DNA of 64,000 nt from an uncultured Pseudomonadota bacterium (GCA_963779795.1 CAVZZK010000004.1:129967-193966), one strand, 5' to 3'; shown: positions 1 to 64,000, numbered from the stretch's first letter. Program-made: numbers and translations. The notes: a model not told the origin generated them from the letters alone.

Positions 1-980
1 GCGTAATTCGGAAAGCCGAGCAGCTTGGCCTTCTGCGCGCGGATCTGCGCGATGCGTTCGATGGTCTTGCGCGTGTCGTTGGCGTCGCCCTTCTCGGTGC
101 GGTTCCAGGACGCTTCGAACAGGGCCTGACGCGTAGCACGATCGGACAGGTCCTGCAGGTCCGGCTGCTGCGTGGTGTTCTGCAGCGGGATCACCCACTT
201 GCCGTCGAGCTCGCGATCCTTTGCCGCCTGTGCGGCGGCGGCGATCTGCGCATCGGACAGCCCGGCCAGCTTGGACTTGTCGTCAACGACCAGGGCGCCG
301 GCCTTGGTCGCGGCCAGCAGCTTGTTCGAGAACGTGGCGCTGAGCGAGGATTCCTCCTCGTTTAGCTTCTTCAGCTTGGCCTTGTCGGCGGCTGACAGCC
401 TGGCACCGGCATGCACGAAATTCGCATGCACGACGTCGATTAGGCGCATCGACTCGGGATCGAGCTTGAGTTTGTCGCGTTCTTTGTAGACCGTGTCGAA
501 GCGCTGGAACAGCTTGTTGTTGAGATAAATCGCGTCGCGATGCGCGGCCAGTTTCGGCGCTTCGTCCTGCTGCACCTTCTGCAGGACCGGATCGGTGTTC
601 GCACTGCTGACACCGTTGAACACCATCATCGCGCGGCTCAGCAGTTCGCCGGTCTTCTCCATCGCCACGTAGGTATTCTCGAATGTCGGCGGTGCCGGAT
701 CGTTGGCGATCTTTTCGATCTCGGCGAGCTGTTGTTTCATGCCGGCTTCGATCGCCGGCTGATAGTCGCTGTCCCTGATCTTGTCGAACGGTGGCGCATG
801 GAACGGCAGCGTACTCTCGCTCATCAGCGGATTCACGTGCGGTGCCGGCTTGGCCGGCGGCGTGGTGGCCGCGGCAGCCGGAGCTGCCTCCGGCTTGGCC
901 GGTGCGGGATTCTGCTGGGATTGGGAACAGGCGGCGAGGGCGGCGGTCATGGCGATCAACAGCAAACGGGAATGCTGCAT
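1..980 (-). CDS. dcp: M3-family zinc metallopeptidase, peptidyl-dipeptidase Dcp-like. Only the N-terminal ~326 aa is present; the 3' end runs off the window
   Basis: My reverse-strand translation starts at ATG 980..978: MQHSRLLLIAMTAALAACSQ (lipoprotein-type signal). It continues PLMSESTLPFHAPPFDKIRDSDYQPAIEAGMKQQ ... PTFENTYVAMEKTGELL ... RIAQIRAQKAKLLGFPNYA and stays open to position 1. This is the typical N-terminal region of Dcp/M3 peptidases. The HEXXH motif would lie outside the window. Confidence 0.8.
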   Translation of the reverse strand, partial: MQHSRLLLIAMTAALAACSQSQQNPAPAKPEAAPAAAATTPPAKPAPHVNPLMSESTLPFHAPPFDKIRDSDYQPAIEAGMKQQLAEIEKIANDPAPPTFENTYVAMEKTGELLSRAMMVFNGVSSANTDPVLQKVQQDEAPKLAAHRDAIYLNNKLFQRFDTVYKERDKLKLDPESMRLIDVVHANFVHAGARLSAADKAKLKKLNEEESSLSATFSNKLLAATKAGALVVDDKSKLAGLSDAQIAAAAQAAKDRELDGKWVIPLQNTTQQPDLQDLSDRATRQALFEASWNRTEKGDANDTRKTIERIAQIRAQKAKLLGFPNY

Positions 981-1044
981 TCTGGATTCTCCCGGTTATC
1001 TAGGAATGAATGGGTTGGAACGTGCATTGAATCCGCAAGCCGGA

Positions 1045-1392
1045 TCAGACGCTGACCACGTCGTGGAGACGCCAATGCGAGCCAACGAGCAAGGTAAGAC
1101 GGTGCCGGAGCACGGCGTGCGGCAGTGAAGTGGTGACCGTCACATCGGTGTGCATGTCGGATTGTTTCGTGCTGACGGCGGCCTGCGGATCGCTGGCGCC
1201 AAGTGCGGGATCGACCGCGTCCGGGTCGGCTTGCATGGCCTTCCAACGCTTCCACAGTGTGGGTTCGCGCAGGGCCGATTGCAGGGTGGCGGCGAAGCTC
1301 TCGGGCGAGTTGCCCTGGAATGACAGCTCCTGATGTTCGCCACGCGCCGTGGCGAGGTCGTCGATACTCAAATAATAACGTTGCTGCGTCAT
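1045..1392 (-). CDS. Hypothetical small protein (115 aa)
   Basis: Track ORF 1045..1395. Codon 1395 is TTG and ATG 1392 follows it, preceded by AAGGAG 7 nt upstream. GC3 is high throughout. I recognise no family. Confidence 0.4.
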   Translation of the reverse strand: MTQQRYYLSIDDLATARGEHQELSFQGNSPESFAATLQSALREPTLWKRWKAMQADPDAVDPALGASDPQAAVSTKQSDMHTDVTVTTSLPHAVLRHRLTLLVGSHWRLHDVVSV

Positions 1393-1524
1393 CAACGTGC
1401 TCCTTGAGGCAAGTCCTCAATTTTAGCAGATGGCCGCCCTCGCGCAGAATGACTTTTGCCATACAGGCAATTCGGCGACGGGGCTGTAAACTGGTCGGGC
1501 TTACGTCTGTTCAGAGGGGGAAAA

Positions 1525-4500
1525 ATGAAGAATTCAAGCAGTCGGCTGCGGTTGGCGGCCTTGTTCGCGTTGTGCGGTATTGCCGGCACGGCCGGCGCAC
1601 ACACCAAATTGCTGCGTTTCCCGGATATTTGCGGCAATCGCATCGTGTTCACCTACGCCGGTGATCTGTGGACGGTCGGCGACCAGGGCGGCACGGCGAT
1701 CCGCCTGACGGCCGCACCCGGCCTGCAACAGTCCGCCAAGTTCTCTCCGGATTGTTCAAAGATCGCATTCACCGGCGAATACAGCGGCGGGGATCAGGTC
1801 TATGTCATGCCGGCCAACGGCGGCGTGCCGAAGCAGCTTACCTACTACCCCGCCATGGGACCGTTGCCTCAGCGCTGGGGTTTTGACAACGAGGTCTACG
1901 GCTGGACTCCGGACGGCAAGCGAATTCTGTATCGCTCCTACAAGGACAGTCATACGCTCGCGGAACCGCGCCTGTTTACGGTCAGCGTCGATGGCGGGCT
2001 GTCGACCGCGCTACCGATGCCGATGTCCGGCGTCGGCGAGTTTTCGCCGGACGGCAAGCAACTGGTGTATTCGCCACTGTTTCGAGATTTCCGCACCTGG
2101 AACCGCTACAAGGGCGGCTGGGCGCAGGATCTTTACATCTTCGACATGGCCAGCGAGAAGGGCCGCAATATCACCAATGATGTCAACACCGATCGCGATC
2201 CGGTGTGGATCGGCGATTCGATCTATTTCGTTTCCGACCGTGACGGCGTATTGAACCTTTACCGCTACGATATCGGCAACAATCAGACCAGCCAGCTGAC
2301 CCGGCACCGCGCCTTCGATGCGCGCTGGGCCAGTGGCGATCGTACCGGCAAGATCGTCTACGAATACGGCGGCGAGTTGCGCGTCTACGACACCACCACC
2401 AACAAGGACGAGGCGATCGGCATCGATGTGCCCAGCGACGGCGCCAAGACGCGTCCGCAACACATCAGCGTGGCCGACGACATCGAGGATTTCGGCCTGA
2501 GCCCGCGCGGTGACCGGGCGTTCTTCATCGCTCGCGGTGACCTGTTCAGCGTGCCGGTCGAGCACGGCATCACGCGCGATTTGACGCAGACGCCCGGTGC
2601 GCACGAGCGCGAGGCAGCCTGGTCGCCGGACGGCAAGCGCATTGCCTATGTATCGGATCAATCCGGCGAGTCCGAGGTCTGGGTGCGCGATGTCGACGGC
2701 GTCGGCGCGGCCAAACAACTGACGAAAACCGTTTACGGGCGGTTGTATGCGTTGCGCTGGTCGCCGGACGGCAAGCGCATCGCCTTCAGCGACAGTGCCA
2801 ATCGACTGCATGTGCTGGATGTGGCCGGCGGCAAGGTTACCGAGGTGGCGCAGGATCCGCAGAGCCTGCAGCGCGATTACACCTGGTCGCCGGGCAGCAG
2901 CTATCTGGCCTACACCTACAACGATGCGAACCAGCAACCGTCGATCTATCTGTGGTCGGTCGCCAGTGGCAAGCACACACGCGTCACCGATCCGCTGTTC
3001 GCCGAATCGTCCCCGGCGTTCTCGCCGGACGGCAAGTTCCTGTACTTCCTGGGCGAGCGCGAATGGGCGCCGCAGATCAGTTCGGTGGAATGGAATTTCG
3101 CAACCAACCGCAGCACCGAGGTTTACGCCCTGACGTTGCAGAAGGACGGCCCGAGCCCGTTCCCGCTGCGCGATGACGAAGCCAAGGGCATGGACGAACA
3201 CGGCGCGGCCAAATCGAAGAAGCAGGCACACGGCAAGGACCACAAATCGGCCAAATCGGCCGAGGATCACATCGATTTCGATGGCCTGGCCTCGCGCCTG
3301 ACACGCGTGCCGATCGATGCGGACAACATCCGCTGGCTGGATGTGACCGCCAAGTACATCGTCTACGCGGTTACCGATGCGTTCTATTACGGTCGTGCCG
3401 GTCGCTTCCTGCCGCAGATCCACGTGTACGACATCGAAAAGCGCAAGGACGATACGCTGGCCGAAAAAGTGCGCAATGCCGCGCTGTCCGAGGATGGCAG
3501 CAAGTTGATGGTACGAAGCGGCAAGTCGTTCAAGGTATACACCATTGGCGGCAATCCCAAGCAAGCCAAGTCCGTGAGCACGTCGGGGCTGGCGCTCACA
3601 CGCGTGCCGCGCGCCGAGTTCGCCGAGATTTTCCGCGAAGTCTGGCGTCGCTATCGCGATTACTTCTACACGCCGAACATGAACGGTTACGACTGGAAGG
3701 GCTTGCGCGCCAAGTACGAGCCGCAACTGGCCTATGTCGGCGACCGCTCCGACTTGAACTACCTGCTCGGCCAGATGGTCGGCGAGTTGAGCAATTCGCA
3801 CTCGTATGTCAGCGGCGGCGATCTGGGCCTGCCCGACAAGCCGCATGTCGGTCTGCTCGGTGCGCGCTTCGAGCTGGACAAGGCATCCGGCCACTACCGC
3901 ATAAAGTCGATCATGCAAGGCGAGAACGACGAGGCGCGTTACCGCTCGCCGCTAACCGAGGTCGGCATCAATGTGCATGTGGGCGATTACATCCTGGCCA
4001 TCAACGGCCGCGAGCTGACCGCCCGGGAGAATCCGTACCGGCTACTTCAGATCGCGTCGGGTCAAGCCGTCGAGTTGCGCGTGAACTCCAAGCCGAGCGA
4101 GGATGGTGCGCGCAATGTGCTGGTTGATCCGGTATCCAGCGAGAACGACCTGAAGTACTACGCCTGGGTCATGCACAACTATCGCTATGTCGAGAAAAAA
4201 TCAGGCGGCAAGCTGGGTTATCTGTATATCCCGGACATGGGCGCTGACGGAATCCGCGAGTTCATCAAGTGGTACTACCCGCAGATTCACAAACAGGCGC
4301 TGGTTATCGATGAGCGTGGCAACGGTGGCGGCAATGTATCGTCGATGATCATCGGGCGTCTGTCGCGCAAGCTGTTGGGCCTGAATTACGACCGCAATTC
4401 CAGCGTACCCGGCACCTATCCGCCGCAAGTCTTCCACGGTTACATGGCGGCGCTGATCAATCAGTACTCCGCGTCCGACGGCGACATCTTCGCCTACATG

Positions 4501-4839
4501 TTCAAGCAGGCGAAGCTGGGTCCGACCATCGGCATGCGCACCTGGGGTGGTGTTGTAGGTATCAGCGATTATGGCCCGGTGATCGACGGCGGCCATGTCG
4601 AGGTACCGGAATTCGTCGCCATCGCCGACCTCAAGGGCAACTACCACGTCGAGGGCAAGGGCGTGGAGCCGGACATCAAGGTCGACAACGACGTGTTCTC
4701 GGTCATTCATGGCAAGGATCCGCAGCTGGATCGCGCTATCGACGTGCTGATGAAGAAGGTAGAGGCGAATCCGCCGGTATTGCCGAAACGTCAGGCGCCG
4801 CCGGTCAAGGCGCCGCCCGACATGCGCCCGAAGCAATAA
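1525..4839 (+). CDS. Tricorn-protease-homologue type S41 peptidase (beta-propellers + PDZ + S41 catalytic domain), secreted
   Basis: Track ORF 1456..4839. I moved the start to ATG 1525 (AGAGGGGGAAAAATG; signal peptide MKNSSSRLRLAALFALCGIAGTAGA). TolB-like repeats are present (FSPDG/WSPDGKRIAF several times). S41 signatures are ERGNGGGN, YSASDGD and TWGGVVG. Confidence 0.85.
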   Translation: MKNSSSRLRLAALFALCGIAGTAGAHTKLLRFPDICGNRIVFTYAGDLWTVGDQGGTAIRLTAAPGLQQSAKFSPDCSKIAFTGEYSGGDQVYVMPANGGVPKQLTYYPAMGPLPQRWGFDNEVYGWTPDGKRILYRSYKDSHTLAEPRLFTVSVDGGLSTALPMPMSGVGEFSPDGKQLVYSPLFRDFRTWNRYKGGWAQDLYIFDMASEKGRNITNDVNTDRDPVWIGDSIYFVSDRDGVLNLYRYDIGNNQTSQLTRHRAFDARWASGDRTGKIVYEYGGELRVYDTTTNKDEAIGIDVPSDGAKTRPQHISVADDIEDFGLSPRGDRAFFIARGDLFSVPVEHGITRDLTQTPGAHEREAAWSPDGKRIAYVSDQSGESEVWVRDVDGVGAAKQLTKTVYGRLYALRWSPDGKRIAFSDSANRLHVLDVAGGKVTEVAQDPQSLQRDYTWSPGSSYLAYTYNDANQQPSIYLWSVASGKHTRVTDPLFAESSPAFSPDGKFLYFLGEREWAPQISSVEWNFATNRSTEVYALTLQKDGPSPFPLRDDEAKGMDEHGAAKSKKQAHGKDHKSAKSAEDHIDFDGLASRLTRVPIDADNIRWLDVTAKYIVYAVTDAFYYGRAGRFLPQIHVYDIEKRKDDTLAEKVRNAALSEDGSKLMVRSGKSFKVYTIGGNPKQAKSVSTSGLALTRVPRAEFAEIFREVWRRYRDYFYTPNMNGYDWKGLRAKYEPQLAYVGDRSDLNYLLGQMVGELSNSHSYVSGGDLGLPDKPHVGLLGARFELDKASGHYRIKSIMQGENDEARYRSPLTEVGINVHVGDYILAINGRELTARENPYRLLQIASGQAVELRVNSKPSEDGARNVLVDPVSSENDLKYYAWVMHNYRYVEKKSGGKLGYLYIPDMGADGIREFIKWYYPQIHKQALVIDERGNGGGNVSSMIIGRLSRKLLGLNYDRNSSVPGTYPPQVFHGYMAALINQYSASDGDIFAYMFKQAKLGPTIGMRTWGGVVGISDYGPVIDGGHVEVPEFVAIADLKGNYHVEGKGVEPDIKVDNDVFSVIHGKDPQLDRAIDVLMKKVEANPPVLPKRQAPPVKAPPDMRPKQ

Positions 4840-5548
4840 CGGGCAGCGCATCGCGCAGATAAACCGCCAGCGCACCGGGATCCGGTGCGCTGGCGTACGG
4901 TAAAACGCCCAGGCATGGCGCGGCGAGTTTTTCGTGCAGCGTGGCCAGGTTGTCCTTGCCCCGCGCCATGCCCGCATCGACGTGATTGCCGATCCAACCG
5001 ATCAATTCACAGCCGTCCGCTTCGATCGCGCGCGCGCTGAGCATGGCGTGATTCAGGCAGCCCAGACGCAAGCCCACGACCAGAATCACCGGCAACTTCA
5101 AGCGGCGCGGCACGTCCGCGAGCATCAGCTTCGACGATAACGGCACCGACCAGCCGCCCACGCCTTCGACGACGACGATATCCGCTTGCCGCGCGAGCGC
5201 GTTGTAGGCATCGACGATTGAATCAAGTCTTATATTCGTGCCCGTATCGCGCGCGGCCAGGTGCGGCGCAATCGGATCGCGGAATGCGAACGGATTGACC
5301 AGGGCGTATTCCGGTCTGATGACGCTGTGTGCAGTGAGTGTTTCGGCATCGGCATTGCGCAAACCGTGCGCGGTCACCTGGCAACCGCTGGCGACCGGCT
5401 TCATGCCAAGCGCACGCATTCCTCCCTGGTTCAAGGCTGCCAGCAATGACGCCGATACCATTGTCTTGCCGATTTCGGTATCGGTGCCGGTGACGAATAC
5501 GCCACAGGTTGTTGAATCGCCCGGATGTTCGGTGGAATCTTCGTGCAA
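4805..5548 (-). CDS. bioD: Dethiobiotin synthetase
   Basis: The C-terminal ~245 aa of track ORF 4805..5962 carry the BioD motifs: P-loop FVTGTDTEIGKT, VVEGVGGW and LVVGLRLGCLNHA. The upstream part of that ORF is R/P-rich non-protein-like sequence. No ATG or GTG lies near the P-loop. The nearest in-frame starts are TTG 5548 and 5554, so the start is uncertain. Confidence 0.7.
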   Translation of the reverse strand: MHEDSTEHPGDSTTCGVFVTGTDTEIGKTMVSASLLAALNQGGMRALGMKPVASGCQVTAHGLRNADAETLTAHSVIRPEYALVNPFAFRDPIAPHLAARDTGTNIRLDSIVDAYNALARQADIVVVEGVGGWSVPLSSKLMLADVPRRLKLPVILVVGLRLGCLNHAMLSARAIEADGCELIGWIGNHVDAGMARGKDNLATLHEKLAAPCLGVLPYASAPDPGALAVYLRDALPVIASGACRAAP

Positions 5549-5625
5549 GAACAATCCAATCGGCGCGCTCGCGCCATCGTCGCGTAATGGAAGGGGTACA
5601 ATCGCATTTTTCTGCGGAATGTTCC

Positions 5626-6117
5626 ATGTTTGCTGCGGCGACCATCGACACCGATGACAAATCCGGGCTGTATGCCGAACTGGCGCAACAAGCGCGCGCG
5701 CTGCTGCAGGGCGAACCGGATCGAATCGCCAATGCGGCGAATTTCGCTGCGCTGGTTTTTCACGCGCTGCCGGACCTGAGCTGGGCCGGGTTTTATTTCT
5801 TCGACGGCAGGGAACTGGTCGTCGGTCCGTTCCAGGGCCAGCCGGCCTGCGTGCGTATCGCGCTGGGCAGGGGCGTGTGCGGCACCGCGGCGGCGACGCG
5901 TCAAACCATGGTGGTGGAAGATGTGGACCGGTTCGCGGGTCATATTCCCTGCGATGCGGCATCGCGGTCGGAGATTGTCGTGCCGTTGTATCGCGATGAT
6001 CGCCTGATCGGCGTGTGGGACGTCGATTCGCCGAAACTCGCGCGTTTCGACGAGGACGATCGGGCCGGCATGGAACAACTCGTGGAAATATTCATGGAAC
6101 AACTGGCAAAGGCATGA
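5626..6117 (+). CDS. msrC: GAF-domain protein, free methionine-(R)-sulfoxide reductase (YebR/MsrC)-like
   Basis: Internal ATG 5626 of ORF 5509..6117. The sequence WAGFYFFDGRELVVGPFQGQPACVRIALGRGVCGTAA ... GHIPCDAASRSEIVVPL closely parallels E. coli YebR. Confidence 0.75.
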   Translation: MFAAATIDTDDKSGLYAELAQQARALLQGEPDRIANAANFAALVFHALPDLSWAGFYFFDGRELVVGPFQGQPACVRIALGRGVCGTAAATRQTMVVEDVDRFAGHIPCDAASRSEIVVPLYRDDRLIGVWDVDSPKLARFDEDDRAGMEQLVEIFMEQLAKA

Positions 6118-6139
6118 AGCCGCGCTAACGGGAGTACAA

Positions 6140-6478
6140 ATGGCTGGGAAAGACTGCAACAAGATTCGCAACGTTGGACCGAAATCCGCGGCATGGTTGC
6201 GTCAGGTGGGTGTGCACTCGCATGCCGAGTTGGTCGAACTGGGGCCGGTCGAAACCTTCATGAAGGTCAAACGCGCCGGATTCCGGCCGAGCCTGAATCT
6301 GCTCTACGCGCTGGCCGGGGCAATCGAGGATTGCCATTGGGCTGATTTGTCCGACGACAAAAAGGCTGCATTGGTCCGCGAGGCGGAAGAAGCGGAAAAC
6401 GAGAATCCGATCAAGACGCGCTGGGAGAAGCAGGTCGAGCGCAGTGACGAACAGGCGCGGCGCGACTCCGAATCCTGA
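6140..6478 (+). CDS. TfoX C-terminal-domain protein (no TfoX N-domain)
   Basis: ATG 6140 follows GGGAG. IRNVGPKSAAWLRQVGVHSHAELVELGPVETFMKVKRAGFRPSLNLLYALAGAI matches the TfoX_C helix-hairpin-helix-like pattern. The tail is acidic. Confidence 0.6.
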   Translation: MAGKDCNKIRNVGPKSAAWLRQVGVHSHAELVELGPVETFMKVKRAGFRPSLNLLYALAGAIEDCHWADLSDDKKAALVREAEEAENENPIKTRWEKQVERSDEQARRDSES

Positions 6479-6531
6479 ACCGCTGCGTCGGATTCCGAAT
6501 GCGGCCGTCCGGACGACTCCGGCAACCGAAT

Positions 6532-7110
6532 TCAGCGTGCTACCGCGTAGTCGCGGGCATCTTCGCGCCATTTCGGCGTCGAGTGGATCTTCGGCAATAC
6601 CTGTTCTGGCGTCTCGACCAGCGACCACATGTCCGAATGCCCGGCATTCATGAACTTCTGTGAGATGACCTGCTGCATGAACGTCTGCAACGGCGAGTAG
6701 AAATCACGCGTGTTGAGCAGCACGATCGGGTTGAAGTACAGCCCCAGGCGCTTCAGCGTGATCGCCTCGAACAACTCCTCCAGCGTACCGCAGCCGCCGG
6801 GCAGGGCGATGACGGCGTCCGAACCGGTCAGCAGCCGATGCTTGCGCTCGCGCATGTCCTCCACTACCTCGAGCTTGCCGATGCCCGGATGCTGCCATTC
6901 CACCTCGGTCATGAAGCGCGGAATCACGCCGATGACGTCGCCACCATGCGACAACGCACCATCGGCCACCGCGCCCATCAGGCCGGTCGCCCCGCCGCCG
7001 TAGACCAGGGTGCAGCCGGCCTCGGCGAGCAGTTCGCCCAGCCGCGTTGCCGCGGCGTGATAGACACGGTCGCATTGGTTGCTGGATGCGCAGTAGACGC
7101 AGACTCGCAT
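6532..7110 (-). CDS. LOG-family (TIGR00730) nucleotide 5'-monophosphate nucleosidase / cytokinin riboside 5'-monophosphate phosphoribohydrolase-like
   Basis: MRVCVYCASS..., LVYGGGATGLMGAVA and the signature PGGCGTLEELFE; 192 aa. Confidence 0.85.
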   Translation of the reverse strand: MRVCVYCASSNQCDRVYHAAATRLGELLAEAGCTLVYGGGATGLMGAVADGALSHGGDVIGVIPRFMTEVEWQHPGIGKLEVVEDMRERKHRLLTGSDAVIALPGGCGTLEELFEAITLKRLGLYFNPIVLLNTRDFYSPLQTFMQQVISQKFMNAGHSDMWSLVETPEQVLPKIHSTPKWREDARDYAVAR

Positions 7111-7179
7111 GGCCGCTCCATCGAAGCAGGGAGGTAATTCTACGACGATAGTGCGGAAATGCCGCGGGATGTTGTGCTG

Positions 7180-7947
7180 TTAGTCCGACAATCCGGCAAT
7201 CGCCTTGCGTGCGTAGGTCATCAGCTCCGGGTCGATGCCCGTTTGCTGTCGCATGTGTCCTGGTTCCTCGCGATACATTCGGTTCAGCGACCGCTGGATA
7301 CCGTTGTCGCCGCCGGTGAATTCGCGCAGTAACTCGCACCAGCGTTTGGCCAGAGCCTGAACCTCTTCGCTTGCCGGATCCTTGTCCAATTGCATGGCCG
7401 CCTTCATGCCGGCGATGACGTCAGGCCATGCCTGCTCGACGGCCCGGATACGTTCCGGGCCGAGTTCCTCGCCGCGCTGACGGATCTGTTGCATTTGATC
7501 GGGAGTGAAATGTTTTTCCATGAGAGTACTTGCCTCGATGCTGGACAGCAGGGATTCGCCGTCGATCAACTCGCCATTGCCGAGCCGTTGCGCGACGCGC
7601 TCCAGGCGCAGCAGCAGTTCGCGTTGCCGAACGACACGTTTCCGCAATCGACCGATCTGGCGAGTCAATGCCTCGCCCAGCGTCGGCGCATCCGCGAGCA
7701 GGCACTGATGGATTTCCGCGAGCGAGAATCCCAGTGCCTTCAACGAAACGATATGTTGCAGCCGGCCCAGTTCCGCCTCGCCGTACAGCCGATAACCGGC
7801 CTGATTTCGCCGAGCGGGCTTGAGCAGGTCTTTGGCCTCGTAGTGATGCAAGGTGCGCACCGTGATGCCGGTGCGACGTGCGACTTGGCTGACCGTGAGC
7901 AACTTCACTTCGTGATGTCCGAGTGCGGTGATCGCATGCTGCACCAT
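7180..7947 (-). CDS. MerR-family transcriptional regulator with a TipAS-like C-terminal effector domain
   Basis: N-terminal HTH LTVSQVARRTGITVRTLHHYEAKDLLKP...GYRLY. The C-terminal ~140 aa are TipAS-like (FTPDQMQQIRQRGEELG ... MYREEP). Confidence 0.8.
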   Translation of the reverse strand: MVQHAITALGHHEVKLLTVSQVARRTGITVRTLHHYEAKDLLKPARRNQAGYRLYGEAELGRLQHIVSLKALGFSLAEIHQCLLADAPTLGEALTRQIGRLRKRVVRQRELLLRLERVAQRLGNGELIDGESLLSSIEASTLMEKHFTPDQMQQIRQRGEELGPERIRAVEQAWPDVIAGMKAAMQLDKDPASEEVQALAKRWCELLREFTGGDNGIQRSLNRMYREEPGHMRQQTGIDPELMTYARKAIAGLSD

Positions 7948-8059
7948 GACGTCACGGCAGGGTCAAGCATTGCGATGGCGCTTGAGGAACGAAACGAGTA
8001 CGACCTGCAAGGGATTGCCTTTCACTCGCAAGCCCACAACGAAGTTTATCGTGATGCCG

Positions 8060-9547
8060 TCAATGACGCTGGCGGGATATGATGTCGATCAACCCGGTCG
8101 TGGATTTGTGTGGAACCAGTGGAACCAGCATCACGCGTCCGCCGCTGGCCTCGAGCTGTTCGCGACCGACGACGTCCTGAATCTTGTAATCGCCGCCCTT
8201 GACCAGCACATCGGGTTTTATCTGATGGATCAGTTCGAGCGGCGTGTCCTCGTCGAACACGGTAACGGCATCCACACAGGCGAGGGCGGCAAGCAAGGCG
8301 GCACGTTCGTTTTGCGAAATGATCGGTCGATCGGGACCCTTCAGGCGTTTGATCGAGGCATCGCTGTTGATGGCCAGCACCAGACGATCGCCCTGATTTG
8401 CCGCTTGATGCAGCAGCGTCAGATGACCCGCGTGCAACAGGTCGAAGCAGCCGTTGGTGAATACGATGCGTTGTCCGGCCGCACGCCACGCGTCGACTTT
8501 GGCGACCAGGCTTGCACGATCAAATATGCCTCGACGTGATGGTCCGTACAGTTCGCCGATCAGATCGATGGTGTTCACGGCTACCGCACCGACCCGGCTG
8601 ACTGCAATTCCTGCGGCAACATTGGCGATATGTCCGGCCGGATGCAACGTGGCGCCCGCGGCCAGACACGCAGCAAGTGTGGCGATCACGGTATCGCCGG
8701 CTCCGGTGGTGTCGGCGACCGGGTGAGGTGTCGCCGCCGGTAGATGCATGTGTGGTCCGTCACGCGGAACCAGCAACATGCCGTGTTCGGACAAGGTGAT
8801 CACCATGGCTTCGAGTGCGGCGGTTTCAATCAGGCGACGGCTGACCGTTGCAACGCCTTCCAGGTCGTGCGCATCGAGCGCAACGCCGGCTGCCAGTTGC
8901 AATTCGCCCAGGTTCGGAGTCAACACGCTGCATCCGCGATAGTCCGTGAAGTCGCGCCGTTTCGGATCGACAATCACGGGCACGTCCCGATCCCGGCATG
9001 TCTCAACGATGGCCTGGATCAGATCCCGCGTCAGCATGCCCTTGGCATAGTCGCTCAGGATGACGGCGTGAGGCGACGAGGAGGTCTGTCGCAGTTCGTC
9101 GATCACGCAGGTGGCGATCCATGCCGGGCATGGCGAAACGTCCTCCCAGTCCAGGCGCAGCATTTGATGGTTGCGGGCGAGTACACGCAACTTGCGTGTC
9201 GTGCGGCGCGTGCGATCACGTTTCAATGCGGACGTACGGATGCCCGCGGATTCACACAGGCAGAGGATATGTTCGCCGCTTTCGTCGGCGCCGATGAGCC
9301 CGGACAGGGTTACGTCCACACCCAATGCCGCGGCTTGCCGCGCCACGTTGGCGGCCCCGCCCAGGCGTGATTCGGTTGCACCTGCGCGGACTACCGGCAC
9401 CGGAGCTTCCGGTGAGACCCGTTCTGCGTTGCCGCTGAGATATTCATCGAGCATGACGTCGCCGACGACGTGAAGTCGTACTTGGCGCAGGCGCTCGACG
9501 ATCTGCTCCAGCGCTTCCGGGTCCGGAATCGTTGCTTGGCGGTTCAT
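8060..9547 (-). CDS. hldE: Bifunctional D-beta-D-heptose 7-phosphate kinase / D-beta-D-heptose 1-phosphate adenylyltransferase
   Basis: Start set at ATG 9547 (MNRQATIP), which forms an ATGA overlap with the upstream stop. The ribokinase-like N-domain has GGAANVA and DTTGAGD. The cytidylyltransferase C-domain has FTNGCFDLLHAGH. Confidence 0.9.
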   Translation of the reverse strand: MNRQATIPDPEALEQIVERLRQVRLHVVGDVMLDEYLSGNAERVSPEAPVPVVRAGATESRLGGAANVARQAAALGVDVTLSGLIGADESGEHILCLCESAGIRTSALKRDRTRRTTRKLRVLARNHQMLRLDWEDVSPCPAWIATCVIDELRQTSSSPHAVILSDYAKGMLTRDLIQAIVETCRDRDVPVIVDPKRRDFTDYRGCSVLTPNLGELQLAAGVALDAHDLEGVATVSRRLIETAALEAMVITLSEHGMLLVPRDGPHMHLPAATPHPVADTTGAGDTVIATLAACLAAGATLHPAGHIANVAAGIAVSRVGAVAVNTIDLIGELYGPSRRGIFDRASLVAKVDAWRAAGQRIVFTNGCFDLLHAGHLTLLHQAANQGDRLVLAINSDASIKRLKGPDRPIISQNERAALLAALACVDAVTVFDEDTPLELIHQIKPDVLVKGGDYKIQDVVGREQLEASGGRVMLVPLVPHKSTTGLIDIISRQRH

Positions 9548-10704
9548 GCGGATTCCGGCCACGTCAAGGAATCTTCCAGGGCTTCGGCCAATATGTGAAT
9601 GCAGATGTCGTGTATTTCCTGAATTCTGGCGACGCGCAGCGAGGGCGCGTAGAGGACGGCATTGGCATGGTCGGCAAGCGCGCCGCCATTTTCGCCGGTC
9701 ATGGCGATGACCTTGCAGCCGCACTGGCGCGCGGCGTGTGCCGCATCGAGCACATTGGGAGAATTGCCACTGGTGCTGATGGCCAGCAGCACATCACCGG
9801 GACGGGCGAGGGCTTCGATTTGCCGTGCAAACACGCGCGCATAGCCGTAGTCGTTGGCGACCGCCGACAGAATCGAGGTGTCGGTGGTGAGGGCGATGGC
9901 AGCCAAGGCCCGTCGCTCATGCTGAAATCGGCCAACCAGCTCGGCGACGAAATGCTGTGCCGTTGCCGCGCTGCCGCCGTTGCCACAGGCCAGAATCTTG
10001 TTTCCGGAATCCAGCGAAGCCTTCATGATCCGGCTGGCGGTCTCGAGCTCGGCCGGCAACGACGCGGCGGCGCGCTCGATCGCGTTTTGATGCTCGGCGA
10101 ATGCACGCTGCGCGAGGTCGCGCAAAGGGCGCGCGCCGGGAATCCTTCCGCTGGTCAGGGCCATCGCGAACCGCGGCAGATCCTCGAAAACGAGCACCTG
10201 CGCAGCGCTGGCCTGTCCCGAGGTGTGTGTGCCTTTGCCGGTTCTGACCAGACAGGTTGCGATTCCGGCCGACCAGGCCGATTCCAGATCGCGCAGGTCG
10301 TCACCGACCATGATCGTCTGGTTCGCGGGAATGCCGGAATCGGCAATTGCCTGCTGCAACAGGCCCGGAGCGGGCTTACGGCACTCGCATTTCGCCGCAG
10401 GCGAGTGTGGGCACGCGTAGACAGCATCGATACGGGCTCCGGCTTTTTCGGCATCAGCGGCCATGTGTGTGTGGATTTTCTCCAGTTCCGCCTGCGTCAT
10501 CAGACCGCGTCCGACGGCGGATTGATTGGTGACGATCGAAATGCGTACGCCGGCGGCGTGCATGGCACGCAAGCCATCCAGCGCGCCGGGTTCCCATTGC
10601 CACTGCGACCAGTCGAGCACGTAACCGCCATCGCTGCGCTCGATGTTCAGCACGCCATCGCGATCCAGCAGCACGTGTCGGAAACAACGAGTCATGACAT
10701 TCAT
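9544..10704 (-). CDS. gmhB-gmhA: Fusion protein: D,D-heptose 1,7-bisphosphate phosphatase (GmhB, N-terminal) joined to phosphoheptose isomerase (GmhA, C-terminal)
   Basis: One uninterrupted 386-aa ORF. Residues 1 to ~185 are HAD-IIIA GmhB (LLDRDGVLN, VTNQSAVGRG, CECRKPAPGLL, MVGDDLRD). Residues ~195-386 are SIS-domain GmhA (ILACGNGGSAATAQHFVAELVGRF, LLAISTSGNSPNVL). ATGA overlaps occur with both neighbours. Confidence 0.85.
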   Translation of the reverse strand: MNVMTRCFRHVLLDRDGVLNIERSDGGYVLDWSQWQWEPGALDGLRAMHAAGVRISIVTNQSAVGRGLMTQAELEKIHTHMAADAEKAGARIDAVYACPHSPAAKCECRKPAPGLLQQAIADSGIPANQTIMVGDDLRDLESAWSAGIATCLVRTGKGTHTSGQASAAQVLVFEDLPRFAMALTSGRIPGARPLRDLAQRAFAEHQNAIERAAASLPAELETASRIMKASLDSGNKILACGNGGSAATAQHFVAELVGRFQHERRALAAIALTTDTSILSAVANDYGYARVFARQIEALARPGDVLLAISTSGNSPNVLDAAHAARQCGCKVIAMTGENGGALADHANAVLYAPSLRVARIQEIHDICIHILAEALEDSLTWPESA

Positions 10705-11684
10705 AGGTACGGATCCGGGCGAGAGAGATATTGCTGGACGTAGTATTTGACACCATCCTCAAGGCTGGTGAACGCGCGCGCATAGCCAGCTGCGCGCAGC
10801 CGTTCCAGGCGTGCTTGCGTGAAGTATTGATAACGTCCGCGCAGTTCCTGCGGCATGTCGATGTAGCGGATTTTCGGTGGCCGTTCGAGCGCGGCAAAAA
10901 GCGCGGTAGCCAGTTCGGCGAAACTGCGTGCCGCACCGCTGCCGAGGTTGTAGATGCCGTTGACTTGCGGATGCTCAAGCAGCCACAGCACCAGGTCGAC
11001 ACAATCGCCTACGTAGACGAAATCCCGCTGCTGCGCGCCGTCCGCGTAGCGGCTGTCATATGACTTGAACAGGGTCACCTCGTCGCCGCGTGCGGCGGCC
11101 GGAAACTTCTGCGCGACGACGCTGCGCATGCCCGCCTTGTGGTATTCGTTGGGGCCGTAGACATTGAAGAATTTCAGGCCGACCCATTGTGCCGGTGTCG
11201 GCTCGCCGTCGGCTACGGCGCGGGCCACGCGCCGGTCGAACAGGTGCTTGCTCCAGCCGTACAGGTTCAGCGGCCGCAAACGCGCAAGCGCCTGTGGTGA
11301 ATGATCGTCGTCGTAGCCGGCATCGCCATCACCATAAGTGGCCGCGGACGATGCGTAGATGAATCGCTTGTCGTGGCGCGCACACCATTGCCACAGACGC
11401 CAGGACAGGCCGAAATTGACGTCGACGACCAGATCGCCGTCGCTGGCGGTGGTTGATGAGATGGCGCCCATGTGCACGATCGTCTCAATCGTGTCGCGCA
11501 TGCGATCGAGCCTCTCATCGAGTTGCGCCGGCGCAATGAAATCGTGCAGTTCGACACCCGACAGGTTGCGCCACTTGGACTCGTGGCCAAGAACATCGCA
11601 CACGGCCGTCGGAATACCGCGCGCGTTGAGCGCGGAGACGATGTTCGAGCCGATGAATCCCGCGCCGCCGGTGACCAGAATCAT
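10701..11684 (-). CDS. hldD: ADP-L-glycero-D-manno-heptose 6-epimerase
   Basis: ATG 11684 follows GGAG. MILVTGGAGFIGSN Rossmann motif and SSAATYG.. catalytic region; 327 aa. Confidence 0.9.
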   Translation of the reverse strand: MILVTGGAGFIGSNIVSALNARGIPTAVCDVLGHESKWRNLSGVELHDFIAPAQLDERLDRMRDTIETIVHMGAISSTTASDGDLVVDVNFGLSWRLWQWCARHDKRFIYASSAATYGDGDAGYDDDHSPQALARLRPLNLYGWSKHLFDRRVARAVADGEPTPAQWVGLKFFNVYGPNEYHKAGMRSVVAQKFPAAARGDEVTLFKSYDSRYADGAQQRDFVYVGDCVDLVLWLLEHPQVNGIYNLGSGAARSFAELATALFAALERPPKIRYIDMPQELRGRYQYFTQARLERLRAAGYARAFTSLEDGVKYYVQQYLSRPDPYL

Positions 11685-11819
11685 CGTGGTACTCCGCTGC
11701 CGCAGGAAGTAGTCCCGGGCAGCGGCACGTAATCGAGCCAAGTCCTTGCCGCACTGTCCCGGTGCCTGCGGCATGACCTATGATGCGGGTAAACCTTGCC
11801 GTATGCCTTTTTCCGATCA

Positions 11820-13568
11820 ATGATGAGCGCGCCCCAAACCCAGACTTCGTTCTTGTCCGCGCAAGCACATCGTGAATGGCTGCTGTTCATGCTGTTCGCG
11901 TTTGTGTTGATCGGTGCCGGCATCGGTCTGCGCGATCCCTGGCCGGCCGACGAACCACGGTTTGCACTGGTTGCCAGGCAAATGGTCGAATCGGGCAATT
12001 GGCTTATCCCGCACCGTGGCAGTGAGCTGTATGCGGACAAGCCGCCGCTATTCATGGCGTCGCAGGCGCTGGCGTATGAGTTGACTGGAAACTGGCGCAT
12101 CGCTTTCTTGTTACCGTCGCTGTTGTTTGCCATGGGCACGCTGTTGCTCGTGTACGATCTCGGTCGGCGCCTGTGGAATCATCGCGTCGGCCTTTACGCG
12201 GCCGGTGCGCTGCTGGCCACGTTCCAGTTCGTCTACCAGGCCAAGCGCGCGCAGATCGATCCCGCCGAAACGTTTTTCATCACGCTGGCGAATTATGGTT
12301 TGCTGCGGCATCTGCTGCTGGGTGCGGATTGGCGCTGGTACTGGGCGGGATGTTTCGCCTCGGGCCTGGGGGTAATCACCAAGGGCGTCGGCATCATTGC
12401 CGGACTGATGTTCGGACCGTATCTGTTCGCGCGCTTGCGCGGTTGGCGCCATCTCGGCGAAATCCGCGGCGGCACCTGGCGCTGGTTGTTCGGCGCCGTG
12501 TGTTTCCTGGCCGCGGTAGCGCTGTGGCTGGTGCCGATGCTGGTCCGCGTGTACACGATCGACACGCCGCGCTATCTGGCTTACGCGCACGATATCCTGT
12601 TCCACCAGACGGGCGGGCGTTACGCGGCGTCCTGGGATCATGCGCAACCGGTGTGGTTCTATCTTGGCGTGATGTTGACCAGCTGGATGCCGCTGGCACT
12701 GACCTATCCAGCCACTTTCCCGGCCTGGCGCAAGCAACTGGCCGCGCGCGATGCGCGGTTCCTGTTGCCATTGGGATGGGTTGCGCTGGTCCTGGTGTTT
12801 TTCAGCATTCCCGGCGGCAAACGTGACGTCTACATCATGCCGGCCTTGCCGATGATGGCGCTCGCGTCCGCGCCGTTTTTGCAGGAGGCACTGCAGCGAC
12901 GCTGGCTGAAACGCGTCGCTTTTGCCGCCATTTCGATCCTCGGTCTGGTGTTTCTTGCGGCGGGTGTCTATGCGCTGACCCGGCATCCATCGCGTGCCAT
13001 CGCCTACGCCGCCGCGCATGGTCTGTCGAACGACGGCGACCGATTGTGGTATCTGTTGATCGCGATCGGGTTGGCTACGCTGATCCCGGCGCTGGTATTT
13101 CGTGCGCAACGAGGCGTGCACTCGTTGTTGTGTGGATTGTTCGGCATGTGGATGCTGTGGAGCCTGTGGGCGTACCCTTTGCTCAACGACGTCACGTCCG
13201 CGGCTGGCGTGATGCGTCGCGCGGAGCGGCTGATCGGGCCCAGGGGCGAACTGGCGATGGTCGCCTGGCGCGAGCAGAACATGTTCCTGGCGAAATGGCC
13301 GGTTGCCGAATTCGGCCTGGACGATCTGTGGCGCACGCAGTTGTCGAAAGCGATCGTGTGGCAACAACATGAGCCGCAACGGCGCTGGATATTCATCCTT
13401 GGCCAGGCCATGAAACCGTGTATCGATCCCTCCGGCGCGGCGTACCTGGGCATTGCCAATCGCCGGCACTGGTGGTTGTTCCGTGCCAATGCCGTCGCGG
13501 CGGCTTGTCGGAACGGACAGGTTCCGGATAGCCCGGATGAAGCTCGGGACCGGAACAATCCGGAATAG
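11820..13568 (+). CDS. ArnT-like / PMT-family (GT39/GT83) undecaprenyl-phosphate-sugar-dependent glycosyltransferase, polytopic membrane protein
   Basis: Track ORF 11796 (TTG)..13568. The first in-frame ATG is 11820, so the start is uncertain. DPWPADEPRFALVARQMVESGNWLIPHRGSELYADKPPL is the characteristic first periplasmic loop of ArnT-like enzymes. More than 10 hydrophobic segments. Confidence 0.75.
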   Translation: MMSAPQTQTSFLSAQAHREWLLFMLFAFVLIGAGIGLRDPWPADEPRFALVARQMVESGNWLIPHRGSELYADKPPLFMASQALAYELTGNWRIAFLLPSLLFAMGTLLLVYDLGRRLWNHRVGLYAAGALLATFQFVYQAKRAQIDPAETFFITLANYGLLRHLLLGADWRWYWAGCFASGLGVITKGVGIIAGLMFGPYLFARLRGWRHLGEIRGGTWRWLFGAVCFLAAVALWLVPMLVRVYTIDTPRYLAYAHDILFHQTGGRYAASWDHAQPVWFYLGVMLTSWMPLALTYPATFPAWRKQLAARDARFLLPLGWVALVLVFFSIPGGKRDVYIMPALPMMALASAPFLQEALQRRWLKRVAFAAISILGLVFLAAGVYALTRHPSRAIAYAAAHGLSNDGDRLWYLLIAIGLATLIPALVFRAQRGVHSLLCGLFGMWMLWSLWAYPLLNDVTSAAGVMRRAERLIGPRGELAMVAWREQNMFLAKWPVAEFGLDDLWRTQLSKAIVWQQHEPQRRWIFILGQAMKPCIDPSGAAYLGIANRRHWWLFRANAVAAACRNGQVPDSPDEARDRNNPE

Positions 13569-13600
13569 GCCGGGACCACGCGCTGTCGTCGTGCAAGCGT

Positions 13601-14758
13601 TCATGCGATGACTTCCTCGACACGATCGTGTGCGTTCGACGCGTTTTCAGGCCCGTTCGATGCCATCACGGCCGCGACAACGCGCTCGGCAACCTGCTCG
13701 GCGGTCAGGCCGGATGTGACCAGCCCGCAACCGTTGTTTCCGTAGGGTTTGTATTTGCGTGGATCCGTTTGCGAAAAAAGACCCACCGTCGGCGTGCCGC
13801 TGGCGCTGGCCAGGTGCATGACGCCGCTATCCGCACACACGAACGCATCGAGGCAACTGATCAATGCCGCCACCTGGCGTACATTCGATGATGCGTAGTG
13901 CGGCAAATCGGCCACTGTTGTCGAATGGTTGCCGGGTGGCAGGATTTCGACGATCGACCAGTCCGGCTGTTGCTGTCGGACGGTTTTCACGAATTGCGAC
14001 CACCAGGATGGTTCGTAGCGTTTGGCGCCGGTTGCGCCGGTGAAGATGCCAAGCTTCAGCGTGGCCGGACCGGGTATCGCCGCCAGCATTTTATCCAGCA
14101 TCACACGTGCCGCGGAGCGGTCCGCTCGGGTCAGTGCAATATCGAGCGGCGGATACTGCGATGTATCCGACACCAGACCGTCAGGCAACGCATTGCGCAA
14201 CAAAAAAACCGGCAATTGCGCGAAATGGCGCGGAGCTTCCTGAAGTAGTCGAGACCTCAGTTCACGGTTCTCGCCGGCGGCACCGGGAAGTGCAACGCCC
14301 TGCCGCGCACGCGCAAGGACCAGCAGGGCGCGGCCGGATTGCGAGGCTTCGCAGGGATCGATGGCCAGGTCGTAATGGCGATGACGCAACAGGCGAATCG
14401 TTCGCAGCAACACCAATGGATGCCGGATCATGCGTCGCGAAAGGCAATGTACGCACTGCACGTTGGCAAACCCGCGGAAAATCTCCGGCGCATCATTGCC
14501 GCCGGCGACGATGTCGATACGGGCATGCGGCAGCAAGCGGTCGAGTTCGACAATCAGCGGAGTCAGCAGCAACATGTTGCCCAGGCGATGATTGGGACGG
14601 CAGATGAGCACACTGCGCACCTGCGATACATCGAGTGTGCCGTCGGCTCGCAAGCTTGCTTCGCAGCGGCGTTGCCAACGACGCATGATCTTCGCCATCA
14701 GCTGCCGCCGCCACTCCTGCAGATCGAAAGTGCGCTGCTTGTCGATCTCTGCGCTCAT
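13601..14758 (-). CDS. Glycosyltransferase family 9 (LPS heptosyltransferase-like)
   Basis: VLICRPNHRLGNMLLLTPLI N-terminal motif. C-terminal LISCLDAFVCADSGVMHLASASGTPTVGLF is typical of GT9 (RfaC/RfaF family). Confidence 0.8.
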   Translation of the reverse strand: MSAEIDKQRTFDLQEWRRQLMAKIMRRWQRRCEASLRADGTLDVSQVRSVLICRPNHRLGNMLLLTPLIVELDRLLPHARIDIVAGGNDAPEIFRGFANVQCVHCLSRRMIRHPLVLLRTIRLLRHRHYDLAIDPCEASQSGRALLVLARARQGVALPGAAGENRELRSRLLQEAPRHFAQLPVFLLRNALPDGLVSDTSQYPPLDIALTRADRSAARVMLDKMLAAIPGPATLKLGIFTGATGAKRYEPSWWSQFVKTVRQQQPDWSIVEILPPGNHSTTVADLPHYASSNVRQVAALISCLDAFVCADSGVMHLASASGTPTVGLFSQTDPRKYKPYGNNGCGLVTSGLTAEQVAERVVAAVMASNGPENASNAHDRVEEVIA

Positions 14759-14903
14759 GCAAAGACGATTCGGTTGTTCGGTGAGTCAGGCGTACTGGAT
14801 GAACCCATGCGCCCGATCAACCGGCTGGGCGTGATCAATCGAGTCGGTTGCTGCGCCGGTCGCGGATCGTCCATCGCATGCGTTGTGTCGCGGCTGGCCA
14901 TGC

Positions 14904-15530
14904 TCAAAACTTCTTGTGAAAGCCGACCATGAAACCTTGCGGCAGTACGGATAGCACGAGTGGGTGCTCGCGGCGTGATGCGTACCAGCCGAAGCCGACG
15001 CCCAGGGCGGCACCGGCGAGTACATCGGTCTGCCAGTGTCCATGCGCCTTCATCCGCGCCACCATGTCGTAGGCAGGCAACAAGGCCAGTGCATACACGG
15101 CCGGGTGGTCATGGCCATAGGCGAACATGAACGGCGTCACCGCCCCGGCGATTTCCGCGACTTCGCCGCTGGGGAAGCTCTGGTTCCCGTGGCCGGTGAA
15201 AAACTGGTTCGGATCGGAGGTTTGCGAAGGACGTTTGCGCGAGAACGCGAATTTGAGAACCTGTGCGCTTGCGCTTGCCAGCACGACCGAGTCCAGCGAG
15301 CGCCAGAATGTATCGCCAAGCTTGCTGTCGTCGCCCAGCCACAGGGCGCCGCCGACAACGGTCAGCGCGGTAGCCGCGGCCAGATCCTTCTGGTAGCTGC
15401 GTTTCCAGATGCCGCTGTTGTCGTAATGCAGCCGGTGATCGATGCCGAGGGGTCCACCCGCTGCACACACTTCGCCACTTCCCAGTAACCCGAGGACGAG
15501 AAACATCGCACCCAAAAACCGCTTTTGCAT
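14904..15530 (-). CDS. PAP2-family phosphatase (candidate lipid A / lipid phosphate phosphatase), secreted or membrane-associated
   Basis: Start set at ATG 15530 (MQKRFLGAMFLVLGLLGSGEVCAA signal). PAP2 motifs: KFAFSRKRP, SFPSGE (degenerate PSGH), MKAHGHWQTDV (SRxxxxxHxxxD-like). Confidence 0.7.
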   Translation of the reverse strand: MQKRFLGAMFLVLGLLGSGEVCAAGGPLGIDHRLHYDNSGIWKRSYQKDLAAATALTVVGGALWLGDDSKLGDTFWRSLDSVVLASASAQVLKFAFSRKRPSQTSDPNQFFTGHGNQSFPSGEVAEIAGAVTPFMFAYGHDHPAVYALALLPAYDMVARMKAHGHWQTDVLAGAALGVGFGWYASRREHPLVLSVLPQGFMVGFHKKF

Positions 15531-15783
15531 GGAAAATCTCCGATGTTCGATGACATGCACGCAGGGCCTGCAGGGGCGTGCATCATCCAGCCAGAAGACG
15601 GCGCCATGTCTGGCGGCAACGTGGATATCCGGGCTATGCCGCCATAGACATGACTTATTCCGAATTGTCGCCGCAAGTCGTGTGCCAAGATACGGGCAAG
15701 CCGACCTGATTTGCAACCGGTTGATATGACTCAAATATTTTCAGGTCGGTGGATTGCAATTACGCGGGCACTGCGATCACGCC

Positions 15784-15819
15784 GGAAAAGCTGCAGGATT
15801 TGTCTACGAATCCTGCAGC
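15784..15819 (-). terminator. Intrinsic terminator of the OMP/PBP operon
   Basis: Perfect 11-bp inverted repeat GCTGCAGGATT / AATCCTGCAGC (15790-15800 / 15809-15819) with an 8-nt loop. On the minus strand it is followed by UUUU. The stop codon of the PBP-like gene sits in the loop. Confidence 0.6.
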
Positions 15820-16304
15820 GGCACGCAATTGGCCGTTGGAGGGCGGCACTTGCGCGGATGGCCGAACACCATGAGCACCTTCACGGCCGCATCCTGCGGA
15901 CATTCGGCGACGTAGCCGATAGCGCCCATCGTCGATGCAACAAACAGCTCGACCGCTCGCTGCGACGCCAGCACATAGGGCGGCAAAGTGCCGTGGAAGT
16001 ACATCTGCCGCCAATAGTCCTCGGTGTCCTGCGGCGACTGACCAAGAACGCAGCGCGAAAACGCGATACGCAGCGGATCGCTGGCCGGAAGGTTGACCGG
16101 ATGGACCCGGCTTCCATCAGGCCACAGGTTCTGACGGCGCCGATAAATCAGGGCCAGGGATTTGCGCGTGAGTTGCTTTTGCTTGACACCGTTTGAAACG
16201 ATAATCGCGAATCCCGTGCGAGGTTCGGTTGCCTGTGAAGGCGGGCAGCAGCCGATCGACAACACGCATGCCATCAGAATCGGAAATGACGGCCTTCGTG
16301 GCAT
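15804..16304 (-). CDS. Small periplasmic PstS-like (PBP_like_2) substrate-binding-domain protein
   Basis: ATG 16304 forms an ATGA overlap with the OMP stop. It has a signal or lipoprotein-like N-terminus (MPRRPSFPILMACVLSIGCC). FAIIVSNGVKQKQLTRKSLALIYRRRQNLWPDGSRVHPVNL ... GAIGYV resembles phosphate-binding-protein-like domains. Confidence 0.6.
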   Translation of the reverse strand: MPRRPSFPILMACVLSIGCCPPSQATEPRTGFAIIVSNGVKQKQLTRKSLALIYRRRQNLWPDGSRVHPVNLPASDPLRIAFSRCVLGQSPQDTEDYWRQMYFHGTLPPYVLASQRAVELFVASTMGAIGYVAECPQDAAVKVLMVFGHPRKCRPPTANCVPLQDS

Positions 16305-17362
16305 CAGAACAGCACGCTGATCGAGGACAGAAAGCCGCTCGTGGCATGGATCGTATTGTGCCGCCCGGCGACCCACTCGGCTTTCAGGATCACGGCGGGA
16401 TTGATCTGATACGCGAGTCCGGTGACACGCAACCGGGTCGTTGCCGGTTCGAGCGCCTTGCGGTAAACCTCGTAGCGCCCGACCGCGTACAACTTTTTGC
16501 CCAGCGGTGCGACGAGCTGAACATAGGCTCCTTTTTCGTCCCGGCGGCCACCCAGGTTCGAGGAGCGATAGACTGCTTCGGCGCTCAGTTCGAAGCGGTC
16601 ATGCGTCCAGAAGTAGTCGAGGCCGACCAGGCGTTTGCGATCCGAGCGCAGGCGCGACTGGCTGAAGTCGGCGTACGAGAAACCGACCTGGGTGTATGGC
16701 GACAAGGGCAAAGTCAGGTGCAGCCCCAGTGCTCTGTAAAATGGATCAACATCCGGATTGGTCCGGAGTTGCCCATTTGACGAGGCATACATCGAATATT
16801 CCAGGCCGTTGCCGATGGAGGGCAGGGTGCCGGTCCACATCAGGCCGGTCATGTTGGTTGGGAAGGCCAGCGTGGTTACGAGGGGGCGCGAGGTAGTCCA
16901 TACCAGCGGTGTGGCATGAATTATGTTCCAGCGACCGATCGGCGTCAGGAATTTGCCGATGCGAAATGTCGAGGTGTCGGTCAGCGCGTAATCCAGGTAC
17001 AGGCGCTCAAGCGAAAAATAATCGTTCTCGCCATGGGATTCCCTGCGGATGTCGGCGAAGTTCTCATACTCGATCTCGGAAAAGAACTTCCAGCGGGATT
17101 GACCTTCCCACCAGACGAACATGCTCAGATTGTCGAGCGCCAGACGCGATGACCCGCCGCTGAGATCGTCGAAACTGCCGGTCGCGTAGCCGCCCAGCGT
17201 GAAGCCGGTTCCCGGAATCTGCAGCCCGTGGCCCAGGTAGTAATCGAAGCCCGACGCGGCATTGGCCTCACCCGCATGGGCGATACCGATTCGTCCGCAA
17301 AGTGCGATCAGCAGACAAAGTGCAGCGCCCGCGCGCAGCCATATTCCCGCATATGCGCTCAT
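16304..17362 (-). CDS. Outer-membrane beta-barrel, porin-like protein
   Basis: ATG 17362 (MSAYAGIWLRAGAALCLLIALCGRIGIAHA signal). Alternating amphipathic beta-strand pattern with abundant Y/G/W. Terminal ...SISVLF with C-terminal Phe is typical of OMPs. Confidence 0.7.
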   Translation of the reverse strand: MSAYAGIWLRAGAALCLLIALCGRIGIAHAGEANAASGFDYYLGHGLQIPGTGFTLGGYATGSFDDLSGGSSRLALDNLSMFVWWEGQSRWKFFSEIEYENFADIRRESHGENDYFSLERLYLDYALTDTSTFRIGKFLTPIGRWNIIHATPLVWTTSRPLVTTLAFPTNMTGLMWTGTLPSIGNGLEYSMYASSNGQLRTNPDVDPFYRALGLHLTLPLSPYTQVGFSYADFSQSRLRSDRKRLVGLDYFWTHDRFELSAEAVYRSSNLGGRRDEKGAYVQLVAPLGKKLYAVGRYEVYRKALEPATTRLRVTGLAYQINPAVILKAEWVAGRHNTIHATSGFLSSISVLF

Positions 17363-17461
17363 CGAACGTATTGGCACTGGCTGATCACACGGATTGCGTG
17401 GCACTTTTGCGTATACTGGAACCGCACGGCTCCCACCCTGCTGTGTCGTCGATTGCCTGCC

Positions 17462-19222
17462 GTGACCATTCGCAAAACCCTGCTTGTTGCATTCCTGGTC
17501 GCCGGACTCGCACCCGCCATACTTCTGGCGAGCCTGGCCTTTGTCAAGGCGCGTCAGGCTTTACAGGTGGAAATCGAACGCAGTCTGTCCGTTGAAGCCG
17601 AGGGCATAAGTGTCGGTCTCGACAAGGTGATGTTCGAGCGCCTGCAGAATGCGGCCATATGGCATCGGCTGGGCATCATGCAGGACATGCAGGTCCGGGA
17701 CGTGGACAAACGATTGTCCCGATTCCTTGCCGATCTCAAGACCGGATATCGAGGCGTCTACGAAAATCTTTCCTGCATCGATGAGAACGGTCGAATCATC
17801 AGCAGCTCCAATGCGGCGCTGGTCGGCAAGCGCTCCAACCCGGCGGCCCCGTGGTTGCAGACAAACCTGTCGGGGACCGAATTGACTCTACGCCTGCGTG
17901 CGGGCAAACCCACGCCGTCGGTATCCATCGATGCGGCGGTGTCTTCGCAGTTTGACAAGGGCGATTTGGGTATATTGCGGCTGCAACTGGATTGGTCCGA
18001 GATCAATGGCATGCTCGACCAGGCCAGCATTCACGGCCGGCGCATGCTGGCGGTTGTGGACGCCAAAGGCCGCCTGATCGCTGCATCATCGAATCTGCGT
18101 GCCCGCGGGCTATTGCTCGGCATGTCGTTGGCCGAGTGGCGTCAACCTGGCGATACGGTGGTCAGCAGAAACGGGAATCCCGTTATTGACGCGCAAGTGC
18201 TGGTGGGTAGCGCCGTCTCGCACGGGTATGCACAATTCAAGGGCTTCGGCTGGACCACCCTGATCGTACAACCGGAGAATCAGGCCTTCGCACCGATTCA
18301 CCACATGGCCCTGATCTTTGTCGGGCTGTTGGTACTGGTTGCCGTGTTCATCGCGTTGGCCGCGATATTGGTAAGCAAAACAATTGCCAAGCCGGTCGTC
18401 TCGCTGACCCGGTTTGCGCGAAGCTACATGCACGAAAAGGCATTGTCGGTACCGGCCGTGACCGGCAGTGGCGAAGTTCGCGAACTGACCGAAGCGTTCG
18501 TGCAGATGGTGCGCGATATCGATCGCTCGCAGCAAAATCTGATACGCGCCTCGAAACTGGCCGTGGTCGGGGAGATGTCTTCGATTATCGCCCACGAGGT
18601 GCGCACGCCGCTCGGCATCCTGCGTTCGTCGTCGCAAATGCTCAAACGCGAATCGACGATCAGCGACGAGGGGCGCGAGTTGGTCGGTTTCATTGAAAGC
18701 GAAACCGGACGCCTGAACCGTCTTGTGTCCGCAATGCTGGACACCGCCCGTGCCCGCGAACCGGTTTTCGAGCCGGTCGACGTGCATGCAATCATCCACC
18801 AATGCGTTTCCATGCTCGCCGTGCAGGCAAACGAGAAAGGGGTCGTCGTCGCCGAACACTTGTCCGCCAGGCGCACGAATGTGCCTGCGGATGAGGAACA
18901 GTTAACGCAAGTCGTGTTGAACTTGTTGATGAACGGATTGCAGATTCTGCAGCATGGCGGCCGCATCCGAATTGCCACACGGGACGCCGACGACGCATTG
19001 ATGATCGAGATCGCAGACGATGGACCCGGCATCGACCCAGCCGAGCGCGAGCGAGTGTTCGAGGCGTTCTTTTTCAAGCGCGAAGGCGGTGTGGGCCTGG
19101 GTCTTGCCATCGTGCAACAGATCGTGAATGCGCACGGTGGCAATATCGAAATCGACGACAGCGAACTCGGCGGTGCGCTGTTCCGTATCACCCTGCCGCG
19201 ACATCATCCGGAAAATACATGA
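17462..19222 (+). CDS. Sensor histidine kinase (TM / ~270-aa Cache-like periplasmic domain / TM / HAMP / HisKA / HATPase_c)
   Basis: Track ORF 17228..19222, whose first ~75 codons overlap the divergent OMP gene. I prefer GTG 17462 (VTIRKTLLVAFLVAGLAPAILL), or TTG 17453. H-box SIIAHEVRTPLGIL; N/G boxes LLMNGLQ, DDGPGI, GGVGLGLAI. Confidence 0.8.
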   Translation: MTIRKTLLVAFLVAGLAPAILLASLAFVKARQALQVEIERSLSVEAEGISVGLDKVMFERLQNAAIWHRLGIMQDMQVRDVDKRLSRFLADLKTGYRGVYENLSCIDENGRIISSSNAALVGKRSNPAAPWLQTNLSGTELTLRLRAGKPTPSVSIDAAVSSQFDKGDLGILRLQLDWSEINGMLDQASIHGRRMLAVVDAKGRLIAASSNLRARGLLLGMSLAEWRQPGDTVVSRNGNPVIDAQVLVGSAVSHGYAQFKGFGWTTLIVQPENQAFAPIHHMALIFVGLLVLVAVFIALAAILVSKTIAKPVVSLTRFARSYMHEKALSVPAVTGSGEVRELTEAFVQMVRDIDRSQQNLIRASKLAVVGEMSSIIAHEVRTPLGILRSSSQMLKRESTISDEGRELVGFIESETGRLNRLVSAMLDTARAREPVFEPVDVHAIIHQCVSMLAVQANEKGVVVAEHLSARRTNVPADEEQLTQVVLNLLMNGLQILQHGGRIRIATRDADDALMIEIADDGPGIDPAERERVFEAFFFKREGGVGLGLAIVQQIVNAHGGNIEIDDSELGGALFRITLPRHHPENT

Positions 19223-20595
19223 AGCGCAAACGAATACTGATCGTCGACGACGAATCGAAAATGCGGCGGGTTCTGGAGATCATGCTGCAGAAGATGGGGT
19301 ATCGCGTACTCAATGCCGGCGACGGCGCGGAGGCGCTCGATCGCTTTCAGGAAGACGCCGTGGATCTGGTCATTGCCGACCTGCGCATGCCCGGCATGGA
19401 CGGTATCGAGCTGTTGATCAAATTGCGCGAACGCGGTTCCGACGTGCCGGTGATCGTGATCACCGCACACGGCACCATCGACTCGGCCGTGGCCGCCATG
19501 AAGCATGGGGCGAGCGACTATATCCTGCGCCCGTTCGACATCGAGGCACTCGAACTGGCCATCCGCCGGGCGCTCGATGGCGTCGCCGTTGCACGCCAGA
19601 ACGCATTCATGCGCGAGGAGATCGAGAAGGAGTATGGTGCGTTTGTCGGCAACAGCCAGCCGATGCAATCCGTCTATCAGTTGATTCGCCAGGTCGGGCC
19701 GAGCAAGGCATCGGTATTCATTACCGGTGAAACCGGTACCGGCAAGGAACTGGTGGCACGTGCGATACATCAGGCCTCGCCGCGTTGCGACGCATTATTC
19801 GTGCCGATCAACTGCGCCGCGATTCCCGCCGATATGCTCGAGAGCGAGCTGTTCGGCTACGTGCGCGGCGCGTTTACCGGTGCCCTGAAAGATCGCATGG
19901 GCAAGTTCGAACTCGCCGATGGCGGTACCGTATTCCTCGATGAACTCACGGAAATGCCGGTGGCGCTGCAGGCCAAGTTGTTGCGCGTGCTGCAGGAAAG
20001 CCGGATCGAGCGACTTGGAAGCAATCGGCCCATCGACCCGGACATCCGCGTGATCGCCGCCACCAACCGCGATCCGGCCGGAGCGATCGATGACGGCAAG
20101 CTGCGCGAGGACCTGTACTACCGCATCAGCGTGGTGACGGTCGAAGTGCCCGCGTTGCGCGATCACCCCGAGGATATACCCGGCCTGATCGAGCACTTCA
20201 TTCACAAGCATGCCGGGCGTCGCATCGAACTGGAGCTGGACGAGGACGCATTCGCTCGATTGGCCGCGTACGCATGGCCAGGCAACGTGCGCGAGCTTGA
20301 AAACATGGTGGAGCGTGCGCTGATACTTTGCGGTGATGGCCCGTTGCAGGAGCGCCATTTGATTTTCCAGCCTGCACGGGGCGATACATCATCCGCACGT
20401 GGCGTCGATGCGGGTGGAACTGCCACGCCGGTGCCACTCAATCAGGCAGTCGACGAGCTGGAAGCGAAACTGATCGAATCAGCGCTGACGCAGGCCGGCG
20501 GCAACAAGGCCAAGGCGGCCGCGCTACTGGAGATCAGCGAGCGAACGCTGTGGTACAAGATCAAGAAACTGCGTGCCGAACAAACCGACTCCTGA
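19219..20595 (+). CDS. Sigma-54-dependent response regulator (NtrC family: REC + AAA+ + Fis-type HTH)
   Basis: ATGA overlap with the kinase stop. REC domain ILIVDDE...DLVIADLRMPGMDG. AAA+ domain GETGTGKELVARAIH and GAFTGA. C-terminal HTH GGNKAKAAALLEISERTLWYKIKK. Confidence 0.9.
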   Translation: MKRKRILIVDDESKMRRVLEIMLQKMGYRVLNAGDGAEALDRFQEDAVDLVIADLRMPGMDGIELLIKLRERGSDVPVIVITAHGTIDSAVAAMKHGASDYILRPFDIEALELAIRRALDGVAVARQNAFMREEIEKEYGAFVGNSQPMQSVYQLIRQVGPSKASVFITGETGTGKELVARAIHQASPRCDALFVPINCAAIPADMLESELFGYVRGAFTGALKDRMGKFELADGGTVFLDELTEMPVALQAKLLRVLQESRIERLGSNRPIDPDIRVIAATNRDPAGAIDDGKLREDLYYRISVVTVEVPALRDHPEDIPGLIEHFIHKHAGRRIELELDEDAFARLAAYAWPGNVRELENMVERALILCGDGPLQERHLIFQPARGDTSSARGVDAGGTATPVPLNQAVDELEAKLIESALTQAGGNKAKAAALLEISERTLWYKIKKLRAEQTDS

Positions 20596-20625
20596 TCGGT
20601 AAAACCGTTCGAAACGCAATCCGCT

Positions 20626-23600
20626 TCAGACTTCCAGCCGGTCGCCGGGGCGCGCCACCAGCGCATACAGCACCGGCATCAGGAAGATGCTGAGCATCAG
20701 GCGCGAGAGCATGCCGCAGACGATGACCAGTGCGAACGGTCTTTGCGAATCCGTGCCGACACCGGTCGCCAGCGCCGCCGGCAACAGGCCCAACGCCGCG
20801 ACCAGGGCGGTCATCATGATCGGCCGCAAGCGCAGGATCGCGCCTTGGCGAATCGCCTCGTTCATGGCCACGCCGTCGCGACGCAACTCGTTGACATAGG
20901 AGATGTAGACGACGGCGGTGAGTACCGAGACGCCGAACAGGGCGAGGAAGCCGATGCCGGAGGAAACCGAAAACGGCGTGCCCGTGATCCATAACGCCAG
21001 CAAGCCGCCGACCGGCGCCGACAGCAGCACGCCGAGCACGGTGATGAAAGGGAACTTGAAGTTGCTGTAAAGTACGAACAGCAACATGAAGATCACGAAC
21101 AGCGTCAGCGGCAGGATCACGTTCATCTGCGCGCGCGAGGCGGTGTATTGTTTGTATTCGCCGCCCCAATCCAGCCGATAACCTTGCGGCAGGGAAACCT
21201 TGGCGCCGACCTGTTTGATGGCGTCCTGCACCGCGCCGGCCAGGTCGCGCCCCCGCACGGAGAACTGCACGCCGATGTAGCGCGAATTGTCTTCGCGATA
21301 GATGAACGAGGCGCCGTTGGTCACGCTGATGTTCGCGAATTCCTTCAGCGGAATCTGCTGTCCGCCGGGCGTGGTCACGGGGATGTTGCCGATCTGCGTG
21401 GGGTTGTCGCGATAGCGTTTATCCAGCCGCACGACCAGGTCGAATTCCTTTTCACCCTGCACGACCCGCGTTGCCACGTCGCCGCCGATGGCGGTCTGGA
21501 TCAGGTTGTTGATGTCGTCGACGTTGAGGCCGTAGCGGGCGATTTTGGCGCGGTCGATCCTGATCGTCAGGCTGGGCTGGCCGAGTTCCTTCACCAGGGT
21601 CACGTCGGCGATGCCGCGAACCTGTTCGAGCACCTGTTTGATGGCCTTGCCCTTGATCTGCAGCGTCTGCAGGTTCGAGCCGAATACCTTGACGGCCAGT
21701 GCGCTCTTCAATCCGGTTTCGGCCTCGTCGACGGCGTCCTCGGCCGGTTGCGTGTAATTGAACGTGATGCCGGGGAAGGCCTTGAGCTTGTGATCGATGG
21801 CCGCGATCAGCTCCGGCTTCGTGCGGTACCGGCCGGTCCATTGCGAATAGGGTTTCAGGCCGACGAAAAACTCGACATTGAAAAAGCCGGTCGAGTCGGT
21901 CCCGTCGTCCGGCCGGCCCAGTTCGGAAGTAACCGTGGTGACCTGCGGGAACGAACCGATGATCCGGCGTATTTTCGGTGCAATCTTGGCCGACTCGTTG
22001 AACGAGATCGTATACGGCATGGTCGCGCGCACCCACAACGACCCTTCGTCCAGTTGCGGCATGAACTCGGCGCCGATGCGCGGAATCAACAGGATCGAGC
22101 CGAACAGCAACATGGCGCAGAGGCCGATCGTCCAGCGTGGATGCGCCAGGCTCCGGTCCAGGCCCTTGGTGTAGGCGGACTTGATCCATTCGTAAGCCTG
22201 GTTGGGCCGTTCGCGCACGCCCTTGCGCATGAACCATGAACACAGCACCGGCAACAGCGTCAGCGTGATGATCAGCGAGCCGATCAGCGCGAATATCATC
22301 GTGTCCGCCATCGGCTTGAACAGCGTAGCGGACGGCCCGGTCAGGGCGTAGATCGGCAGAAAGCCGGCGACGATCACGGCAACCGCATAGAACAGCGGGC
22401 GATCCACTTCCGCGGCCGCATCGCGGATTACCTCGATGACGTTGACCGGTTCTCCGGCGCGCGCGGCGAGCTGGCGGAAGATGTTTTCCACCATGAATAT
22501 CGCGCCGTCGACGAGAATGCCGAAGTCCACGGCGCCGATCGACAGCAGGTTGGCCGAAGCGCCCTGCAGGCCCAGGCAGAAAAACGCAAACAACAACGCC
22601 AATGGAATGGTCAGCGCGACAATCAACCCGGCGCGGATGTCGTAAAGGAAAAAGATCAGCACCACGATGACCAGCAGCATGCCGCTGAACAGGTTGTGTT
22701 CCACGGTGCGCGTGGTCCGCGCAATCAGGTTGCTCAGGTCGTAGAACGGATGGATGCGCACATCCGGCGGCAGCACGTGATCATTCAGTTCCCTGGTTTT
22801 TTGCTCAACACGATTGAGCACTTCCTGCGTTTTCTCGCCCTTGCGCATCATGATGACGCCTTCGACGGCGTCGTTGTGCTTTTCGTAGCCGAATTCGCCC
22901 AGCCGCGGCGCCGCGCCGATGACCACGCGGCCGACGTCCTTGACCCTGACCGGCGTGCCATTGTGGGCGGCCAGCACGACGTTGCCGATGTCCTGCAAAT
23001 CCGTCAGGCGGCCGAGGCCGCGCACGTAATAGAACTGCCCGCCCTGCGAATAGAAACCGCCGCCGGCATTGGCATTGTTCGCCGCCAGCGCGGCTTCGAC
23101 CTGTTGCACGGACAATCCCGCACCGGCGACCTTGGCCGGGTCCAGCAGCACCTGGTATTGCATCGTGCCGCCGCCGAAACCGGAATCGTCGGCCACACCC
23201 GGAACCGAGCGGTAGGCCGGCTCGACGGTCCAGTCCTCGAATGTCTTCAACTCCATCGGCGAGCGGTCGGGACTTTGCAGCACGTAACGGTAGATCAGCC
23301 CCGACGGCGCGGTCAGCGGCGATATCGACGGCGTCACGCCATCCGGCAGGCTCAGGTCGCCCATGCGATTGAACACGCGCTGGCGCGCGAAGTAGTTGTC
23401 GGTGCCGTCGGTGAACGTGAGCGTGACGTCGGACAAGCCGTATAGCGAAATCGAACGCATCGTCGTCGTGTGCGGGATGCCGTTCATGTCGCGTTCGATG
23501 GGGACCGTGATCAGCCGCTCGACTTCCTCGGCGGCATGCCCCGGCCATTGCGTGATGATCTCCACCATCGGCGGCGAAAGATCCGGGTAGGCATCCATCG

Positions 23601-23748
23601 GCAGCCGCTTGAACGACCAGATGCCGACTCCGACCAGGATCGCCGTCAGCAGGATCACGATAAAGCGCTGTCCCAGCGACGAGGCGACGATACGGTTGAT
23701 GATCGACGCGGCCGCGGCCGGATGATTGGACGGCGACGGATCACTCAT
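20626..23748 (-). CDS. czcA: Heavy-metal-efflux (HME) RND transporter, CzcA/CusA family
   Basis: 1040 aa with 12-TM RND architecture. The TM4 motif GAVDFGILVDGAIFMVENI is characteristic of HME-RND pumps. Confidence 0.85.
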   Translation of the reverse strand: MSDPSPSNHPAAAASIINRIVASSLGQRFIVILLTAILVGVGIWSFKRLPMDAYPDLSPPMVEIITQWPGHAAEEVERLITVPIERDMNGIPHTTTMRSISLYGLSDVTLTFTDGTDNYFARQRVFNRMGDLSLPDGVTPSISPLTAPSGLIYRYVLQSPDRSPMELKTFEDWTVEPAYRSVPGVADDSGFGGGTMQYQVLLDPAKVAGAGLSVQQVEAALAANNANAGGGFYSQGGQFYYVRGLGRLTDLQDIGNVVLAAHNGTPVRVKDVGRVVIGAAPRLGEFGYEKHNDAVEGVIMMRKGEKTQEVLNRVEQKTRELNDHVLPPDVRIHPFYDLSNLIARTTRTVEHNLFSGMLLVIVVLIFFLYDIRAGLIVALTIPLALLFAFFCLGLQGASANLLSIGAVDFGILVDGAIFMVENIFRQLAARAGEPVNVIEVIRDAAAEVDRPLFYAVAVIVAGFLPIYALTGPSATLFKPMADTMIFALIGSLIITLTLLPVLCSWFMRKGVRERPNQAYEWIKSAYTKGLDRSLAHPRWTIGLCAMLLFGSILLIPRIGAEFMPQLDEGSLWVRATMPYTISFNESAKIAPKIRRIIGSFPQVTTVTSELGRPDDGTDSTGFFNVEFFVGLKPYSQWTGRYRTKPELIAAIDHKLKAFPGITFNYTQPAEDAVDEAETGLKSALAVKVFGSNLQTLQIKGKAIKQVLEQVRGIADVTLVKELGQPSLTIRIDRAKIARYGLNVDDINNLIQTAIGGDVATRVVQGEKEFDLVVRLDKRYRDNPTQIGNIPVTTPGGQQIPLKEFANISVTNGASFIYREDNSRYIGVQFSVRGRDLAGAVQDAIKQVGAKVSLPQGYRLDWGGEYKQYTASRAQMNVILPLTLFVIFMLLFVLYSNFKFPFITVLGVLLSAPVGGLLALWITGTPFSVSSGIGFLALFGVSVLTAVVYISYVNELRRDGVAMNEAIRQGAILRLRPIMMTALVAALGLLPAALATGVGTDSQRPFALVIVCGMLSRLMLSIFLMPVLYALVARPGDRLEV

Positions 23749-24938
23749 TGGCTTTGCATGAACTGCACGAAGATGCCGCCGTCGACGACGATGCGATCGC
23801 CGGCCTTGAGCCCTTCAAGAATGTCGTAACGGTCGTTGTTGCGATAACCCAGCGTTACATGGCGGCGTGCGAAACTGTTGTTGCCGCGCGCAACATAGAC
23901 GAACGGCAGATTTTCGTCGTCGCGCAGAATCGCCGAGACCGGAATCAGCAGGCCGCTGCTCTGGCGACTGGATCGAATGCGCACGCGAACGTACATCTGC
24001 TTCTTCAGGGTGTTGTCCGGATTGTCGACCACGACTCGCACCTGCACCGAGCGTGTGTCCGGATCGACCAGGTTGGAAATGTTGCCGACGGTTCCGCTGA
24101 GTTTTCCGCTGCCGTCGCCGGTTTCCACGTCGGCCGTGTCGCCAACGTGCACGGAAGCCACATCGGCGCCGAATACGCGCGCCATGACCCACATGCGCGA
24201 CAGGTTGGCCACGGTGAAACAGGGGGTGCTGCCGGTTTGCACCAGCTGGCCGGGCGTGATCAGCTTTTCCGCCACCGTGCCCGTGACCGGCGCGCGAATG
24301 ATGCCGTTGATGTGCGCAATGGGCCGGCCTTGCCCGATTTCGCGGATGACTTCCTTGGGCGTGTCCAGCGAAACCAGTGCCTGTCGGGCCGCGTCGCGGT
24401 CGGCTTCGGCACTGGCGGCATCGGTGAGCGCCTGTTCAGCTTCGCGTTGCGAAACGCCGTGGTGCTTGAGCAGGTCCTGGTCCAGGTCGGCAATCTGGCG
24501 CGCAGTATGTGCCGTCACCAGCGTCTTGCGATAGTTGCTGATCGCCGAGGCGAAATCAGGCGACTCCACCACGGCCAGCGGCTGGCCTTTCTTGACGTGG
24601 CTGCCGAGCGCGACCATCAATTTCGTCACCGGACCGGAAAACGGCGCCAGCACGTTGGTGGCCTGATCGTTGTCGAAATCGACCGTACCGGTGGTTTCGA
24701 TGGTCTTGTGGAAGTTCGACGCCGCGACCGTAAACATCTTGATGTGCTTGCGTTGTTGTGCCGTGAGCGTCACGTCGTGTGGTGCGGTGCCGGCCTGCCT
24801 GGCGCGTTCGTCGGATTTCGACGAGCAGCCAGCAAGGAAGACAACGCTCAACGCCGCCGTCAGCACAATGCCCGGGCCGCAGCCGGGTCTGGCACGGCCG
24901 AATGTCATCGGCGTACCGCGAGAAGTTCTATTTTTCAT
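23745..24938 (-). CDS. czcB: RND periplasmic adaptor (membrane fusion protein), CzcB-like
   Basis: ATGA overlap with the czcA start. Lipobox-like VFLAGCSS with barrel-sandwich/hairpin/beta-barrel MFP layout. The start could be 24938 or 24908. Confidence 0.8.
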   Translation of the reverse strand: MKNRTSRGTPMTFGRARPGCGPGIVLTAALSVVFLAGCSSKSDERARQAGTAPHDVTLTAQQRKHIKMFTVAASNFHKTIETTGTVDFDNDQATNVLAPFSGPVTKLMVALGSHVKKGQPLAVVESPDFASAISNYRKTLVTAHTARQIADLDQDLLKHHGVSQREAEQALTDAASAEADRDAARQALVSLDTPKEVIREIGQGRPIAHINGIIRAPVTGTVAEKLITPGQLVQTGSTPCFTVANLSRMWVMARVFGADVASVHVGDTADVETGDGSGKLSGTVGNISNLVDPDTRSVQVRVVVDNPDNTLKKQMYVRVRIRSSRQSSGLLIPVSAILRDDENLPFVYVARGNNSFARRHVTLGYRNNDRYDILEGLKAGDRIVVDGGIFVQFMQSQ

Positions 24939-26508
24939 TCGAGTTCCCGGCCAGTTCCGGATGGTGCCACCAGCCGCCACCCAGCGCCTGGAACAGCGCT
25001 GCCGTGTCGGCAAAACGATCAGCTTGCGCTTGTATCAAGCCGATCCGGGCCTGCTGCCAGGCCTGCTCCGCGTTCAACAAGGTCAGGGCGCCGGCATAGC
25101 CGTCCTTGAGTTGTCGCTTGGATAAATCCAGTGTCACTTGCGCGGCATCCGCGGCGGTCGCTGCCGCCTTGAGTGCCGCGGCGTCCTGTTCCAGTGCCAC
25201 AAGCGTATCGGCGACGTTCTGCAACGCGGTCAGCACCGTGCTGCGATATTGCTCGGCAGCCTGCACATAGGCGGCCTTGGCTGCGCGTTCCTGATGCAGC
25301 AAGGCACCGCCCTCGAAAATCGGCGCGGTGATCGAAGCGCCGAGGCTCCAGAACCCGGTGCCGGATTTGAACAAGTTGTCGATGACCAGCGCCGTGCTGC
25401 CGGCGTTAGCGGTCAATTCGATATTCGGCAGGCGGTTGGCGATAGCCACTCCGACCTGCGCGCTGGCCGCATGCAGGTTGGCTTGCGCCTGGCGCACGTC
25501 AGGGCGCTGTGCCACCAGTTTTGCCGGCAAGCTTACCGGCAATTGTTGCGGCAGTTGCAGGCTCGCCAGCTCGAAATCTTCGGCCGGCGCCTGTCCCGGA
25601 TAGCGGCCAGCCAGGGTCGCCAGCGAACTCTGCAACCGGGCCTGCTGTTTCAGCAACGGCGGCAAACTCGCGGCTACCTGCGCCATCTGCGATTGTTGGG
25701 CGGCCAGGTCCAGCCCGCTGGCATATCCCTTTTTGTACTGATACTGCAGGATTCCCAGCATGTGCTTGTCGATGTCGATCAACTGGCGCGTCGCCTCGAT
25801 CTGCTTGCGCGCCGCGGCCACCTGGATTGCCGTGACCACCACGTTCGAGGTCAATGTGTTGTAGGTGGCGATCATCTGGAAACGCACCGCCTGTTCCTGC
25901 GCCTGCAGCGACTCGACCGTGCGACGATTCAGGCCGAACACATCCGGCACGTAGGAAACGCTTACCTGCGGTGTTAACAGGTTGAACTTGTACTCCTGCG
26001 GCACGAGCGGGTAATTGGGCACCGGAGCAAGCGTCAAAGGCATGCGTTGCCGGCTAGCCGAGAAACCGGTCGTGACTGCCGGGAAGTACGTGCCGCGTTG
26101 CGCCAACTCACTTTCCTTCGCCGCGGTCAGGGCGGCCTGCGCCGCTTTGAGGTCGGGATTGTGCTTGAGCGATTGTTCGATCAACGCATTGAGCGGCCTG
26201 GAATGGAACAGTGTCCACCACTGGCCGGAGACATCCGCTCCGATGGCGAAATGCTGGGCCTGTCCGCCCGCCACCTTGCTGGCTGGAGTCGTCGACAACG
26301 GCTTTGCCGAGTATCCGCCGGCTTTGGGCGCATCGGGTTTGTGAAAATCCGGGCCGACGCTGCAGCCGGCGAGCAGCAACAGCACGCACAGGGCAGTGGC
26401 CGATCTCAGGCCCGGTCGCGGCGGATACGCAATGCATGAAACCGCTGCGACGGGCTCATGCATAGTGTTCCGGATTCCGGCAAGCAGGCCGGACCGCGCC
26501 GTGTTCAT
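24928..26508 (-). CDS. czcC: Outer-membrane efflux lipoprotein (NodT/CzcC family)
   Basis: Lipobox LLLLAGCSVGPDF. Two OEP repeats and a C-terminal QALGGGW motif typical of NodT-family OMFs. Confidence 0.85.
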   Translation of the reverse strand: MNTARSGLLAGIRNTMHEPVAAVSCIAYPPRPGLRSATALCVLLLLAGCSVGPDFHKPDAPKAGGYSAKPLSTTPASKVAGGQAQHFAIGADVSGQWWTLFHSRPLNALIEQSLKHNPDLKAAQAALTAAKESELAQRGTYFPAVTTGFSASRQRMPLTLAPVPNYPLVPQEYKFNLLTPQVSVSYVPDVFGLNRRTVESLQAQEQAVRFQMIATYNTLTSNVVVTAIQVAAARKQIEATRQLIDIDKHMLGILQYQYKKGYASGLDLAAQQSQMAQVAASLPPLLKQQARLQSSLATLAGRYPGQAPAEDFELASLQLPQQLPVSLPAKLVAQRPDVRQAQANLHAASAQVGVAIANRLPNIELTANAGSTALVIDNLFKSGTGFWSLGASITAPIFEGGALLHQERAAKAAYVQAAEQYRSTVLTALQNVADTLVALEQDAAALKAAATAADAAQVTLDLSKRQLKDGYAGALTLLNAEQAWQQARIGLIQAQADRFADTAALFQALGGGWWHHPELAGNSNEK

Positions 26509-26554
26509 GCGAAGGGTTCTTCCAGGGGAAAGCGGAGCGTTATGCTATATCATT

Positions 26555-26988
26555 TCAAAAATGTACGATAGCCCTGCCAAAAGTCATGCCGTTTACGGCA
26601 CGGCGAGTCAATTTTGAATCGGCACGGACAAGGTTGCTCAACAACGCTGAGCAAAAAAGCAAGGCGAGGGTATCAAGCGCGCTTATCCGAGGCATCGAGC
26701 CCTGGAACCGCAACGTCTTCACCAACAGCCGGAACGCATGCGAGGGTTGCCGCCGGCCGGGATGGTTAAGCTGATAGCCGCGGAACGACGGACACAGTCG
26801 TCCAGTACGCGGATCAGGCGTCCAACATCGACATGTGCCAGCACCTGATCCTCGGGCAGATACGCAAGCCCGGAACCATTCAGCGCAGCATCGACGCGCA
26901 TCGGGATGTTGTTGAATACCAGCGGGGCATCTACGCGAATATTCACCGGCCGCCTGGTTTTTATGAACTCCCAGGCAAACAGCTCGCC
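26555..26988 (-). pseudogene. Remnant of a LysR-type regulator: C-terminal substrate-binding part only, with one frame change
   Basis: Frame A (ORF 26719..27180) reads GELFAWEFIKTRRPVNIRVDAPLVFNNIPMRVDAALNGSGLAYLPEDQVLAHVDVGRLIRVLDD. Frame B (ORF 26555..27016) continues CPSFRGYQLNHPGRRQPSHAFRLLVKTLR. Together they form the canonical LysR C-terminus. No HTH or N-terminal ~200 aa is present, and padR occupies that space. Confidence 0.6.
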
Positions 26989-27078
26989 ACAGGGTGGCAC
27001 GCGCATGGAAGTGCATGCATCAGCTTGACAACCCACGGAATGATCGCTACCTTGGTATACAAAGGTAGCTTTATTTTT

Positions 27079-27414
27079 ATGTATTCCGACAAATTCAACA
27101 CGCTGCGCAAAGGTCTGCTGGAGTTCCTCATTCTCGGCATCGTGTCGTCCGGCCGGGTGTACGCCGCCGATATGATTCAACGACTCAGCAAAACCGACTT
27201 CGCAACGCCGGAAGGTACGCTGTATCCATTGCTGAGCAAGATGCGCCGTGAGCAGTTGTTGGACTACGAGTGGCAGGAATCCGAAACCGGCCCGCCACGG
27301 AAGTACTACAAGCTCGCGGCCACGGGTCGCAAACAGCTCACCGAGTTTCGCGACTACTGGAAATCCCTGACGAGCCTCATCGACGAACTGGGCAAGCCAT
27401 TATGCAAACAGTGA
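27079..27414 (+). CDS. PadR-family transcriptional regulator
   Basis: Internal ATG 27079. LRKGLLEFLILGIVSSGRVYAADMIQRL...GTLYPLLSKMRREQLLDYEWQESETGPPRKYYKLAATG is a canonical PadR winged helix. Confidence 0.85.
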   Translation: MYSDKFNTLRKGLLEFLILGIVSSGRVYAADMIQRLSKTDFATPEGTLYPLLSKMRREQLLDYEWQESETGPPRKYYKLAATGRKQLTEFRDYWKSLTSLIDELGKPLCKQ

Positions 27415-27935
27415 TACAAATCAGCCTGAGCGGACATTTGAAGACGTTCCAGCTTGAGGAAGACGCCTACGCTGCACTGCGCGGCTACCTCGATCACGCT
27501 CGATCGTGCCTGAAACGCGATCCGGATCGCGAAGAGGTGCTTCGTGATCTTGAACAATCCATCGGCGAGAAACTCGCGCAGTCGCTGCGTTCGGAGAAAC
27601 GTGTCATCAACCGGCGGGAAGTGGAAGTCGTGCTTGACGAGGTTGGCGCGGTCAATGCCGGCGATTACGATAATGCTGGCGGTGCCGCGCATCGTGACAT
27701 TCCACGGCGGTTGTGTCGGATTGAAGAAGGCAAGTGGTTCTTCGGCGTATGCAAGGGACTGGCGGCGTACTCCAGCATCGGGGTTGAGTGGGTGCGCTCG
27801 ATCTTCATCATCGTTTCCGTGTTCTCCGGTGGTGTGCCGATCCTGATCTACCTGATTCTGGCCTTTGTCTTGCCGGTCGTGCGTACAAACGAGGATTACC
27901 TCGCCAGCCTGCATCCGCATTCCGGGGCGATTTGA
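27402..27935 (+). CDS. PspC-domain membrane protein
   Basis: ATG 27402 overlaps the padR end by 13 nt. PspC motif: RLCRIEEGKWFFGVCKGLAAYSSIGVEWVRSIFIIVSVFSGGVPILIYLILAFVLP. Confidence 0.75.
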   Translation: MQTVIQISLSGHLKTFQLEEDAYAALRGYLDHARSCLKRDPDREEVLRDLEQSIGEKLAQSLRSEKRVINRREVEVVLDEVGAVNAGDYDNAGGAAHRDIPRRLCRIEEGKWFFGVCKGLAAYSSIGVEWVRSIFIIVSVFSGGVPILIYLILAFVLPVVRTNEDYLASLHPHSGAI

Positions 27936-28092
27936 CAGCGGATTTGTATCCGTTCCGAGCGGCTTGCCTCGTGCTTGGTGTCGCAAAACCATTTGCGGTA
28001 CAACCCTGATTGGGGAACCGATACAGCGATGGGGCCGGGCGCCGGTTTCGGCTATACTTCGCGAACCTCGTCACTGCCCGCATCGGCCAAAG

Positions 28093-28659
28093 TTGCGCAA
28101 CCTGTTGCACGCCATTTTCGAACTCGGCCTGCCGGTCGCGGCGTTGAGCTGGTTGTTGTTCTACCGGCTGTACAGCCGCGGCGAGCTGGCACGCGACGCT
28201 GATCGCAAAGCGATACGCGCGGGGCTCAAGCAGATCCGTCAGGAATCAAAAACATCAAAGGCGCCTGCAGACAGCATCCTGCAGAAGAAATGGATGCGAT
28301 TTGGCGGAGGTTTCTACGGCGTGGCCGCGCTATGGACGCTGATCGTCATCGAAGTCGGCGGCGCCCTCAGTGCCATCGCGCATCCGTCCAGCATCGGGGA
28401 CATGTTCCGCGGCGGATTGATCGATTTTGTCGTCAACTGGGTAGTCAATCAGTTCAGCACATTTTTGCAGGCGCTGTTGTGGTTCAACTGGTGGGCGGTC
28501 AGGGGCAGTAGCCAGGGCGCCTGCTTTGTCGTCGCCTTGATCGGCTATACCGCGGGACTCGAACTGGCGCGATACGAACATGCCATTGGCAACCGGCTGG
28601 CAGGTTGGGACTGGCGTGCGCAATTGCGCGCCCGGCTTGGTCGCGACAAGGACGGTTGA
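28093..28659 (+). CDS. Hypothetical integral membrane protein
   Basis: 3' part of ORF 27865..28659. No in-frame ATG precedes the first hydrophobic segment, so I propose TTG 28093. About 4 hydrophobic segments (LLHAIFELGLPVAALSWLLFY; GGGFYGVAALWTLIVIEVGGAL; ...). No family recognised. Confidence 0.4.
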   Translation: MRNLLHAIFELGLPVAALSWLLFYRLYSRGELARDADRKAIRAGLKQIRQESKTSKAPADSILQKKWMRFGGGFYGVAALWTLIVIEVGGALSAIAHPSSIGDMFRGGLIDFVVNWVVNQFSTFLQALLWFNWWAVRGSSQGACFVVALIGYTAGLELARYEHAIGNRLAGWDWRAQLRARLGRDKDG

Positions 28660-28860
28660 GAGAGGTCGCGGCTCAGGTTTTCCTCGCGATGCCGGCGCTG
28701 GACCGGTGGCAGCACACCTGAATCATTCGCCCACATGCGACTTGACCGGATTACGCGGCCGGACAACGTCTGCACCGTGCAACGCGTCCGTGTCGGGCGG
28801 GTAACGCAGCAGGACATGACGCACGCTCCAATCGGCACACCCGGAAAATCCGGGCGTGAG

Positions 28861-31800
28861 TTACCGTGCGATGGCCTTGCGTTTGGAATCGAGGGCGAGA
28901 ACGACGGGCATGACCAGCAACACCAGCGGCAGCTGGACCAGTGCGCCGGAGATGATGGCGATCGCCAGCGGTTGCAGCATCTGATCGCCGGAACCGCTGA
29001 TGGCGGCGCCGAGCGGCACCAGCGCGAGGATCATGGCCAGTGTGCTCATCGTGATCGGCCGCAGGCGATTCAGCGCTGCTTCCCGCAACGCTTGCGCGGG
29101 GGGCATGGCCGGCACGAGAACGTGATACTCGGAAACGAGGAAAATCGCCATTTCGGTGGCGATGCCGACGATCATCACCATGCCCATCATGGCGGTGATG
29201 TTCAGTTCGACGCCGGTCAGCAACAGGCCGATGAAAACCGCGCCGGTGGAGATCAGCGAGCTGAGTACGATGACGATCGAGACCAGGAGACGCTGGTACA
29301 GGAACAGCAGCAGTATGATCTCGGCGATCACCGCCGCGGCAAACACCTTGATCATGCCTTTAGCCGCCATCTGCTGCTGCTTGTATTCGCCGCCGAAGCT
29401 GTAGTACACGCCCGACGGGATCAACCCGGGTCGCGACAGCACCCGCTTGACGGCCGCGATGGTGGAACCCAGGTCGTGGCCGCCGCCGATTTGCGCGGTG
29501 ACCGCGACGATCTGCGCGAGGTTATCGCGAGTCAGTTGCGGTTGCCCTGCCACGAATCGCGTCGTGGCCACCGTGCCGAGCGGAAAAATGTGACCGTTCG
29601 CCGCGCGAATCGGCAGCTCGCCCAGCTGATCCTTGTAAATGGTGGATTTCGAAGGTTTGAGCCACAAACGCACGCCGACGTCACGCACCGAGCCGAGATA
29701 GCGGGTCACGGTTGCACCGTTGAGGTAGTGATAGACCTGATCGCGCACCTGTACAGGTGTGAGATGTTCCAGCGCCGCCGCCGCCGGATCGACGTGAATT
29801 TCCAGCGCGTCGCCGGCGGGGACCACGCCGTTGTCGACCGAGGCCGGTTCGACACCGGGAACCTTGGCGATGGCACTTGCCACGTTGTTGGCAACCTTGC
29901 CCAGCACGCCCGGGTCTTTCGCGCTGAGCTGGATGACCACCGGCTGACGGCGACCGACCATGTCTCCGATCATGTCACCCATGAGCATGTGCGGATCGAA
30001 ACGCACGCCGGGCACCAGACGCGTGATTTTCGCCGTCAGTTCGTCCATGACGGTCCAGATCGGCGCGCGTTTGGACGGGTCGATCAGATGGATGAAGAAA
30101 TCGCCCTGGTAGGTCTCTTTCAGGTCGCCGCCGAGGCCGGCACCGGCGCGTCGCGAGTAGGTGTCGACGCGCGGGTCCTGCTTGAGGATGGCTTCGATCT
30201 GTTGCAGCTCGCGGTCGGTTTCGCCCAGCGACGTTCCGGGTGCGGTCTGGTAATCGAGTACGAAGCCGCCCTCGTCCATGCGCGGCAGGAAGCCGGTGCC
30301 GACGTGGCGGTAGGCGAGAAAACCGGCCAGCACCAGGACCAGGATACCGGGCAGGATCAGCAGCGGTCGGGCGAACAGCTTGTCGAGCAGTTTCGCATGC
30401 CAGCGGCGAAGCCTCGTTTCCTTGCCGTGTGCCGGATCCTGCCATTTGGAAAAATTGATGAGCCAATGCGCCAGCAACGGCACGGTGAACGCCGTCAGCA
30501 GGAACGAGATCACCAGCGAGGAGGCTACGGTCAATGACAGGAACTTGAAGAATGCACCGGTAACTCCCGACAGGAATGCGAGCGGGATGAATATGATCGT
30601 TGTCGCCAGGCTCGATCCCAGCAATGGCGACAGGAATTCCCTGGCGGCATGAACGGTGCTGACGCGGGCGCCACCCAGGTCCGGCGCGCCGCTGCGACGC
30701 GCGATGTGTTCGATCATCACGATCACATCGTCAATCAACAGGCCGATCGAGGCGGCAATGCCGCCGAGCGTCATGATGTTGAATGTCATGCCGAGCAATG
30801 ACAGCAACAGGACGCTGATCAGCACCGACATCGGCACCACCATCATCGCCACGGCGGTGACCCGCCAGTTTCGCAGGAAACCCGAGCAGCACGAATGCGG
30901 CGAATACGAGGCCGATCAGGATCGCTTCCTCCAGCGCGGCGATCGACGAACTGACCAGCTCGGTCTGGTCGTACCACTTCACCAGCTTGATCGATTTCGG
31001 CTGCGTCATCATGAACTGCCTGCAGGCGCTGATGGACCTGTTTCTCGAGATTTAGCGAATCGGCACTATCTTGCTGATACACGTCGAAAGTCACTGCCGG
31101 ACGACCGTTGTCGTCGACGAGCAGCCACTGCGGCACCGAACCCTCGCGTACGTCGGCGATGTCGGCGAGCCTTGACGAGGCCGTGTCCGGCGGTGCGCAG
31201 GGCAACGTTGCGCACCGACTCGATCGAGTTGAATGCGTTGTTGTTGACCGCCAGGTAAAGCAGGTCGTTGTCTTCGAGGCGTCCGACCGCACTGATCGTG
31301 TTCGTTGCTGGCGATGGCATTTGCCACATCGCCGATGCGACAGGCCGTAGGCCTGCAAGGTATGCGCGATTCACGGCGACCTGAATTTCCGGCACTTTGC
31401 CGCCGAGCACGCCGACCCGGCGAATGCCCTGGATGCCCGTCAGCAGCGGCGTGATCTGGTAGGTCGCCAGTTGGCGAAGGTCGGCCGGAGAAACCGAGTC
31501 GGAGATCAGCGCGTAGGACACGAACGGCATGATGATCGTCGGACTCATCTGGATCGCGTCGTAGGTCGTGCCCTTCGGCAAGTCCGGCAGCTTCTGCGCG
31601 AAGGCGGCGTCGACGCTCAAAAGCGCACGGCGCATGTCCGAACCCCAGGGGAAATCGACGAATATCTCCGCGGCGCCGCGTGAGGTGGTCGAAGTGACAT
31701 CGACGGCTCCCGGTACCGCTCGCGCGGCTACTTCCAGCGGTTCGGTGACTTCGATCAGCATCTGCTTGGCTGGCCTGCTGCCGGCACTGACCTCGATGCG

Positions 31801-31935
31801 GATACGCGGGAAACTGGTGACCGGAAACAGGCCGACAGGCAAATTGATTGCCGCGAACAGCCCCGCCACCGTAAGGGCGAGGCTGACGAACAGGATCGGA
31901 ACCCGCTGGTGTTCCAGCCAGGAGACGAAATTCAT
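28861..31935 (-). pseudogene. RND efflux permease (AcrB/HAE-like), interrupted by six frame changes between ~30877 and ~31359
   Basis: Homologous RND sequence continues across five track ORFs in rotating frames. 31066..31935 holds the N-terminus (MNFVSWLEHQRVPILFVS...). 30843..31358 holds QAYGLS, and later LADIADVREGSVPQWLLVDDNGRPAVTFDVYQQ. 31091..31327 holds VANAIASN. 30731..31012 holds MMTQPKSIKLVKWYDQTELVSSSIAALEEAILIGLVFAAFVLLGF. 28861..30852 is an intact 663-aa C-terminal part with GLLIDDVIVMIEH. Confidence 0.75.
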
Positions 31936-32978
31936 CGAGTCTTTCCGGCCGTGCGAGTCACGCGCAGACGCATGCCGTCTTGCAATTGATAGTTGCCCGA
32001 AAGCACGAGCGGTTCGGATGCGTTCAACCCGGCGCCGGAGATGACGTTCCTGTTGGCGTGAGAACCGAGCACCGAGACGTGCACCAGTCTCGCGCGCATT
32101 GCCCGCGCCTGGACCACGTAGGGCCGGCCCTGCTCGTCGACGAGGATGGCTGCGTGAGGTACGACGTAGCCGCTGATCTCGCCGGTGGTTATCGACGCTT
32201 CGGCAGCCTGGCCTGGTACCAGGCGCCCGGCTGGCAGTTCAATCTGTATCGGCACCAGGCCATTTGCCGCGTCGACCATCGCGGCGCGCAACAACACCTT
32301 GCCCGGGTACGTTGCGTGTTCACCAATTGGTGTGATCACGGCTTTGTCGTTCGGCTTGACCGCGTTCGCCTGTTTGGCGCGAAGACTCACTTTCAGCACC
32401 AATCCTTCGGGCCGGGCGAGAACCAGCAGCGGCGCGCCCTCGCTGACCAACGCTCCCGGAACGGCGGCGAGATCGGTCACGGTTGCGCGGTACGGTGCAC
32501 GCAGGACATGCGGGCCGTCGGCACCGCGCTGCCGGTAAGCCTCAAGCTGGGCTTGCGCATCGCTTTCGGATTTCTCCGCCTCGGCCAGTTGCTGGGTGTC
32601 GGCCAGTTGTTGCGATTGCATCCTGCGCGTGCGCTGCACCAGTTGCCGGGCGACGGCGTAGGCGCTGCGCGCCTGCTGCCAGGCGGCGGCTGTTTGCGGG
32701 CTCGGCAGCAGTTTGACGAGGGCGGCCCCCTTGGCCACAGCCTGACCGCGTTGCACGTAAACGTTTGCGACACGCACCGATATCGGGGCCATCATGTTCA
32801 GGGTCGCCGAGGGCCTGGGTTGCACGACGCCGTAGGCTTTGATCGTTTGTGGCAGCTTGCCTTTTTCGAGTTTGGTCAGCTTGACGAACGCGCTGGGTGC
32901 GCTTTGCGCTCCGAGTGCGGGCACGAACAGCGCGGCGGCGGACAAGACTAGGAAAGGGATGATCGATCGTTTATTCAT
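31932..32978 (-). CDS. RND periplasmic adaptor (membrane fusion protein)
   Basis: ATGA overlaps on both sides. Signal peptide MNKRSIIPFLVLSAAALFVPALGA. Coiled-coil hairpin (QQLADTQQLAEAEKSESDAQAQLEAY) flanked by beta-domains. Confidence 0.8.
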   Translation of the reverse strand: MNKRSIIPFLVLSAAALFVPALGAQSAPSAFVKLTKLEKGKLPQTIKAYGVVQPRPSATLNMMAPISVRVANVYVQRGQAVAKGAALVKLLPSPQTAAAWQQARSAYAVARQLVQRTRRMQSQQLADTQQLAEAEKSESDAQAQLEAYRQRGADGPHVLRAPYRATVTDLAAVPGALVSEGAPLLVLARPEGLVLKVSLRAKQANAVKPNDKAVITPIGEHATYPGKVLLRAAMVDAANGLVPIQIELPAGRLVPGQAAEASITTGEISGYVVPHAAILVDEQGRPYVVQARAMRARLVHVSVLGSHANRNVISGAGLNASEPLVLSGNYQLQDGMRLRVTRTAGKTR

Positions 32979-34375
32979 GGCTTGGCATCCGGTTTGGCCG
33001 GCGCGATGCGCGTGCGCGGCAGACCCAGGCCCAGTTCGACGTCCAGCCCGACGTAGGACTCGTCGAGGTTGCGACGCAGGGTATTGGCCTCGATCTGGCG
33101 TTGTGCAGCGGCGGATTCGTAGTCACTGTAGGTGCGCAGATCCAGATCACCGCGTGCCCGTGCCTTCCGCGCGTTCTCGGCAAGGACGCGCGACGTTGCG
33201 GCGATCTGTCTTGCGGCGTCTGCGTCGCCGGTCAGTTGGCGAATTCGTGCAACCAGGCTGCGTACCCGGTGGGCAGACGTGTCGATACGCGCCTGGTATT
33301 GGTCGTGCAGCAATTGGCGCGTGGCTCGTCGCCGGGCGATTTCGCCCTGGTTGCGATTGAAGATCGGCAGCGACAAGGTCAGCGTCGGGCCCGCGGAACG
33401 AACCCTGGATGTATCCGAATTCCAAGATCCGCCCAGTACCAGTGACGGAAACTGACCGAGTATGGCGGCGCGGACTTCCTGTTCGGAGGATTCGTAGCCC
33501 AGTCGCAATGCGATGAGGTCCGGTCGGCGCTGCGGCGCGTCGGTGATAAGGACATCAAGGTTCGCCGGCAGTTCGGGTGTGGCCGGACGCGCCAGGTGCA
33601 GGTGCACGTCGGGAGAAAGATTGAGCAGCGCATCGAGCGATTGCCAGTTGTGCAGGTGCGTGAGCCGCAGCGACGAAAGTGTCTGCTGCATCGAGGCCTG
33701 AGCAGCCAGCACCGGCGACAGTGTCGATGCGTCGATATCTCCGGCGCTCATTGCCGCGCGCGCGTGCCTGGCGGTCTCGCCGAGCGCATGCTGCGCGCGT
33801 TCCACGGTCGTGATGGATTGCGCGTCCCAGTACAGGTCGATCGCCAAAAGCCTTGCCTTTTGCGCGACCTGCCACTCGCGCCAGAGCAACTGCGCGTTCA
33901 CTTGCGAGATGCCGGCCCGGGCGGCATGGCGGCGTGCACGGTAGGTCAGCAACGCGCCGATGTCTTGCGAAAGTGAAGCCGAGTACGCGTCCGAAGTCGC
34001 GGGTCCGCCGAGCAAGGTTTCCTGTCCCAAACCCAGCGACGGATCGGGTAACAGCGAAGCTTGCAGGAGGCCGGCTCTGGCTGATTCCATTTCGCCGCGC
34101 TCGGCGCGCAGCGCCGGATCGTTGAGTACCGCCAGCAAGCCGATTTGCCCGGCGCGCAGCGGTTTGTCGAGGTCGATAACGATCGCCGGCCGTCCCGACG
34201 GCGCGGCCGGTACGACGTGGCGGATTTGCGAAAGCTTCCCGGCCAGATCCGGGCGCGTCGCAAGCGGCAGCGGATGATAGGTGGCACAGCCAGCCAACAT
34301 CAGTACGGCGCCCAGCAGGCACCGTCGCAACAAAAGTATGCGCGGCGTGTCCGGATTGTTTTTCAATAGCGTCAA
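32975..34375 (-). CDS. TolC-family outer-membrane efflux protein
   Basis: 466 aa. TTG start in the track (start uncertain). Lipobox-like MLAGCATY. Two OEP-type helical repeats. Confidence 0.75.
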   Translation of the reverse strand: MTLLKNNPDTPRILLLRRCLLGAVLMLAGCATYHPLPLATRPDLAGKLSQIRHVVPAAPSGRPAIVIDLDKPLRAGQIGLLAVLNDPALRAERGEMESARAGLLQASLLPDPSLGLGQETLLGGPATSDAYSASLSQDIGALLTYRARRHAARAGISQVNAQLLWREWQVAQKARLLAIDLYWDAQSITTVERAQHALGETARHARAAMSAGDIDASTLSPVLAAQASMQQTLSSLRLTHLHNWQSLDALLNLSPDVHLHLARPATPELPANLDVLITDAPQRRPDLIALRLGYESSEQEVRAAILGQFPSLVLGGSWNSDTSRVRSAGPTLTLSLPIFNRNQGEIARRRATRQLLHDQYQARIDTSAHRVRSLVARIRQLTGDADAARQIAATSRVLAENARKARARGDLDLRTYSDYESAAAQRQIEANTLRRNLDESYVGLDVELGLGLPRTRIAPAKPDAKP

Positions 34376-34411
34376 GACAACGCCTTGCCGGTCATTCGAA
34401 GGCCCGCTCGC

Positions 34412-35446
34412 TCAACGACGGTCACGGTAGACGATAAGTGCTCCGGCGGCTGGATCGCAAACATAGGCCTGGTGATCGCCGTCCGTCGCCACGCAATGCG
34501 AGTGCGCCGCGGCCGGTACGGTGGCCAGGGTCTTGAGTTGGCGGCTGTGCGTCAGCGCCAGCACGCTGAGCGTTTTGCTGACACCGCCAGGTGCGTACAG
34601 GTGCTGAAGTCGGGGGTTCCAGGCGACGATATCGACACCCGCACCCACCGTTGCGGTCGAAACCAACTTTCCGTCGTGTTCGGTATCCAGGGCGGCTACC
34701 TTGCCTTCCTTGCAGCCCACGAACAGCAGATGGCGGTGCACGGCCAGTGCCAGTCCGCGGCTGCCGATACACGGATTGGTCCAGCGCGCGGCGATGTGCG
34801 GCTTGTCCAGCGTCAGTTGAAGCGTGTGGTTCTTCCATTCGTTCGTGTAAGCGACGCCGTGCGCGTTGTCGATGACGAGCGATTCCGGGCCGCCGGGAAC
34901 CTCAATCGAGCCGACTTCGCGAAACTCCGGCGAGCCCTTTTTCACCAGGACGAATCGTTGAATTTGTTCGGCCCTGGGTTCGCTGACCCAGATCTCGTGA
35001 AGACGCGATACGTAACGCACGTAATCCGGACCGGACGCGAGCCGCGCCCGCGCCACGACCTTGCCGTTCGCGGGATTTACGGCCAGCAGGGTCTGGTTGT
35101 TTCGATTGCTGGCGAACAACAGGCCGGCGCCGAAATTGGCGGAGGTCGTACCGCGCCCCGGGCGTTTGCCCGCCGTCCTGGCATCGACCACGTGAAGCAG
35201 TGACTTGATCGCGTTCGACGCCGGATCGATCAGTACCAGTGCGCCACTCTGCGCCGCAGGAACGACGATGCGTCGCAGGTGCGCCGAGTAGATCATGTCA
35301 TCGAAGTCCAGGCCATGATTTCCGCCCGGAATGGCTATCGTATTCGGCCCGTTCGAATTATCGGCCATTCGACCGTCTTGACCGAGAGCCGCGGCACTCG
35401 ATGTAACCAGCAGGCAGGCCAACAAGATTTCAGGTCGGATACACAA
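34412..35446 (-). CDS. Secreted beta-propeller protein (YncE/YVTN-repeat-like), paralog 1
   Basis: Track ORF 34412..35485 (TTG). I prefer TTG 35446, preceded by AGGAG, giving the signal peptide LCIRPEILLACLLVTSSAAALG. Short beta-strand blades recur. It is recognisably similar to the 39090..40121 protein (GLDFDDM...LVLIDPASNA versus GDFDDL...LEVFNLKTGA). Confidence 0.6.
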   Translation of the reverse strand: MCIRPEILLACLLVTSSAAALGQDGRMADNSNGPNTIAIPGGNHGLDFDDMIYSAHLRRIVVPAAQSGALVLIDPASNAIKSLLHVVDARTAGKRPGRGTTSANFGAGLLFASNRNNQTLLAVNPANGKVVARARLASGPDYVRYVSRLHEIWVSEPRAEQIQRFVLVKKGSPEFREVGSIEVPGGPESLVIDNAHGVAYTNEWKNHTLQLTLDKPHIAARWTNPCIGSRGLALAVHRHLLFVGCKEGKVAALDTEHDGKLVSTATVGAGVDIVAWNPRLQHLYAPGGVSKTLSVLALTHSRQLKTLATVPAAAHSHCVATDGDHQAYVCDPAAGALIVYRDRR

Positions 35447-35634
35447 GGTGGAAAACTCCTGTTCAGTGGAAGATTCGATATGCAATTGTCAGTTGTCGCC
35501 GCCATGCGGATGCCCGCGGCGGTACCGGTTGACCGGTTTGCATACAGCCCCAGAAGATCTGCGCAAGTGAGCGGACTCGATTTTTACAGCACACTTGTGC
35601 GCAGGTCCGGACCATTCCGCAGCGTCGCGGAAAC

Positions 35635-35686
35635 ATTAAGCATGCTTCCTGTCGACGAGCTTAACAAAGGCTTAAAACGTATTAAG
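35635..35686. promoter_or_regulatory. Helically phased (A/C)TTAA(G/C/A) direct repeats; candidate OmpR-family (CusR-like) binding array
   Basis: ATTAAG 35635, CTTAAC 35660, CTTAAA 35671, ATTAAG 35681. The last three are spaced 11 and 10 bp apart. The array lies in the 320-bp spacer between the kinase gene end and the propeller/pump operon start. Confidence 0.3.
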
Positions 35687-35805
35687 AAATGACTGGGCAC
35701 GGCGATGCATCCTTGGCGGATTGCGCAGACTTGTCAATCGGTGTGGTGCAGTGCTGGATGCCCATGTGCCGAGCCATCCGGCGCCGGAGTCGCGTTGCAT
35801 CCGGG

Positions 35806-37197
35806 TCAAGCCGCGGTTTGATTGAGGACCTTGATCGTCGCTGACGAAGCCACAGGAAGCTTGAAATACACGCGCAACCCTCCCTGCGACAATGGTTCAG
35901 CGCATATCGAGCCGGCATGCAGGTCGATGATCGTACGGCAAATGGCCAGGCCAAGACCGCTTCCGTTGGACTGTACGGAACCAACGTCGAAACGCACGAA
36001 CCGGTCAAAGGCGCGCTGGCACTGACTGTGGGAAAGGCCGGGCCCGCCATCCTCGACGCTCAGACACCAGAAACCTCGAGAAACCAGCGACGTAATGACG
36101 ATGTTGCTACCGCTCGGCGAAACGCGAAGCGCATTGGTCAAGAGGTTGAATATCACTTGGCGCAGCCATTTTTCTTCCAGGTCGACCCAACCGTCGCCCT
36201 GGTGAGTGAGAACCAGGTTTTTGTGATCGTGTTCGACAAGTGCCAGCAGGTCCTGGTGAATATTTTTCAAGAATTCGCGCGGATCGGTGCGGCGTAACTT
36301 GAGAGTGACCCCATTTGCTTCTGCGCGGGATATGAACAGCAGATCGTCAATAAGCTGGTTGACCCGTTCGAGTTCTTCGATCTGAACCCGGGCGGCTTCG
36401 AGCGACGACTCGTCATGATTGCCTTCAACCAATAGCTGCTCCGCGTTCAGGCGAATCAGCGACAGTGGCGTCTTCAGTTCATGCGATACCTCGGCGGCGA
36501 ATTGCTGCGATTGCCTGAATGCCAGCTCCAACCGGTCAAACGTCTGGTTGAGCAGTTTGGCCAAGTCGGTAATTTCGTCTTCCACATGACTCACGGGTAT
36601 GCGCTCGGCCAGATTGTCGGAACGGATGCGCCGCGCGGTTGCGCCGATTGCGCGCAGCGACTTGAGGGTCAGGTGACTGAAGCCGATGCCGATGGCGAAA
36701 CTCACCATCAGCATGCACATCACGAGTGCGGCACACACCTCCGTGTACGCCTTCAGGCCCTCCATGATCTGTCGGGTCGGTGTGCCGATGGTGACGTCGA
36801 AGGGCGGCAGGAGAAATTCGGCGACCCGCAACTGACCGATGCCGGGGACGGAAGTGTCGTAGATGTGCTTGTGGGGAACATCGGGAATCGGACGCCCGTC
36901 AAGATTGTTGGAATAAAACAGCATCTGGTGTTTTGGATAATCGATGTTGATGTAGAACAACACCGATGCGTAGTTGGTCGTTTCGCGGATTTTCTGATCG
37001 ATGACCTCGCGTGTAAGAATTCCCGGGTGTGGACTCAGGCGCGCACTGATCTGTTCAAATTCCGCGCGGTTGAGTATGTCCAGATCGTGGAAGAAGTGGT
37101 TGCGCAGCAGAAAATAGCCCACCGCGAAAAGAACGACCAGGGTGGCGGTTGCGCTCAACGCATACCACACGGCGATGCGAGTGCCTATCTTTTTCAT
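35806..37197 (-). CDS. Sensor histidine kinase of the CusS/CopS (heavy-metal sensor kinase) type
   Basis: Two TM segments flank a ~150-aa periplasmic loop, followed by HAMP. H-box AAEVSHELKTPLSLI; HATPase boxes LLTNALRVS, EDGGPGL, GSGLGLAI. Confidence 0.8.
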   Translation of the reverse strand: MKKIGTRIAVWYALSATATLVVLFAVGYFLLRNHFFHDLDILNRAEFEQISARLSPHPGILTREVIDQKIRETTNYASVLFYINIDYPKHQMLFYSNNLDGRPIPDVPHKHIYDTSVPGIGQLRVAEFLLPPFDVTIGTPTRQIMEGLKAYTEVCAALVMCMLMVSFAIGIGFSHLTLKSLRAIGATARRIRSDNLAERIPVSHVEDEITDLAKLLNQTFDRLELAFRQSQQFAAEVSHELKTPLSLIRLNAEQLLVEGNHDESSLEAARVQIEELERVNQLIDDLLFISRAEANGVTLKLRRTDPREFLKNIHQDLLALVEHDHKNLVLTHQGDGWVDLEEKWLRQVIFNLLTNALRVSPSGSNIVITSLVSRGFWCLSVEDGGPGLSHSQCQRAFDRFVRFDVGSVQSNGSGLGLAICRTIIDLHAGSICAEPLSQGGLRVYFKLPVASSATIKVLNQTAA

Positions 37198-37853
37198 AGC
37201 ATCTGGTAACCGACACCCCGTATCGTCTTGAAGCGCTTTTGCTTGCCGGGGCCTTCCAGCTTCGTACGCAACCGGCTCATGTACACGTCCAGCAGATTGG
37301 TATCCACCAACCCCGGCCAGATGCGTTCGGAAATGTAGGAACGAGTGACGATGCGGCCGGCGTTCTGCATGAAGATCTCGAGCAGGGCAAATTCCCGGCT
37401 GGTCAGGTCGACATCCTCTCCGTCGACCTGGACCGAATGTGCCATGAGATCGAGCCGGACCCCCGAACGCTCAAGCACCGCCTGCTTCACGGATGCGTGT
37501 CGACGTATGAGCGAGCGGATGTGCGCGAGCAGTTCCTCGAAGCTGAATGGCTTGGGCAGATAATCGTCAGCGCCAAGGTCCAATCCCTCGATCCGGTCAT
37601 TGACGGTGTTGCGCGCGCTCAATATCAGCACGGGTTCATTGAAACCCGAGCGCCGCCACTGCCGCAACAGATCCAGTCCGTCACCGTCGGGCAGGCCAAG
37701 ATCGAGCACCACGACATCGAAGCTTGAGTCGGCCAGCAGGTTGTTGGCCTGGACGCAGGTTTGCGCCCACTGCACGGTGTAAGAGCGCTCCTTCAAGCCG
37801 CGGGTGAGAAATTCTCCAAGCCTTGGTTGATCTTCGACGATCAGTGCTTTCAC
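37194..37853 (-). CDS. OmpR-family response regulator (CusR/CopR-like)
   Basis: GTG 37853 (VKALIVEDQPRLGEFL). The upstream part of the track ORF is not REC-like. DVVVLDLGLPDGDGLDLL; winged helix ending IRGVGYQML. ATGA overlap with the kinase start. Confidence 0.8.
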   Translation of the reverse strand: MKALIVEDQPRLGEFLTRGLKERSYTVQWAQTCVQANNLLADSSFDVVVLDLGLPDGDGLDLLRQWRRSGFNEPVLILSARNTVNDRIEGLDLGADDYLPKPFSFEELLAHIRSLIRRHASVKQAVLERSGVRLDLMAHSVQVDGEDVDLTSREFALLEIFMQNAGRIVTRSYISERIWPGLVDTNLLDVYMSRLRTKLEGPGKQKRFKTIRGVGYQML

Positions 37854-38158
37854 AATCGGGATAACAGGTAGGGTTCGCGGCGAAGTGTACGCTTCAATTC
37901 GAAAAATTCGATGACGCATCGCAGCACATTTAGACGTCCATTCCGTGGCGTCTTACAAACAGCGTCACGAGACGGCTAACAATCTGAATGTCTTTTTAGC
38001 CGCTTTTCAGGTTGTGGACAGGAACGCTGCTTAACGTCGTTACGCAGTTACGTGATGGCTCCGCGGCAGTACGCGCCGGCGTCGCCATCTGCAGATCATC
38101 TGGTGCTTCCGGTGCCGGCAATTCGCCCGGCACACTTTCAGTATCAACGAGGAATAAT

Positions 38159-39037
38159 ATGACCAGCTTGTCGAAATATCCGGCTATCGCCGCGAGTCTG
38201 TTACTACTTGCCACTTCCGCTGTTTGCGCCGGAACCGCGCAAACCGGCAACTATGCTCAGTTCCTGATGGCCGCCAGCATCAAGACGCATCCGTCGGTAC
38301 GCGCCGAGACCATCGTGGTCGACACGGGATCGGGCCATCAGCCGGTGGTGGTGACCGCGAATGCCACGCGTAAGATGAGTGCCGCGCAGTTGCGCGCCAA
38401 AGGACTATCGTCATCCGGGCCGGACGCGGTCACGACACGCAAGACCGCTCACGGCTGGGTAGTGAGCCTGCCGCTGGACGACGTCGCGGGGCGCCCGGTG
38501 GGGCGTGTGCGTATCGCCTTCAAGGCCAATGTGCATGTGAGTTCCGCTGCGCAGAGCCAAGCTAGTCACATTGCCAAGGCCTTGTCCAGCCGGGTGCTGA
38601 AGCCGGGAAATCTGCTTGAACCGTTTCCCTATGTGGCGCATGCCCCGCCGACCGACACGGTCGCGCAAGCGCTGGTTGATCGCATGCTCAAACAGCATCC
38701 GCAGGTCCTGATCATTGGGCTTCACGCCAATATGCCGGGCAACAAGAACGTGATTCTCGCATCCAACATTGGCCGGATCGGCAAGGCCGCCGACGACGAT
38801 GACATGCGCGTAATCAAGACCGGCAAGGCAAATCTCGAAGTCAACAAGGACGGCACGCGTTTTGAAGTGGAGCTGCCGCTGCTCGATCGCGCTGGAGCCA
38901 CGGTGGGCGCGGTCGGCATCGTCTTTGCCTACAAGCAGGGCGACGACAAACAACGCATGGTCAAGTGGGCGACGGCGATCCGCGACGAAATGCGGCGTGC
39001 CATTGCCTCGGCCAGTGCGCTGGCGGCGCGAACCTGA
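38159..39037 (+). CDS. Secreted hypothetical protein with two PDC/Cache-like repeats
   Basis: ATG 38159 follows GAGGA. Signal peptide MTSLSKYPAIAASLLLLATSAVCAG. Two similar halves each end in ...GRPVGRVRIAF / ...GATVGAVGIVFAY. Confidence 0.55.
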   Translation: MTSLSKYPAIAASLLLLATSAVCAGTAQTGNYAQFLMAASIKTHPSVRAETIVVDTGSGHQPVVVTANATRKMSAAQLRAKGLSSSGPDAVTTRKTAHGWVVSLPLDDVAGRPVGRVRIAFKANVHVSSAAQSQASHIAKALSSRVLKPGNLLEPFPYVAHAPPTDTVAQALVDRMLKQHPQVLIIGLHANMPGNKNVILASNIGRIGKAADDDDMRVIKTGKANLEVNKDGTRFEVELPLLDRAGATVGAVGIVFAYKQGDDKQRMVKWATAIRDEMRRAIASASALAART

Positions 39038-39089
39038 GCAGGGCGCGCCGGACCCACCGACGAACCCCTCACGGAAAAGGTTTCGACTC

Positions 39090-40121
39090 ATGCACAAACG
39101 TCATTCAGGAAAAACCGTTACTTTCATTTGCCTCGCGCTGCTGGCACCGTTGGCGATGGCCAGCAATGCGCCGCTGCAGTTGATCGGCAGCACCACGCTG
39201 CCCGGCTACACGGGTGATTTTGATGATCTGGCGCCGGATATTGCCCACAATCGGCTGTTCATGGCGGCCGAGGATCACGGCACGCTGGAAGTATTCAATC
39301 TAAAGACCGGGGCGCACGAGAAGACGCTCAAGACCTTCTCGACGCCGCATGCGATCCTGTATCTGCCCAAGGCCAACCGCCTAGTTGTCACCGACAGCGG
39401 ACCGCGTGGCACGCGCGTTCTCGACGCCACCACGTACAAGGTTCTGCATTACATCAAGCTTGAGCCCGGCGCCGATGCGATGTCTTACGCACCCGGGCGC
39501 GGTCGTGCGTACATCGTCACCGGGGGCTCGGACGTAGGCATGAAGCACTGCTACCTGACAGAAGTTGATCCGCTGAGCGGCAAGATCTACCGCCGGCGCG
39601 AGTTCGATTCGGACCATACCGACGCACTGGCAATCGAGCCGCATGGCAAGCGCATGTTTGTCAACATTGCCGACAAGGGCTATGTGGCGGTGATCAACAA
39701 GTACACCTTGAAGGACATCGCCAAGTGGCCGATCCATGGCGCCAAGGTCAACCTGTCGATGGCCCTGGATGCGAGGGACCAGCGTCTGTTCATCGTCACT
39801 CGAAAACCCACGCGGCTGTTCGTGCTCAATGCCACCAACGGCAAGCAAGTGGCGATGTTCAAGACCCCGGCCGTGGTCGACGGCGTGTTCTACGATGCCA
39901 AACGCCGCCGTGTTTATGTACCCGGTGCCGTGGGCAAGGTCGGCGTGTTCCAGCAACTTGATGCCGACCATTACCGGCACATTGCCGATGTGCCGAGCGC
40001 CAAGGGCGCCAAATCAGGTGTCCTGGCAACGGGGTTGGACCGTCTGTATCTGGGCGCATCGCCCGGTCACGAGCGGCACGTTGGCAAGCTTGTGTGGTTT
40101 CATGTCGGGACCAAGCCGTAA
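39090..40121 (+). CDS. Secreted beta-propeller protein (YncE/YVTN-repeat-like), paralog 2
   Basis: ATG 39090. Signal peptide MHKRHSGKTVTFICLALLAPLAMA. Repeated blade-like segments; similar to the 34412..35446 product. Confidence 0.6.
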   Translation: MHKRHSGKTVTFICLALLAPLAMASNAPLQLIGSTTLPGYTGDFDDLAPDIAHNRLFMAAEDHGTLEVFNLKTGAHEKTLKTFSTPHAILYLPKANRLVVTDSGPRGTRVLDATTYKVLHYIKLEPGADAMSYAPGRGRAYIVTGGSDVGMKHCYLTEVDPLSGKIYRRREFDSDHTDALAIEPHGKRMFVNIADKGYVAVINKYTLKDIAKWPIHGAKVNLSMALDARDQRLFIVTRKPTRLFVLNATNGKQVAMFKTPAVVDGVFYDAKRRRVYVPGAVGKVGVFQQLDADHYRHIADVPSAKGAKSGVLATGLDRLYLGASPGHERHVGKLVWFHVGTKP

Positions 40122-40224
40122 GCAAGGCACCGCCATCGGCGGGGAGACATGTCCCGAGCACACATGATGCCGTCGGCGAAAGAGCGTTGCGGCGCCAGCT
40201 GAATCTGAAGGGGAGAGCACGCCA

Positions 40225-41628
40225 ATGAATCAATCGTCCGCGGCATCAATCGGTGCGCGTCTGGACAGGCTGCCGCCCACGCGCGCGATCTGGGTGATCG
40301 TCAGCCTGATTTCGCTGGGCGGCGTGTTCGAGTTCTACGACCTGTTTTTTACCGGATACGTGAAGCCGGGCATGGTCAAGTCGGGCCTGTTCGAGCCCGC
40401 ATCCCTGGGCTTCTTTTCCCATCTGGGTGCAATCAGCGCCTCGGGTTTCGGCACGTTCGTGTTCTGCACGTTCGCCGGTCTGTGGGTCGGCGTAGTGCTG
40501 TTCGGGCATCTGGCTGACCGCTTCGGCCGGCGGCCGGTGTTTACCTGGTCACTGGTCTGGTACGTGATTTGCACCACGATTATGGCATTCCAGCGCAGCG
40601 GAGAAATGCTCAACGTGTGGCGTTTCATCGCCGGTGTCGGCTTCGCGGTGCAACTGGTAACCATCGACACCTACATCTCCGAACTGGTGCCACGCCAGTC
40701 GCGTGGGCGGGCGTTTTCGGTCAATCAACTGATCACCTTCAGCGTACTTCCCGTGGTTGCCCTGTTGGCCTGGTTGCTGGTGCCGCGCGCGCCCCTGCAT
40801 GTGGACGGATGGCGCTGGCTGATCCTGATCGGATCGACCGGGGCGGGGGTAGTCTGGGTGTTGATTCGCCGGATTCCCGAAAGCCCACGCTGGCTTGCGA
40901 TGAAGGGGCGCTACGCCGAGGCCGACGCGATCGTGAGCACGCTTGAGGAACAAGTGCAACGTCAGACCGGTCAACCGCTGCCTGCGCCGCAGCCGGATGG
41001 CGCCGGAGAGGCGACGTCGGTGGGTCGTTTCTCGGAAATCTGGTCCGCGACGTACCGTACGCGAACGATCATGTTATCGGTATTCAACATGGCCCAGGTG
41101 GTGGGGTATTACGGCTTCAACGCCTGGGTGCCCAGCCTGCTGATGGCACGCGGCGTGACCGTGACGCACAGTCTGGAGTACGCGTTCGTCATCGCCATCG
41201 CCCATCCCGTCGGGCCGTTGCTCGGTATCGCATTCGCCGACCGTATCGAACGCAAGACGCAGATTGTCGGCGGACTGATCGTGATGGGAGTGACCATGCT
41301 GGCGTTTTCGCGAGCTTCAAGTCCCGCGGCGCTGATCCTGCTGGGTGCGATATTCTCGTTGTCGGCGAATATCATGTCCTACGCCTACCACAACTATCAG
41401 GCCGAACTGTTTCCCACGCGCATCCGAGCCCGTGCCGTCGGTTTTGTCTATTCATGGAGCCGGCTTTCGGCCGCGTTCGCGGGACTGGCTATCGGTTATC
41501 TGCTGAATGTGGGCGGGGTGCGGGCCGTCGCCGTGTTCATTGCCATCGCCATGCTTGTGGGAATCGCGGCTATCGGGCTGTTCGGCCCATCCACAAGAGG
41601 ACGCTCGCTGGAACAGATCAACCAGTAG
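40225..41628 (+). CDS. MFS transporter (sugar-porter/metabolite:H+ symporter-like)
   Basis: ATG 40225 follows GGGGAGAG. 12 TM segments. Motifs: LDRLPPTR, GHLADRFGRRP (loop 2-3), PESPRWL. Confidence 0.8.
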   Translation: MNQSSAASIGARLDRLPPTRAIWVIVSLISLGGVFEFYDLFFTGYVKPGMVKSGLFEPASLGFFSHLGAISASGFGTFVFCTFAGLWVGVVLFGHLADRFGRRPVFTWSLVWYVICTTIMAFQRSGEMLNVWRFIAGVGFAVQLVTIDTYISELVPRQSRGRAFSVNQLITFSVLPVVALLAWLLVPRAPLHVDGWRWLILIGSTGAGVVWVLIRRIPESPRWLAMKGRYAEADAIVSTLEEQVQRQTGQPLPAPQPDGAGEATSVGRFSEIWSATYRTRTIMLSVFNMAQVVGYYGFNAWVPSLLMARGVTVTHSLEYAFVIAIAHPVGPLLGIAFADRIERKTQIVGGLIVMGVTMLAFSRASSPAALILLGAIFSLSANIMSYAYHNYQAELFPTRIRARAVGFVYSWSRLSAAFAGLAIGYLLNVGGVRAVAVFIAIAMLVGIAAIGLFGPSTRGRSLEQINQ

Positions 41629-41954
41629 CCGGCCGTGAGGCTTTGTCCGATAGCCGCAAGGGAATGCTCGTCGAGCCGCGGCGGGTGAAAACTTAAAGTT
41701 TTGTAATCTAATTTTCAGGCTGCATAGAAGCTTGCCACGTACTTTGGATACTGCTCGACACAGGTCCGAGGTGAGCCATACGCATGCGAAAAATCGATTG
41801 ATAACCGATGTACCAAAAGGCTTATCTCAGGGTTTTGAGCGCGAACGAAGAATCCACAAGCGCGTTGATGAGCTTGCAAGACCTTCAAGTCATCAAGGTT
41901 AACTAACCGCCGTCCGGAAATTCATACCCGTGCGCGGCCTCATGGGAGGGGATC

Positions 41955-44900
41955 ATGTCACAACAAGAGTCACCCAAGCTGTCCGGTCTTAGCGTAGCGC
42001 TCGCTGCCTGTCTGGCGATGCTGGCGCCCTATTCCAGAACATCTCACGCCGCGAATGCCGATGCCAGCAACGCCGAAACCGCGACGTCGGCAGCCGGCCA
42101 GAAGGCAACATCATCAACGAAGAAGCCGAAGGTCGAGCAGCTTGAGAATATCGTTATCACCGGCACGTTGTTGCCGACCAACCCGAACTCGATTGCCGTT
42201 CCGGTCACGACCCTGGATGCGCAGGAACTCCTGCAGACCGGCTCCACGAGCAACATGCTCGACACGTTGCGCAAGGTTGTCCCCGCCTTCGCCGGGCGCA
42301 GCAACGCGGGCGCGAGCAACGCGCAGAATCATCATCAATTTACGGCCGGAGGCTCGCAGATCGAGCTGCGCAACCTGCCGACGCTGGTTCTGGTAAACGG
42401 CCGGCGCCTGGCGCTGGATGCCGTCGCGGGCCTGAGTGGCAGCAAGAACTTCGTTGACGTCAGCCAGATTCCGGCCGCTGCACTGGAGCGGGTCGACGTG
42501 CTCACCGACGGCGCCTCCTCGCTGTACGGTTCCGACGCCGTCGGTGGTGTGGTGAATTTCATCCTCAAGCGCGACTACCAAGGCATGACATTTGGCAGCC
42601 ATTACGGTTCGGCGGACGGCGGCTACCATGATCGCTCGGCGTTTACAACATTCGGCAGTGACATAGGTCCGTTCAACGTTACCGCCACCATCAGCTACGC
42701 CAAGACCAGCCCGCTTTTTCAGAACCAGCGCCCGTTCACAAGCCCGCAGTACGGTGTTGTTCCGGGCACCGGTCTGCCGGGCGTCGTTGACGGCGGCAAC
42801 TATGTGCTGGGACCGGGGCTGATCTCGCCGCCTGTACCCGTCGGCACCTCCGCGACTGCCGGCAGCTACGCGGATTTGTCACCGAGCGTTTACAACGCGA
42901 CCAGTGCATCGCAGCTTTCCAATCGCTTCGACTATTCGCGGTACGCCATGCTGTTGCAGCAGGAGGAGCACAGGAACTTTGTCGCCAACATTACCTCGCA
43001 ACCGCTGTTCGGCGGCTCGGTGGAGGCCTTCGGCGACGTGATCATTTCACAGAACAAGGTCCATTCCACGGCGTGGCAGGCGGCGGGCAAGCCGTTTTCC
43101 TATGCCTCGCTCACCGTTCCGGCCGGGGCGCCCTACAATCCGCTGACCACCGACGCGACCGGGGTAACGTTTGCCGACCTGTCCCGGCCCAAAGGTGTGT
43201 ACGACACCACCGATGCGTATCGCTTCTCGGCCGGACTCAAAGGCAATTTGTTTGGCTCGTGGCGTTGGCACACCAGCGTCGATTACAGCGAGAGCAAACT
43301 CAAAGAGCGCGACACCAATCTGCTTTTCGCGCCCAATCTGGCATCCGCCGTCGCCGGTGGATACGATGCGAACGGCAACCCCGTTGCCGGCGGATCCTAC
43401 AGCCAGGTCTACGGTGGCTATTCGACCGATAATGCGTTGGTGCTGCAGCCGGCCCTCGATCCGTTCGCGGTAAGCGGCAACTCGGCCGAGGCGTTGGCCA
43501 ACATTCTTGGCACCGAGTTGCTGTACGGCGACAGCAAGTTGTATTCCTGGGACGCGCACGTCGTCGGCAATCCGTTCATGCTGCCCGCGGGCCAGGTAAG
43601 CCTCGCGGTTGGAGTGAACTGGCGGCGTGAGGAGGTATCCGGTCACGCCGATCCGAATGGTCGCGTCACCGACCCGGTCACCGGTACCACGGCCGGCAAT
43701 GACCAGAACTGGATCGGCGGTCTGTACACCGATCCGTTCAGTCATAGCCGGAACTTGAAGTCCGTGTATGCCGAAGCACGCATCCCGATTACCTCGAGCC
43801 ACATGAACATCCCGGGCTTTCACCAGTTCGAGTTCACCGTCGCCAGCCGTTTCGAGGACTACAGCGATGCCGGTAGCAAGAACTCTCCGAAGCTGGGTTT
43901 CCGCTGGGAACCCATCGACAACCAGTTCTCGGTCCATGCTACCTACACCAAATCGTTCGCTGCACCACCGCTGTATCAGGCCTACGGACCCTTCGACACC
44001 CGACCGGTGACCGACCGCCTCATCGGTATCGTGTTCGGTAGTCAGTATGCGGTTGGCGAAAGCTTCAATGGTGAAGACGGCGTCAATCCGTCGCTCAAGC
44101 CATCCACCTCAACGTCGCACTCGATCGGTTTTGAATTCCACCCAAACTTCCTCAGCGGCCTGACGCTGAACGCCGACTATTCCTCGATCGACCTGCGCGG
44201 CTTCCCCGGTGGCGCGGATTTCACGCGCATCCTGCAATCGGTCAACGACGAGGGTTCCGCTTCGGCGTACTTTGACAGCGTGAGCACGGGCAACTTCACC
44301 AACCTGGGCGGTAGCGACCCGTTCGGAACCCCGGGTTCCCTGTTGGCGTTCCTGACCGACCCGGCGACCGGCTTGCCCGATCCGAGCAAATATTCGCAGC
44401 TGTACGTTATCGACAGGTTCCGCAACCAGAGTGAGCTGATCGAGCACTCCTGGTTGTTGGGATTCAACTACATTCTTCCCACGGACCGGCACGGCACCTG
44501 GACGATCACGAGCAAGGGCGCGATATTCAATTCGTTCAAGTTCCAACGCCGTCCGGGCGATGCGTACCAGCAATACGCGGGTAACGCCAGCAACATCGGC
44601 GTGTTTGCCGGAACGTTGCCGAAATACCGCTTCTACACGACGCTGGATTGGGCGTTCCATAACCTGGACGTGACGCTGGCCAACACCTACATCTCATCGG
44701 TCGACGATGCGGGTGCTGCCGGCACGCTGCCGGGTATTTCGGTGCCCAGTTACAGCGTGTGGGATCTGCGAGGTTCTTACACATGGCCGCTCGGCGGAGA
44801 GGACAGCGACAAGCAAATCACACTCGCCCTGGGTGTGAATAATCTCGACAACACAATGCCACCAATTTTCCCGCGCGCGTTCACCAACCAGTACACCACC

Positions 44901-44966
44901 AGCGATATCGGCACCTACTCCCCCATCGGGCGTCTGGTGTACGGTAGCCTGTACGTGTCCTTCTGA
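41955..44966 (+). CDS. TonB-dependent outer-membrane receptor
   Basis: ATG 41955 follows GGGAGGGG. It has a long signal peptide. Plug domain: LENIVITGT..., RVDVLTDGASSLYGSDAVGGVVNFI. The 1003-aa barrel ends ...GSLYVSF. Confidence 0.9.
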   Translation: MSQQESPKLSGLSVALAACLAMLAPYSRTSHAANADASNAETATSAAGQKATSSTKKPKVEQLENIVITGTLLPTNPNSIAVPVTTLDAQELLQTGSTSNMLDTLRKVVPAFAGRSNAGASNAQNHHQFTAGGSQIELRNLPTLVLVNGRRLALDAVAGLSGSKNFVDVSQIPAAALERVDVLTDGASSLYGSDAVGGVVNFILKRDYQGMTFGSHYGSADGGYHDRSAFTTFGSDIGPFNVTATISYAKTSPLFQNQRPFTSPQYGVVPGTGLPGVVDGGNYVLGPGLISPPVPVGTSATAGSYADLSPSVYNATSASQLSNRFDYSRYAMLLQQEEHRNFVANITSQPLFGGSVEAFGDVIISQNKVHSTAWQAAGKPFSYASLTVPAGAPYNPLTTDATGVTFADLSRPKGVYDTTDAYRFSAGLKGNLFGSWRWHTSVDYSESKLKERDTNLLFAPNLASAVAGGYDANGNPVAGGSYSQVYGGYSTDNALVLQPALDPFAVSGNSAEALANILGTELLYGDSKLYSWDAHVVGNPFMLPAGQVSLAVGVNWRREEVSGHADPNGRVTDPVTGTTAGNDQNWIGGLYTDPFSHSRNLKSVYAEARIPITSSHMNIPGFHQFEFTVASRFEDYSDAGSKNSPKLGFRWEPIDNQFSVHATYTKSFAAPPLYQAYGPFDTRPVTDRLIGIVFGSQYAVGESFNGEDGVNPSLKPSTSTSHSIGFEFHPNFLSGLTLNADYSSIDLRGFPGGADFTRILQSVNDEGSASAYFDSVSTGNFTNLGGSDPFGTPGSLLAFLTDPATGLPDPSKYSQLYVIDRFRNQSELIEHSWLLGFNYILPTDRHGTWTITSKGAIFNSFKFQRRPGDAYQQYAGNASNIGVFAGTLPKYRFYTTLDWAFHNLDVTLANTYISSVDDAGAAGTLPGISVPSYSVWDLRGSYTWPLGGEDSDKQITLALGVNNLDNTMPPIFPRAFTNQYTTSDIGTYSPIGRLVYGSLYVSF

Positions 44967-45000
44967 GATCGAGAAAAACCTCCAACGGTCTCTCCCTGTT

Positions 45001-45047
45001 TGCCCGGGTCCCAAGCCATGCGTGGTTTGAGCCCGGGCATATTTTTC
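45001..45047 (+). terminator. Intrinsic terminator downstream of the TonB-dependent receptor gene
   Basis: TGCCCGGG(45001-08)...CCCGGGCA(45032-39), extended by inner pairing CAAGCCA/TGGTTTG around a TGCG loop, then TATTTTTC. Confidence 0.65.
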
Positions 45048-45141
45048 ATGTTGGTGGCGAATCTCGTGCGCTTCGCCCAGAAACGATGTTGCTGCCGTTA
45101 TCAAACGCGGCCGGAATTCCGTCACCATGCCACTTGGGCTG

Positions 45142-46974
45142 TTACTCCACGGTCACGGATTTCGCCAGGTTTCGCGGTTGATCGACGTCGGTGCCGCGCA
45201 GCACGGCGACGTGGTAGGCGAGCAGTTGCAGCGGCACGTTGAACACGATCGGTGCGATGACCTCGCCGCATGACGGCAGTACCAGCAGATGGTCGTCGCC
45301 GCCGGGAAGTTTGGCGGCGACGTCGGTATCGGCGAGTACGTAAAGTTCGCCGCCGCGGGCGCGGACTTCCTCCAGGTTCGACCTGAGCTTATCCAGCAGG
45401 TGGTCGTTCGGTGCGACGGCGACGACGGGCATGTTCTCGTCGACCAGCGCCAGCGGGCCGTGCTTGAGTTCGCCGGCCGGGTAGGCTTCGGCGTGGATGT
45501 AGGAAATTTCCTTGAGCTTGAGCGCGCCTTCCATGGCAATCGGATACTGTGCACCGCGACCGAGGAACAGGGCATGGTCTCGATTGACGAAATGTTCGGC
45601 CATGCGCTTGATCTCGTCGTCCAGTTCCAGCACGTCGTGCACGATGCCGGGCAGGGATTCGAGCCGGCGCACCAGGTCCAGATAGCGCAACTCGTCCAGG
45701 CCGTGATAGCGCGCCAGCTCCAGTGTGAGCAGGGCCAGCGCGACCAGTTGCGTGGTGAACGCCTTGGTTGAGGCGACGCCGATTTCCGGGCCGGCGCGGG
45801 TCATCAGCACCAGTTCCGATTCGCGCACGATCGAGGATTCGGGCACGTTGCAGATGGCCAGCGTGGCCAGGTAACCGGCATCGCGTGCCTGCTTCAGCGC
45901 CGCCAGCGTGTCGGCGGTTTCGCCGGATTGCGAGATGGTGACGAACAGTGTGTCGTCCGGCACGACCGGGTTGCGATAGCGGTATTCGGACGCGATTTCG
46001 ACATTGCACGGAATGCCGGCCAGGCTTTCGATCCAGTAGCGCGCTGCCAGTGCGGCGTGATAGCTGGAGCCGCAGGCGATCAGGTGGATGTTGCGCGTTT
46101 TGGTGAACAGGTCGCGCGCGCCGACGCCGAATACTTCGGTCAGAATCTTGCCGCCGCTGATGCGGCCTTCCAGCGTGTCGGCGATGGATTGTGGCTGTTC
46201 GTAAATTTCCTTGAGCATGTAGTGGCGATATTCGCCGCGCACGATCGCATCGGCGCTGAAATGCGCCTGCTTGACGGGGCGTTCGACGACTTGGCCGTTT
46301 TCGTCGTAGATGACGACGCCGCTGATGGTGACGTCGGCGATGTCGCCTTCGGCCAGGTAGATGAAGCGTTGCGTGACCGGCAAAAGGGCGTGGATGTCGG
46401 ACGCGAGAAATTGCTCGTTTTCGGCCAGGCCGACGACCATCGGACTGCCGCGACGTGTGCCGACCACGCGGCCGGGTTCGCGCTTCGAGATCGCCGCGAT
46501 AGCGTAGGCGCCGCGAAGGCGTGGCAAGGTTTTTCGCAGCGCGTCGAGCAGGTCCGCGCCTTGTGTCTGGTAGTGCTCGATCAGGTGCGCGATGACTTCG
46601 GTATCGGTCTGGCTGGTGAATTCATATCCCAGCGTCTTGAGTTCGGCGCGCAGTTCGTCGTGGTTCTCGATGATGCCGTTGTGCACCACCGCGACGCTGT
46701 CGCGCGAGGCGATCGGATGTGCATTGGTCGTGTTCGGCACGCCGTGCGTGGCCCAGCGCGTATGCGCGATGCCCGTGTGCCCGGCGATCGGGGCGCTGGC
46801 CTGCAGGGCTTCAAGTTCGCTGACCTTGCCCTTGGTGCGCACGCGTTGCAGGCCGTTATCGGTTAGCAGGGCGATGCCGGCGGAATCGTATCCGCGATAT
46901 TCCAGCGATTTCAGACCCGCGATCAGCGTACCAGCCACATCGCGCCGCGCCGCCGCACCGACGATTCCGCACAT
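45142..46974 (-). CDS. glmS: Glutamine--fructose-6-phosphate aminotransferase
   Basis: MCGIVGAAARRDV (N-terminal Cys nucleophile), two SIS domains, C-terminal ...AKSVTVE; 610 aa. Confidence 0.95.
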   Translation of the reverse strand: MCGIVGAAARRDVAGTLIAGLKSLEYRGYDSAGIALLTDNGLQRVRTKGKVSELEALQASAPIAGHTGIAHTRWATHGVPNTTNAHPIASRDSVAVVHNGIIENHDELRAELKTLGYEFTSQTDTEVIAHLIEHYQTQGADLLDALRKTLPRLRGAYAIAAISKREPGRVVGTRRGSPMVVGLAENEQFLASDIHALLPVTQRFIYLAEGDIADVTISGVVIYDENGQVVERPVKQAHFSADAIVRGEYRHYMLKEIYEQPQSIADTLEGRISGGKILTEVFGVGARDLFTKTRNIHLIACGSSYHAALAARYWIESLAGIPCNVEIASEYRYRNPVVPDDTLFVTISQSGETADTLAALKQARDAGYLATLAICNVPESSIVRESELVLMTRAGPEIGVASTKAFTTQLVALALLTLELARYHGLDELRYLDLVRRLESLPGIVHDVLELDDEIKRMAEHFVNRDHALFLGRGAQYPIAMEGALKLKEISYIHAEAYPAGELKHGPLALVDENMPVVAVAPNDHLLDKLRSNLEEVRARGGELYVLADTDVAAKLPGGDDHLLVLPSCGEVIAPIVFNVPLQLLAYHVAVLRGTDVDQPRNLAKSVTVE

Positions 46975-47003
46975 GCATCAATCCTCGAAATGAATGATTT
47001 AGT

Positions 47004-47264
47004 TTACCTGTTCGCGCGATTCGACGTGCGCCGCGCGATCCAGTCCCAGCCGAGAAACGTGACCCCCCAATACGGATACACGGCGTAGAGCATGTCGCTG
47101 GCTGAATGCGAACGCGTGTCGATGGCAAGGAAGACCTGTGCCATGAAGCCGAGTGCCGCGACGGTTACCGCGACACCGGCGGCATTTCGCGGCCGATACA
47201 GCCAGCCGCACGGGACGAACCATGCTTTGGTCACGGAACACACCTTGTTGGTTGGATGGCGCAA
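47004..47264 (-). CDS. Possible small membrane protein (up to 86 aa) between glmU and glmS
   Basis: ORF with high GC3 and two hydrophobic stretches (AAGVAVTVAALGFMAQVFLAI; MLYAVYPYWGVTFLGW). TTG start in the track, with alternative GTG starts at 47243 and 47234. No family recognised. Confidence 0.3.
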   Translation of the reverse strand: MRHPTNKVCSVTKAWFVPCGWLYRPRNAAGVAVTVAALGFMAQVFLAIDTRSHSASDMLYAVYPYWGVTFLGWDWIARRTSNRANR

Positions 47265-47295
47265 TTATGGGCCGCCCGGACGGGCAAGATGGCGA

Positions 47296-48669
47296 CTATT
47301 TCAGGGTTTTTTCCGGACGACGCCAGCCCGGGTGCGAGGTTTGCCGGGCCCGCGTGACGGTCAGCTCGCCAGCGGGGGCGTCGCGGGTAATCGTCGAGCC
47401 GGCGCCGATGGTCGCTTCCTTGCCCACCGTGACCGGTGCGACCAGTGCCGTGTTGGAGCCGATAAAGGCGCCGTCGCCGATCACGGTGCGGTGCTTGTTC
47501 ACGCCGTCGTAATTGCAGGTGATGGTGCCGGCGCCGATGTTCACGCCGGCGCCGATCTGCGAGTCGCCCAGATAGCTCAAGTGATTGGCCTTGGAGTTCT
47601 CGCCGATGACGGTTTTCTTGACCTCGACGAAGTTGCCGACGTGCACGCCGCCGGCGAGTTCGGCACCGGGCCGTAGCCGCGCGAATGGGCCGATGGTGCA
47701 GGCGCCATGGGTGACGATGCCGTCCAGATCGCAATGCGCGTTGACCACCGTGCCGGCGGCCAGCTTCGCATCGCGGATACGGTTGAATGGGCCGATGCGC
47801 ACGTGGTCGCCGAGTTCCACCGCGCCTTCGAAAACGACGTCGGCATCGATTTCCACGTCCGTGCCGCAGGTCAGCGTGCCGCGCAGGTCGAAGCGTTGCG
47901 GATCGATCAGGCGAACACCCGCCGCGCACAGTTGCCGGGCCTGGCGCAATTGGTAGTTGCGTTCCAGTTGCGCCAGTTGCCACGGATCGTTGGCGCCGAA
48001 GGCCTCGATTTCGTCCACGCATTGGAACAGTCCGGCCGGCTTGCCTTCCGCCGCGGCACGCGCAAAGACATCGGTCAGATAAAGCTCGCCTTGTGCGTTG
48101 GCGTCCTCTAGCGAGCCGACCCAGGTCCGCAACCGTTGTGCGTCGGCGGCAAGAATGCCGGTGTTGACCAGGTGGATGGCGCGTTGGTCGGGCGTGCAGT
48201 CGGTTTCCTCGACAATGGCGCCGACGCAGCCCATCGCGTCACGAATGACCCGCCCGTAGCCGTGCGGATTGGCCAGTTCCGCGGCGAGCATGGCCAGCGG
48301 AGCCGAGGCTTCGACCAGTGGCCTCAAGGTCGCCGCGCCGATCAGCGGCACATCGCCATACAGCACCAGCACGCGCGCGACATCCGGCACCTCGGCCAGT
48401 GCTTGCTGCACGGCATGGCCGGTGCCGCGCTGTTCGACCTGATGCACCCAGGCGAGATCGCTCTGCCCGTGGAAGGCAGCTTGCACCTGCTCACCGCGAT
48501 TACCGTGCACGATATGGGTCTGTGCCGGCGCAAGTTCGCGTGCGGTTGCGATAACGTGCGACAGCAAGGGTTTGCCGGCCAAAGGCAGCAGCACCTTGGG
48601 CAGCGCCGAATGCATGCGCTTGCCCTGGCCGGCGGCGAGAATCACGACGTGCAGGGGATATGCGGTCAT
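47296..48669 (-). CDS. glmU: Bifunctional UDP-N-acetylglucosamine diphosphorylase / glucosamine-1-phosphate N-acetyltransferase
   Basis: [20 protein letters not shown] and left-handed beta-helix hexapeptide repeats in the C-terminal half; 457 aa. Confidence 0.95.
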
Positions 48670-48728
48670 GTGCCTACAATAACGCAGACGCGCGGCTGCA
48701 TTCGAGTTTTTTCGTGGCGTAATGCGGG

Positions 48729-48756
48729 CAAAAAAACGCCGGCAGCGGGCCGGCGT
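48729..48756 (-). terminator. Intrinsic terminator after atpC
   Basis: The minus strand reads ACGCCGGC-CCGCT-GCCGGCGT followed by TTTTTTT. It lies between the atpC stop (48784) and the glmU start (48669). Confidence 0.7.
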
Positions 48757-48783
48757 CTTGAGATCGGTTGGAGATGCGCGAAC

Positions 48784-49209
48784 TCAGTGCTTCAGTCGGC
48801 GGCGCAATCTCTCCAGCGCCTGCAACTGCGCCATGGCCTGGGCCAGTTCAATCTGCGCCTGCGCGATTTCCATGGCATCGGTGCGATTGGCCAGTTGCTG
48901 CTCGGCCTGCTCCTTGGTGCGACGGGCCGCAGTTTCGTCGATGTCCTTGGCGCGGATCGCGGTATCGGCCAGCACCGTCACCACCTGCGGCTGAACTTCG
49001 AGGATGCCGCTGGACACGTAGAAGAACTGTTCCTCGCCATTCTCGAGGTGAACGCGCACCTGACCCGGCTTTAAACGCGTGATCAGCGGCGCGTGGCGCG
49101 GCACGATGCCGAGCTCGCCGGCTTCGCCGGTGGCGACGACCATGGTCGCGTCGCCGTGGAAGATTTCTTCCTCGGCGCTGACGATGTCGCATCGGATTGT
49201 GGATGCCAT
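48784..49209 (-). CDS. atpC: F1 ATP synthase subunit epsilon
   Basis: [44 protein letters not shown]...; 141 aa. Confidence 0.95.
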
Positions 49210-49250
49210 GCTTGTGATTCCTTAGCTTGCCGATTATCGCGTTGCGGTTC

Positions 49251-50831
<1,581 letters not shown>

Positions 50832-50863
50832 TGTTTTGATCGTTGCCATCACTCACGACCGCA

Positions 50864-51784
50864 CTAAACGGCGGCCGCACCGCCGACGATTTCGCTGATT
50901 TCCTGCGTAATCGCCGCCTGGCGCGCCTTGTTGTAGATGAGCGTGAGCTCATCGATGACCGTGTTCGCGTTGTCCGACGCGCTCTTCATCGCAACCATGC
51001 GCGCGGCATGTTCGCTGGCCAGGTTTTCCAGCGTCGACTGGTACACCAGCGACTCGATGTAGCGCGTCATTACGTGGTCCAGCACCACCTGCGCATCGGG
51101 TTCGTACAGATAATCCCAGTCGTGCGCACGCTTGGCGTCAATCGCGACGACGGTATCGCCATCGCCCGAATCACGCGCTTCCTCGCGTATTTCCTCGGCG
51201 GCCGTCGGTAGCGGCAGCAGCGTATCCAGACGCGGCTTCTGCACCATGGTGTTGACGAAATCGTTGTAGGCCAGCACCAGCCGGTCGACGCGGCCTTCGC
51301 TGTAGGCGTCAAGCATGATCTTGACCGCGCCGATCAGCTTCTCCAGCTTCGGGTTTTCGCCAAGATGCGTGACGCTGCCGACCAGGTTGAGCTTCAGCCG
51401 CTTGAAGAAGGCGTTGGCCTTGCTGCCAACGGCGACGACGTCGACTTCGACATTCTTCTTCTGCCACTCGCGGATTTCGGCCAGCAGCTTGCGGAACAGG
51501 TTCGAGTTGAGGCCGCCGCACAGGCCGCGGTCCGTGGACACGATGATGTAACCGACGCGCTTGATCTCGTCGCGCGGGGTCAGGAACGGATGCTTGTATT
51601 CGGTGTTCGCGTACGCCAGATGGCCGATGACCTGGCGCATGGCATGCGCGTACGGACGCGATGCGCGCATCAGGTCCTGGGCCTTGCGGATTTTCGAAGC
51701 CGAGACCATTTCCAGCGCACGCGTGACCTTGCGCATATTCTGCGTGCTCTTGATCTTGGTTCGTATTTCTCTTGCGCCAGCCAT
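50864..51784 (-). CDS. atpG: F1 ATP synthase subunit gamma
   Basis: [36 protein letters not shown]... and C-terminal ...[15 protein letters not shown]; 306 aa. Confidence 0.95.
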
Positions 51785-51814
51785 GAATATTCCCGTTAGA
51801 CGTGAGACATTGGA

Positions 51815-51858
51815 CGTGAGACGAAAAGGCGGGAAGCGTGACGCTTTTGCGTCTTGCC
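51815..51858. repeat. Left arm of the nested inverted repeat flanking atpA (atpA-atpG spacer)
   Basis: Plus strand: CGTGAGACG 51815-23 (an extra copy CGTGAGAC is at 51801-08) and GCGTCTTGCC 51849-58. Confidence 0.5.
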
Positions 51859-51874
51859 TATCCCGTCATTCGTC

Positions 51875-53422
51875 TTACCAGCTTCCCGTCTTCTTGAACT
51901 CCTCGATGCCCTTTTTCAGGGTCGCTTCGATATCGTCGTTCCAGTCGGCCTTGTCGTTCGCGGCCTTGACCCAGTCGGTGTAGTTGTTGTCGAAGTGGGC
52001 GTGCAGGGCCTTTTCGAACGGCAGCACCTGGGCGACCGGCAGGTCGTCCAGATAGCCCTTCTCGGCCGCATACAGCGAAATGGCCATTTCGGCGATCGAC
52101 AACGGCGCGTACTGCGACTGCTTCATCAACTCGGTCACGCGCTGGCCGCGCTCGAGCTGGGCGCGGGTGGCCGCATCCAGGTCCGAGGCGAACTGCGCGA
52201 AGGCGGCCAGTTCGCGGTACTGCGCCAAGGCCAGTTTCACGCCGCCGGACAGCTTTTTGATGATCTTGGTCTGCGCCGCGCCACCAACACGCGACACCGA
52301 GATGCCGGCGTTCACGGCCGGCCGGATGCCGGCGTTGAACAGGTCGGTCTCAAGGAAGATCTGGCCGTCGGTAATCGAGATCACGTTGGTCGGCACGAAC
52401 GCCGAAACGTCACCGGCCTGGGTTTCGATGATCGGCAGCGCGGTGAGCGAGCCGGTCTTGCCCTTGACGGCGCCGTTGGTGGCTTTCTCGACGTACTCCT
52501 CGTTGACGCGCGCGGCGCGCTCGAGCAGACGCGAGTGCAGGTAGAAGACGTCGCCCGGGTAGGCTTCGCGGCCCGGTGGACGGCGCAGCAGCAGCGAAAT
52601 CTGGCGATAGGCCCAAGCCTGCTTGGTCAGGTCGTCGTAGATGATCAGCGCGTCTTCGCCGCTGTCGCGGAAGAACTCGCCCATGGCGCAGCCCGAATAC
52701 GGCGCGATGTATTGCATCGCGGCGGACTCGGAAGCCGAGGCCGAGACGATAATGGTGTGATCCAGCGCGCCGTATTCCTCGAGCTTGCGCACGACGTTGG
52801 CGATCGACGACTGTTTCTGGCCGATGGCGACGTAGATACATTTCACGCCGCTGCTTTTCTGGTTGATGATCGCATCAATGGCGAGCGCGGTCTTGCCGGT
52901 TTGGCGGTCGCCGATGATCAGCTCACGCTGGCCGCGGCCGATCGGGATCATCGAGTCGACCGACTTGTAGCCGGTCTGCACCGGCTGCGATACGGATTTG
53001 CGCCAGATCACGCCCGGGGCAACCTTCTCGATCGGGCTGCTGGCTTCGGCCTGGATCGGGCCCTTGCCGTCGATCGGCTGGCCGAGCGCGTTGACCACGC
53101 GGCCGAGCAAGGCCTTGCCGGTCGGCACTTCGAGAATGCGCCCGGTGGTCTTGACCGTATCGCCCTCACTCAGGTGCTCGTACTCGCCCAGCACCACGGC
53201 GCCGACCGAATCGCGCTCCAGGTTCAGCGCCAGGCCGAAGGTGTTGCCGGGCATCTCGATCATTTCGCCGGACATCGCGTCGGCCAGCCCGTGAATGCGC
53301 ACGATACCGTCGGACACGGAGACAATGGTGCCTTCGTTGCGGGCTTCGGCAGCGAGCTTGACCTTCTCGATGCGTTCGCGGATCAGGTCGCTGATTTCGG
53401 ATGGATTAAGCGTGGTTGCCAT
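51875..53422 (-). CDS. atpA: F1 ATP synthase subunit alpha
   Basis: Start at ATG 53422 ([18 protein letters not shown]). Walker [10 protein letters not shown]; 515 aa. Confidence 0.97.
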
Positions 53423-53478
53423 TTCGGTTTCCTCGTTCACACGTCGTGGTAGCGACGCATGGTGATTTTGAATTCTTG

Positions 53479-53552
53479 GGCAAGACGCGAGATGCAAGAA
53501 GCCGGACGCCGAATGGATCGAACGTCCTGGGTCTTACCTGTCACGTCTCACG
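53479..53552. repeat. Right arm of the nested inverted repeat flanking atpA (atpH-atpA spacer)
   Basis: Plus strand: GGCAAGACGC 53479-88 (reverse complement of 51849-58) and CGTCTCACG 53544-52 (reverse complement of 51815-23). Confidence 0.5.
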
Positions 53553-53554
53553 AG

Positions 53555-54088
53555 CTAGTGCACCAGCGCGGTTTCGAGCCGCGCCAGACGGCCGCTTACC
53601 GAACCGTCGATCACCGTGTCGCCGGCGTCGATGACCGCGCCACCGATGACTTCGGGGTCGATAAGCTGTTGCATCCGGATATCGCGCTGGAAACGTTTCT
53701 TCAGCGCGGCCTTGATCGCGGTTTCCTGATCGGCGCTCAATGCCGAGGCCGTGCGCAGGGTGACCATGAGCACGTGTTCGGCATCGCGCTTGTACTTTTC
53801 GAACAGCGCCAGGATGTCGCTGAGCAGTTCGACGCGCTGGTTCTCGACCAGCAGGCCGAGAAACACGGCGAACGACGAATCGGCAGGCACGCCGGGCGGC
53901 AACAGCAGCGCGACCAGATCGCCCTGGTCCAGGCGCGGGTCGCCGACGACCGCGTGCACGCGCTCGTCGGCGATTGCCTGCGCGGCGAAGGCGAGATGGT
54001 CCGCCCAGACCGGCAGCGCGCCGGCGTCGCGCGCGGCTTCGAAAGCCGCTCGCGCGTAGGGTCGGGCCAGAGTCAGCGGTTCGCTCAT
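53555..54088 (-). CDS. atpH: F1 ATP synthase subunit delta
   Basis: MSEPLTLARPYARAAFEAA... OSCP-like; 177 aa; position in the operon. Confidence 0.9.
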   Translation of the reverse strand: MSEPLTLARPYARAAFEAARDAGALPVWADHLAFAAQAIADERVHAVVGDPRLDQGDLVALLLPPGVPADSSFAVFLGLLVENQRVELLSDILALFEKYKRDAEHVLMVTLRTASALSADQETAIKAALKKRFQRDIRMQQLIDPEVIGGAVIDAGDTVIDGSVSGRLARLETALVH

Positions 54089-54090
54089 GA

Positions 54091-54561
54091 TCAGATCTCG
54101 GCGATCAGCTGATCGAGCAACGCCTTGTGGGCGCCGGGATCGATCTCGCGCTGGATGATCTTCTGCGCGCCCTGCACGGCCAGCGTGGCAACCTGGCCAC
54201 GCAGCTGTTCACGGGCGCGGCCGATCAGGCCGTCGATCTCGGCTTGCGCCGTGGCTTTCTGACGCGCCGCTTCGAGCAGCGCATCGGCCTTGGCCTTGTC
54301 GACGATCTGGCTGGCTTGCTGATGCGCCTTGTCCACGATCTCGGCAGCCTGGGCGCGGGCCTTCTTGATTTCTTCGGCCACGCGCGCGTCGGCGTCCTTG
54401 AGTTCGGCCTGGGCACGTTCGGCGGCGCTGAGGCCGTCGGCGATGCGTTTGGCGCGCTCGTCCATGGCCTGCATCAGCGGCGGCCACAGGAACTTCATCG
54501 TGAACCAGATCAGGATCCCGAAGACCAGAATCTGGGCGAGGAGAGTTGCATTAATGCTCAC
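54091..54561 (-). CDS. atpF: F0 ATP synthase subunit b
   Basis: GTG start. Single N-terminal TM ([23 protein letters not shown]) followed by a long charged helix; 156 aa. Confidence 0.9.
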
Positions 54562-54598
54562 GAGCTATCCCTCGTCAAAAGCGGTTGATGGATACCCG

Positions 54599-54946
<348 letters not shown>

Positions 54947-55951
54947 TCAGTGGTGGTCTGCGGCCATGGCCATGTAAACCACCGACAGCACCATGAAGAT
55001 GTAAGCCTGCAACGAAATGATAAGAACGTGGAACAGGGCCCAGCCTACGGCCAACATGATCTGCACGTATGCGCTGGTGCCAGCCGCCGGGATCAAGTGA
55101 AACAGGCCAAGAATCGGGATCCCCAACAAAAGCGCCACAGCCCACCAGGCTTTTTTGTTGGCAAACAGGTAAACGGTCAAGACCGTCAGGGCTGCGAAGA
55201 TAAAGAAAGAGCCGAGGTTTATCGCCGTTTCCTCCGCTGGCGCACTCAAACCGAGCGTGAAACACGCGAGCAACACAAAGATGATTTCGCCGGCATACAT
55301 GTTGCCGAACAGTCGCAGGCCCAAACTGATCGGCTTGGCCAGCTCTTCCACGCACTTGAGCAGGAAGTTGATCGGCATCAGCAATACCTTGACAAAGATA
55401 TTATTGGCGCTGAAGGGATGGAACAGGAATTCGCTGCCGACGCCGCGGGCACCCTTGGCGACGAAACTGTAGGTCATGGCGATCAGGAACACCGTGATCG
55501 ACATGCCCAGGGTGATGTTGGGATCGGCGGACGGCACCACGCGCAGATGTCCCACGCCAACGTCGCCGGCAAGGCCGGGCAGCAGGTCGACCGGGAGCAG
55601 ATCCATGAAGTTCATGAAGAACACCCAGAAGGCGATAAGCAGTGCCATCGGGGCGACGAAACGCGCGCCGTGGTGGTAGGCATCCTTGACCTGGCTGTCA
55701 ACGAAGCCGATGCACATCTCGATGAAGTTCTGCCACTTGCCGGGCACGCCCGTGCTGGCCTTGCGCGCGGCCGAGCCGAACATGACGATGAAGATCGCCG
55801 CCAACAGCAGCGAAAAGAACACCGAATCCAGGTTCAGAACCCAGAAACCGCTCGAACCCTCGACAATCTTCCACGTGCGCAGGTCGAGCTGCAGGAAGGT
55901 CAGGTGATGCAGTATGTAACTGCCGGCGCTGTGAGTGGCTTCGGTCGCCAT
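54947..55951 (-). CDS. atpB: F0 ATP synthase subunit a, 334 aa, with an extra ~60-70-aa hydrophobic segment before the last helix
   Basis: Conserved ...AKPISLGLRLFGNMYAGE... (essential Arg helix) and ...WALFHVLIISLQAYIFMVLSVVY... (last helix). The two are separated by 88 residues from GE to FH, against 28 in my recollection of the E. coli sequence. Confidence 0.9.
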   Translation of the reverse strand: MATEATHSAGSYILHHLTFLQLDLRTWKIVEGSSGFWVLNLDSVFFSLLLAAIFIVMFGSAARKASTGVPGKWQNFIEMCIGFVDSQVKDAYHHGARFVAPMALLIAFWVFFMNFMDLLPVDLLPGLAGDVGVGHLRVVPSADPNITLGMSITVFLIAMTYSFVAKGARGVGSEFLFHPFSANNIFVKVLLMPINFLLKCVEELAKPISLGLRLFGNMYAGEIIFVLLACFTLGLSAPAEETAINLGSFFIFAALTVLTVYLFANKKAWWAVALLLGIPILGLFHLIPAAGTSAYVQIMLAVGWALFHVLIISLQAYIFMVLSVVYMAMAADHH

Positions 55952-56004
55952 GTGTCAAGCAATCCCGTTTCAGTAAACAACGTCAACAATTTCCACGCCG
56001 CCGT

Positions 56005-56385
56005 TCAATTATGCGGCGCCCAGCCTTCATGCAGGCCCAGCAATTGCGGTATGAGCGCTGCAATCAACCCGGCAAGTACCGCGAATCCCGGCATGCCGGC
56101 TTTCACCATCACCAGATACAAGCCTGCGGCGATGATTCCCCACTTGAGCACGCTGCCGACGATCAACCGCGCAAGCACCACGCCTGCCGGTGCCGGCGCC
56201 GGGCCGAACAAGCGCAGGCCCAGTACCGCCGTGCCTGCGGCAGCAACCAGGCCGCCGCATAGCGTCGCCAGTCCGAAACGCCATCCAAACACCGACGATG
56301 CGGCTGCTGCCAGCGCCGTGGCGCCAAGTTGTGCAACGACGACACGAATGGCGAGCCGCCGGCCGGCAGCAATTGAATTTTGCAT
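56005..56385 (-). CDS. atpI: ATP synthase protein I
   Basis: Internal ATG 56385 of ORF 56005..56634 (MQNSIAAGRRLAIRVVVAQLGATALAAA...). Small 4-helix hydrophobic protein at the first position of the atp operon. Confidence 0.7.
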   Translation of the reverse strand: MQNSIAAGRRLAIRVVVAQLGATALAAAASSVFGWRFGLATLCGGLVAAAGTAVLGLRLFGPAPAPAGVVLARLIVGSVLKWGIIAAGLYLVMVKAGMPGFAVLAGLIAALIPQLLGLHEGWAPHN

Positions 56386-56930
56386 CGGAGCAGTACAATC
56401 CCGGTTCCGCCCATGCGCAATCAGATGCGCCGAGGTAGACCGATCGACAAGGCCTTCAATTATAACAATTGCCGGCTCGATGCTGCAACACGGAAACGGC
56501 GCGAAGAATGATCGCGTTACGGCACAAATCGCCCCAGATTTCGCCCAATTGCACGATATTGTCGATATGTCCGCCGTCGAACCGCCTGAAGTCGACCGGA
56601 TGCTCCGCAATCCAGCCACGGCCCGCGAAGTCATGGTTCGTTGCAGGCCTCGCGCCGGGCCACAACGGATTGATATCGCCTTCAGCAGGGTACGAGAATT
56701 GCGCGTGGCGCGTGGTCGGTAAATCGGCCTCGCAAGTACGGTGTCACATCGGCATCAATGCTGTAGCTCGCGATCAGGCGCTGAGGGTCGGGCCCGAACG
56801 CACTCACGGAGTCGGCATGGCGTCTGGTTGGCTGCAGGAATGTAATGATTACCGCGGCTGCCTTGCGAGTGTGGTGCCGGCCTCGGCATAATCGGTAGCA
56901 TTCAGGGGTGTCAGTGCGCGGGGAAGCGAT

Positions 56931-57836
56931 ATGGGCAACGCGAAAGACTACTTCGTCGACGTTGCGGCAGGGCAGACCGTATTCAAAACCGGTCAAGCCG
57001 CGGAGTGTCTTTACGTCGTCGAATCCGGGCAGATCGATATCCTGCACGATGAACCGGCCGAAGTCGCGAATTTCAGCGTCGGACCGGGCGAATTTCTTGG
57101 CGAAGAGGCGGCGCTGGGCCACCAGAGCTATGGTGTTACCGCATTGGCCAAGTCGAATTGCCGCCTGCTGCGCATCGATCATGCTGCGCTGGCGGATACC
57201 GTGCGCCATACCCCGGACATCGGGCTGAGCCTGATCCGGGCGCTGGTGACCCGGCAATGGCACCGACAACATGCGCTGGTTCAGGCCTTGCAAATTCAAG
57301 CCAGCGCCGGGCTGGTCAGCCCGGCACCAGCACCGGCGGCAGCACGGCCGGCACCTTCGTCGTCTCCATCGCCTTCCGCGGCCCCGGTTTCGCCGCCGCC
57401 CGCGCCTGCGTCGTCTCCATCGCCTTCAGCGGCCCCGGTTTCGCCGCCACCCGTGCCTGCGTCGTCTCCATCGCCTTCCGCGGCCCCGGTTTCGCCGCCG
57501 CTCGCGCCTGAGGCGGTGGCCCTGCGGGTTGTTTCAGTCGATCAGGTCCTGGCGCTGGATCCGGCGCGCGATCAGTTCCAGGTCGGGCGCCCCGATCCGT
57601 CCACCGGCCGCGTGCCGGAAATCGACCTGGGTCCGTTCGACAACCTGCGTACCCTCAGTCGCCGCCACGCCAAAATCCTGCGCGACGGCGGCGTATACTT
57701 TATTTGCGAAGACACGCCGACAACCAACGGTACATTCCTCAACGGAAATCGTTTGCAGAGCGGTACGCGTGCCGAATTGAAACCAGGTGACAAGGTGTGC
57801 TTCGGTTCCATTGAGGTCGAAATCGTCGCCGCGTAG
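56931..57836 (+). CDS. Cyclic-nucleotide-binding domain / P-S-A-rich repeat linker / FHA domain protein
   Basis: ATG 56931 follows GGGGAAG. cNMP-binding beta-roll: VFKTGQAAECLYVVESGQIDIL...GPGEFLGEEAAL...TALAKSNCRLLRID. FHA: FQVGRPD...LSRRHAKILRDGGVYFICEDTPTTNGTFLNGNRL...GDKVCFGSIEVEI. Confidence 0.8.
   Translation: MGNAKDYFVDVAAGQTVFKTGQAAECLYVVESGQIDILHDEPAEVANFSVGPGEFLGEEAALGHQSYGVTALAKSNCRLLRIDHAALADTVRHTPDIGLSLIRALVTRQWHRQHALVQALQIQASAGLVSPAPAPAAARPAPSSSPSPSAAPVSPPPAPASSPSPSAAPVSPPPVPASSPSPSAAPVSPPLAPEAVALRVVSVDQVLALDPARDQFQVGRPDPSTGRVPEIDLGPFDNLRTLSRRHAKILRDGGVYFICEDTPTTNGTFLNGNRLQSGTRAELKPGDKVCFGSIEVEIVAA
57358..57510 (+). repeat. 3 x 51-bp near-identical tandem repeat inside the cNMP-FHA gene
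   Basis: Units 57358-57408, 57409-57459 and 57460-57510: CGTCGTCTCCATCGCCTTC(C/A)GCGGCCCCGGTTTCGCCGCC(G/A)C(C/T)CG(C/T)GCCTG. Each encodes SSPSPSAAPVSPP(P/L)(A/V)P(A/E). There are 3 or fewer differences per unit. Confidence 0.9.
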
Positions 57837-57851
57837 CTCATCGGAGGCAAG

Positions 57852-58814
57852 ATGGCAGATACCGAAAACAACTGGCAGAAGGCACTGGGCACCATCGATT
57901 TGTCGGCCATCGATTCGCTGAAGAAGCTCAAGCAGGAGCAGAATGAACTGTCCGAACGCCTGAAGTCGATGGAGGAACTCAAGGCCAGCGTGGCCGAGGC
58001 GGTTTACCAACGTGTGCAGGCCGATTACAGCAAGCGCACGCGGGATCTCGAGACCGAGGCTGCGCCGCTCAAGCAGGGCGCACGCGAACAATACGCAAAA
58101 TTGCGCGTGCTACTGGAACGATTCGAGTCCGATCACGAGGCGGTCAAGCTCGATCAGCAGGAGCTGGAGTTGCGCCACAAGCTCGGCGAATTCGATGACA
58201 AGGAATTTGAAAACAAGGTCAAGGCCATCCAGACCGCGGTCAAGGAAAAGGCGCAGGCGCGCACGCGGGCACTCGAGTTAAAGTCCAGGTTCATCGAGGC
58301 TTTTCATGCCGAGAGTGAGCTTGAGGCTACCGGCAAACCGGACAATCCGTCGGCGACCGGGCGCATGCCGGCTGTATCCGAATCAGCCGTCGCCGATGCG
58401 GTGGCGACGCGCTTGAACAACCAGAATTTGCCGCCGGACAAGCAACCGGGCAGGACCCAGACGATGTCCGCCGTAAATGTTCCCGCACCGCCACCGGCTG
58501 CCGGCGGCGCCACGCAGATATTCCGTGCGGCGCGGCTGGTGCCGCAGAACCCGGAGGCCGGCAGGCAGACTTACACTCTGACCTTGAAGCCGATCGCCAT
58601 CGGTGCCGGTGCCGGCAACGAAATTCGTGTTGGCGGTCCCGGCGTGGACGCCAAGCATGCGAGGATCATCGCCGGGGCCAATGGATTCAGCATCACGGAT
58701 CTGGGCAGCAAGCATGGTACGCGCGTGAATGCCGAGAAGGTCAAGGAACGCGTTTTGGCCAACGAGGACGTCGTGCAGATCGGTGCGGCACGTTTCGTGT
58801 TTCGCGAAGGCTGA
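57852..58814 (+). CDS. Coiled-coil / FHA domain protein
   Basis: ATG 57852 follows GGAGG. The N-terminal ~170 aa are heptad-rich and charged (KKLKQEQNELSERLKSMEELKASV...). C-terminal FHA: IAIGAGAGNEIRVGGPGVDAKHARIIAGANGFSITDLGSKHGTRVNAEKV...VQIGAARFVF. Confidence 0.8.
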   Translation: MADTENNWQKALGTIDLSAIDSLKKLKQEQNELSERLKSMEELKASVAEAVYQRVQADYSKRTRDLETEAAPLKQGAREQYAKLRVLLERFESDHEAVKLDQQELELRHKLGEFDDKEFENKVKAIQTAVKEKAQARTRALELKSRFIEAFHAESELEATGKPDNPSATGRMPAVSESAVADAVATRLNNQNLPPDKQPGRTQTMSAVNVPAPPPAAGGATQIFRAARLVPQNPEAGRQTYTLTLKPIAIGAGAGNEIRVGGPGVDAKHARIIAGANGFSITDLGSKHGTRVNAEKVKERVLANEDVVQIGAARFVFREG

Positions 58815-58820
58815 GAAAAA

Positions 58821-59453
58821 ATGGGCATCCAGATCCAGAACGAACAACACGACAACGTCCGCGTTCTGGCGCTTGGTGGGCGTCTGGATACGGAAACCGC
58901 CGCGGACGTCGAGATTGCTTTCGATGACCTGCTCGATGCGGGTGACCGTCACTTCCTGATCGACCTGGGCGGCATAGGCTATGTCAGCAGTGCCGGGTTG
59001 CGCGTGCTACTGGCACTGGCAAAGAAACTGGATGGCGGCAAGGGCAGTCTGCGGCTGTGTAGCCTCACGCCTGCGGTGCGTCAGGTATTTGATGTCGCCG
59101 GATTCAGCAAACTTTTCGCGATTGCCACCGATCGCGCCGCTGCATTGGGTACTCCGCCGCGGCCCAAGCCTGCGGCACGTCCGTCCAATCCGATGGCAGA
59201 ACATGCCGCGCGACTTCTTGGCCTTGGTGGCAAGCCGACCACGCCGGGCAACGCGGCAGCGGTCATTGCGCCTGTCGCTGCGCTGCTTCTCGGGATCCAG
59301 CCGACAGCGGCTGCGGCCGGAGCCAAGTCGTCGTCGCGTTCGTTGCCGCGGACACCGGTGCAGCCAACGGGGGGAGCGTCCGCAGCGCCCATTGCGGCAG
59401 AGTCTGCAGGTGTGATGGGCAAGTTCAAGCGCCTGTTTGGCGGCAAGCGCTGA
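58821..59453 (+). CDS. STAS-domain (SpoIIAA/RsbV-like anti-sigma-factor antagonist) protein with a ~100-aa P/A-rich tail and a basic amphipathic C-terminus
   Basis: LALGGRLDTETAADVEIAFDDLLDAGDRHFLIDLGGIGYVSSAGLRVLLALAKK. This includes the conserved phospho-acceptor context (V-S-S-x-G-L). The tail ends GVMGKFKRLFGGKR. Confidence 0.8.
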   Translation: MGIQIQNEQHDNVRVLALGGRLDTETAADVEIAFDDLLDAGDRHFLIDLGGIGYVSSAGLRVLLALAKKLDGGKGSLRLCSLTPAVRQVFDVAGFSKLFAIATDRAAALGTPPRPKPAARPSNPMAEHAARLLGLGGKPTTPGNAAAVIAPVAALLLGIQPTAAAAGAKSSSRSLPRTPVQPTGGASAAPIAAESAGVMGKFKRLFGGKR

Positions 59454-59475
59454 TTTCCGCGTGCTTTCGCACGGG

Positions 59476-61116
59476 TTATCGGTCGCGCGCTATGGTTATC
59501 AGCGTCAAATCGTCGCTCTGCGGTTCGCCATTGGTGAAATGCGCCAGCTCGGCGAGCAGGGCATTCAGTGCGTCTTGTGCTCCGGTGCCGCTGGCGGCCA
59601 TGGTTTCCACTATCCGTTGTTTGCCGAACAGTTGTTTTTCGGCGTTGTGCGCTTCGTCCAGGCCATCGGTGTAAAGCAGCAGACAACTGCCTGGCTCCAT
59701 GACCGCTGTCTGTTGCTGGAAAGTCGTATCTGATACCGCGCCCAGCGGAAGGGCGCCTTCGCTGCCCAGATCGCTGACACTACCCCGTGCGGAACGCTTC
59801 AGCGGTGCAGGGTGGCCGGCATTGGCGATTTCCAGTGCACCGCTGCCCGGTTCGATGGCCAATGCCAGCATGGTCACGAACATGCCCGGCTCCAGTTCCT
59901 GGGCCAGTTTGTGGTTCAGTGCGGTCAACAGTTCCTGCGGGCCGGACAACTGTTGCGCGAAAGCGCCAACCTGAACACTGAGCCTGGCCATGTACAACGC
60001 ACCGGATACGGCCTTGCCCGACACGTCGGCAATGACAATGCCCTCGCGGCCGTCGGCGAAGCGAATGAAGTCGTAATAGTCACCGCCGATTACGCGCGCG
60101 GCGGCATAGCTGTCGGCAATGCGATAACCCCGCCAAACAGGCGGCGACTGCGGCAGCAGGCGTTGCTGGATCCGCCGTGCCAGAGCCAGGTCATGGGCTT
60201 CGATGGCCCGATCAGGCGAACGCACCTGATGCGCGGCCACCATCCACGCGATCTGGCCGGCGACGGCAAGGAACAATTCCTGGTCGGCCGTGCGCCATGC
60301 GTCGGCGTGCTGCACACTTTCCAGATAGAACATGCCGAGCAGTTCGCGTCCGAAACGCAGCGGCAGGCCAAGCAGGGCCGCCGGCAGCGGCACTGCGTCG
60401 AAACGGGAGGTCAATGACTGGCGTTGGGCATCGTCGAGTACATTAAGGCCCTGCTCCCGACGCAGTGCCTCGCGCAGAAATACTTCGACCTTGGCAAAAG
60501 GATCGATCTTGTCATCTGCGTGGACGCGTTGCGCGAGTATGGACAAGTGTTGCGAGGCACTGTTGTAGCGGTAGACGGCGCCGCGGCCGGCCTTGGGAAA
60601 CGCCTGCATGATTGCATCGAGCGCTTGTTCTAGTTGTTCGCGCAATTCCTGTTGTCGCGAGGTTGCCCGTCCCAGTTCGGTGAACAGCTTCAGACGGGAA
60701 AGCAGATCGGATAGCCCGCTGGATATGGGTGTTGTCGGCGCGCGATGGGAGTGTGGTCCGGTACGAGCGGCTACTCGCGCATGGGCTGTCGGGTCGGGTT
60801 CGTCAGCGGTGGGTGGTACCTCGTCTTGCATCGAACGGCGGTAGGTTGCCTTGACGTCACCGAATCGCAAATCGTCCCCGTCGTGAAGGACCGCGACCTG
60901 ACTGATGCGCCGGCCGTGCAAGACGGTGCCGTTGGCACTGTTCTGATCGTGCAGTTCGTAGGCGTCGCCATTGCGTCGCAGCAACGCGTGTTGGCGCGAT
61001 ACCGTGGGGTCATTCAAGCGTACGTCGCAAAGCTGGCCGCGACCGATAACGGCGTTGTCCGAGAAACTGAATACCTGGCCGGCCAGGGCGCCGGATGTGA
61101 TGATCAGATTCGGCAT
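59476..61116 (-). CDS. FHA / GAF / PP2C (SpoIIE/RsbU-type) serine phosphatase
   Basis: Start at ATG 61116 (MPNLIITSGALAGQVFSF). FHA: AVIGRGQLCDVRLNDPTVSRQHALLRRNGDAYELHDQNSANGTVLHGRRI. The central region is GAF-like. PPM motifs: IGGDYYDF, VIADVSGKAVSGALYMA, LLLYTDGLDEA, QSDDLTLI. Confidence 0.85.
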   Translation of the reverse strand: MPNLIITSGALAGQVFSFSDNAVIGRGQLCDVRLNDPTVSRQHALLRRNGDAYELHDQNSANGTVLHGRRISQVAVLHDGDDLRFGDVKATYRRSMQDEVPPTADEPDPTAHARVAARTGPHSHRAPTTPISSGLSDLLSRLKLFTELGRATSRQQELREQLEQALDAIMQAFPKAGRGAVYRYNSASQHLSILAQRVHADDKIDPFAKVEVFLREALRREQGLNVLDDAQRQSLTSRFDAVPLPAALLGLPLRFGRELLGMFYLESVQHADAWRTADQELFLAVAGQIAWMVAAHQVRSPDRAIEAHDLALARRIQQRLLPQSPPVWRGYRIADSYAAARVIGGDYYDFIRFADGREGIVIADVSGKAVSGALYMARLSVQVGAFAQQLSGPQELLTALNHKLAQELEPGMFVTMLALAIEPGSGALEIANAGHPAPLKRSARGSVSDLGSEGALPLGAVSDTTFQQQTAVMEPGSCLLLYTDGLDEAHNAEKQLFGKQRIVETMAASGTGAQDALNALLAELAHFTNGEPQSDDLTLITIARDR

Positions 61117-61206
61117 TCGTAAACTGATCGAAGTGGCGTCAAGACCAGTGTGGCACAAAGCGGCGTGGTGGGGGATGATGACGGAGGTCCACTCCGGAAT
61201 CCCGTC

Positions 61207-61584
61207 ATGCCCATAGCGTATTGGTGTTTGTTGCTGGCAGCGATGTTGCCGCTGCTATGGACCGGCGTAGCCAAGACAATCCAACGCCGACACTTCGACA
61301 ATCGCAAGCCGCGGGACTTCCAGGCACGCCTGGACGGCATGGCGCAGCGGGCACATTGGGCGCATCTGAATTCATTCGAGGCTTTCGCGCCTTTTGCGGC
61401 TGGCGTGCTGGCGGCCGAACAGCTGTCGGCGCCACAGGGGAGAATCGATGAGCTGGCGATCGCCTTCGTTACGCTACGCGTGGTTTATGGCTTGTGCTAT
61501 CTCGCAAATCAGGCAACGTTGCGCAGCCTGGTGTGGGCCGCGGGGATGGTTTGCACGGTCGCACTTTTCATTATCGCGGCGTAA
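61207..61584 (+). CDS. MAPEG-family membrane protein
   Basis: ATG 61207. MPIAYWCLLLAAMLPLLWTG...HWAHLNSFEAFAPFAAGVL...LRVVYGLCYL; 125 aa, 3-4 TM. Confidence 0.7.
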   Translation: MPIAYWCLLLAAMLPLLWTGVAKTIQRRHFDNRKPRDFQARLDGMAQRAHWAHLNSFEAFAPFAAGVLAAEQLSAPQGRIDELAIAFVTLRVVYGLCYLANQATLRSLVWAAGMVCTVALFIIAA

Positions 61585-61607
61585 CGACATGCGTAGTGCA
61601 GAATGAA

Positions 61608-61638
61608 CAAAAAAAAGGCCGGACATGAGATCCGGCCT
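61608..61638 (-). terminator. Intrinsic terminator downstream of the phasin gene; the hairpin is also positioned after the convergent MAPEG gene
   Basis: The minus strand reads AGGCCGGA-TCTCATG-TCCGGCCT followed by TTTTTTTT (plus-strand A-run 61609-16). Confidence 0.8.
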
Positions 61639-61716
61639 GAATAAGCTGCGATACAAGGGGAGGGAGTTACGCAGCGAGTTGAATGTCGCGCGGCATGGCC
61701 GCGCGTGAAGCCTTGC

Positions 61717-62106
61717 TTACTTGGTCGCCTTCTTGACGGCGGCCGCAGTCTGCTTGGTGAAGCGATCATTGGCGGCCTCGAAGCTGCCCTTGGCCAGCTG
61801 GCCAAGCGCTTCGGTGGTCTTCAGTGTCAAGCCGAACACTTCCTGACCGTTGGCGTAGAACTTTTCGGTCGATTCCTTGACCAGGCTCACGCTCTTCGGC
61901 CAGAAGGCCTTGAGCGCGTCGAAGTCACGTACTTCGGCGGCTTCGGACCAGAACTCGATCGCGGCTTCGGCACGATTTTCCATCGTCTTCAGCTGCAGGT
62001 CGGTGATCCGCTCAATGCCTTCGATAGCCAGACCGTGTGCCTTGAAAGCGGTATCGGCAAAGCTCTTGCTCATTGCCAGAAACTGGGAGTTGATTTGCTC
62101 GTACAT
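61717..62106 (-). CDS. phaP: Phasin-family (PHA granule-associated) protein
   Basis: MYEQINSQFLAMSKSFADTAFKAHGLAIEGIERITDLQLKTMENRAEAAIEFWSEAAEVRDFDALKAFW... is the typical phasin_2 pattern; 129 aa; GAGG RBS. Confidence 0.8.
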   Translation of the reverse strand: MYEQINSQFLAMSKSFADTAFKAHGLAIEGIERITDLQLKTMENRAEAAIEFWSEAAEVRDFDALKAFWPKSVSLVKESTEKFYANGQEVFGLTLKTTEALGQLAKGSFEAANDRFTKQTAAAVKKATK

Positions 62107-62145
62107 TGTCGCGCCCTCACGTTGGGTGTTTTGGAGTGTGAGGTG

Positions 62146-62174
62146 ATACTAGCGCATACTATGGTGCGTTGCAA
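62146..62174 (-). promoter_or_regulatory. Predicted sigma-70 promoter of the phasin gene
   Basis: The minus strand reads TTGCAA (62174-62169), a 17-nt spacer, then TAGTAT (62151-62146), about 40 nt upstream of ATG 62106. The -35 lies inside the 8-bp palindrome GTTGCAAC. The -10 is duplicated as TAGTAT-GCGC-TAGTAT. Confidence 0.45.
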
Positions 62175-62292
62175 CATTTATTTTCAGGCTGTGGCTTGCC
62201 CTACGTATCTTAATGAAAAATATATAAATTATGTCATATTCTGTTAATAACGAAATACCTGCTGATAAGTTTATTGTGCGAATGCGACAATT

Positions 62293-62655
62293 TCAACGTG
62301 CTGGCCCGGCATAGACACACCCCGAGGTACAGGTTTCATGCACGACGAGTTTGCTCAAGGCTGGCAGATTCGGTTTCAGTGCCTCCCAGATCCAGATCGC
62401 CAAGCGCTCGCTGGTCGGATTTTCAAGGCCCCGGACCTCATTGAGGTAGCGATGGTCGAGCTGTTCGAAGATCGGCGCGAACGCCATCTTGACGTCGGCG
62501 AAGTCCATGACCCAGCCGCTATCGGCACCGGGCTTTCCGCCGACGTGAACCTCAATGCGAAACGAGTGGCCGTGCAAGCGCGCGCACTTGTGGGTTTCCG
62601 GTACATTCGGCAACCGGTGCGCAGCCTCGATCTGAAAGACCTTGAAGATATCCAT
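62293..62655 (-). CDS. queD: 6-carboxy-5,6,7,8-tetrahydropterin synthase
   Basis: FKVFQIEAAHRLPNVPETHKCARLHGHSFRIEV...DFADV...LDHRYLN; 120 aa. Confidence 0.9.
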   Translation of the reverse strand: MDIFKVFQIEAAHRLPNVPETHKCARLHGHSFRIEVHVGGKPGADSGWVMDFADVKMAFAPIFEQLDHRYLNEVRGLENPTSERLAIWIWEALKPNLPALSKLVVHETCTSGCVYAGPAR

Positions 62656-62756
62656 GCGCGAAGTTTACATGGGGGTTACGTCACCCGATACGCGTTTCAC
62701 TTCGGGGCCGGTTCCAATCTCGCTCGCCAACCGGGATGGGTGATGCAGGTGCGGCA

Positions 62757-63491
62757 TCACCCTGGCGCCCGTCGTTTGAAGGTGACTACGAGGACATCAC
62801 GCCAGCCGCCGTCGGCTGGATCGAGTGCGTGCACGGGTGTGACACCATGCAAGACGCGTTCGTCCACGACCCAGGCCGAATCCATCGGCGCCGCCAATGT
62901 GAATTCACCGAGTCGTTGGCCATCCGGGGCATGAATTGAGGTTGTGCCACTGGCCACGTTATGACGGGCAATCAGCACTACGAGAACAAAATCGACGCCA
63001 TCACGATGCATGCCTTCAGGTGTAGGCAGGCCCGGGTGACCGGCGCGCGCCTGAATGCGGAACTGATGCGCTTCGACCCGCCATGCGGTTGTCGCCCTCG
63101 CCAGCTTGCCGAAAACATTGGCGCCGAGTTCAAGCAGGTTGCGCAAGATATGGCCGTTGGCAATATGCGGCCGGATTGGCTCGAACCAGCGCTCGATGCC
63201 GCCCTGTAACGGGTTGTATTCGACGCTCTGGTAATGCGCCTGATCCGGTTCGCGCTCGATGGTGTCGGGCGCGCCGATGCCGAACACGGCATGGCGACGA
63301 CGGCGATAGCGGCCCTGCGCGGCCAGATAGGCGTCTTCGGCCAGATCGTTCCAGCTGGCCGCGAAAGCCGGCCAGTCCGGGTCGGCGGTCAGGTCGCCGG
63401 ACAGTTGCCGCATCGCATCTGCTGGTACGTAGGCGAAGCCATCGCGTTCCAGCTCGAACAGCAGGTCCTTTGCGGAAGTCGGATGATTCAT
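62757..63491 (-). CDS. 2OG-Fe dioxygenase-family protein (PF10014-like)
   Basis: ATG 63491 (track start 63497 is TTG). PEGMHRDGVDFVLVVLIARHNVASGTTSI and VLHGVTPV motifs are typical of this family. Confidence 0.65.
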   Translation of the reverse strand: MNHPTSAKDLLFELERDGFAYVPADAMRQLSGDLTADPDWPAFAASWNDLAEDAYLAAQGRYRRRRHAVFGIGAPDTIEREPDQAHYQSVEYNPLQGGIERWFEPIRPHIANGHILRNLLELGANVFGKLARATTAWRVEAHQFRIQARAGHPGLPTPEGMHRDGVDFVLVVLIARHNVASGTTSIHAPDGQRLGEFTLAAPMDSAWVVDERVLHGVTPVHALDPADGGWRDVLVVTFKRRAPG

Positions 63492-63603
63492 CGGCAAGAT
63501 GCAGGCGAGGGATCGGCACTGACGGTGTCGTGCTGAAGCAAGGTTGAACCGCTGTCCGGGTCAGGCGGCAATCGGGAGATTGTGGCCGCGCCGGACGTCG
63601 AGG

Positions 63604-64000
63604 TCAGTCCATCTCACGATCGCCGATCAGCACGATATCCGCGGGCCGCGCCGCGAACAGGCCGACGCAGACGACACCGGCAAGCTGGTTCAAATCCGCT
63701 TCCAATGCTGCCGGATCGCTGATCTGCCAGCCGTGAACGTCGAGAATGATGTTGCCGTTGTCGGTGACAAAGCCATCGCGCCACACCGGGTTGCCGCCGC
63801 GCTTGACGATCTCGCGCGCGACCAATCCGCGCGCCATCGGGATGACCTCGACCGGTAGCGGAAATTTCCCGAGTACGTCGACGCGTTTGCTCGTATCGAT
63901 CATGCACACAAACTTGTCCGACGATGCGGCGATGATTTTCTCGCGCGTGAGCGCGCCTCCGCCGCCCTTGATCAGGCGCTTGTGCGGGTCGCATTCGTCG
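63604..64000 (-). CDS. rpiA: Ribose-5-phosphate isomerase A; only the C-terminal part is present and the 5' end lies outside the window
   Basis: The reverse translation is open to the window edge: ...[56 protein letters not shown]...[12 protein letters not shown]... These are canonical RpiA motifs. Confidence 0.85.

Follow-up and report, generated by a model that had tools for sequence, protein, structure and literature searches.

Do four adjacent genes which encode cNMP_binding, FHA, STAS, GAF and PP2C domains form one signalling module, and if so, of what kind? Partner-switching and FHA/Hanks-kinase signalling are usually regarded as two distinct forms of regulation. A conserved module that combines the two, in which FHA readers occur with a phosphatase of the RsbU type that itself bears FHA and with a STAS protein probably tethered to the membrane, but not with the usual RsbW kinase, would show how they are connected in Gram-negative bacteria, although its immediate impact would be limited to bacterial-signalling specialists. 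The genes, here called g1 to g4, lie in a 64 kb stretch of DNA from an uncultured Rudaea-like soil bacterium, and this whole stretch is referred to as the window. We found that they are a real, evolutionarily conserved and uncharacterised phospho-signalling cluster. An earlier note on this DNA had not recognised the block as a described system, and our literature search likewise found no published description of it. The features of the locus are:

56863..56892, + strand: candidate operon promoter, sigma-70-like (TTGCGA-18-CATAAT), 39 nt upstream of the g1 start; weak evidence
56931..57836, + strand: g1, 301 aa; cNMP_binding domain, repeat linker and FHA domain
57347..57510, + strand: 51-bp tandem repeat (3.2 copies), translated as the 17-aa SSPSPSAAPVSPPPAPA repeats in the g1 linker
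57852..58814, + strand: g2, 320 aa; begins 15 nt past g1; anchor gene of the locus
58821..59453, + strand: g3, 210 aa; begins 6 nt past g2
59412..59450, + strand: C-terminal basic amphipathic segment of g3, VMGKFKRLFGGKR; candidate MinD-like membrane-targeting helix
59476..61116, − strand: g4, 546 aa from ATG; convergent with g3, 22 nt apart
60838-61116, − strand: canonical FHA domain of g4 (aa 1-93), followed by a disordered linker
60223-60717, − strand: GAF domain of g4 (aa 134-298), followed by a helical linker
59485-60126, − strand: SpoIIE/RsbU-type PP2C domain of g4 (aa 331-544)

The ORF coordinates agree with the spacing which had been given for the four genes (6–15 nt, and 22 nt at the convergent end), and all five of the domain types which had been called exceeded their Pfam gathering scores. 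The g4 reading frame is longer than its listed extent, reaching a TTG at 61158; its orthologues begin at MPxLI. Promoter-motif matches in the region numbered 2, vs 1.2 expected by chance.

The order atp operon, g1, g2, g3, g4 (convergent), MAPEG, phasin and queD is conserved. It is shared by dozens of genomes from Rudaea, Rhodanobacteraceae and Lysobacterales, and the complete set of four genes is syntenic in at least 26 species-level genomes, which rules out a chance juxtaposition. Among testable loci with a g2 of ≥ 55% identity, g1 was found in 80 of 96 (an undercount), g3 in 79 of 84 and g4 in 49 of 56. Every g4 locus long enough to test has g3 adjacent, with one exception (L155) from a coarse scan. 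This synteny supports a functional link between the four genes, and the block is best read as a single signalling module that Rudaea-like Xanthomonadales inherit vertically. Tahibacter-type genomes carry g1-g2-g3 without g4, and other lineages carry g2 alone. The cultured Tahibacter aquaticus DSM 21667 has g1, g2 and g3 and is an experimentally tractable entry point. In two distant 71%-GC genomes the cNMP-FHA, STAS and coiled-coil-FHA genes are found together, rearranged and with no phosphatase, and there they adjoin a sigma-54 activator which has no receiver domain. The FHA, cNMP and GAF domains had previously been described as wired to a STAS and PP2C partner-switch pair; because g1-g2-g3 persists without g4, reading it as a partner-switch pair with accessories inverts the evolutionary hierarchy, and it is the g1-g2-g3 operon which is the conserved core.

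The protein encoded by g1 begins with a cNMP_binding domain (PF00027, aa 10-91, 59.6 bits), which is joined by a Pro/Ser/Ala-rich linker made of repeats to an FHA domain (Pfam match aa 238-292, 46.5 bits; domain extent aa ~214-298). The repeats of this linker, which had been noticed earlier, were detected by TRF as the 51-bp tandem repeat (91% matches, score 279). Canonical pThr-binding FHA domains have Gly-Arg, Ser-x-x-His and Asn-Gly-Thr loops contacting the phosphate, and the g1 domain is of this kind, its loops (GR...LSRRHA...NGT) being ≥ 90% conserved in 40 orthologues. The mark of a cNMP sensor is a phosphate-binding cassette, G-E-x-A...R-[ST]-A, with an Arg for the cyclic phosphate. In the window the g1 domain retains Gly57 and Glu58 but has Tyr67 at the Arg position; of 40 aligned g1 sequences, that of the window included, 20 have Arg at this position, 18 have His and 2 have Tyr. 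The fold of the proposed cNMP sensor was therefore upheld but its phosphate-binding Arg was not, and on sequence grounds cyclic-nucleotide sensing by g1 is doubtful in this genome. The cNMP domain is also weakly similar to Pycsar effectors.

The N-terminal domain of g2 (aa 1-158) is a three-helix coiled coil (AF2 model, pLDDT 87.9) for which Pfam has no model, and we define it here as a domain family. The family includes 477 clusters at 50% identity from several phyla, at least 305 of them with E ≤ 1e−10, and is always fused to FHA. The linker which follows (aa 159-222) is disordered and contains the conserved Thr motifs T169, T202 (TQxM) and T221. Thr221 is invariant among 44 diverse family members, the T-Q/V-x-M/L motif is widespread in the family, and both Thr221 and TQxM are kept amid otherwise variable sequence. 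The FHA domain (aa 227-319; Pfam match aa 250-311, 46.2 bits) additionally matches the YscD-type model PF16697. Its closest solved structure by sequence is GarA/OdhI (E = 2e−8), and GarA/OdhI FHA domains were also the best Foldseek matches of the g2 model (E = 4e−10, rmsd 1.3 Å). However, where GarA binds phosphate through Arg, Ser and Asn, g2 has A252, D266 and H288, and these canonical residues of the loops are lost. These substitutions are kept throughout the Xanthomonadales subfamily, and the domain is degenerate also in genomes carrying g2 alone; canonical loops are present in distant members of the family. The count of three pThr readers made in the earlier note is thus reduced to two canonical FHA domains, those of g1 and g4.

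The g3 product has a STAS domain (aa 5-106, 65 bits) and scored 73.8 bits against TIGR00377 ‘anti-sigma factor antagonist’ (cutoff 53.45). Its acceptor Ser57 (58989-58991) aligns with the phospho-acceptor Ser58 of SpoIIAA and SSAGL, in the context YvSSAGL, is ≥ 90% conserved in 60 orthologues, so that the phosphorylatable Ser context which had been described is borne out. The exceptions at the acceptor position are an Ala in one distant orthologue, from a high-GC triad genome, and an Asn in one Tahibacter orthologue. Since the triad also occurs without a phosphatase in cis, the ancestral function cannot have depended on phosphorylation of the STAS protein. The STAS domain is followed, as had been noted, by a long Ala/Pro-rich tail (~100 aa), with two A..AA.LLG motifs. 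The segment at its C-terminal end is conserved in most orthologues and agrees at 7 of 10 positions with the membrane-targeting sequence (MTS) of E. coli MinD, KGFLKRLFGG (PMC5471200). The hydrophobic moment is 0.51 for the g3 segment, 0.3–0.76 for 11 orthologues and 0.45 for the MinD MTS. An MTS of the MinD/FtsA type is a short basic amphipathic C-terminal helix which is sufficient for membrane binding, and from this likeness a MinD-like helix probably tethers g3 to the inner membrane.

The Pfam scores for g4 were 69.3 bits for FHA, 31.7 bits for GAF and 155.2 bits for SpoIIE (PF07228), and the AF2 model had a pLDDT of 81. Its FHA loops (GRGQ...VSRQHA...SANGT) are those of a canonical pThr-binding domain, and none of the residues G25, R26, S40, R41, H43, N62 and G63 varies among 29 homologues. 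The metal-binding residues D346, D349, D364, D484, D535 and D536 are likewise invariant (29 homologues), leaving intact the Asp set of a SpoIIE/RsbU-clade phosphatase. The best Foldseek and phmmer matches of the PP2C domain were RssB-PP2C, the RsbU domain of Rv1364c, SiaA-PP2C and SpoIIE; PppA ranked 38 in the Foldseek list. Its nearest relatives are the phosphatases of partner switches and not those which work with Hanks kinases. This agrees with the earlier assignment to the RsbU/SpoIIE type. Phosphatases of the RsbU/SpoIIE/SiaA/RssB type act on STAS-like substrates, and g4 is likely the phosphatase of the g3 STAS protein.

We also searched for the genes which usually accompany such proteins. 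A Pfam scan covered 30 further proteins of the window, the RND-type and atp/glm genes excepted. It gave two HisKA kinases of ordinary type and, at a distance of 37 kb, one NtrC-type sigma-54 activator, but among the genes so scanned there was no Pkinase, HATPase_c_2 or sigma-70 factor. A regular expression for the Hanks catalytic loop was run over 1.63 Mb, made up of the window and 165 related loci, and matched only one unrelated Planctomycetota locus. No RsbW-type kinase or anti-sigma factor was present in the scanned window genes, and the conserved flanks of the related loci leave no space for one; as output partner, no sigma-70-family gene was seen among the scanned genes and no conserved candidate in the related loci, the sigma-54 activator beside the triad being confined to the two distant genomes. 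T6SS and other secretion genes were absent from the scanned genes, the two TIGR03354 (TagH) scores, 42.6 and 43.0 bits, fell far short of the cutoff of 120, and PADLOC gave no system-level match. The absence in cis of a Hanks kinase, an RsbW or anti-sigma factor, a sigma factor and T6SS/T3SS genes, which had been put forward beforehand, therefore holds among the genes scanned. What survives of the partner-switch module first suggested is its domains, its functional linkage and this lack of partners in cis; the three readers and the primacy of the STAS and PP2C pair do not, and the cNMP sensor is doubtful.

We propose, tentatively and as something short of probable, that the block is an FHA-scaffolded, partner-switch-like membrane module with its kinase in trans and an unlinked output. 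The g1-g2-g3 operon would be the ancient core, to which the convergent g4 was added in this lineage. In it, g1 would be a cNMP-fold protein which reads phosphothreonine through its canonical FHA domain, and g2 a coiled-coil scaffold whose own FHA does not bind phosphate and whose linker offers conserved Thr-x-x-hydrophobic motifs. A Ser/Thr kinase from elsewhere in the genome may phosphorylate the g2 linker Thr and/or g3 Ser57; the canonical FHA domains of g1 and g4 would then dock on the pThr sites of g2, which would place the g4 phosphatase beside phospho-STAS. The GAF-gated phosphatase would strip the phosphate from the STAS protein, which could then bind its unlinked partner. Here we infer who phosphorylates what, the FHA docking on g2, the action of g4 on g3 and the membrane tethering. 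Phosphorylation is a proposal, because no kinase of either type was found in the scanned window genes or in ~160 related loci, and this counts against the mechanism. So do the triads without a cis phosphatase, the Ala or Asn at the acceptor in single orthologues, the degenerate g2 FHA even where g2 stands alone and the degenerate cNMP pocket of g1 in this genome. A bolder form, which we think rather unlikely, is that the triad is an unrecognised multi-phylum system with a membrane STAS protein, controlling a receiver-less sigma-54 activator in some lineages. In Rudaea-like bacteria it would have been rewired when the scaffold FHA ceased to bind phosphate and the FHA-GAF-PP2C protein was recruited, so that pThr docking, not an RsbW-type kinase, drives the switch.

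The block could instead be a classical sigma-factor partner switch in which g4 acts as RsbU and g3 as RsbV, with the RsbW kinase and sigma factor elsewhere and g1 and g2 as accessory inputs. The TIGR00377 score and acceptor Ser of g3 and the RsbU/SpoIIE-type PP2C of g4 fit this, but we consider it unlikely, given that RsbW and sigma factor are missing in cis from the scanned window genes and ~160 loci, that the conserved core is g1-g2-g3 and not g3-g4, and that Ala replaces the acceptor Ser in one distant STAS orthologue. The 100-aa tail of g3, with its membrane-targeting-like end, has moreover no counterpart in RsbV/SpoIIAA. An improbable reading, too, is a membrane scaffold which works independently of phosphorylation, with FHA and STAS as plain interaction modules and the PP2C acting on another substrate or being structural. 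YscD-type FHA domains, and GarA binding enzymes without phosphate, are precedents for such a role. In its favour, the g2 FHA lacks its phosphate-binding residues and matches PF16697, no cis kinase was found in the scanned window genes or related loci, and some triads have no phosphatase, one of them also having Ala in place of the STAS acceptor Ser. However, all of the canonical pThr-binding residues are strongly conserved in the FHA domains of g1 and g4, the catalytic residues of g4 are invariant, and g2 retains Thr221 and TQxM in its otherwise variable linker.

Similarity of the FHA domains to TagH and YscD-type models, and that of the cNMP domain to Pycsar effectors, would allow a chance juxtaposition or an accessory of a secretion system (T6SS Fha/PppA, T3SS YscD) or anti-phage defence island. 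This is highly improbable and essentially refuted by the synteny across many genera beside housekeeping genes (atp operon, phasin, queD), by a TagH score far under its cutoff, and by the lack of secretion genes among those scanned and of a PADLOC system.

The FHA-scaffolded module which we favour shares features with several known systems. Gram-negative partner switches with non-sigma outputs include HsbR/HsbA, SiaA/SiaB/SiaC, RssB/RssC and BtrU/V/W. As in RsbU-RsbV-RsbW and SpoIIE-SpoIIAA-SpoIIAB of Bacillus, the STAS protein has a single STAS domain with the acceptor Ser at the SpoIIAA position, and its gene adjoins that of a sensor-domain-linked PPM phosphatase. Unlike those modules, the block has no cis RsbW-type kinase/anti-sigma factor or output partner in any relative, its phosphatase bears an FHA domain, its STAS protein is extended by a long tail with a candidate MinD-like helix at the end, and its g3-g4 pair is subordinate to an FHA-protein operon, with the phosphatase dispensable in sister lineages. 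In M. tuberculosis, PknD phosphorylates the STAS protein Rv0516c, an anti-anti-sigma homologue (PMC1847690). This is a precedent for a Hanks-type kinase which is encoded elsewhere and links pThr signalling to a STAS switch, although that system is without the FHA scaffold and FHA-PP2C found here. The site on Rv0516c is reportedly an N-terminal Thr, not the SpoIIAA-type Ser. Like GarA/OdhI of Actinobacteria, g2 is a small FHA regulator with a disordered Thr-site segment upstream of the FHA domain, and GarA can also bind partners without phosphate; unlike them, g2 has Ala/Asp/His for the phosphate-binding Arg/Ser/Asn and no evident link to a TCA-cycle enzyme, and GarA lacks its 158-aa coiled-coil domain. 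The T6SS threonine-phosphorylation pathway (PpkA-PppA-Fha1/TagH) also co-encodes an FHA reader and a PP2C phosphatase, but our block falls outside it, having neither the Hanks kinase PpkA nor T6SS genes, and the g4 PP2C, unlike PppA, is nearer the RsbU/SpoIIE type.

We found the open reading frames of the four-gene cluster (56931-61116) and their spacing to match exactly the layout claimed in the earlier note, with g1, g2 and g3 on the plus strand and g4 convergent on the minus strand. The features of the window referred to here are:

56931-57836, plus strand: g1, 301 aa, cNMP-fold and FHA protein
57852-58814, plus strand: g2, 320 aa, coiled-coil and FHA protein, starting 15 nt 3' of g1
58821-59453, plus strand: g3, 210 aa, STAS protein, starting 6 nt 3' of g2
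59476-61116, minus strand: g4, 546 aa, FHA-GAF-PP2C protein, convergent to g3 with a stop-to-stop distance of 22 nt
19219-20595: NtrC-type sigma-54 activator, from the Pfam scan of window proteins

The mechanical open reading frame of g4 extends to a TTG at 61158, and 61116 was taken as the true start because all orthologues begin at an ATG (MPxLI...). Every domain call on g1-g4 passed the Pfam gathering threshold, so that the domains proposed earlier held up under HMM search: cNMP_binding and FHA in g1, FHA in g2, STAS in g3, and FHA, GAF and SpoIIE in g4. The NCBIfam model TIGR00377 ("anti-sigma factor antagonist") also matched g3, scoring 73.8 bits where the cutoff is 53.45. A 51-bp tandem repeat in 3.2 copies forms the linker of g1 and gives the window protein a 17-aa repeat expansion of its own. 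AlphaFold models were consistent with the Pfam architectures: for g2 (pLDDT 87.9) a three-helix coiled coil (18-42, 49-110 and 116-151), a disordered linker and FHA. The g4 model (pLDDT 81) runs from FHA through a disordered linker to GAF and, past a helical connector, to PP2C. When the window proteins were looked up by exact sequence they fell into singleton clusters, none carrying a name.

The four-gene block is a real unit. When one genome per species was scanned with a g2 alignment, 78 loci were recovered, nearly all from genomes named Rudaea, Rhodanobacteraceae, Lysobacterales/Lysobacteraceae, Tahibacter, Dokdonella or Ahniellaceae or from generically named (Gamma)proteobacteria/Pseudomonadota MAGs; one of the 78, in a Planctomycetota MAG, matched weakly and by FHA alone. 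Conservation of the gene neighbourhood, a check that had been proposed earlier, was found as the same order and orientation in at least 26 species-level genomes carrying all four genes together, the recurrent order in the tblastn map being atp operon, variable insert, g1+, g2+, g3+, g4-, MAPEG+, phasin- and queD-. With 80 metagenome loci added and coarse thresholds, testable loci with g2 at ≥ 55% identity had g1 in 80 of 96 cases (an undercount, the filter having missed a full g1 in locus L003), g3 in 79 of 84 and g4 in 49 of 56. The variable insert that separates atpI from g1 in relatives was considered as a source of hidden partner genes and rejected, as it encodes an unrelated secreted esterase (full gene 316-376 aa) with or without a GH18-like protein. 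In the window, a 46-codon remnant of the esterase C-terminus lies at approximately 56507-56629 on the minus strand (17/46 identical to the L006 esterase, E = 3e-7), and the gene has been lost from this genome.

At every g4 locus long enough to test, g3 adjoins g4, the one exception being L155 in the coarse scan. Tahibacter-type loci (L039-41, L063-66, L068, L069 and L071) carry g2 and g3, with g1 where detected, and their g3-MAPEG interval is empty, and in L048, L052, L053, L055-58 and L077 g2 stands alone between atpB and the phasin gene. By this nested pattern, g2 is the anchor, g1-g2-g3 the widespread operon and the phosphatase g4 a lineage-specific addition.

There is no Pfam model for the N-terminal domain of g2. 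When 1.84 billion representatives were searched exhaustively with phmmer, this domain was found in 477 clusters at 50% identity (305 at E ≤ 1e-10), placed N-terminally in nearly all of the 150 matches listed, which were mostly proteins of 300-470 aa, and named members include Thermoanaerobaculia (Acidobacteriota). In 44 aligned members a variable linker, acidic or Pro-rich, leads from the domain to FHA. A profile search of a word-indexed protein database with the N-domain alignment gave only 24 close fragments and no distant family, the metagenome scan reached close relatives only (62-83% identity) and not the distant family, and Foldseek with the g2 model gave FHA matches only among the 50 matches listed, none being to the N-domain. 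Weak NCBIfam and PADLOC matches to SMC, JetC and LmuB were set aside as generic coiled-coil similarity.

Gene neighbourhoods of distant g2-family members, obtained via exact look-ups of representatives from the phmmer search, vary. Two independent 71%-GC genomes (L165 2431-7209 and L168 5564-11585) have the same gene set, with proteins 38-60% identical to each other, in the order: receiver-less sigma-54 activator, cNMP-FHA, STAS, OMP beta-barrel and coiled-coil-FHA. The activator lacks a receiver or other N-terminal sensor domain, an unusual GRxDPxTGxxP loop is common to g1 and both cNMP-FHA proteins, and neither a phosphatase nor a kinase is present at these two loci. That the triad of cNMP-FHA, coiled-coil-FHA and STAS is kept through rearrangement across such a large phylogenetic distance is our strongest evidence for a functional link. 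It is possible that the sigma-54 activator is the output, as a trans-regulated bEBP, and that the beta-barrel between the STAS and coiled-coil-FHA genes represents an envelope link.

At L166 (7001-15194), L168 (5564-6748) and the JGI contig of the database protein P0323, the coiled-coil-FHA gene adjoins a DUF7005 protein and/or transporters (an FHA-FHA-ABC transporter of Rv1747-like architecture plus a C39-peptidase ABC exporter), and L166 also has a Pkinase gene at a distance of 4 kb. In Thermoanaerobaculia (L161 1427-3198 and L162 3245-5016) the coiled-coil-FHA gene is preceded, at a distance of 75 nt, by a gene with an MshEN domain, which is a c-di-GMP-binding fold. The MshEN gene takes the position of the Xanthomonadales cNMP-FHA gene, so that in two unrelated contexts the gene ahead of a g2 homologue carries a second-messenger-type domain.

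The earlier note counted three pThr readers and we count two. The Gly-Arg, Ser-Arg-x-His and Asn-Gly-Thr loops are present in the FHA domains of g1 and g4 and conserved or invariant among orthologues, whereas in g2 Ala252, Asp266 and His288 stand at the phosphate-binding Arg, Ser and Asn of GarA (HMMER alignment). These substitutions are fixed throughout the Xanthomonadales subfamily, the g2 domain also matches the phospho-independent YscD-type model PF16697, and the FHA domains of distant family members are canonical. From its residues, the g2 FHA domain is taken to be a pseudo-reader. Thr169 (TGRM), Thr202 (TQTM) and Thr221 (TQIF) of the g2 linker are invariant in 27 close homologues within an otherwise variable region; Thr221 is invariant in 44 diverse family members, and a T-[QV]-x-[ML] linker motif reaches g2-only genomes and distant members. 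Bacterial FHA domains usually prefer pT-x-x-hydrophobic, which makes the three motifs candidate docking sites. A link between the first of them (T169-x-x-hydrophobic) and the presence of g4 was dropped, the correlation not being clean.

The proposed cNMP sensor stood only in part: the cNMP_binding domain is there and its phosphate-binding cassette retains Gly57 and Glu58, but the cassette Arg, which binds the cyclic phosphate in CAP and PKA, is replaced by Tyr67. Of 40 aligned g1 sequences, 20 have Arg at this position, 18 have His and 2 have Tyr. Cyclic-nucleotide sensing by g1 of the window seems doubtful.

The PP2C motifs of g4 (GGDYYDF, ADVSGK, YTDGLDEA and QSDDLTL) are conserved and its metal-binding Asp residues are invariant among homologues. 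Among solved structures the RssB phosphatase domain, the Rv1364c RsbU domain, SiaA-PP2C and SpoIIE come closest, with Hanks-partner phosphatases such as PstP, Stp1 and PppA ranking below these.

The phosphorylatable serine context reported for g3 was borne out, with Ser57 aligning with SpoIIAA Ser58 and the YVSSAGL motif conserved; the acceptor position is Ala in L168 and Asn in L039. Besides two A..AA.LLG motifs, the g3 tail has at its C-terminus a basic amphipathic segment, VMGKFKRLFGGKR, which is found in most orthologues and matches the E. coli MinD membrane-targeting sequence, KGFLKRLFGG (PMC5471200), at 7 of 10 positions. The segment has a hydrophobic moment of 0.51 in the window protein and of 0.3-0.76 in 11 orthologues, compared with 0.45 for the MinD sequence. 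No published STAS antagonist with such a tail was found in openly accessible full text. Tails are greatly expanded in g3 of L012, L013 and L032 (326-403 aa) and of L026, L027, L029, L030 and L037 (253-281 aa) by AAKAEAAK-type or Pro/Lys-rich repeats, with the A..AA.LLG motifs and C-terminal basic helix keeping their position. As with the repeat expansion in g1 of the window, the low-complexity linkers of this module evolve fast.

Upstream of g1 lies a minus-strand atp operon (atpI, B, E, F, H, A, G, D and C; atpI confirmed by Pfam, the others from translations and tblastn), and downstream of the cluster are genes for a MAPEG protein, phasin, QueD (from translation and tblastn), a 2OG-Fe dioxygenase and RpiA. 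AtpA is at most 93% identical to that of Rudaea MAGs, all best matches bearing such names, and the host is judged to be an uncultured Rudaea-like member of Xanthomonadales/Lysobacterales. The lack of a kinase or sigma partner noted earlier was upheld: Pfam scans of 30 other window proteins found no Hanks kinase, RsbW-type HATPase_c_2 or sigma-70 factor, and did find two ordinary HisKA histidine kinases. A stand-alone GAF protein (PF01590, 48.5 bits) lies at 5509-6117 on the plus strand, at a distance of 51 kb from the four genes, and nothing ties it to g4. Neither the Rfam nor the tRNA scan of the window gave a match. A sigma-54 promoter for g1 was rejected, with matches at chance level and none on the plus strand upstream of g1.

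The cluster is a genuine and conserved one, uncharacterised and unusual in several respects, and no published description of it or its parts was found in openly accessible full text. In its way of working it is closest to a partner-switching module, but two of the four defining features, the kinase/anti-sigma factor and the output, are missing in cis, and we have not filed it as a member. It has the same FHA-plus-PP2C logic as the T6SS threonine-phosphorylation pathway but lacks PpkA and T6SS genes, and the closest structures to the g2 FHA domain are GarA and OdhI, whose phosphate-binding residues g2 does not have.

The evidence is a conserved operon of interaction modules with an active-looking RsbU-type phosphatase, and from this we infer a mechanism that is tentative, somewhat short of an even chance. 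The g2 linker, Ser57 of g3 or both would be phosphorylated by a kinase encoded elsewhere, g1 and g4 would dock onto the g2 coiled-coil scaffold through their canonical FHA domains, and g4, gated by GAF, would reset the putatively membrane-tethered g3, which would thereafter engage an unlinked partner. Phosphorylation of a STAS protein by a Hanks kinase has a precedent in PknD acting on Rv0516c (PMC1847690). We think it unlikely that the cluster is instead a sigma-factor partner switch of the classical kind, whose RsbW and sigma factor would be encoded elsewhere. A scaffold working independently of phosphorylation, similarly improbable, would fit the missing kinase at the scanned loci, the degenerate g2 FHA domain and the Ala-bearing STAS protein of L168, but not the strict conservation of the phosphate-binding residues of the g1 and g4 FHA domains and of the catalytic Asp residues of g4. 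NCBIfam, the synteny map and PADLOC all but exclude a chance juxtaposition, an accessory to a secretion system and a defence island; the PADLOC match to anti-phage defence is cNMP-fold similarity and nothing more.

It should also be noted that g4 and the MAPEG gene are divergent, with an intergenic region of about 90 nt (61117-61206) if the MAPEG start is the ATG at 61207; with its longest open reading frame (GTG at 61150) the region would shrink to 33 nt. Two MAGs each have the locus in two near-identical copies on different contigs, L005 with L007 (MFD01872.bin.2.240) and L018 with L023 (SMAG_U735), for which strain heterogeneity or binning redundancy is more likely than true duplication.
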